Part shown: positions 1 to 64,000 of the stretch, piece after piece
Numbering within the stretch: position 1 is the stretch's first letter
How the letters are laid out: the number at the start of each line of letters is the position of its first letter
NCBI GenBank assembly: GCA_964016885.1
Contig: OZ024740.1
Location: 368,280,001 to 368,344,000, forward strand
Length of the DNA: 64,000 bases
Origin: Eledone cirrhosa
Taxonomy: Eukaryota
Direction: 5' to 3'
Made by a program: the position numbers and the translations under genes
The notes under the pieces: model-generated
Seen by the model: only the letters and a program-made list of their open reading frames with translations
Told to the model about the DNA's origin: nothing
Database searches by the model: none

Positions 1-2790
1 ATATAACCAATATTGGAAGAATTTCAGTTCCTTCATTGGGAGGTGAATTCTTCTCAGGAATAAAGGGATAATTTGAGCATATATCATTGTTGAACTGATT
101 CATACGTTTTTGGCTGCTACTCCCTGCGTCAATATAAGCCCTTCGCATTGTCCTAATATATTAACTGGAAAGTACTCATACTGTAATTCAATGTTGCAAC
201 ACGTTGTTTCACCATGCGGTCTACTAAGGGTATATATGGCACATATTTAACTTATCCCTTTGGGTGGAATATATTGTTATAGTAATTCAGCTATACAACT
301 CTTTGTTACACATGCGATTTAGCAAGAAACGTTATATATGTATACTACCTTTTCATCTTGACACCTCATTACTAAGAAGTATTCACCTACTAATGAAGGA
401 ATACAATATTGGTTGTTTCAATGTCTTTGAATTACCAATGTTTTATCTTGATTTCCTGAAACCATAGTCGGGGTATTTCATAAGTAGAAACCGACTTTGT
501 GTTAGCGGATTTGGCTCGTATCTCCACAAAATGAGTTTAATATATGCATATTTATATCGAATGTCGATAAAAAATGTACCAGTGTAGTACCGGGTTCGAT
601 TTCTTCCTTTCTCTCACCTTCAATCTTTCTCTGCAAGAAATCTGCTATATTCAGACTTAGAGAGTTATGGGCTTCGCCAACACCGTATGCCAATACAGCC
701 CTCTACGATTCCATTACGAATAACGGTAACATGCATACATGCACCAGCCGAATCTATTGCCTTGTCATTTTATATATAAAACTTTGTGAATTATTATGTT
801 TGTAGCGGATGATCGTCTTTTGTATATCGTTGAAAATGTAAGTATGAATACATGCAATGCATTGTATTTAGAGGTGGCTCATTTTATATATTTGATTTCT
901 ATAGAAAGTCAGTTGATCACTTCATGATTTCTAACTACGAAACAAGTGATTGGATTTGCTTGCAATTTCGAATGTAGTATATTTAGAAACTTGCATTGTC
1001 AACCAATTCATGCTGAAACTGCTTTACTGATGAATGCAGCTTTCTGTAATTATTGTACTAGTGAACATTTTCTATAATACCTCAGTTTCAACAATGATAC
1101 TGAGTGTCTACGGAGAGTAAAAATCTGTGAGCTGTATTCTACCCTGATCAGAACTAAAATGTTTCGTAGTTCCAACATACCTCCTGGATCTCTTGTTACG
1201 AAGGTTCGTTGGATCGATCCTATGATATGTCAGCCTTTAGACGGTACTATACTGGTGAGGCTGTTGAAATACGCATCGTTTGACATTAATATTTCTACTT
1301 CCCGCATGACGTTAGCGCTCGGAATCTTTGATGGCAAATATTTATTGCGTATTTCTCTTCCGTAAATAAAACACAAACTTATTTTCATCTCCTAATCTAT
1401 AAATGGGGTTTAGTTCACTTTGAAATGTAAGGATCTCTTCTTAAATTTGGAGAGACGTCTATATCATTATGCAAACGCGAATACCAAAAGCGTACCTGTG
1501 TGTAGCTGTGATCTTATACCTGATAGGGTGATGAAAATATAAAGGGTGCAAGCGGTCTGCTCTGAAGTATATCACTTAGAAGTGACATAACAGAAAGAAA
1601 AGGGAGGGTATCAATAAATTGATCTCTTCTCTATATTATGTGAATGAAACACTCCTAGTCTTTTCCTGTGATATCACGTTCTCTTAAACTATGACAGATG
1701 ATTGCATGGTCAATCTTGTTAAGACGTTGTCGAAATCAATCTATATGCATATGGTGTCAGTGTCCATTTCTCTGAGGGGAATATTGAAACTACTATTATG
1801 TTGAAGTAGCTGTGTCAGGCACCTACTTCCTGACTGAAATCCATACTGTGCATCATATAAGAGATTGTTTCCCTGAAGTTATGTGATTTGTTTATTTTCA
1901 CAATACCTTCTAGCGTTTTAGATGTATGAGATGAGAGAGAAACAGGTCTGAGACTTTCACCTATAGCTCTGTTACCTCCTTTGTGTTACAAACATATATA
2001 TATGCACATAGACACAAAATACACACACATATATATATATATAAACATATATACATATATGTGTGACTTTAGACAGCACTATGCTGATGTGTTTGTGTGT
2101 GTATGTTCTGGAATGTCCAAATATATAAATATGTGTGTGTGTGCGTGCGTGTGCGCGCGTGTGTGTGTGGGTTTGAGCGGAGTGTATGAAAGAATGTATG
2201 TGTATAAACATGTATAAATATGTTTACATATTTGCGTGTTTACCACACTACGCTTTTACAATTACAAACACATGATTATTTGTTTCCCTTTGAACGAGTA
2301 TTCAAATGTGCAAATATATAAAATATTGTGGGAATCGAAATTTGTACATTCATTTCTCTGACTGATATAAATCCAATATACATCGAATAAATAAAAAATC
2401 AATCACACATATCATATGTCTTCCCGTTTAGAAAATTGTTTTGTAAATCATGATGCATGCCATTTAGAACGCCACAAGCCCAGAATGTGAATATAAACGA
2501 TACATCATCAAGAGAACCTAATTGCATTATAAACAGAATTTTAAAGTTATTCTTCAATATATATTATAGATTTCTCTTAGTATTACAAGAAAAACAAAAA
2601 TTGAATCACATTTATGCATATGCGTCCAAGACCATCGCAAAGATAGCAGTTTTCTGAGATATAAATATCACGTTGATAATAAATTACAAACCAGAGATAC
2701 CAACGTAACTATTCCTGTACAGTTGTAGACCGACATATCCACACCTCTTTACCTCACACAGACAGACAGACACACAGACACACAAATATA

Positions 2791-2830
<40 letters not shown>

Positions 2831-2845
2831 TATATATATGTGTGT

Positions 2846-2888
<43 letters not shown>

Positions 2889-3104
2889 TGTGCATATTTC
2901 ATCAGATAGTGGATAGAGCGTTGCAAAAGGGATGTTGTGAGTTTGATCCTCGAAAGAAGTGATGCGTTTTATCCTTGGGTGATTGCTGGTCCTCAATAGA
3001 TAATCTTACCCTGATTCATGTCTCGGAGGAGAATTTCCTAGATACAGATCACATGGTTAGTCGTGATAGAATGGGACCTTTACATTTTTCCAAATACGCA
3101 TACA

Positions 3105-3180
<76 letters not shown>

Positions 3181-3183
<3 letters not shown>

Positions 3184-5445
3184 AGGGTGTTAAAGTTTGC
3201 TTGAAGCATTGTGAAATGTGTAAAATACGTAGTTTAGAAAGCCACAACAAAGCAGAGGGAAATCTCGAGGTAGGAAGTGAATGATAGATAGGAGAAATAG
3301 GAGAAAGTGAAAATTGAGAGTGACAAATATGAAAACAAAACAAAGGTAGAAGGGTTACCGTAGTGGAGATTTAATCCCAATATTTCGGGCTCACGCCCAT
3401 CAACGGGGGAAAGTTCCAAAAGGGGGGGAACAGGCTAAGCCGGAGAAAGTTGTGTTGTCTTTAAAACAGGAATGCCGTTATGGGGAGAACATTTTTTAAA
3501 ATTTAAATGAGGGAAAGAATGCGCGTGCGCGTGATAGGCTGTGGCAAAAGCTACTGACCAAATGGGTTAAATCAAGAGGGTGCGCTAGCGTGTGAGAGCC
3601 GTAAAATATGTGTGTGTAAATATATATGTGTGTGTAACTGTGTGTGTATATGTGTAAGTGTGTATATGTGTGAGTGTGTGTGTGTGTGAAAGATAATGGG
3701 CTGTAGAAGCTGGAAATCAAAGGGTGTGAAAGGTGGTAGGTTGTAAAACATGTGTGCGTGTATAAATATAGATGTGTGTGTGTATGCGTATGGGTATATA
3801 TGTGTGTGTAACTGTGTATGTATATGTGTGAGTGCGTGTGTGTGTGAAAGATAGTGGGCTGTAGAAGCTGGAAATCAAAGGGTGTGAAAGGTGGTAGGTT
3901 GTAAAAACATGTGTGCGTGTATAAATATAGATGTGTGTGTGTATGCGTATGGGTATGCATATACGTGCGTGTGTGTGAAAATAGCAGGCCGTAAGGGCTG
4001 TGAATGGTCACTATGGTTAAGTTAGCCATGTCAGCTCATTTCTCTCAGCCCGGTTGTTAAGTGGGGGTCTGAGGTTCTTAATAACAAGTGCTTCCTTTAT
4101 CCTTAAGGATCCGATGCTGCGTTCAGTCGCTAGGACTGTGACCAAGGGTCTACCCTGTGGGTTTCCGCATGTAAGGATGTGTTTACGGAAGGAAGATGCG
4201 TTGGTGTTGATATGTTCCTTGATACGAACATGTAGGGGTCGGATGGTGCTACCTATGTAAAACTTGTTACATTTATCGCATTGAATCTTATATACGACAC
4301 AGGTGCGTAGGCAATCTGCCCCCCGTATCGGGCAGTTGCTGAGGGAACACGTCCCATCTGACTCGTCGGGTTTGTTGGAGAGGCATCATCGCAGCGAGGG
4401 TCCTGTGTGGGATAAATGTATGTCAAGTCCCTCCGTCCGTATGGCCCTGCGGATGGCGTTCGTGGTATATTCACTCAGGTGGGGGATTTTAAAGAAGCAC
4501 CTGCTTTTATTTAAGTTTCTAGTGGGTGCCTGTCTATTGGGTCTGGGGTCTCTAATTCCGTTAATCAGTCGCTTGGGATATCCATTAGACTTGAGTAGAT
4601 TACGGAATTGCGTGGTATGGGTGAGACCACCCATCGGGTCGCTGCATCTGTTAGTGATCCGTGTTAGTTCATTTAGGACATAGCCTCTCTTAGCGTTGTT
4701 GGGGAGGGCTGAGTTGTAATGCACAAATAAGTCCTTGCACGCTGCTTTGCGGTAGAAGGTGGTGTTTATGTCTCCTTCTTCCGAGATGTTGATACGGAAG
4801 TCGAGGAGGGCGAGTGACCCGTCTTCTCCTGGGTGTTCGATGGTGAAATCGACGTGATGGTCAGTATCGTTGAAGATTTGGTGAATTTCATTCGCCATCT
4901 CCCGGGAAGAAGTAAGTATCAGGATGTCATCAACGTATCTGGAGTAGAAGGCGACGGCGTTGGGTTGGCAGGTATTGAGTGCCTTGCGTTCCAGGTGGTC
5001 CCTGTACGAGATCGCAAGTATGCCGGACAGACTAGAGCCCATATGTAGCCCAGAGATTTGTTTGTACGTGTGGCCGAGGAAATTGAAGAGTGCATTATCC
5101 ACAACGAAGGAGAGGAGTTGGTGGATGTACGTGTGTGTGAGTCCGAAGCAGTGTAAGTTAGATGCTCGGACTCGTTCGGTCAACAGGTCGACGGCTGGGG
5201 ATGCTGGTACGGAGGTATAAAGGGCGACCACATCAAGACTGAAGGCATAACCGTTGTCCTTTCTGGTGTTGGGCGCCAGATGGTGTAGTCGCTCCAAGAC
5301 CTCCTTTGAGCTGCAGACGTGGGCTGGTAGTGTGTGTAGAATGGGTTTCAGTAGTGTGGAGAGCAGCCACGATATTTTGTAGAGTGGGCCCTCCACGCTA
5401 GAGACAATGGGCCTGATTTTCAAATCGGGTCCTTGTTTATGTGTT
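3181..5445 (-). mobile_element. Penelope-like element, inverted 5'-truncated arm (RT C-half, GIY-YIG, 3' region)
   Basis: Reverse complement of ~6598-8200 plus ~10436-11055. ORF 4386..5552(-) has RPIVS, SLDVVALYTSVP and RYVDD RT motifs. Abuts a (TA)n tract at 3106-3180. Confidence 0.93.
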
Positions 5446-8025
5446 GCACCCATAAGGGACCTATTCAGACTATCGGAGAATTGTGCCAAACTCGGTTGCC
5501 AAATTACCTTCTTAAAACCCTGCCTAAAGAACAACATCATTCCAACCACCATCAGGAATATATTCTACCCGAATGTTTACGATCACCATCCTTCGAAAAC
5601 ACCATCCGCCACATTCAACGCACGTTTATCAAGAAAATACTACGACACAACCACCACCAACTGCGACTCCATATACAAACGCTTTCCGAGCACATAGATC
5701 GTATAGCTCCAACCCTCACCCCTGACCACCAGGTCCAGGAAATACGCAAAGCTATCGATCAGTGTTACCACACCAGAGTCAAATATGATAAACAGCGCCT
5801 TATACGGAAATACGAATGGACTGTAAACAAATGCTACAATGACAACATCCGCTCCCACAGACGGACCGACTACAACCACACCAGGGGCAACAGCTATACA
5901 ACACCCTCCGCTACACCCCCAACATCGATCTACCTACCAACGATGCTTCACACCTCGTTACCGACCTAACCGGTACCCTCACCAACGACGAACTCGAACT
6001 TCTGCGCCTCGGACCCAAGTTCATCATTACACAGCGTCTCGATGATAGACTGAAACTCGACATCGAAACCAACTTCTGTCGGACAGCATATCAACTGAAA
6101 TGGCTAACCGCCATCCAAAACAACACCGAGATCGATTACAACCCCACAACCCACCCCACACTCCCCACGTACCACCTCGACAACCCACTCCACCTCCCAC
6201 CCACCAGCCACGAACTTGACACTAAACTACTCAGGTTGAAACATTCTATCTCTAACATCCTTTCCCAACACACACACACACACAATAAACGCAACCTCAC
6301 CAATGCACAATTTAATACTCTCACCAACCTAAGATCCAGGAACCTTGTGTACCTTCCCTCCGACAAGGGGAAAGAATTCTGTGTCATCTCGAGAGAGACC
6401 TACAACAACTTAGCTCTCCAACATCTTAATGACGACAGCCTCTACTCGAAAGTCACAGGGACCTCCTCGACTCTAATCGAGGAAGGCATTAACACCATAT
6501 GGACTAACATCTGTGTCCAACGAAAACTGCCAAAGAAGGTAAAAAACAACATATTGACTCGAAACAGCAAACTACCCACCTTCTACCACCTGGTTAAAAC
6601 ACATAAACAAGGACCCGATTTGAAAATCAGGCCCATTGTCTCTAGCGTGGAGGGCCCACTCTACAAAATATCGTGGCTGCTCTCCACACTACTGAAACCC
6701 ATTCTACATACACAACCAGCCCATGTCTGCAGCTCAAAGGAGGTCTTGGAGCGAATACACCATCTGGCGCCCAACACCAGAAAGGACAACGGTTATGCCT
6801 TCAGTCTTGATGTGGTCGCCCTTTATACCTCCGTACCAGCATCCCCAGCCGTCGACCTGTTGACCGAACGAGTCCGAGTATCTAACTTACACTGCTTCGG
6901 ACTCACACACACGTACATCCACCAACTCCTCTCCTTCGTTGTGGATAATGCACTCTTCAATTTCCTCGGCCACACGTACAAACAAATCTCTGGGCTACCT
7001 ATGGGCTCTAGTCTGTCCGGCATACTTGCGATCTCGTACATGGACCACCTGGAACGCAAGGCACTCAATACCTGCCAACCCAACGCCGTCGCCTTCTACT
7101 CCAGATACGTTGATGACATCCTGATACTTACTTCTTCCCGGGAGATGGCGAATGAAATTCACCAAATCTTCAACGATACTGACCATCACGTCGATTTCAC
7201 CATCGAACACCCAGGAGAAGACGGGTCACTCGCCCTCCTCGACTTCCGTATCAACATCTCGGAAGAAGGAGACATAAACACCACCTTCTACCGCAAAGCA
7301 GCGTGCAAGGACTTATTTGTGCATTACAACTCAGCCCTCCCCAACAACGCTAAGAGAGGCTATGTCCTAAATGAACTAACACGGATCACTAACAGATGCA
7401 GCGACCCGATGGGTGGTCTCACCCATACCACGCAATTCCGTAATCTACTCAAGTCTAATGGATATCCCAAGCGACTGATTAACGGAATTAGAGACCCCAG
7501 ACCCAATAGACAGGCACCCACTAGAAACTTAAATAAAAGCAGGTGCTTCTTTAAAATCCCCCACCTGAGTGAATATACCACGAACGCCATCCGCAGGGCC
7601 ATACGGACGGAGGGACTTGACATACATTTGGCCCACACAGGACCTTCGCTGCGATGATGCCTCTCCAACAAACCCGACGAGTCAGAGGGGACGTGTTCCC
7701 TCAGCAACTGCCCGATACGGGGGGAAGATTGCCTACGCAACTATGTCGTATATAAGATTCAATGCGATAAATGTAACAAGTTTTACATAGGTAGCACCAT
7801 CCGACCCCTACATGTTCGTATCAAGGAACATATCAACACCAACGCATCTTCCTTCCGTAAACACATCCTTAAATGCGGAAACCCACAGGGTAGACCCTTG
7901 GTCACCGTCCTAGCGACTGAACGCAGCATCGGATCCTTAAGGATAAAGGAAGCACTTGTTATTAAGAACCTCAGACCCCCACTTAACAACCGGCTGAGAG
8001 AAATGAGCTGACATGGCTAACTTAA
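5446..8025 (+). pseudogene. PLE RT/GIY-YIG polyprotein ORF with frameshifts and one internal TGA (7655-7657)
   Basis: ORF 6236..7657: GLPMGSSLS, RYVDD, LLDFRI, TTFYRK. In frame after the TGA: C..NCP..C..VVYKIQCDKCNKFYIGSTIRPLHVRIKEH...KEAL.I...PPLN (GIY-YIG). Upstream pieces lie in different frames (5407..5697, 5433..5969). Confidence 0.9.
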
Positions 8026-8200
8026 CCATTGTGACCATTCACAGCCCTTACGGCCTGCTATTTTCACACACACGCACGTATATGCATACCCATACGCATA
8101 CACACACACATCTATATTTATACACGCACACATGTTTTTACAACCTACCACCTTTCACACCCTTTGATTTCCAGCTTCTACAGCCCACTATCTTTCACAC

Positions 8201-10423
8201 TGTACTGTGACCAAGGGCGTAGTCACGCTAGTGAGGAAGGACGAGAACAAGGGGGGCGAAATAATTAACTTCAGGCCCATAACTCTGCTAAATACAGAGT
8301 TACAGATTTTGGCCAAGGTGCTAGCAAAGAGGTTGGCGCTTGTCGTGGGCAACCTGGTGGGAGATGCGCAGACATGCGCTATCCCGTCCAGGTCCATCCA
8401 TGACAACCTCCACCTCATGCGATGCATCATAGAGAGGGTTGGGAACGAAGCCGGCTTTGGTGGGGCTCTGATCAACTTGGATCAATCTAAGGCGTTCGAT
8501 AGGGTCGACCATGGTTACCTGGATGCGGTGCTAGCGGCGGCAGGCTTCGGACCCGTTTTCAGGGGCTGGATCACTGCTATGCACAGCAGCCGCATCTGCT
8601 CTAGGGTCAAGGTGAACGGCTACCTCTCGGAGCCGTTCAAAATCGCGCGGTCCATCCGACAAGGGTGCCCTCTCTCCTCCCTTCTGTATGTGTTGACTCT
8701 CGAGCCACTACTGCGGAAGTTGGAGTTGTTGCAGGGCATCCCTTTGGAACCGGGATTGCGGAAAGCGGTGTCAGCCTACGCCGATGATGTGACAGTAATG
8801 GTGTCGACGGCCTCCGAAATCGAGGCGGTCGGCACCTTACTGGAGGAGTACGAAAAGTTCACAGGGGCTAAGCTGAACCGGGACAAGTCGATCGGTTTGC
8901 AACTCGGCACGTGGAGGGGCAGTCCGATGCCCTCCGATGGCGTCGTCGAACGCTGGACGGAGGGCCCGGTAAAGTTGCTCGGGGTCTGGTTCGGACCGGA
9001 CCTCCAGGTGGAGAAAAACTGGGCGGAGGTTACGAACAGGGTGTTTGCACTGACCCAGAAGTGGGCCAGTTGCAAACTATCCCTGAAAGGTCGGGCGGAG
9101 GTGGCGAACACTTATATAGCGTCCGTCATCTACTGCCGCCTGACCGTAGTGCCCTGCCCAAGGGAAACCCTCACCAAGATGGAGCGCGAGCTCTTCCAAT
9201 TCCTTTGGAAGAGGAGGGCTCCTATGGTGAGGAGATCCATCTGCTGTCAACACCCTTCGAAAGGAGGGCTGGGGATGCCGTGGCTAATGATGCGTAAACA
9301 CGCATTAAGGCTACGGCACCTCTACGTATTCCTCACCGGACAACCGGTGTGGGCCTCGTTTGTGAGACGAACCTTTCCCAGACTCGTCTCACTCACCGAG
9401 CTGCAATCCTGGGTCAAGCAAAGACCGAGAAAACTGGGCGCCTGGCACACTGAGTGTGCCCAGGCGCTCACCGCCCTCTGGCAGGCGGATCCGGTTATCA
9501 GTGGAGACTCCACCGCAACATTCTATAGAGGGCTGGTACGCAGCAGGTGCGACGACGCCCTCGGAGAAGCCCTAGACATGGAGGAGGACGAACTGGCCAG
9601 CCTGTTCGGTAGGACATTCAGCCCGGGACCTATGGACAACTTCCAGAAGTCCCTGGCCTGGCAGTGCTACCGAGCGGCTTTACCTGTTCGAGAAAGGCTC
9701 TACAGACACGGGCGCCCGGGCAGGGACCCCGCCAAAAAGATCTGTCCCAGATGCGTGTGCGACGAGGAAACCGTTGCACACGCATTGGTACACTGCTCGG
9801 GCGTAGCCGATCTGTGGGGCTATGTCGAACAACTGCTGTCAAGGGTGGGACCGATCCGGTTGACCACCGAGTCTATTGTAATGATCAAGCCGCCTCCCCC
9901 CTTCAAAGATGAAGCAGAGGCGGTGTTTCTGTGCGTAATAGCCATGGCGAAAGAGGTTGTATGGTGGACGCGTCTGAAAGGACTGAGGTCAGGCACCTTT
10001 CTCTCTGGCCAACAACTGGTCCGTTTCTTCCGATATCATTTCGGAAGAAGGATCAGGATGGAGAGAGAGGTGCTGCACCCCAGTCGTTTTTATGAAAGGT
10101 GGGTGAAAGTGGCGAGAATGGCCCGTGTGAATGGGCCTTCTCTTTACATAAGCCTGTAGGTGGAAAAGAGGAAGGAACGAGGGAGCACCCCCTCTCTGTG
10201 CTCCTGAGGAAAAGGGTTGCACACTTTTTTCGGGGGTGTGTGCGACCCCCCAAGGCGCCTCCTCTCTATTGAGGATTTTGTTAAAAATTTTATTTTTTGT
10301 TATATCTTATTTTATTTTTATATTTTGTTATTGCCTCCTCCTTATTGAGGACGCCTTTTTGTGTAAACTCCCCCCTTTGTACTTGTCCCACTTTTGATGC
10401 CCTAGTGGCAAATAAAAGAAACA
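8201..10423 (+). mobile_element. 5'-truncated Tx1/L1-clade non-LTR retrotransposon nested in the PLE 3' region
   Basis: GC-rich block with a 650-aa ORF, a T-rich 3' UTR and AATAAA at 10411. Flanked by direct repeat TATCTTTCACAC at 8189-8200 and 10424-10435. Absent from the inverted arm. Confidence 0.92.
8207..10159 (+). CDS. Non-LTR reverse transcriptase with C-terminal CCHC zinc finger (N-terminally truncated ORF2)
   Basis: NFRPITLLN, LDQSKAFDRVDH, IRQGCPLS, AYADD, KGGLG, CPRC..EETVAHALVHC. Uninterrupted frame; no endonuclease domain left. Confidence 0.9.
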   Translation: MTKGVVTLVRKDENKGGEIINFRPITLLNTELQILAKVLAKRLALVVGNLVGDAQTCAIPSRSIHDNLHLMRCIIERVGNEAGFGGALINLDQSKAFDRVDHGYLDAVLAAAGFGPVFRGWITAMHSSRICSRVKVNGYLSEPFKIARSIRQGCPLSSLLYVLTLEPLLRKLELLQGIPLEPGLRKAVSAYADDVTVMVSTASEIEAVGTLLEEYEKFTGAKLNRDKSIGLQLGTWRGSPMPSDGVVERWTEGPVKLLGVWFGPDLQVEKNWAEVTNRVFALTQKWASCKLSLKGRAEVANTYIASVIYCRLTVVPCPRETLTKMERELFQFLWKRRAPMVRRSICCQHPSKGGLGMPWLMMRKHALRLRHLYVFLTGQPVWASFVRRTFPRLVSLTELQSWVKQRPRKLGAWHTECAQALTALWQADPVISGDSTATFYRGLVRSRCDDALGEALDMEEDELASLFGRTFSPGPMDNFQKSLAWQCYRAALPVRERLYRHGRPGRDPAKKICPRCVCDEETVAHALVHCSGVADLWGYVEQLLSRVGPIRLTTESIVMIKPPPPFKDEAEAVFLCVIAMAKEVVWWTRLKGLRSGTFLSGQQLVRFFRYHFGRRIRMEREVLHPSRFYERWVKVARMARVNGPSLYISL

Positions 10424-10865
10424 TATCTTTCACACACACACGCACTCACACATATACACACACAGTTACACACACATATATACCCATACGCATACACACA
10501 CACATCTATATTTATACACGCACACATGTTTTACAACCTACTACCTTTCACACCCTTTGATTTCCAGCTTCTACAGCCCACTATCTTTCACACACACACA
10601 CACTCACACATATACACACTTACACATATACACACACAGTTACACACACATATATATTTACACACACATATTTTACGGCTCTCACACGCTAGCGCACCCT
10701 CTTGATTGAACCCATTTGGTCAGTAGCTTTTGCCACAGCCTATCACGCGCACGCGCATTCTTTCCCTCATTTAAATTTTAAAAAATGTTCTCCCCATAAC
10801 GGCATTCCTGTTTTAACGACATCACAACTTTCTCCGGCTTAGCCTGTTCCCCCCCTTTTGGAACT

Positions 10866-10903
10866 ATCCCCCGTTGATGGGCGTGAGCCCGAAATATTGG
10901 GAT
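10866..10903 (+). ncRNA. Atypical hammerhead-like motif in PLE terminus (second copy 3374-3411, - strand)
   Basis: ATCCC-CCGTTGA-T-GGGC gtga GCCC-GAAA-TATT-GGGAT. Stems I and II and the GAAA box are present, but the core is CCGUUGA rather than CUGANGA. Confidence 0.5.
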
Positions 10904-11053
10904 TAAATCTCCACTACGGTAACCCTTCTACCTTTGTTTTGTTTTCATCTTTGTCTCTCTCAATTTTCACTTTCTCCTATTTCTCCTATCTATCATTCAC
11001 TTCCTACCTCGGGATTTCCCTCTGCTTTGTTGTGGCTTTCTAAACTACGTATT

Positions 11054-11142
<89 letters not shown>

Positions 11143-11145
<3 letters not shown>

Positions 11146-11340
11146 GTAGTTCCACACAGTTAGATCACCATACTGAGAACAAAAGTTTCATCTTACGCGG
11201 TTCTTCAGCTCGGTCTGAATACAGTTGTACGGTTGTTTTTCCTTTTCGCTACAACTTCATTGAGACCGAGCTGAAGATCGGCATAAGGTGAAACATTTGT
11301 TCTCGGTATGGTGAATTAACTGTTGAGGAACTACTTCTAC
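11143..11340. mobile_element. Short head-to-head inverted element with two degenerate HHRs (11172-11214 -, 11265-11307 +)
   Basis: 11143-11216 is an imperfect reverse complement of 11263-11340. Plus copy reads ACCGAG-CTGAAGA-...-GAAAC attt GTT-CTCGGT; stem II is weak. Confidence 0.6.
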
Positions 11341-12468
11341 CAAACTCGTCCCATGGACTGAGTCCTGTACTACTACGGATATAACCCTCCAGTGTTCTAC
11401 TATTATATATATATATATGCACAGCGTCACTACGAATTACTAAATACACACATTTCTCTCAATGTATTAGGACAGTATGTCGAGCTTATAAGTCATGATG
11501 AAATTAGCTGACCAATCCGACTAAATCTACAATGAAGGAATTAGTATAGTTGTGAAATATAAAGCATACGGCCACGCGTGGTCACCGTTTCGGCAACAAC
11601 ATGGTCTATATGCTTTATAATCAATATTTTCTGTTATTCCAAATAATTCTCATCCAGAAGATGGAATTTAAATATTTACAACATTTGTTATTTCAATGTT
11701 TTGAAATAATCAATATTATTTTTTGAAATCCAGAAACCATGGTTGGGTAACTATATGAATAAAAAAAAGGCTTATTTTAATCTGTCAAGTTTATATCCCC
11801 CAAATCGAGATTATGGCTTACGTTTAACATGTCAAATTACTTCTCTTATTAGATGAGTTAAAACTATAGTTAATGCTTCCTTTGAGATGTCTACGTATTG
11901 GATACGAATAAGTTTTAATAGATATTTGCTACTTATTTATTGTAGAGTTATTTGGACGAATGCGGCTGCTGTTTCCAGCGTCACTACAACCTCGAGGTTT
12001 TGACTTAATACATTGACAGGGTTATATACATTTAGTAATTCAACGACGCAATGCAGTTAACACCATGCGGTTTCTGAGAAGACAAATAATACACACACAC
12101 CCACACGGACACACACCCACCCACACGGACACACACACACGCGTAGACACACACACACGCATATATATAGACATATATACATATATGCATATATATGTAT
12201 ATATATATAAAAGGAATTCCAACTTTGTCTAATTTACTCGTTTTATTTACAATCCTTTAAAATTTATAATGGTATTAGAATGAAATAGTATGGTAGAATA
12301 TTAAATGTTAAGTGTTAATTGAACAAGTACTTTCATGCTTTCGCAATCTTCAGGTTCATATTGTGTGGTGACAGTCAAGTTTGCAATTTTCTATACATAT
12401 ATATACATATATGTATACATATATATACATATATGTATACATATATATACATATATATGCATATATAT

Positions 12469-12780
12469 ATATTGTTATACTTTGGGAGGGTCATGTTGCC
12501 AATAAGAAACACACGTGTGTGTCACACAGAAGCAAAATGGCGTAGGACAGAACAAAGGAGAGGCACAGAAACAAAGAAAGGAATCCCCAGTCACTGAAGA
12601 GGTCACACAGTGTGTGACGAAAGAACTATGACTATATATAAACAACTATCTGGTTGTGGAACCAACCAACCAGAAATTTATAAATTTATAAATTTATAAA
12701 TATATAATAAATTGAAGTGAAAGCAACTGGTGCGTGTGTTTCTTATTGGCAACATGACCCTCCCCAAAGTATAACAATAT
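12469..12780 (+). mobile_element. Small element with ~50-bp inverted ends containing an HHR
   Basis: ATATTGTTATACTTTGGGAGGGTCATGTTGCCAATAAGAAACACACG recurs inverted at ~12733-12780. A related decayed copy lies at ~30850-31090. Confidence 0.7.
12589..12633 (+). ncRNA. Type I hammerhead ribozyme (minimal stem III)
   Basis: AGTCA-CTGAAGA-G-GTCACAC agt GTGTGAC-GAAA-GAACTA-TGACT. Confidence 0.72.
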
Positions 12781-12994
12781 CGGTTTCAACTCACGATTTC
12801 AGATAAAGAATCTTGCTAAACAAATTCAGAAACGAAACATATATATATACATATATACATACATACATATACAAGCTACATAGAAGCTTGTTTGTTTACC
12901 ATACACGTTTTCTCACGCCGGTGCAATTTAAGGGAAATCCACGTGTCGTATGAGCTTGCTCTGCCTTCAGTGAAATCAGGATTAATCAGATAAT

Positions 12995-26767: not shown

Positions 26768-26863
26768 TTGACTTTGCCTTTCATCCTTTCGGGGTCGATA
26801 AAATAAAGTACCAGTAATACACTGGGTAATTGCTGGCCTTGTGCCTAACGTAGAAACAATTAT
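26768..26863 (+). mobile_element. 5'-truncated SINE
   Basis: TTGACTTTGCCTTTCATCCTTTCGGGGTCGATAAAATAAAGTACCAG...AGAAACAATTATT. Confidence 0.85.
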
Positions 26864-28205
26864 TAAAGTTTTATAAACCGTTATGACTTTTTAAGCCCAA
26901 CAGTTGATAAGAGACGTCAAAAATTAAGTCCTGATTGTTTAGTGTTTTTTCCTGACTTTTTGCGAGGCTTAGAATGTAGACAAAGCTTTATGAAGGCAGT
27001 TTGAGAATAATTGGCTTTTTTTGTTAATTAAGTTTTCATAATTAGTCATTATAGTCTCCTTTGTGCAGAGGTTGGAGTTAGTTGATATATACGAGTTTGT
27101 GTATATTTTACTATTACAAAGCTTCGTCCAAAAATCGAGCATTTTAAATGTTTGTCTTTTAATGACCATATAAGTTGTGATAAAGAAGTCGAAGACTTCC
27201 TATTAAAATTCGAAAATGAGCATTTGTGATTTGCAAATCTCGATTTAAATGTCAAAGAACTTGCCCCTATATAGTCGTATGTGTTGTTATTTCTTTTCAC
27301 GGTGCATTTATATACCAGGTTTCTATCCAGACAATTATTTTACCGAGAGCAATCTGGTTTATTTCTACAATTACATTTCGATTTATTATTATTTATATTA
27401 ATATTATTATTAATAGCATTATATTGATTTTGGTTTAGAATTATACTATTTAGTTTAGCGATGATTTGGGCCATACTCATAGTTGTAGAATAAGAAAGTT
27501 TAATTGTGTGTCTATTAAATATGGAGTGGTATTTATGTTGACTAGGGAAGGAACTATCTAAAGCTTTAAAAAATAGATTAGCTATTGGTGTTCTTACTGC
27601 TTCAAAAGCAGGGGACGCAAACCATATAACTGATTTAGTTATGGTTCTTTTACCCGATTTACTCACAGTACAGGTGTTTGAATTATAGTTATTAGAATTT
27701 TTAGAATTTCGTTTATATATGCCATTATTTTTATCAGGATTAAGACTCGGATTATTATTGTCTATATATTCTATATTATGTTTATAACCTGCCTTTCTTA
27801 GCGCAACATTGTAATATCCTGCTTTTTCATCAAATATTGATTTATTGGCAACTATTCTAGTTATGCGTTTCTGTACACTATTTACAATTGCGTTTTTCAC
27901 AGATTTAGGGCGATTAGAGTAATAACTAACGTAATTTAAGTTTTCATTGGGCTTATGGAAAGGGTAATAAAAACCAGAGTTTAAGCTAAGGGTAACATCA
28001 AGCAAATTAACTATTTTGGTACCACTTTTAACCTCTAGTTTAAGGTGGTAATTTTTAAAGAATTCAATTATTTCTTTACCCTATTTAGTTCTGTATTGCT
28101 GTGTTTAACAACAATATTTAACTACTTTTCCCATCTTGACGTTATAGTCGCATATATGTTATAGAATGCCGTTAGCTTCTTGCTAAAACAATCTCTATAC
28201 CTCCC

Positions 28206-28289
<84 letters not shown>

Positions 28290-28324
28290 TTGAACATTTC
28301 AAACTTTACTGTCACCACTGAATA

Positions 28325-28365
28325 TGAATCTGAAGATTGCGAAAGAGCATGAAAGTACTTGTTCA
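28325..28365 (+). ncRNA. Type I hammerhead ribozyme (minimal)
   Basis: TGAAT-CTGAAGA-TTGC gaaaga GCAT-GAAA-GTACT-T-GTTCA, with palindromic AGTACT stem III. Lies in a ~190-bp island between TA tracts. Confidence 0.68.
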
Positions 28366-28475
28366 ATTAACATTTAACATTTAATATTCTACCATACTAT
28401 TTCATTATAATATCATTATTATTTTAAAGGATTGTAAATAAAACGAGTAAATCAGACAACGTTGGAATTCCTTTA

Positions 28476-28510
<35 letters not shown>

Positions 28511-28592
28511 TCCAAATACTTGTCCAGTGCTTTATATCAGTTATAAAAATATTTACTTGCTGTATCCCAACAATTTTAAATAGAACTTTTGC

Positions 28593-28759
<167 letters not shown>

Positions 28760-29101
28760 AATATATGGCCGCTGTCTTATTAACCACTCGCTTTCAACTG
28801 ATTGACCTCGATGTCACGTGATTGATTCTTTTTGAATTTGCCACAGACGTAGAGGCAGTGATTTTCTCAATGGCTAGGAATCCAGTCCACGCTTCGCTAT
28901 TTCCTTTCCACTGAATTATTTATTTAATAAGTTTCCAGAGTCCTCGCTATGCCTGGAGACTTACACGGAAAAAGACTTTCCTATGACGGAATGATTTTCT
29001 ATATGTTTCTTCGGAAAATATATTTACTCCATTCCAGAAACTAATTAGTTGGAATTGATTTTTTAGTAAGTAAGATAATTTTATAATTTTCTTATTTTAC
29101 G

Positions 29102-29200
<99 letters not shown>

Positions 29201-29455
29201 TAAATATATATATATACCAAACAAATAGTTTAACGCTCTACTTGGATGAATACAATAAATGAGTTCTTCGAATATGAATAATTGTTTCTACTTCTGGCAC
29301 ACGGCCACCAATCATCCCAGTGTATTCCTGGTGCTTTATTTTATCGAATATTAATAATAAGGTTCGATTTGTTTGTAATTATGCACACGGACCTTTAAAT
29401 CCATGCCAATAGAATGACGCCGTCATTAATGTTCTTGTGTTGGCATGCAAATAAA

Positions 29456-29502
29456 ACTGTAGACACTAATGTTTCTGGGTGATTACCCTTCATCAGTGCA
29501 GT
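29456..29502 (-). ncRNA. Type I hammerhead ribozyme
   Basis: Minus strand: ACTGCA-CTGATGA-A GGGT aatc ACCC A-GAAAC attagt GTC-TACAGT, with a canonical GUC triplet. Confidence 0.72.
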
Positions 29503-29599
29503 ATACTTCTTACCTGCCAATTGTCAGAGCTAGTGAAAATATATGATATTTTTAAAAATATACAGTGACTGATCACCCTGATAAGCATATTAGCAGACT

Positions 29600-30778
29600 G
29601 CTTGATCAGTCAGATCTGCATATCTGCATGTCGGTAGTAAATGTGTCTACCCCGCTTTCAAATACTGCGTTTGTGTATTTCGATAGTTTTCTTGCTCTTA
29701 ATCTCCAACATTTCTTAATCGCAAATTAGAAGAATTTTACATCTGAAGACGTATTCTTCGGGTTGATTGAATTGATGTAGAAAATATATCGTTGTAGGGC
29801 CCATAATCGATTAAATAATATACACATGAATTAGAGAATATAGCCAATCTCGACTTTCGAAATGATGTGCTTGTATCACAAATGAAAAAAATATATATAA
29901 AGCATCTAGTACGTTGCTAGCTACGTCTGTAAATCGTCTTAAATGAGCTAATTGAATTTATTATGTGGATCCAGTCAAGAAGCGAATGTGCTCCAAAAGT
30001 GAATGAATAACGATATATATTGACAATATTATGGAATAATGTATACGGCCATTCTCGTTCTGCGGCAATGAATTACACTTCACGTTCGTTAACCACCATT
30101 GGTTAACTGGAAAATGTATAATATGATATATAATACGAAATATGATACATATAATAGTTAAACGTCTTCGAAACAAAACATTGCACCTTGATACAAAAAT
30201 GCTCGCAGCTAATGCTTTATGGTGAACAGGTTTGTTTCCAAACAATGTGGTTCTAGATTCGATCAAGATAGCCGGCAGGTGTTTTTTATTATCATATTCT
30301 TTGTGTACTTTGCCAGTTTGGATTACTGTAGAAATCAATTGTATACATATGGTTTCTTAGACGTGCACATAGGGATATCTCCTCGTTATCTATCTACTCT
30401 GTCTCTTTCCTGAGTATCACTCTTCAGAATATATGTTCTAAACGCCCGTCCGTATTAGTCCAGTCATGGAATCGATATCTCGAGTCACTTGGAATATGTA
30501 ACACGAATTGTTTCAGGAGCGTTCTCGTTAAAATAATCAAACAATTCTTGCGGTACATCAGAATGATGACTACTTCACCTTTGAATCAGAAATCATCACA
30601 TACAAAATTCGTGGTGCAGGACGTGTGTTTGGATTATCCAGCTGTGTTTCGCAATTCAGATTTTATCAAATGTGAATTTTTAGGTAAATATGATTCGGGT
30701 TCAGTATATACACACACACACACACGCACGCACGCACACACACAGACACACACACACACACATACGCACCCACACACC

Positions 30779-30837
<59 letters not shown>

Positions 30838-31500
30838 CTGTGTATGTATGTATACTTTGTTTTTGTAGGGAGGCTTATGCTGCCAATAAAACACACGAAC
30901 CTGTTGCTTTTTAATTCAGTTTATTACACATTTTCAGTTGGTTGGCCAAATAAACGGGCGGCTGTTTATTTATTGTCAAAGGTGTTTCGTCACACATTCT
31001 GTGATTCCCCCAGTAACTAATTTGTTATTGTGTGTCTTCCTTTGTTCTGTTTAACGAAACCGTGTTTTCTGTATTGTGTGCTCACAACACTATGTTCGTT
31101 TTTATGATGAATTACCAAATAGATAATTAGTGTAAACGATTGCTAGTTCAGCTGATAGATAGGTATATGTAAAGAGGTGGAGATAAAACGTATATGTGTG
31201 TGGTATTGAGGAATAAAGTGGTACATAGAGTTTGATATGGATTGACAAATGCAGAAAATGTGTATATAACTTTCATATAATTTGGTTTCGTAATTATTAT
31301 TTCTCACAAAGTAACGGATGATCATATCATAACCTCTCTTCTTTAATATCGGGCGCTCCATACAAAAGAGTAGAAGGATTTGGCATTGATGTTCAATTAT
31401 ATTAAATGGGTTACAATCTGAAGCTCTTATTGAATAATTATCTTCTTAGAACGATGCTGAGATAAAAGGACTATTTGGGGATTAATTCTCGTATAATCTC
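29600..31500 (-). mobile_element. Possible highly decayed LINE RT remnant
   Basis: Only faint RT-like traces (e.g. ...GIPQ..LSPPLY-like region near 31170-31215); many stops; interrupted by microsatellites. Confidence 0.3.
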
Positions 31501-34218
31501 ATTATCTTGACGTAATAATATTTTCCATAATAAAGAGACGCCCCTACATCATCCCATCAAACAACATTCATAACCGTAAGTGAAATATTTTCCTCAGAAG
31601 CTCCAAAAAAATCTATTGATTTTCGCCACTACTTTGCTTTAATATGATATTAAATATTCTTTATTAATTATTTATTAAACATATACCTTATTGATAGCCA
31701 TTGTGAAGTTCATAACTCTATGATAAGGACCATAACATAATGTTTTTCCCCCCATCGACAAAAGAGATATTTGGAAAGATATGATAGAGGCGTGACGCAT
31801 TTTACCTAATCCACAAAGTTTTATAATTCTCAGCTACTCCAAAAAAATCAATACACTGTTACAAAATACATGTGTAATAATTACTTTGCAAATGATACTT
31901 TATAGATTGTTATTTAAACGCTTTTTTTCTATACACAGGAAGCCCCTACACATTGATTTTAATTTCTAACTTTTCGGAGTACAAATTTCATTAAGCATAT
32001 TTAAGTTATCGCTAAACGCTTTTCAGTGGAATATAGTTATTTACAAAATATTTAATTTTACTCGGTAAAAGGTATGTTAAAACGTATCCAAGTAACACTG
32101 CCCGAATTACCTTATAAATCAAAACAAAATGTCTAAACTGATCTAGAAATGAAATAAACGATTGATCATTTTATATATAATCAATGGCTGTATTCTGTCT
32201 TAGATATTAAGGGAAAAAATTATTATAAGTAATGACATTTAACGCTGTAAAATGATGTTAAGGTAACAATAACACAAATAACCATTAATAATTTAAAATA
32301 AGAAACACCAAAATTAAAACAAAATAGAGAAGACAAGTTCCCTAAAACTACTATATTAATGACTAATAATACTGTTATTGTTTGGAGATGACGCATGTGC
32401 TTTTACATTTTCCATCATTTAAAACTAAAACGCATCTAAAATTAGGGTAAATAAGTAAGGTTTGATTTGAATATAAACAATTTTTATTTCAATAATTATA
32501 GTTAAGGAGCAATAAGGATAGTTAAGGAGCAAAGATATTATTATATAGTTTTTATGTCCGAATAATATTGGAATGCTAGGTAATTCAAGAGACGTAGATA
32601 ACATAGTTTTACAATAATGTTACAATAGATAGAGGAACACTGCCGGATTGTTTCAAAAGCTATTTCAGGCAATCTTAGACAAACAACAGAGTTTCATTAA
32701 CGTTTATATTACAGGAAATGAGATATCGTATTTAAATCAATTCTATTGTAACTTGACTGAATCAGGAAGGCAAATATGTATCAAGTGATTTCAATTGATG
32801 AATACATATCTGCATGATATCACAATCAATAATTAATCGATTACAGTATAGGCCCATACGTTATGTTATGGGAAAATCAAAGGATACGATTTAAGGATAT
32901 TTCTAAACAGGAAAATTATACGATACACATGAAATATTTTTAACCTGTCCTAGAAAAATTATACACAACGTAGTATAATTTATTGTTCACCTTCTCAGTA
33001 TACGCAGCATATTCATTCTTATGCCATATGGATAAGTGAACATACACCCCCTCCATATATATATATAGAGAGAGAGAGAGCGAGAGATCAGAGAGTCACT
33101 CCTGGTAAAATCACTATTTCTCCGAATAGAGAGATCACAGCTCCGATACTATGGTTATGTTGCTAGAATGTTTTTTAGCTAAAACAAACAGGCAGGAGAC
33201 CCAGTGATAGACTCCAAGCAAGATGTTTGGATAACATCCATGAGATTCGCTTGTCTAGCTTGGGCATCCAGCCGGATTAGTTAGAGACATTTGCTTGTGA
33301 CAGGACCTGACTGAAGGAGTATTTGAGGACTCTGAACCAATGACCCTCTCAGGAATAAGTGGAGGTAGAAGAATAAGAGAAGTGTCTACATACATTTCCA
33401 TGGGTTGGTGTCTTAATGATACTGATTTAATTAAATTGATTAAGTTGGACCGAAGCGTTATCAGTCCTATTCGACAGCTTTGTCTCAGTATTATGTATAT
33501 ATATAATTCGGTTGCACAGGGAGAGGCAAAAATCTGTTCAAATACGCCATCTGGAATCAACCTCCGCATTTACGCTACGATTACTTTTACACGAAATTGA
33601 TCTGGCCAGCCTTTCAGCCCGTAAATACAAATCTTAACATTCAATATAAAATGCAAATAAATCAATGCGTTTTCAATGAAATTAGAAAAGTTTGAGATTT
33701 TGAAAGATATTTGCTTTTCCTGTGATAAAACGCCGCTATTTCTATAATTATTTTTATAATACCGATGAAATTTGGTACATCGTCTGTACATCTTTCATGT
33801 AGCTTGTATTTAAAACAGAATATCAAGTGACATGTTATCCAACCTATTTTCATTTCAGTCGTTTTAGTTAAAAATAGAATTCCTGCATCTATCATCATGA
33901 ATTTTAATCATTCGAGATTTATATTACACACGGTTATAGGCATATTCATGTAACATTTGAAGAAGCAAGTGTAGGATATCTACATAAAGAATAGATGTTT
34001 TGTAAGGCTTGTTCATATGAGATCACTCATCCCCCATTCTGAGACTTGTTAAATAACTACTGTATACCTCTGCCAAATAAAGTCTTTCAAGTGCAATTAA
34101 CAATAATTGTCGTCATTTAGTTTCATTAGTTTGGAAGTTCATTTAATGATCTTCTCTTTAACTAATATTATTGCTAATTTATATGAATGTGTACACACAC
34201 AAATATCGCTCTCTCTCT

Positions 34219-34280
<62 letters not shown>

Positions 34281-34349
34281 CTGTGTAGATATACACACAC
34301 ACACAAACATAAACACACACACACAAACACACACACGCACACACACACA

Positions 34350-34427
<78 letters not shown>

Positions 34428-34899
34428 TACATATAATTGTCTCTTCTGTAGTGAGAACAAATTAAAAACTTATGATTTCCTTTGAGAAACATAGAGTCGT
34501 CCAGTGATCACTCACAGTGCAATTTGTCGTTAAATAATGTCATCAGACACATGGAAGTTACATATCGAAACAGAGTGTTTTGAATAGGAAACTTTGGTGA
34601 AAATGAACACTTTGATATTTCATCTCTCTGAGTAGGCACTCTATGTATTTAACACATGTGTGGCTAGTAAATAATTAAACAAGTTGAGTATGTAATCCCC
34701 TAAGAGAGATAAATAATGTACATATTCGTCTATGGAAATTGAACTCATATATGCTGTCCGTTAGACGGCTGCATTTCCCTTACATCAAAGCTAGACCAGC
34801 ATCTTACACATCCTTGTGAAGTCTTAATTATTAGTGCGGATATGACGAGAGCGTTTACAGAAGTGGTAGAGACGGTTGAAATGGATTCTAAGTTAGAAA

Positions 34900-35420
34900 C
34901 GAAGGAGTAGAAGAAAAAGAAAAGAAGTTATGTTGTTCCCGAACGAGAGAATTGGCAGCCATGCAGTCCTCGATGTAATAACCACATAGCTTGGGGGTGG
35001 GCCGATACACTGAGAAAAGGTTTTGTGCCCAGACATACCTCATTCATACATTGACGTGAGTGGACCCTTGTTTTGTCCTAATAGTCACCACGATTGACTG
35101 TCCTTAGCTCTCAACCGAAATATTAGACAGGAGTTTAGCGAGTCGGATAATTGTAGAGTTCCAGAGATGAGGAGAGAAGCGAAGTGTACATAAAAGTGAA
35201 AGGGATAGAGTTCTTGTGGGCTATTTTGATGTTTGTGACTTCATTCGAGCGAGAAGATTAAGTGGTGGATGTGATAGTGGAAAAGACGAAGTGCTTTTTT
35301 GGTGTTATGGACGAGAGAGGGAAGTCCAGCTACCAATTATGAGAGAATAGTGCCCAGACAGGCCGAAATGTTTTCCGTTGGATAACTGCGGGTAAAGACG
35401 AGGAGACAATCATGGGCTAT
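34900..35420 (-). mobile_element. Decayed RTE-like LINE 3' fragment
   Basis: GC-richer block with RTE-like 3' end features (GGCAGCCATGCAGTCC..., CTCATTCATACA). No intact ORF. Confidence 0.4.
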
Positions 35421-36916
35421 CGTGTTTGTTTAGGTTTGCGAGAAAATAGATTGTGGGGTTGTGAGGAAGTAGATCAGATGCGATGACGAGCCAGCAGATA
35501 GTGGAAGAGGCATTTTGCTGATACTTTTGAGTTGGGGCAGCTGACATGAATAGGTAGAGAGGCTTGCAGTATATACTTTGGTAATTTACTGCTACTTGAG
35601 AATGCGTGTATTTTTTACATAAAACATTGGTGAACAACGTAATCCACAACCCATTCCCTATACATAATGATACTCTACACAATGTAGCGTGTATTATTTC
35701 GTACAAATTGTTTATACATCAACATATATATATATTTTACATACGTGCACAGCAATAGTCGAACATGTACATATATACGATGCATATGCTATGGAGACAA
35801 GAAAAACGGAAGCAGAAATAATGTTTGGATGACTCACCTCTCCAGATGATTTTGTTTGAATCAGATAAATTTAAATAGTCATCTAGCTGGTAATATTCAC
35901 CTATTTTCACCATTTTCCCACCTGAATAAAATTGTGCAAAGAAATATTTAGTAACAAACGAAATACCACAGAACAAATAAATTATAAATATAAACATAAT
36001 AGATAATTCCTATTCTTTGTTGTTTACCGATTTATTCTCCGTTTGAAATATCTAAATAGTTAAACATCTTTTTCAAAACGATATCATAGGAGAGAATATA
36101 GAAACAATTATTATAAAGAAAATTCCGTATTTAGAGGCGAATAGATATTTGGCATGAAATTAATTTTCACGTTATTATTTCCATTTCAAACAGTTTTCTT
36201 TTACTGCTTATGTTTGATCTCAATGTGAATTTTCTAAAATAACATTAACATATATTATCAAAACTAAAAATTCTTACTTAATTCTATTATGAGCAAACCA
36301 GTTATGGCACAGATATTTTCCAGTTCCTCTTCAGCAACTGGTAACATTTCTTTAATCTCCACTGTACATAAACTCTAATTTTGATTGATTTACATTTACT
36401 TATTCAAAATTGTAATTTACCTTAAATTGCATTTCTTTTATCTTGCAGCCTCAATTAAGTACATTCATCTGGAGATGTGTACACAGATATTCATTCACTC
36501 TCACACACATACACACAAACACACATACACATAGACACACACCCACACCCATATATATATATATATATACATATTTATATATATATATATATAAAAGTTT
36601 ATCCCGAGTTCAATCGGGGTCAACCACAGTAGGAAGGTACTCAATTCATAGCAGAGTATAAATATTTAATATAGAAATGGTTCTACAGGATTAGAACTGG
36701 TTCATTCGGGAGAAATCACCAGGAAGCCGACTGTCCAAGTAATATGGCGGTATTTATACCTTTTCTGGTGGTAGGAGAGGGTGGTGATTGGGATGAGTGG
36801 AGGTCATTGGTTGATGGAATTAAAGAAAAGTTAATTCTTTAAAAACTATATTTAGAATAACAAAGGCAGAAAGAATTCAATCTAAGTGTCTGTAGACAGG
36901 TTCAAACCATTTATAT

Positions 36917-37002
<86 letters not shown>

Positions 37003-37242
37003 GTTTTTCACTGCTCCAAATAATGACGTATTATATTCGTTTTTTCCAGTTATTTGCCAGAGAACGTTTCCACGAACCAAAGTATCGTCTTCCCGTCTTC
37101 CTCCGATTGCAACATTTTTTTGAAATATTCACTTCTGCGTTCACAGATTGACTTTGTTAGTTTCAGAAGATCCCGTTAAGGGTTAACGCAGCGATTCGTT
37201 GCTTAAACTTTAATCTGTTATTTTAATAAATATATATATAAC

Positions 37243-38024
37243 ATTAGAATTGGTGCTCTGAAATAGCTATATATATATATATGAATGTATATATAATGTA
37301 TTTTGCAATACACTGTATGCTTAATTAAAAGCATTTCGAAGACCTTATGCTATTGTTTTAGAGTAGTGACAGACTCACTTTCTTTAATTTTCAGCAAACA
37401 GGGGAGATAAAGCTGACAGGGCCCTGTTTCGCATTTGTTGATGCTTATCAAAGCCAACTACTGCTCCTGTTTGCTGCAGTCATGGATGTTTGGTTCTTAT
37501 AGAATTCTAGTAAATAATCAGGAACTGATTATACAGAGCGGTTGCCGGTCAAGAAGAAATTGAAAATTAGAATTGGTGCTCTGAAATAGCTATATATATA
37601 TGACTGTATATATAGTGTAATTTGCAATACACTGTATGCTTAATTAAAAGCATTTCCAAGACCTTATGCTATTGTTTTAGAGTAGTGACAGACTCACATA
37701 CATTCATATATATATAGCTATTTCAGAGCACCAATTCTAATTTTCAATTTCTGCTTGACCGGCAACCGCTCTGTATAATCAGTTCCTGATTATTTACTAG
37801 AATTCTATAAGAACCAAACATCCATGATTTCAGCAAACAGCAGGAGTAGATGGCTTTGATAAGCATCAATAAATGCGAAACAGGGCTCTGTCAGCTTTAT
37901 CTCCCCTGTTTGCTGAAAATTAAAGTAAGTGAGTCTGTCACTACTCTAAAACAATAGCATAAGGTATTCGAAATGCTTTTAACTAAGCATACAGTGTATT
38001 GCAAAATACACTATATATACATTG

Positions 38025-38025
<1 letters not shown>
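37243..38025. mobile_element. Diverged retrozyme relative: ~1.4 units (-) joined head-to-head with ~1 unit (+), unit ~324 bp
   Basis: Shares GCTATTTCAGAGCA, GACCGGCAACCGCTCT and CAGTTCCTG with the 310-bp unit. Inversion junction ~37698. HHRs at 37411-37455 (-) and 37852-37896 (+). Confidence 0.88.
37852..37896 (+). ncRNA. Variant hammerhead (U3-A8 core); mirror copy 37411-37455 (-)
   Basis: GGCT-TTGATAA-GCAT caataa ATGC-GAAAC AG ggct CT GTC-AGCT, enclosed by stem TTTCAGCAAACAG/CTGTTTGCTGAAA. Confidence 0.82.
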
Positions 38026-38069
<44 letters not shown>

Positions 38070-38514
38070 AACACATATATACATATACAGGGAGTGTAAC
38101 CTGAAGTTACTGTAGGTTCCCCCAGGTAAGCACTAGGTGTTTAGATTCCCATTTGTAGTGATCATTTGATTCCAGAATCGGGCCAGTTTGATAAAGATCG
38201 AACCTTGAGCTGAAACGCGCATCTCCAATCAATAAACGTGATTAAGGCGTACCAATTCGTCCTTGTATTATATATATATATGATCAGGCAAGTTGTCAGA
38301 CTGACATATACTCTCTCTTTTAATTGAGATAGAAGATTTCTGTGACAGTTTAGTCTCTGAAATTTCCAGTTGCTAAGTAACGGATTCATTGAGCAATAGA
38401 TGATTAACTTGCTTAAACATTTAATTTTGTATCTCTGAAATTATATTAATTTGGTTTCCTTTATTTGAAGGTACTCTAATGTGATCGTCCTTATAGTATT
38501 CTCAGCTTTGTTTA

Positions 38515-38896
38515 AGATCATAGCGAATCGTCTTCTAAATGTTTTTAATTAAACATACAGTATATTGCCAAACGTACTATAGATGCATCCCTATTTCAGA
38601 GCACCAATACTATTACCTAATTCTTGCTGGACCGGCAATCGCTCTGTTTATTCAGCTCCTGACTATTACTGGAATTCTATAAGAAACCAGCCTCCATAAT
38701 TCTCGGCAAAATCAACTGTGTGTGTGGTCTTGATAAACGCTCACAAGCGAGAAACAAACTGTCTGTCGGCCGCTCTCTGTTACTTTTGCCGAGAATAAAT
38801 AAGTGAGATAGTGACTACTTTCAAACTCATAGCGAATGGTCTTCTAAAGGTTGTAACTTAAACATACAGTATATTGTCAAATATACTATACATACA

Positions 38897-38900
<4 letters not shown>
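38515..38900 (+). mobile_element. Third retrozyme relative (~1.2 units, period ~309 bp)
   Basis: TCATAGCGAAT.GTCTTCTAAA recurs at ~38518 and ~38827. Shares CTATTTCAGAGCACCAAT and GACCGGCAATCGCTCT with the other units. Confidence 0.82.
38725..38772 (+). ncRNA. Variant hammerhead (U3-A8 core)
   Basis: TGGTC-TTGATAA-A CGCT caca AGCG A-GAAAC aaactgtct GTC-GGCCG, enclosed by ATTCTCGGCAAAA/TTTTGCCGAGAAT. Confidence 0.75.
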
Positions 38901-38937
<37 letters not shown>

Positions 38938-38973
38938 ATAAATATGTATTTACCCTCACATTAGCAGCATATA

Positions 38974-39103
<130 letters not shown>

Positions 39104-39700
39104 TGTGTGTGTGTGTGTAACTGTGTGTCGGTATGATATTTATCCTCTACGATGTTTTGCAATGAGCAAATTATTAAATATGAACTTGTCTAATTATTGT
39201 TCAAAATAAATGAAGAATAATTTGCAAATGGCGAATGAAGATATTTAGGTACTAAGTGCGTTTCATGGAAAACGGTTATTTTATTAGTCTTAATGAATAG
39301 AGCATGTGTTTAAAACATCATGTAAAATCATTGCCGAGCATGAAGGCTTCGCAGTCGTTATTTAACGATAACACGTTATACTTTGATCTCGGTGAAAAGG
39401 CTGAGATCAATAATACCTAACATTTATAAAGTATGCTGTCAGTTAAAGATGACTCGGTCACAACTATATAAGCTCATATAAAAACGAGCCATCAAAGAAT
39501 TACAGCTTTTAACGGAATATATTTTTTTTCTGGTCCATTGCATCATTGCCGCTATGGTTGAAAAAAACATATATTTCTCGTCAACAGCATTCGCTTGAAA
39601 GGCTTTAGAATGTATAATCAAGAATATAAGTTGCTTTATTTTACATATATACCATTAACACTACTGTATATATATGTATATATATATATACATACACATA

Positions 39701-40220
39701 TACGAGGCTCGGCTGAAAAGTTCATAGGCTGATTAAGATGCTCTCGTTGAATGAGGCCGAATATGGTTTATTTTCAACCTAGCCCTTCTTGCGGACCACA
39801 CATTTCTTTCATCAGTATTGCAGTCTTGGTCAGAAAAGTCTTCAACTGCAGATAGGACTTAGTACTCACAACGATACTGGCTCCCAACCAAGCATTTTTA
39901 TACCAGGAGAATAGGGATGGTGATTGAACAGTTTACACCATTGTCACGCACTACAGCCACTGAAACCAAGGACTTGCGTGCTGGAGCATTGTCTTGATGA
40001 ATCAAAACCCATTTCTGCTGTCTTTCTCGGCGTTTGACTTGATAATATTTCGTAACTACTTCAGCACGTTGGCATAGAACGCTCCATTGATGGTGTGGCC
40101 CTTTTGCATCCACCAAAACTGAAGCCACCACTCTTCCTGCGGATGAAATGACCATCACCTTCTTTTGGGCTGGTGAAGAAGGCTGCTACGACTGCATAGA
40201 TTGTCGTTTTGTATCTCAAT
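39701..40220 (-). mobile_element. Mariner transposon fragment (one TIR plus decayed transposase)
   Basis: TA-CGAGGCTCGGCTGAAAAGTTC TIR-like end at 39701. Minus-strand peptide SAGRVVASVLVDAKG...HQDNAPARKS, then HPYSP in a shifted frame (mariner catalytic-domain motifs). Confidence 0.8.
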
Positions 40221-40413
40221 GAAAGATTTTAATTAAGAAAATCCTCACAGCTGGACAAAATAAATCCTCGACAATTCCTCATAATAACTTTCTAGTCCAA
40301 TGGAAATATCAGTAGCGACGTGATGAAACCTCTACCCGAAATAAGAAAAATAAATTTCACGTATAAATTGGGTACATTTCTCTCTCGTTTGTATATTCAT
40401 TTGCTTATATTTA

Positions 40414-40499
<86 letters not shown>

Positions 40500-40972
40500 C
40501 GCGTGTGTGTGTATGTGTGTGTATGTGTGTGTGTGTGTGTGTGTGTGCGCGTGTGTGTATGTGTGTGGGGGGGGGGGGGGGGGGGTATCTGTGTCTGTGT
40601 ATGTGTTTGAGGCTGGTTAACATTTCAGACTACTATCAAAACATATACATGCGGTGAATTAGCAGGGTTCTTAGAATATAGAATATAATGCTTTGTAGTA
40701 TTCGCTCCAGATCTCTGCTCTTTCAGTTAAAATCCCGCCGAGGTCAACTTTGCCTTTCATCCATTCGAGATCGATACATGTTACCAGGTTAGTAATGGGG
40801 TCAATTCCTCATCTATAACTCTTTCTCATTTCCATCAGATTTTTGAAGAAATCTGCGATGTTCAGGCCTAGAGACGGATGGTCTTCTTCAGGAATTACGC
40901 GAACATACCATACCGCGTCAAAATATATGTTACGCCGAAGAGAAAATGCTTCGCTTTCAGAAGAAAGGTTCT

Positions 40973-41385
40973 TAATAATTGTTTCTACTTTTTGCTCAAG
41001 GACAGCATTTATCCAAGTGTATTACTGGTACTTTATTTTATCGACCCCGTAAGGATGAAAGGCAAAGTTAACCTCGGTAGGATTTGAAGTCAGACCATAA
41101 AGGGGCGTACTCTTTGCTGCAAAGCATGGCATCCGACCCTCTACCGATACTGCCAATCCACCGCTATAAATGTTCTTAATAACGATTTCTAGGCCAGTAA
41201 TTTTGTGGGAGGGGAAAGTCGATTAAATTGATCCCAGTACATAGCTGGTGCTTTATTTTATCGACCCCGTAATGACGAAAGGCATAGCTAACCTCAGCGG
41301 GATTTGAAATCTGACCGTAAAGAGCCGTAACTTTATGTCACTAAGCATGGTAGCCGACGCTCTACCGATACTGCTAATCAAGCAC
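40973..41385 (-). mobile_element. Two tRNA-derived SINEs on - strand (40973-41168, ~41185-41385); partial + copy at ~40700-40800
   Basis: Reverse complement of the SINE at 13300-13496. Confidence 0.85.
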
Positions 41386-42163
41386 TCAAGTTCTTAATAA
41401 TATTCACTAATTAATGAGTTAATAAATTATAGTTTGGTGACGGGAAATCTTCCAAATATGAAATTCAGTAGGCGAAAGCAGAGTGAAAGCCATTTGGTGG
41501 AATTGTCTGATTTAATATTGTTAAAGTCGTCACCTGCTTTAAGATCACTACATGCCTTTTGTGGTTATGGATGGAAACATTCATACGAAGAAATCGATTC
41601 GTGAATAACATTATCTCCCCACTCATGTCTTACTGTGTGTACTTCTCTGAATGAGCAGTTAATAAACAATACGTGACAACGATTGGCATCTTTTGTCTGA
41701 TTGAGTTCTTAAAAGTGTGATGATTTCAATATATTTTGACATGTATAAAAAATCTTTATTGATCAAGTGTTACTATTAATTAGAGAGTTATTTATGTCAG
41801 TTATATCATTCTAAATGATAAGCTAAAGTTGAAACTTTTAGAATGTGAACCGAGAAACGCGAAAGACGACAATATATAGAGAAACATGTTCCAATCGTCA
41901 TATAGCAAAGTACTAAAATGCTAGAATTAGTCCACATATAGTTAGATTGAATAACGTTTCAATGAAATAAGAGACCGTCATGAGCATTAATCCTAAAATC
42001 ACAATATCAGCCACTTTTATATTTATTTGGAAATCAAATTAAGTGAAATATATAATCAAATAACGAAATAATCTTTTTGCTGCATCATGCTGAATGGATT
42101 TTCATTCTAAACATATGCATTGAATTCAAATTGAGCGTGTGTTTGTACATAAATTAAATGCAT

Positions 42164-42277
<114 letters not shown>

Positions 42278-42997
42278 TTATATATATTTATATATATAGG
42301 TGTGTGTGTGTGCCGACGTGTGTTTGCATGCATGTACAAACACATGAATAGAAGAGAGTATTTTAAAGTTTATATAAATGTGTATATGTGTAAAAGGGTC
42401 CTCTATATTTATATAAACATATGTGAGCCCCGTTATCGTAGAAAAATAACTTTTTTGTATTTCGCCCTATGAACATGTCACTGATATCTTAGTAACTGTT
42501 GGGAAAGCCAGACAGCCATTTAATGTTCTCCTAAGTCACGTTCATTCCACAGGTATTGAGATGTAAATAGACAAAGAACTATATAAGTGTTGCGTGATGA
42601 ACAATTGCTGCTGATGTTCATTCGCATATAGAAAAATAAAACATATACTGGAAATGCTCTTTTGCAAATTGTGCGTGCTTGGCTGGTTATAGTTAATTGA
42701 CATTAGCACTAAAACAGCTCTAATCAAAATAGATTTGTATATGGAATCTTTAAAACACCACTTACATCCAGTGATAGTTGTGAGTGTTAAAGAAGCAGAA
42801 TCTACTGCGATTTACCCCTCACTGGAGCTGAATTCAACAGTTCTAGAGGACTCTAAACATGAAGAAACATATCAATTATCAATCTATCTTTAAGTGTAGT
42901 TGTATTTTCTGTAGCGATCATCGACAAGGAGATGCTCTCGCAAAAAGAACGGCCTGTTCCCCCTCTAATTTATCGGATAACATTATATTATTAGGAA

Positions 42998-43188
42998 AGT
43001 TGGATTGGCAGTATCGGTAGAGGGTCGGACGCAATGTTTTCCAGCATAGTTACGTCCCTTTACGATCTGAGTTCAAATCCCGCCGAGCTTGACTTTGCCT
43101 TTCCTCCTTACGGGGTCGATAAAATAAAGTACCAGTAATGCACTGGGTAATTGCTGGCCTTGTGCCTAAAGTAGAAACAATTATATTA
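42998..43188 (+). mobile_element. tRNA-derived SINE, full length
   Basis: A and B boxes and the conserved body. Similar flanks (TTATATTATTAGG) on both sides suggest a target-site duplication. Confidence 0.88.
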
Positions 43189-44459
43189 TTAGGGAAGTTA
43201 AAGTGCAGGAATCGTTGAAAAAATAATGGACATCCTGGTCGCTAACAGGCGCATTACAGCAAATTGATACTTGCATGCATCGAAAAGATGCCGTAATTGC
43301 ATCAGTGACTGCCAAGCTTTCTCTTCATTTAAACATGTTGGGAGAGATGACCGTATGATAATAGCAACTGTCAAACGCAGTGAGTCGCGTAATATCTCAA
43401 TACTCCAAGATATTGTTCTGGCAAGGACTATCAAATGATCGTGCTCTTCCCGCTCAGTTTGATGTTATCTCATTGCGTTTCAATAATTAACAGTAGCTAC
43501 CGTAACTATTCATAATATGTTATGTTTGCAACAACAACTGGCACTAAACGGCTGCCGATAAAATATTGCACTCTTCTGAAATCTATTGACATCGACCTTG
43601 TTGTTTCTGCGCGTAAGGCATCTGTCCGAGCATGGATACAAAATATCCAAGCGGATAAGTATAACCTGCTTAAAACATTCGGCCTTTCTGAAGAAAAACC
43701 ACGAACGACATTTCTCGCTCGTTCAAAACCTAGTATTAGTATCTCTCATCAAGAGCCGTAGAATATTTTCAGGAAGAAACTTCATGATATTCATCTATTA
43801 TGAAAACCGACTCAAAACCTAGGAGATCCTTCAAAAATGTGTTATACGTTGATAGAGCTGTTCCATTTGAAGGGAAACATATTGTGAGAATATTTGAATT
43901 CTTTGCTGCCGTAAGTTAAAGTAACACAGGCAGAATTAGATATTGCAATTTGTCAGGTAAAAATGGTAACGCACCAGGAGGTTTGGAAACTGAAAATGGC
44001 GTGGAAGAGTGTCCCGAATTTCTGTAATGAACTTATCATATAATTCGTTCCAAGGAGTGGGATATGACCGGTTTAACCTGAATTGTGAAGGAAGATGACC
44101 TAATATAGATAGATAATTACACAGACTGTATCCAGGATCTACAAGTGTCTGATTAACATAATTCGGCCAGTTATCGACAAGATATTACGTTCCTAATCAA
44201 AATGCGTTTCGACTAAACCGCTCAATCACCTCTGACATATTTGCTCTTTATGGTATAGTAGAACATCTCAAAATCCATAACATGGGGGCTGTATTAATAT
44301 TTATCTTTTCCCGAAATAACTCCATCAATTGAAAGAAAATATCTGAAATTCCAAACCTTTACAGTATTTCATATGATGAAGTAAATACGATCCGAGTCAT
44401 GCGCAAGAATAGCTCCGGAGTAGTGTCCACCTACGTAGATTAGCCTGATACATTCAACA

Positions 44460-44950
44460 TAAACAAATACGTTCTTCAGGGCGAGCGTCGCAATATGTTC
44501 TTGGTCATTATCTATCTAGATTAGGCACTAAGCACTTCTATCACTGAGACAGTTGGGCTGACACAAAGACGGCGTCAAAGTTTCCGTCATCTTGTCAAAG
44601 TCATGTCTGATCTTGACTACACAGGCACCTTCACGCTTCTCGAAAATACGATAGAAGCTGCACGAGATTTCATCATCAGATTTGAGAAGACATGGTAGGA
44701 TGTTGGACTGTTTCTTAATGCAACAAAGACAAAGTACATGCACTTGAAGTCATCTACTGATTATTGCCTTTATGCATTCGATGGCGCAGATATCAAACTC
44801 GTGAGTGATTTGAAGTTTCTAGTTCGTTACACTGACACCAGCAGCGATAAGAGGGTAACGGATCTGCATAGTGCAATGGTCGACCGAGGACGCAGGTGCT
44901 CAAAAGATGTCAGCGCTTCATTGCTTCCTAAATGGTCAGAGGGCTCAAGG
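44460..44950 (+). mobile_element. Decayed RTE-like RT fragment
   Basis: Degenerate ..QG.., GL.LNA.KTKYM and V.D.K.L motifs across frames; many stops. Confidence 0.45.
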
Positions 44951-45128
44951 AAAGAATAATATATATATATATAAACATTTTGAATATATGTTGGTCGTTT
45001 GCCGACACCTCAATATGCAGATTCGAGCACTTGACAAAGTACGCAGGTTGGCTGGTTTACTCCGGAGTAATGTAAAATAATTAAGTCAAATATGTAAAAT
45101 TTTGCTTCGTTTATTATAAATTAAAAAT

Positions 45129-45187
45129 GACTGCTATATATATATTTCGGTGACAGCCATCATTGGCTGTGACCTCTTCAGGCAGTC
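45129..45187 (-). ncRNA. Type I hammerhead ribozyme
   Basis: Minus strand: GACTGC-CTGAAGA-GGTcACAGCCA atga TGGCTGTcACC-GAAA-TATATATA TA-GCAGTC. Perfect 6-bp stem I and long stem II. Confidence 0.82.
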
Positions 45188-47478
45188 CAAAGACAGGTAC
45201 ACATGTTGTTGAAGTGTGTTTTACTCCGTCAATACATCGATATGTCCATCTCCTGGGAGTGTTGTTATTCCTCCGTGAATAACTTAGTGAAGATCCGTGT
45301 GCCAATTACGGGTTCTTCTACAACTCAGACTTGGAGTATCCACATATTTACAAAACTGCAAGCAAAAGTTTGGAATCGGTGAAATCAGCTTTGCTATTTC
45401 TTTTTATTTACTAATTCGTAAATTTGTTGATATTGTAGTACATTTTTTGATAATAATCATTAAGATAATGTGTGGCATGTTGCAACCCTACCCTGATAGC
45501 ACAAATCATATTGTGGCAGTGTGAATTCGTATATGTATGTGTAGTTACATATATTCTAACAGGATCGATTCTCCAGTCTCCGGTCTCCACATTCTATCGA
45601 GAAATTTCACTCCATATACCTTTCGGAGGAACCCCATTTCGACCACTTCTATACACGATTGTATTCTTATGGTCATTACCCATATTCTTGATTAGGGGTA
45701 AGGGTTAGCACGAATGCTGAATTGAAGATAGTAAGTTTAAGTTTACACATGTTGATGATCGAATGCTGAAGCTGCCGCATTACTGCACCAAATCCTGGAA
45801 CTTCATTCAGTTTCCCGCCTTCCAAGACTCATGATACCAGCGCCGAGATACTTGAACTTCTCCACCTGTTTAAATGAATCTCCACTCACATGTAGAGTAC
45901 ACTGTGCTCTTATGACAACATGTACAAATCAAAAGGTATAAACAGTGTGTATATGCATACATGTATAAAGAGTGGGATGGACTTAACTTCACCGTTCGTC
46001 ACCAAATCAACAATAATCCATTAACACTAATAAACGTAATTTATTTATAATGTACGAATATGCTTTTCCTGTTGTAAAATCATGATCAACAAAATCACGT
46101 TGCTCTTATATTCTCAGAAAAAATAATATCTGTAGTTAGCAGCAACGTTGCTAATACAACGATGGTAGAGGAATATTATCTCCTTACTTAATCTTTTTCT
46201 TTTTGTTATATATATTATGATCATGCCACTAGAAAAATCCTCCTGATTTGATAATGTTAAATTACACATCCATCTAAGAATCTACATTCTCTACCTACAT
46301 TGTATGTCTTTTGTGTAGTTTATTATGAAATATTTATAATTTCTTGTACATTCAGTTGTTTCGTTACATTAGTTAATCATGTCAAACATTTTGTTTTCAA
46401 ATTGTTCATGCGTTAATTCTGATACTTCACGACTTCTATAGAATATAGTTAATTTGTTTTCATTTATTTATTTTATATTGGAATGTAATTTCGCTGTGTA
46501 TAAAGTATCAATAATAGGAATTCAGGATTTAATTGTAATTCTTTTATTAAATCCTAACTATTTTCGTTGTAGCTATTGAATTACGGTAAGTATTCTTGTT
46601 TTGACACATTGTGTATTTCTTTTATATGCTTCATTAAATAAAATTACTGATATGTTACTATTTTCATGAAAACGATACAAACATCGGTTATGTTAAAACA
46701 AAAAGGGTGTTGTTCTCAATGGGTACAAAAATCGAAAACAAAAAGAAAATTATCGTCAAAGCTTGTTTTGATTATTTGTTAAATACAAATTGAATAATGT
46801 AATGTTACTATTATTAAATTCAAAGTTTCACTGTAAGCTATCAAATGCGTAGCTATATTCAATTATTCACAATTTGCAAGGATATATAACCACGTTTAGT
46901 AATATATATTACGCAATTGACTAAATATTAAAATAATAAACAAGCAAAAATGCAAAACGAAATTAATCAAGCATGGAGAAAATAATTCATCTATAATTCA
47001 TCACTAAAAATACGATTTGAAAAAATGACAAACTACAAGTGGCGATGGATAAAATGGACGGAGGCGCAGGCAAGGGTTGAAAACATGCATCTTTAGGATG
47101 ATGAGTTAGTGCATTAATCCAAACGCGAAAGCGTCATTGACTATCAATTATGGAAATCTTATGCCTGTACCTAGATGTGTGACCAAAGGATGAAGATTTA
47201 ATGATCATACGAAAAAATAAAGATTTGAAATGTCTGCATCAAATGTGTGGCCAGCGGCTTTTAAATGCAATGTCTAAAGCACCTGCTTGGCTTCCGGGGT
47301 TCTATTCCTCCCAGGTGCCCCTTGTCTCAATTTGTCTGTTTCAAGGGGTGCCTTACCATTGATGCAACTATGAGTTATAGTAATTTACAATTATTATGTA
47401 CATTTGCGTTTGGCGCACACATTTCAAATAATAAAGTTCTTGTAATTTCAGAAACACAATTTCTAGAGAGATGTATTG

Positions 47479-47593
47479 TACGTGGGATTCTGTGCAAGAT
47501 ATGTATAGTATAAATTACGTGGGATTCTGTGCAAGATATGTATAGTATAAATTATTGTTGCTATACATATAGTATAAATTATTGTTGCTATAC
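47479..47593. repeat. Two overlapping local tandem duplications (~38 bp x2 and ~27 bp x2)
   Basis: TACGTGGGATTCTGTGCAAGATATGTATAGTATAAAT twice; TATAGTATAAATTATTGTTGCTATAC twice. Confidence 0.85.
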
Positions 47594-48859
47594 GGATTAG
47601 TCCTAAACAATATATTTTTAGGCCCTACGAAATCTATCCATTTTATCTCTCCCCTTCAAAGGTATAATTGATATATCGATAACAAATTGTTTAAAGCTAC
47701 TAGTGTGGTGGGGGAAAATAAACTCTCGTCTTTCTCGCAGATCAACTGAGGCCATAATTATTTGCGTCGTTAATGACCCTCTGTAGCATCTAAAACGGCA
47801 CAGATGACTTTTCGTTAGAGAAAGAGTAGGGAATTGGTTTGTTTCGGACATATAGGAATTAAATATAAGGAATAAGGTGGTTGCAATATAAGTTGAAAGG
47901 CGTAAGTGAAACTATGCATCCTCAAGGCTGCTCTCGTAGCAATGAAAGTAGCAGTGAGGGGCTGTCACGTATGTGGGCACAGGGCAAGTGAGTGATCTCA
48001 TGTGACCACATGTCAATCAGTCGGGTGATATTTCTATATGTTATCTAGGGTATAAATGTGTAGTAATATCGTCGTACTGTGGGAGCAGTATTAAATATTT
48101 TTCATTTCATTTTAGATGTATATTGGGTTACTAATTGTTATAAAGTATTTTCTTGTTCCGAAGAGCAAGCACAGTTTTGCAAGGCTAGCCATGTGGAAAT
48201 ATAATTTCAAATCAGACAACTGAAGTTTTTACGATAACTATATTCATTATCAGTGTCATTGAGTAAATTAAGTGCACGATGAATTGCTATTCATTGTAAA
48301 ATATATTCTAAGAGTAGTTGTGATTTCTCCGTGGTAATAATGAAGTCAAATGCTTTTTAAATGCAATGCTTTATTGTTCACCTCCTAGAGAACTGTTGAA
48401 ACCTTTCCATAGAAATATATATATGCATCTTTCATCTGTTTCACGCCTGAAAATCTAAAATTCATCTGATCTTGACAGGATTTAGAATACGGGAAAGCAT
48501 ATATATTATGTTTAATATTAGAGATTATTATGTACCATATTTGTCGAAATATATTTAAAAGAGTGGGAAAATTAAACATTTTACTTCAGATCTTTTAAAA
48601 TATTTGTAAACGAAAAAGTGGCATTGTTGTTGCCTATCATCGGACCAGCTAGACATATTGGACATAGAAGGAATGGTGATTCAGCTATGCTGACAGTTAT
48701 TTTCTCCTGAATAGGCTATGCATTATGTCGTTGCATTTCTATGAGTGGAAGTTTTAATTCAATGGAGATGTTGCTGCACGAGTTTTCTAAAAGAAGATCA
48801 ACCTTATGCAAGCTCCTTCGTTGGCTTGCATATTTACTTTGATTTTATTTCATTATTGC

Positions 48860-51800
48860 TTCTTCTTCTTCTTTTCGTATCCTCGAAGCATGTGGTTATA
48901 TGACAGTTTCCCATTTCTTTACACAGTCCTTTGCATTCTTATTAAATTCTGAGAAATCTATTAAGCTGCACTGGTTGGGTAGTAGAGGGCAAACAAGGCA
49001 GTGCTGCATCGTATGGTCCTCCTCTCCGCATTCGCAGATGGTTGGTCTGGGCTTGTCGCCCCATCTGACCATAGCAGCCTTTGATCGCCCATTCCTATTC
49101 TCAGGCGGTTGAGTGTCTTCCACTGGACCCATTGTGCTTCTGAGCCAGGAGGGAGGGCTTCAGGAGGGGGGATTCCCATGTCAATAGAACTGGAGACATT
49201 CTCTTGCTTTCCAGTCCATAGCTGTAGACTGGTTTTATCCTGAGATGTTTTAGGGGCTGGACATGGTTGAGGAAGCTTCTCCTTGGCTTCAGTCGTTAGG
49301 CCGGAGGTTCACGTCCGTGAAGGAGGTGGCGTTCATCACTGATAGCATTTGTGATCTCTACTCAACTGGCAGCTTCCCGTCTCACATCTGCAGGGGCAAT
49401 GCCACCGAGGAGATGCAGGTTGTTCAGGTTGGTAGGCTTCAGGCAACAGGTGATCAAACGGCAGGTGTTGTTCAACGCTGGGTCTATTTTACTGGCATGG
49501 GTTTATCTCTCCCAAACAGGACACGCGTACTCCACAGAGAAATAACACAGGGCCAAGGCAGTACATCTTAGTGTGTGTGCTGTGGCTCTCCATTTGGAGT
49601 TGGTCAGTTTCCGCAGGATGTTGTTCCGGGAGCTGACTTTCAATTTGGTGTTTTTGATGTGTTCCTTGAATGAGAGAGTGCCGTCCAGGGTTACGCCAAG
49701 GTAGACAGGATTGGTGTAGAACTCATGTGGTGTTCCTGACCATGTGATGTTAAGAGGCTGGTTTGCTTCCTGGGCCCTGATATGGAACGAGCAGGCTTGA
49801 GTCTTCTCTTGGTTTGCGTGCAGGTGGTTGCTCTCGTAGTAGAGGAGTATCTCATCCAGCGCTGAGTTGAGGTTTGCTTCTATTGCTTCGAACGTACTCT
49901 CTTGGGATGTAACACAGAGTTCGTCAGCGTAGATGAACCGCTCAGTGTTCCGGTCCATTGGCTAGTCATTTGTGTAGAAGCTATATAGTAGTGGAGCAAT
50001 CACACTACCTTGAGGTAAGCCGTTCTTTTGTCGTCGCCAACGACTTTGCTTGTTGTTCAGGATAACACAGAAGCGCCTGTCTTTCAAGAGGGCTCCAATG
50101 AGGTATGTGAGTGCCAGGTCTCTTGTCAGCTCCAATATCTTCTTCAGGAGGAGGTGATGGTTCACAGTGTCGTATGCAGCCGACAGATCAACAAAGACCG
50201 CTTATATTAACAGTCCTTTCTGAAAACCATCTTCAATGTGGTGAGTGAGATTCATGAGTTGGCTTTTTGTGGATTTGCCAGGTCGGAAACAGCTTGTTTG
50301 GAGATGATGACTGGTTCAACAACTGGGGCCAACCTGCTGAGGATCAGGCGCTCAAACAGCTTAAACGGGTGGCATAGCAGGGAGATTGGGCGGAAACACT
50401 TTGCATGCGCTGGATCTTTAGCCGCTTTGAGAAGTGCAATCATTCTGGTTTTTCTCCAGATCTTTTGGATGTTTCTTGTCAGCATGCAGTTGTTCATCAG
50501 CTCAAAGATCCATTTCTGTGTCAGAGGTCCAAAGTGCTTGATCTCCTCTGTAAAAATATTATCTGGGACGATGGCTTTACCATTCTTTAGGGCATTGATG
50601 CTGATATTGAGCACTTCAAGCGAGAACGGCTTAGTAGAGTCCGGTGGTTCGGGAGTACTGAAGTACTTTGGTCTTGGCAGTTTAGTGGTAGATTTCCCAT
50701 TGAGCAACAGCTGATATGCAACTTGGTTGGGGGTGATGGCGTACTGTTGTTGTGTTGGAGTTGACGGGTCGTTGCTGATTTTCCGGATTAGATTCCCTGC
50801 CTTTTTACTGTTTTTCGTCATATCAGTTGTCTCCAACAGGTTTTGCTATTTCCGTTGGCGGCATCCTGATAGGGAGGTTATGAGTCCCTCACCTACTTCG
50901 ATGGTACTTTCAGCAAAGGTCACATTCATAGAGCTATTGGTATTGTTCATATAGTTCGCTGCTCTGAGCATTGAGTCCAGGAATGTATTGAGTGCGGCAG
51001 CCTCTCGGGATGTTCTTCCGAGCTGCTTGTTGGACAAACTTGGTGAAGTTATCGTAGATTTTGGGGTCCACTGGGAGGTGGGCAATCTTCCTTTCAAGAT
51101 CTTCGTGGAAGCCAAGCGAGTTCACTTTTCCAAAGTTGAATTTTCTTCGGAATGGAACTGTGGCTGGGGCGATTACAGCATTGACTGTAATGCCAATGGG
51201 GTCGTGTTGGATTTTTGGTAGTGGCTCCAGTACCTGCTTCTTGCTCAGTCCGGTGATGTTATTTCTGACAAACACGATATCAGGATTGTAACCTGCTTTC
51301 CATCGTCTGCTGTTGAAGGACTTTGGTTGTTTGGCATCGTGGATCAAATCAAGCTGGTTGCTTTCAGCCCATACTTCCACTGCATCTCCATCTGCATTGT
51401 TATTAGCATATTCCCATTGTTTGCTGTGGCTGTTGAAGTCTCCAATCACAATCTTTGGTTTTCCAGATGATGGTATTTCTGGCATCACGAGAGTTGGGAG
51501 AGGTGGTTTGTAGACTGAGGGGCTGGTAATTCCTCTGAGCTCAGCGGTTAGGACTTCGATGTTATAATCATCGTTCTTTGATGATGATTCGATGATTGTC
51601 CCATTTTTTGCAAGCATGATGCTTCCATTTTCTCATGTGGTCTTTCTATGAGGGTAGTCATTCTTTCCACACGAGGGCGGGGATGTTTAGGTCCACGGTG
51701 GGTTTCTTGTAGGCAGAGAATGTCACACTAATGCTCTCTGCAGAGTTTTGCAACAGGTTCTTCTTTAGTTGCAGATAGTCCTTCAATATTTAGAGATATG

Positions 51801-51980
51801 ATGGCCAATGCTGGCCTTAGAGGCGGGCGTTGGCCTCTCTTCATGCTCCGGACTAGTAGGCTACCGTCATTCGTCGAGCCTCTGGACATTTTGCTTGTCT
51901 TTCGGCTCTGCTTTGAAGTGTTTGGTAGAATTTGCAAGTAAACGTGGGTATTACTTGACAGGGATCGCGATGTGAACGCT
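48860..51980 (-). mobile_element. Near full-length decayed single-ORF LINE (APE + RT + CCHC), Vingi/Ingi-like
   Basis: APE motifs IISLNIEG, LCLQETH, IGDFNSH, PDI. RT motifs FRPISLLC, GLPQGSVIAP, YADE, YLGVTLD. C-terminal WKTLNRLR, CECG..H..CP. (GAA)n tail. Multiple frameshifts; clade assignment is from memory of the motifs. Confidence 0.88.
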
Positions 51981-52939
51981 TGCTAATAATTGTAAATATT
52001 TAGTGCATTCTTGTTACAAAGGTGTAATCTAACTGGATTTGAATTATTCAGTTAATATGATTTTAGGAACCACAATACTTATTGCAAAATAAATGATGTT
52101 CAAATCAATAGACAATATAGTGAATAAAATCCATAAAATAGTATATTAACATTGTAACACCAAAGAACTAAATTGTGGAAGTGAGGTTACATTCGCTCTG
52201 GGTGAATTATATTTCAACTCCTAGAATTCGGTGTTGATAAATGATTACCAGGTGTTTGTGGATCAAATCAAGCTGGTTGCTTTCAGCCCATACTTCCACT
52301 GCTCAGATGTTGCAGATCTGTGTAAATATACATTTCCTAAGTGAACATATATATTGAGACTGAAGAGAAATATTGTTATGTAAACAATCGCTATATCAAA
52401 GCCGTTGAGAATTATTCGTTATATATATAGTAAGATTGTTAATATATATAACTATATCATTAATCGTCTCCCAAACGTATGTTGATTTATCATATATTTA
52501 CCATGCTGATTACTTATTTTAGCAAAGAAAGGAGATGGTCTTACGGAAAATTGTATTTGCTGAACTAAAGTTGAATATCAGTTTAAAACAAAGTATTTCC
52601 ATATTTTATCATTGAACAACTTTACTGCTTTTTCTGCAACTGCTTGCGCCGCGAGTGCATAAAGGAGCACTTATTTCCAAATAAAAATTTTATAAACATC
52701 TTTCTTAGCTCGGTTGGAATCTTTAACCTCCTGACTGAACCAAGGCGTCCTCCTGCTACTCAGCGCCACATTAAGCTGCATCAGCAGCAGCTTTTACCAA
52801 CTGAAATAGAAGATGCTCAGCTGAACAATCTGCACTTTCTTTCAAAGTCCTCAGTTTGTTCAGGGCATTCTCTGAATTTCGATGCAGTTGTAATCGGGGG
52901 GAATTTTCAAATTACAAGTAGGTATGAAAATCAGTGCAG

Positions 52940-53350
52940 CGAAGACGGAGACAGTCGTCCTATCAAGTAAACCTATGTAGCGTATCTGAAGCAGGGGGAG
53001 ACGTTCAAGTCGGAGCCGTTTTCACGAGTGATGGAAGACAGAAGGCTTAATTGAAAGCAAGCGTTGCATCAGCTATTGCAGAAATGTCCGAGCTTTAGCA
53101 TTCGGTCGTCAGAAGAAGGGATATAAGCCTCCAAACCAAACACGCTATATTCAATTCATTTTTTGTACCAACTCTTAATTAACGTCATGAATGTTGTGTG
53201 ATGACATAAATAATACGATGGAGTTCATCCGAATGATCTGCTGAATAACATTACTTGACTGAATGCGTAGCTCAAATATTAGTGTTCCGTTCCAGATATT
53301 ATCACTACTTCTCAGAATAGAGCGATACCATCCAAGATATTAAGGACATG
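52940..53350 (+). mobile_element. Decayed RTE-like fragment (related piece on - strand ~45700-45920)
   Basis: LKQ.E.FK-like motif (GAAGCAGGGGGAGACGTTCAAGT versus the reverse complement of ACTTGAACTTCTCCACCTGTTT). Confidence 0.4.
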
Positions 53351-54017
53351 TGGTCATAATGTTTAAGGTAAGAGTCTGAATAGTTTTACGGGCAAAACCA
53401 ACCAGTAGTAGCTCACAACCCAGTAGTAGTTCACGAGCAAGTTGATATAGATAACATGAACTCTGCTGGTTAGTCTTGATAGTAATAATATGGCTTTAAT
53501 GTTAATATTAAGAAAACCAATGCTTTTCAGTAATAGATAAGAGATGTTGGAAAGTTGATTAGCTCACAGTATCCAACATCAGATACAACTTTATTACAAG
53601 TGTGGCCGCTGATAGATAATTCTGGGCCACGTGATAGGGATTCTGAGTGGAAATCTTATACACATGAAATATCACAGAGAATGACATTCATTTGGCTACC
53701 TCATAATATAAGGAATATTGACATTTAATCTTCCGAGTCTAATGCAAATTCCAAGGTTTGTGTGAAAGTGATATCCGCGTAAAATGAAAGTACATGAAGT
53801 ATATTAATCATTACCTGTTCGATGTGATCTTCAGCAAAAAACATAATTAAACTTTATTTCACGATGCTGATACTGCAAGGATAATTAGTAAAATTTTAAG
53901 ACTAATTTGTTGTCCAATTTTAATCAATAACACCGATTCAAAAATAATATTTCAATATTTATAATTTCTTAATCTTCAATATTCCAAGATTTAAGAGCGA
54001 ATCAATAAATTAGTAAT

Positions 54018-54087
54018 CTCCTCCTTCTACTCCTACTCCTCCTCCTCCTCCTCCTCCTCCTCCTCCTCTTACAACTCCTCTTCTTCT

Positions 54088-54121
<34 letters not shown>

Positions 54122-54132
54122 ATTCTTCTTCT
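54018..54132. repeat. (CTC)n/(TTC)n trinucleotide tract, probably the tail of the adjacent LINE fragment
   Basis: Direct inspection; explains the poly-K/R pseudo-ORF 54002..54292. Confidence 0.85.
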
Positions 54133-56253
54133 TTGCGATCCCCAATTGAGATCTTCCGAACTTATGGATATTATCCAACCATTTTTTCTTGAGACATTCG
54201 AAATTCATCTCCGTAATATCTGAGCGGTGGTCTCTCTTTTTGGAGAAGTAGTGGCTTATTTTGCGCCACTCTCTGCGCTCCGATCTAGACACTCTATTGC
54301 GTTAGCTTACTACAAAGATTCATTGGTGGTCCTCCATTTCGGCCGCTTTTATACGCGATCGTAATATTTGTTCCTTTACTTGGCCAACCCAACTTCTTTT
54401 CATGACCAAATGCTGAAGCTGGTATATACCTGCATCAGCTCCCTTATGTTATAAGGGATAAATATATGTGTTTTGCATCCCACGTCGAAGCTGAACATCA
54501 AATTAAGTTAATTTTCTAAAAACATAACGTTTTAATTACTTCACTAGTATCAATGAAATGGTTAACAACCTCTCATAGCTTCTCCTTCATAAATAGGATA
54601 ATTCGTGCTTCAACAAGTAAAGTAGAGATTATATCAATAGTTTAAACTAGTAAATCCCAATTTAAAGCAATGCACTGTCCTTTGGAAATGGTACATTTTG
54701 TTAATGATATTCTACGAAAATGAAGATAAATATATATCCTGCTTTCATATAAATATCGTACAGCGAATAATAGACAAAACAATTTTGATGAGATGTGTTT
54801 CAGAATTTACATTTATATTATATCATTAAATCCAATAGATATTTATTCTGTAATTTGTCTTTTAAGTTATCATTAACATTTTGCACGAAAGGTATTCGCT
54901 CTTTTATGAAACAAAAGAAGAATATAAACGAAGAATCTATTTCTATAAAACCAAGGAAAATTGAGAAAAACAAAAATAAAAATGGAAAGAATAAAATTAA
55001 TTGAACACAATACAATGGTCTAAACATTAATATTCTGAACAATAGTAAACTGATTATAGTTCAATTATAACATCATTTCTTTCAAATGTATTATTAATTT
55101 CATCAAACAATTTAACTGAGAACGAATCTAAAAGAAATGTCGAAAAAGTCAAACCTGCGTTGATGAATTTAGACGAGTTAACATCAAATGCATGAATAAT
55201 TCATGAAAGTACATATAATATAATTTAAAAATTTAATGAATGCATATTCCTGTGTAATAGTTCTCGTTTTCTTTCACCCATCAACATCGGCATATTATGA
55301 TATGAAATTTAAGAAATCCTAATTTTATATAGAATTAGTTATTTATCAGGTTACAACACACAATAACATAGTGACTTATATTATTAGAATACATATTATA
55401 ACATTTTATATAATGCCGTATATAATATAATGGCTTTTAACAAAGGTTTGAAGCCAGGCATATAGGGTCGTTTTTACTCGATTGACTGGCATATAACTTG
55501 TTCGGAGGGATGAGAGGCAACGCTGAAATTAGTGAAATAAAAATGCCAATAGGTAAGTTTTTCTGCGAGCTCACCATTCGAACAAACTAATAAAATATTG
55601 ATAAAGAATCACATAAAATATATTAATACGATTTCGACAGAGTGATTACTATATACAATTTGTCGCATATATGGTGTGCGGACAAATGTTTATGTAGGTC
55701 AATCAAGTGACATCTCGCCAAAAATATGTTTTTGTATAGAACAGGTGTGAAGAATTACGTTCAGGCAAATGAATACATACACACAAGCCACAAGCACACA
55801 AAAAAGAAATCACACGCATACACATACATACAGACACACACACGCGCATATATATACTCTTTTACCTGTTTCAGCCATCCGGCTGAGGCCATGCTGGGAT
55901 ATATATATAGAGAGAGATATTTATATACTTCGTTTTTTTTTGTATTTATTTTGCAAGATTTATCTGAAAACGTGTGTTGAAACATACATTGCTATGCAGA
56001 GGCGGACTGTGTCTAAAAATATTGTTTGCCAGAAGATGAAGGGGACCACCTACATATAGAATGCTATCATTTAATTTTTATAATGAATAAATAACATTTT
56101 CGAAAAATACATAAGTGGAAACAAAACAGTGTTATCAGATTTTTACGGAAAAATATCGTACCTTCTCCAATAAATAAAAATATGTATTTTGCGAAAACCT
56201 AAGACTTTCAATAATGACCAGAAGTCGACCCTAAATATTACTAATAGCTCTCA

Positions 56254-56302
<49 letters not shown>

Positions 56303-56577
56303 CTCTTTCTCTCTGTGATATTTGAATCTACTATGATTTGGGCTTACTTTATTCATATATATATGTTTTTTATGTCAGATTTAAACTTACAATGATTGGC
56401 ATTATATATATATATATATTCATCATCGTAAAATGATGATGATGATGATGTATATATATATACATTAATTATTTGTTTGCTAAAATAATCAAATTAAATT
56501 AATTCAACAATTAAACACACATAGGAATAATAAGTTTGTTACCAAAGAGCCAGAAGATTGACAAGTCGACCCTAAAT

Positions 56578-56680
56578 ACTAATAATTGTTTCTACGTTAG
56601 GCACAAGGCCAGAAATTACCCAGTTCATTACTGGTACTTTATCTTATCGACCCCGTAAGGATGAAAGGCAAAGTTAACCT
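56578..56680 (-). mobile_element. 5'-truncated SINE with probable target-site duplication
   Basis: SINE body on - strand, flanked by CCTAAATA(C/T)TAATAAT on both sides. Confidence 0.8.
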
Positions 56681-57229
56681 AAATATTAATAATAACCCGA
56701 GGAAAGCCATAAACGACACCACATCTATTTAACTTTCATTTTGAAAGTAGGTTTGTAATTATCAATTTTCATTAAACCTTTGTAGCTGTCTCGCTGGCAT
56801 AGTTGTAGGAATTATAGACGGTGCTGATGCAGGTTTGAAGTTCGATCCTGGTCGGGAGTAGGGTTCCCGGTAAACCTTTCCAGTTTTTTTCTAAGGGTTG
56901 TCAAATAAAAATTGAAAAAGGTTACAGGATTGAACCCTAGACTAGGATTTCCACCGTCTCTAGTACCTACCGCTAGGCCACATAGTCAACTACGAGAATT
57001 TTATAAAAATTCCTACTTATAAACCCACTTCCAAAATTAAAAAAAATACATACAGACATTTTCGAAAAATGCATAAGTGGAAACAAAACAGTTCAATCAA
57101 ATTTTTGCGGAAACATATTTTACCTTCTCCAATAAAAAATATTATGTATTTTGCGAAATCCAGTGACATTCAATGATGACCTTTGGTCTTTCACACTCAC
57201 TAAATGTATATATTTATATATATATATAC

Positions 57230-57404
<175 letters not shown>

Positions 57405-60338
57405 CGTGTGTGTATGTGTGTATATATATAAGGAAAGAGATATTTTATTTGCTGGTAATTCAACAAATGTATTTATTATAACAGATTCGAAGCACTCTAC
57501 AAGTTTCCTGGATTATAATATCAATGATATTAATAAATGGAAACTATATTTATAAAACCATATTTATTTTATTATATATATTTCAAGGGTATCTCATGAG
57601 ACAAAATACAAAAGTTGTTTCATAAATAGTGACATACCCGATACACCAGACCGTATCGGTTCATGTTCCATTTGGATAGTGAAAGAAAAAGGAAAAAAAT
57701 TCAAATCCTTAGGATGGATATGCAAATAAAGTAGAAGCGTAGATTGAAAAAAATAGTTATATTTAGACGCTAGGTAAATTTAAATAATTATTAAGATAAT
57801 TTATAAAAGAAGATGAAGAAGAAGGAAGAAAGATAGGCTAATATTATTATTAGGGTGCAAGTAGATTTAAAATTAAAAATGTTTAGAATACTAATCCCAA
57901 AATTGTAAAATATATAACCAAATCATGCGTTATAATATTATATATATAATGTATATAATTAGATTTTATGAGGAATTAAGGTTGTAAGCACACTTTAGTT
58001 TATTATAGTAAAACCAGTCAATTATATACATATTTATATAAATAGATAAAAATATAAATATTATTGGTGATTATACATGCTGTTATTAATTCAAATATTA
58101 TTTAAGGGTTACGAAAGATATTGTGTTTACATTTTCAATATTTAGTTAAGAAAAAGACCCAGTTCGAATGTTATTATAGAAGAACTTTTTGTACCTTCAT
58201 ATAGTTCAATCAAGATAGAAAACATTAAGTTAACGAAAATTATGGAGACTTTAGTATTTATGTTGTTAAGTAGAGAGGATGCTTTATGCGTGCTAGATTA
58301 TAAAGGGAAAGGAAAACAGAAAACGAAAAGAACACTCCAATGTTTATTAGGTACACTATTTACGTTAGATTTGTCATTTATTTTAGAATTTACTTAAAAT
58401 GTATGTGGAGAAAATGTTATATATTATTTTATGTATGATTATAAGATATCTGATATTATACGCTTTCAAAGATGAGAATTTATTTTATATATGTATTTAG
58501 ATATTATATTTATAGTCAATTAGGAAGAAAGTATTATTAGAGACCTCATGATGGCATTTAGAAATCTATCACGAAAACGGATATATTTCAAAATATCAAT
58601 TAAGAATGATCAATTAAAAAATAAAAAAAAAATATCAATTTAGAAACCTGAGAAGAATATCAATTGGAAAAGAATAACATTTGTAAAAGTAATTTGTAAA
58701 AATATTACATAGAAAGAAAAATATCATTTAAATATCACAACTAAACATCGACAGAAGAATTGTGAAGACATATAGAATGTGAATAAATCAATTATATACT
58801 ATAGATTATAAATACTTCGGAAAGTCATTTTTTGGCGTTGTCTGCAGGAACTGAATATTTCTTTTTTTATGTTGATATTGGCAGGTGAGTATATAAAAAA
58901 AATTCTTCAATACATAAATGACAGATTCTTGCGAGAGCCATAATTCGGTATGCGGGTGCTTTTAAAATCGTTCCCCAAGAGTTTGAATAGTCAATATTAT
59001 TGTCTTTTAAGTGCTAAATTAGATTTGAAAGTGATGTAGAAAAATGTATGTTTATGATTATACCAGCGTTCTCATTTTGTAGAAGTGGCTCCTATTAGTT
59101 ATATATTTTATATCTAATTTTAACTGTACATTTGTATACTAAGTTTTTATCTAGGCAATTATTCTGCAAAGGGCAATTAGGTTCATTTCTACAGTTACAT
59201 TTACGAGAGTTAGAGTTACTAGGAACGACACTATTATTATTAGTATTAATAGTGTTGTTAGTAATATTAATATTGTTATATTGGTTTAATTGGTTTAGGT
59301 TTAAATTAAAATTTCTATTATTAATTCTATTTATAATATTTTGTGCTATTTTCATGGTAGTAGAGTAAGATAGTTTTACAGTTTTTCTGTTAAAAATAGA
59401 GTGATATCTATGGGATTTAGGAAAACATTTATCAAATGCTTTGAAAAATTGTTTTGCTACAGGTGTTTTAACCCCTAATTTTAATGGGGGAGAGTACCAA
59501 ATAATATTTCTAGTTCTAGTTCTTTTGTTTGGTATACTATTTAAGGTAAATTGTTTATTACTATTATTATAGTTAATTTTAGGAAGACTTTGCATGTTAT
59601 TGTTATCTATGTATTTAATTTTATTCATGTATCCAGCTCTATGTAAATCATAATTGTAATATTCTGCCTTATTATCAAAAATATTTTTATTAGCTGAAAT
59701 GCGTGAAATTCGTCGCTGGACACTATTGACAATAGTATTTTATATATTACTAGGATGGTTAGAATTGAAGCTTACGTAATTTAGGTTTTCATTAATTTTA
59801 TGGAAAGGATAAATAGACCTGAGTTAAGGTTTAAAGTTACATCTAAGAAGTTAACAGTTTTATTATTATTCTCGATTTTTTATTTAAGGTTGTAGTTATT
59901 GAAAAATTCTAAGACAGATTTATTTTTCCTGTTAAGTTCACCATTGCTATGGTTTTCGATTAAAAGTAACATATCGTCGCGATATAAACCTCCGGTCATC
60001 TCTGGCATTTTCCTATGTATAATCACCAATAATATTTATATTTTTATCTATTTATATAAATATGTATATAATTGACTCGTTGCAATATAATATCTAAAGT
60101 GTACTTACTACCTTAATTCCACATAAAATCTAATTATATACATTATATATTTAATATTATAACTCATGATTCGGTTATATATTTTATAATGTATCCTAAT
60201 AATTATTTAAATTTACCTAGCGTCTTAATATAACCTTTATTTTCAGTCTACGCTTCTACTTCATTTGCATATCCATCCTAACGATTTGAAATTTTTCTTT
60301 TTTTCTTTCACTATCCAAATAGAACCTGAACCGTTAAA

Positions 60339-60406
60339 GTCTGGTTTATCGGGTATGTTAAGGTCTGGTTTATCGGGTATGTTAAGGTCTGGTTTATCGG
60401 GTATGT
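60339..60406. repeat. 24-bp unit x ~3 within the inverted PLE terminal repeat
   Basis: GTCTGGTTTATCGGGTATGTTAAG repeated; single copy in the other arm (~57631-57651). Confidence 0.9.
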
Positions 60407-60430
60407 CACGATTCATAAAACAATTTTTGT

Positions 60431-60491
60431 ATTTTATCTGATGAGGGCGTACTAAAGATTTTTGGTACCCTTGAAATATATATAATAAAAT
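60431..60491 (+). ncRNA. Type I hammerhead ribozyme in PLE terminal repeat
   Basis: ATTTTAT-CTGATGA-GGGC GTACT...GGTAC CCTT-GAAA-TATATA TA-ATAAAAT. Homologous to 24928-24992; deleted version at ~57575-57608. Confidence 0.75.
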
Positions 60492-61532
60492 AAATATGGT
60501 TTTATAAATATAGTTTCCATTTATTAATATCATCGATATATATATATATATAGTATTCGTTTGGTATAGACGATGGCCTGTCGAAATTGTGGAGTTCCCG
60601 CTAGCGCTCCCGGGACCTAAGGTAGCTACGTTCTTAGAGTACTCGGAAAAGTTAATTTCCATTCTTTCGCTGGACGATACCACTCGAGACTGGCTGACTC
60701 ATGGTGGGGTGTGTGCTGACTGGGACTCCCAATCGAAATCTTTACTCTATATCCCATCCTAATATCTTATCGAGATAATTTTTTTCATATAAGACTCTCT
60801 CTGTAAGTTCATTAAATAAATAAATCTCGCTACCTTAATCTTTAATTCCCTAATAACTTATTTTTCAATTTATCATTTTGCAATTTAATATTTTTAAATT
60901 TAATTTAATTTCATCCTATAACTCGCAACATAAATTTAACGGTTCAATCTTCGGTACACACATTAGACCAACAGACACCCATTATAGATTCTTTGGCGTA
61001 GCATTCTTTCGCGGCATTTTCTAGCATGAATGTAGGATGACCCTTACACTGACTTCTTTCTCCCTTTCTTTCTTTCTCCACCTTTTTCTTTGACGGAGTT
61101 GTGGTAGTGCATTATAAGCCTTCGCCCCCTCACCAGATATTCATTAGTAGATTCAGTTGCCAACACTTTGAGGGCAATTGGCCAAGAAGCTAGTTGGTCA
61201 GTTGGCCTCATTGTCTTTGTCTCTGAATTTTTGGACCCATGGTCTTTTACATATTCCTTTGTTATATTCCAATACCTGATGATATCACCGGATTTATACG
61301 GAACACGGTCATTGAAATGATGATAGTATAATAAACGTTTCAAGGATTTACACCAGTCCAGCCTCCTGTTATTTTAATTTGTTTATAATTAACTCCGTAT
61401 TCGCACCACCAACTACACAAACGAAGATAGGTGAACTGCACTGCGCTGAGTACTCTTCACAATATTACGCCAGGATTCACAATGTTACACCAGGATTGAC
61501 CAACAAACCTAAAGATATATATATATATAAAA

Positions 61533-61563
<31 letters not shown>

Positions 61564-61569
61564 TGTAAG

Positions 61570-61636
<67 letters not shown>

Positions 61637-61651
61637 GTATATATACGTATA

Positions 61652-61716
<65 letters not shown>

Positions 61717-61721
61717 GTGTG

Positions 61722-61777
<56 letters not shown>

Positions 61778-61784
61778 TATATAC

Positions 61785-63820
<2,036 letters not shown>

Positions 63821-64000
63821 ATATATATATAGTTAGAGAAGCAGAAAATTGCTTATTGTGATCCAGTTCTTGGTTAAGAAACCCAGTTTCATGGATGGTT
63901 TCAACGTATGGTTAGAGGTAACTCCACAAGTTTGTAAGAATTCACTCACTATTTTGAAAATGTGGACTGTGAACAACAATTATAATTGAGTGGCTGCTAT

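Follow-up and report, generated by a model that had tools for sequence, protein, structure and literature searches.

Repeats with predicted hammerheads at the locus

The window, meaning the whole stretch of 64,000 nucleotides analysed here, belongs to the Eledone cirrhosa genome, which is 3.0 Gb long, AT- and microsatellite-rich, and assembled in ~30 large contigs. It holds a family A array, a family B insertion and a family C insertion (Table 1). The periods of 324 and 309 bp given in the initial annotation, and the blocks that these units have in common with the 310-bp unit, were confirmed by blastn and alignment, with 72% identity between families B and C and 67% between C and the 310-bp family A unit. 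The units are 309–324 bp long, with a GC content of 34–40% and a longest ATG ORF of at most 46 amino acids, which fits the retrozyme criterion of ~170–400 nt and GC <45%.

Table 1 Retrozyme units and predicted hammerheads in the window.
Feature	Position	Strand	Basis
Family A array, 310-bp units, C3–G8 core: 4.3 units minus, 15.8 plus, 5′ ends inward	13860..20085	.	
Family B retrozyme arm, inverted, ~1.45 units (324-bp period), 5′ end inward	37240..37707	-	blastn, insertion architecture
Type I hammerhead UUGAUAA, U3 37451, A8 37446, helix II GCAU/AUGC, palindromic helix III, predicted cut after C17 37415	37411..37455	-	
Family B retrozyme, ~1 unit, running into (TA)n	37708..38030	+	
13-bp outer stem enclosing hammerhead 37852..37896	~37828–37918	+	
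Type I hammerhead, U3 37856, A8 37861, predicted cut after C17 37892	37852..37896	+	
Family C retrozyme, ~1.2 units (309-bp period), ends in (TA)n	38518..38905	+	blastn
Type I hammerhead, U3 38730, A8 38735, A10.1·A11.1 (38737/38750), predicted cut after C17 38767	38725..38772	+	

The three UUGAUAA cores described earlier are present, and the pattern TTGATAA-N14-GAAA matches the window at 37451(-), 37856(+) and 38730(+). All three motifs are predicted to fold as type I hammerheads within a long outer stem, with a folding z of -3.7 to -4.0 for the ribozyme domains. Each has the type I core letters (U4, G5, A6, N7 and A9; G12, A13 and A14; A15.1–U16.1; H17) and an open helix I. The 3–8 pair is U–A, and hence Watson–Crick, in all three copies, the literal C3/G8 consensus being absent. 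That all stems remain paired, as the initial annotation had it, applies to the two family B copies, which have G–C at 10.1–11.1, and does not apply to the third, which combines A10.1·A11.1 with a lost helix III pair. The A·A at 10.1·11.1 is characteristic of family C as a whole, with the CGCU/AGCG stem shifted one step outward. The helix III pair is broken by a private G>A at 38757, a position that is G in nearly all covering contigs (four contig sets in which the family is present).

The three window copies were rejected as independent covariation events, since the hammerheads at 37411–37455 and 37852–37896 belong to one insertion. Each window insertion has one ribozyme per strand, where a tandem arrangement would have at least two on one strand; the window U3–A8 copies are likely dead-end insertions, because a single same-strand ribozyme could not release a monomer. 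An Rfam scan gave zero hammerhead matches at E ≤ 1 for the three U3–A8 sites and weak HH9 matches for the C3–G8 array (23 bits, gathering threshold 52, E 0.32). Rfam microRNA matches in the window were set aside as microsatellite noise.

Further ribozyme-like motifs lie elsewhere in the window. Hammerhead-like motifs with a CUGAAGA core and an imperfect helix II occur at 28330(+) and 12353(-), the former near an ORF fragment (27340–28080) with no Pfam match. A weak Rfam match to a CPEB3/HDV-like ribozyme at 51924–52001(-) (26.5 bits, gathering threshold 35, E 0.008) lies just beyond ORF fragments at 49503–51632, which we take to be LINE-like. An unrelated repeat family with a U3–A8 hammerhead-like core, UUGAAAA, is present at 20768(-)/20853(+) and 63614(+). 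Its members have a short palindromic helix III, often form inverted pairs and end in (TA)n; there are 6,339 genome copies, the motif being identical in 100 of 100 among the matches listed. Some copies have ~1 kb of upstream sequence in common, and at one locus (L289) an ORF with a weak GIY-YIG endonuclease match (E 1e-4), possibly linked to the repeat, ends 860 nt upstream.

Genome-wide states of the 3–8 pair

The genome search was anchored on the shared block TTCTATAAG, which lies ~45 nt upstream of the core; the resulting counts are minimum figures, because the search overlooks any copy whose anchor is damaged. With any state allowed at positions 3 and 8, 23,293 anchored copies were recovered, against 13 with a reversed control, and the matches to the hammerhead pattern are not due to chance. 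A Watson–Crick 3–8 pair is found in 23,083 of these, as C3–G8 in 18,677 copies and as U3–A8 in 4,406; the remainder comprises C3·A8 (56), U3·G8 (50) and other states (104, by subtraction). Most subfamilies have U–A at this pair and two have C–G, and the dominant family today, with ~18,000 copies, is C3–G8. With a slightly different anchor, ~683 C3–G8 copies were counted outside family A. The initial annotation had named in advance the comparison that would bear on its claim, that of C3·A8 and U3·G8 with the paired states; the two mismatched states make up 106 of 23,189 copies, far fewer than the paired ones, and the claim withstands this comparison.

Copies with a mismatched 3–8 pair are spread across all subfamilies and are nearly all singletons. 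Neutral rates measured in 18 family B copies are 0.6% for T>C and 0.64% for A>G, and the mismatches would represent decay after insertion at about this rate; their rarity would then partly reflect youth. The informative observation is that none of the amplified subfamilies has a mismatched pair. Neither position is a CpG in CTGATGA, which rules out CpG decay as the origin of C3>U and G8>A.

Four pairs of mismatched copies were checked. One lies in a larger duplicated segment, one is an apparent local duplication, one is a tandem dimer and one consists of separate insertions, namely two U3·G8 copies that are 86% identical with unshared flanks. These two insertions of one subfamily are possibly a small lineage or a parallel mutation; with U3·G8 in only 2 of the 54 copies of that subfamily, U3·G8 as an amplified intermediate subfamily is unsupported in bulk. 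Three similar C3·A8 copies have a deletion, and both of those checked are inside a larger duplicated segment.

Covariation, helix closure and fold

The covariation alignment comprises 29 natural copies from approximately nine subfamilies, chosen as intact representatives with paired 3/8. Double changes are present in 20 of its 31 pairs, in line with the covarying stems described earlier, the pair counts ignoring descent. They are distributed over the outer stem (10 of 15 pairs), helix I (3 of 6), helix II (4 of 5) and helix III (2 of 4), and the 3–8 pair is also double-changed (UA in 20 copies and CG in 9), by selection of copies. Paired cells amount to 87%, compared with 36–49% in slid controls, and RNAalifold recovers helices I–III unprompted. 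Position 7 is variable, and U4, G5, A6, A9 and G12–A15.1 are invariant in the 29 copies, core letters being also fixed by the search pattern. Between subfamilies positions 3 and 8 always change together, and the core letters are retained over branches of 0.2–0.3 changes per site. Double changes, pairing and the RNAalifold helices support the initial proposal that RNA structure has been under selection while a family of mobile repeats with ribozymes radiated; this selection is on the source elements, and inserted copies decay neutrally.

The closure of helix II is less regular. The standard 10.1–11.1 pair is absent in 16 of the 29 aligned copies, and A/C10.1·A11.1 is found in 612 of the 4,406 U3–A8 copies. 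Hammerheads that lack the standard pair are reportedly rejected by Perreault's filter.

The main variants that were folded have a self-complementary helix III, whose self-duplex is predicted to be far more stable than the hairpin. Among 66 copies of subfamily B1, one helix III pair is G–C in 22, G·U in 8 and A–U in 34; the loop is palindromic either way (GGCC vs AGCU). This self-complementarity would fit cleavage as a dimer. When monomers were folded, the hammerhead was the minimum-energy structure in 1 of 15 copies; in the other 14 it lies 1.3–10.2 kcal/mol above an alternative with a paired core.

Phylogeny of the core pair

The tree was built from 65 of 177 full units (44 U–A and 21 C–G) after masking of positions 3 and 8; copies with a mismatch and the majority of near-duplicates were excluded. 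It requires three changes of the 3–8 pair, and its starred branches force at least two. A single C3–G8 clade is rejected (p-AU 0.0013 with 65 units and 0.0056 with 48 rows); the group names used in this test were assigned after viewing a first tree. With the whole ribozyme masked, a single C3–G8 clade is no longer rejected (p-AU 0.15), and one-change trees make up 0 of 200 bootstraps. Family A (C3–G8) is nested among U3–A8 lineages on a long branch (0.33). Family F lies beside the B clade; monophyly of F is not rejected (p-AU 0.47), so two changes are allowed, and with the result for the masked ribozyme the figure of exactly three switches is not established. Recombination between subfamilies may be a source of the tree pattern. 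On this unrooted tree, the core pair likely switched two or three times within one superfamily.

Insertion architecture and mobility

The U3–A8 lineages were recently mobile. Subfamily B1 has 304 exact genome matches, with U3–A8 in 99 of 100 among the matches listed, and one U3–A8 array contains six cores at a period of 316 bp, with differences of 0–1 base among its five full units. Copies are circular permutations of a ~310-bp unit, and often comprise 1.2–1.5 units or arrays. An inverted arm is present at the 5′ end in 40 of 55 family B loci, in all of them with 5′ ends inward; (TA)n adjoins 35 of 55 left ends and 37 of 55 right ends. Tandem same-strand ribozymes occur at 10 of 30 family B loci. 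Many insertions of family B and of the UUGAAAA family end with ...TTCTAAT into (AT)n, which suggests priming by short target homology and perhaps a shared mobiliser.

The window also contains a Penelope-like element (PLE) with RVT_1 and GIY-YIG domains at 4017–8020. Like the family B insertions, it consists of two inverted copies whose 5′ ends face inward, and it is followed directly by a 663-aa LINE-type RT ORF (RVT_1, weak zf-RVT) at 8168–10159. The motif descriptor gave no hammerhead at the 3′ ends of this PLE, and no PLE terminal repeat homologous to the units was found at the window PLE or in retrieved loci. No PLE coding sequence adjoins the units in the mapped family B loci (tblastn with endonuclease and RT-fragment queries, 269 loci), and tblastn with proteins of the window PLE revealed no autonomous partner in the retrieved loci.

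Interpretation

The window repeats are very probably copies of a large non-LTR retrozyme superfamily, with units of 300–325 bp, a predicted type I hammerhead and a probable PLE-mobilised cycle. By analogy with known elements, a tandem retrozyme array would be transcribed and each hammerhead would cut after GUC or GUA, probably with help from self-complementary helix III elements that pair in a dimer, and the released monomers would circularise. A Penelope-like RT/GIY-YIG endonuclease would then copy the circles into (TA)n tracts, an insertion whose 5′ end would carry a truncated copy in inverted orientation. PLEs are, on the same analogy, the likely mobilisers of the retrozymes here. New subfamilies would arise only from RNAs still able to cleave, so that double changes that keep the pair would be amplified and single changes would be seen as dead copies. 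Evidence against this reading comes from the monomer folds in which the core is paired, the copies with no standard pair at 10.1–11.1, the eight of nine Xenopus dimers that did not cleave (10.64898/2026.07.22.740005) and the failure to find a homologous PLE terminal repeat in the window PLE or retrieved loci.

In a rival account, the units are pseudo-LTRs (3′ ends) that became detached from autonomous PLEs and carry a vestigial or weak hammerhead, having spread as truncated PLE copies and by tandem amplification at the DNA level, with no RNA circles. PLE-type inverted insertions and (TA)n targets agree with this, as do the homology of Xenopus retrozymes to pLTRs described in 10.64898/2026.07.22.740005 and the first finding of bulk U3–A8 in PLE hammerheads according to PMC4209133. 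We consider such an origin improbable, as the circular permutation of the units, the mapped family B loci with no adjoining PLE coding sequence, and a canonical helix II of 4 bp with a loop of 6 nt and a complete helix III, unlike the minimal PLE form, all argue against it. It would be even less probable that the U3–A8 subfamilies are catalytically weak or dead passengers, mobilised without self-cleavage, with the pair retained for structural reasons or inherited from a single founder. Such passengers could account for the 612 U3–A8 copies with A/C10.1·A11.1, for a dominant family that today is C3–G8 and for a core buried in alternative folds. They are difficult to reconcile with core letters kept over long branches while 3 and 8 co-change, with a second, unrelated U3–A8 family of thousands of copies and a uniform UUGAAAA motif among the matches listed, and with the in vitro activity of U3–A8 ribozymes reported in PMC3088659.

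Within the retrozyme superfamily, we favour on balance a history in which U3–A8 and C3–G8 flipped two or three times and the dominant C3–G8 family arose inside U3–A8 lineages. This history includes the spread of several lineages in which 10.1·11.1 is mismatched as A·A or C·A. It would amount to a natural allelic series of a ribozyme in which fitness valleys were crossed, possibly via U3·G8, a state found in two independent insertions of one subfamily. Such tree-ordered hammerhead alleles would bear on how a catalytic RNA can exchange a pair in its core and cope with a mismatch at the closure of helix II. Surveys based on CUGANGA undercount, with U3–A8 in 4,406 superfamily copies and 6,339 unrelated copies and no Rfam match to it in the window; on the same reading, consensus searches would miss >10,000 hammerheads of this genome. 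The uniform inverted (TA)n insertions add invertebrate evidence for PLE mobilisation of retrozymes. The advance is incremental, because the element class, the U3–A8 variant and the PLE link have already been proposed or published.

Comparison with known systems

That U3–A8 is a natural compensatory variant overlooked by consensus searches, as the initial annotation held, is already in print (PMC3088659, PMC4209133). Natural covariation from C3–G8 to U3–A8, together with a U10.1·U11.1 mismatch, is documented in PMC3088659, which cites in vitro activity, and ~1,300 U3–A8 minimal hammerheads missed by a consensus descriptor are described beside ~2,000 C3–G8 ones in Schistosoma mansoni (PMC4209133). 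The giant squid is listed with 235 hammerhead matches (PMC6962438). Non-LTR retrozymes are defined in PMC7229834, with circles shown in mussel, and are linked to PLEs in the account of a Xenopus study, where one of nine predicted retrozyme dimers cleaved and eight did not (10.64898/2026.07.22.740005). PLE insertions are described with an inverted layout and (TA)n targets (10.1101/2021.04.23.441226). Our literature search, which covered freely accessible main texts, found no account of the present family or of repeated 3–8 switching, nor of A/C10.1·A11.1 in U3–A8 copies.

The units resemble the metazoan non-LTR retrozymes of coral, mussel and axolotl as presented in PMC7229834: ~300 bp, non-coding, GC <45% and with one type I hammerhead per unit, in dimers to long arrays and with PLEs co-existing. 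Unlike the retrozymes described there, most subfamilies here have a U3–A8 core and several have A·A or C·A at position 10.1·11.1; the present family is known from DNA. The resemblance to PLE insertions (10.1101/2021.04.23.441226; 10.64898/2026.07.22.740005) extends to partial tandems, (TA)n targets and, at the 5′ end, an inverted copy that is 5′-truncated. Unlike PLEs, the units are without coding capacity, and no homologous autonomous partner was found in the window PLE or retrieved loci.

The Cercyon PLE hammerheads of S. mansoni (PMC4209133) likewise have U3–A8 beside C3–G8 in one genome, missed by the consensus, with a palindromic helix III region and opposite-strand pairs 100–700 bp apart. 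As described there, they are minimal motifs whose helix II has 7–8 bp, and they mostly occur singly and are tied to the terminal repeats of PLEs, whereas the motifs here are canonical in size and belong to retrozymes of tandem units, the subfamilies of which can be traced on a tree. The U3–A8 hammerheads of PMC3088659 exhibit the same covariation, and their U10.1·U11.1 also occurs here in families A and F. That account gives few, scattered U3–A8 examples, whereas the present superfamily supplies thousands of copies and, likely, repeated switching.
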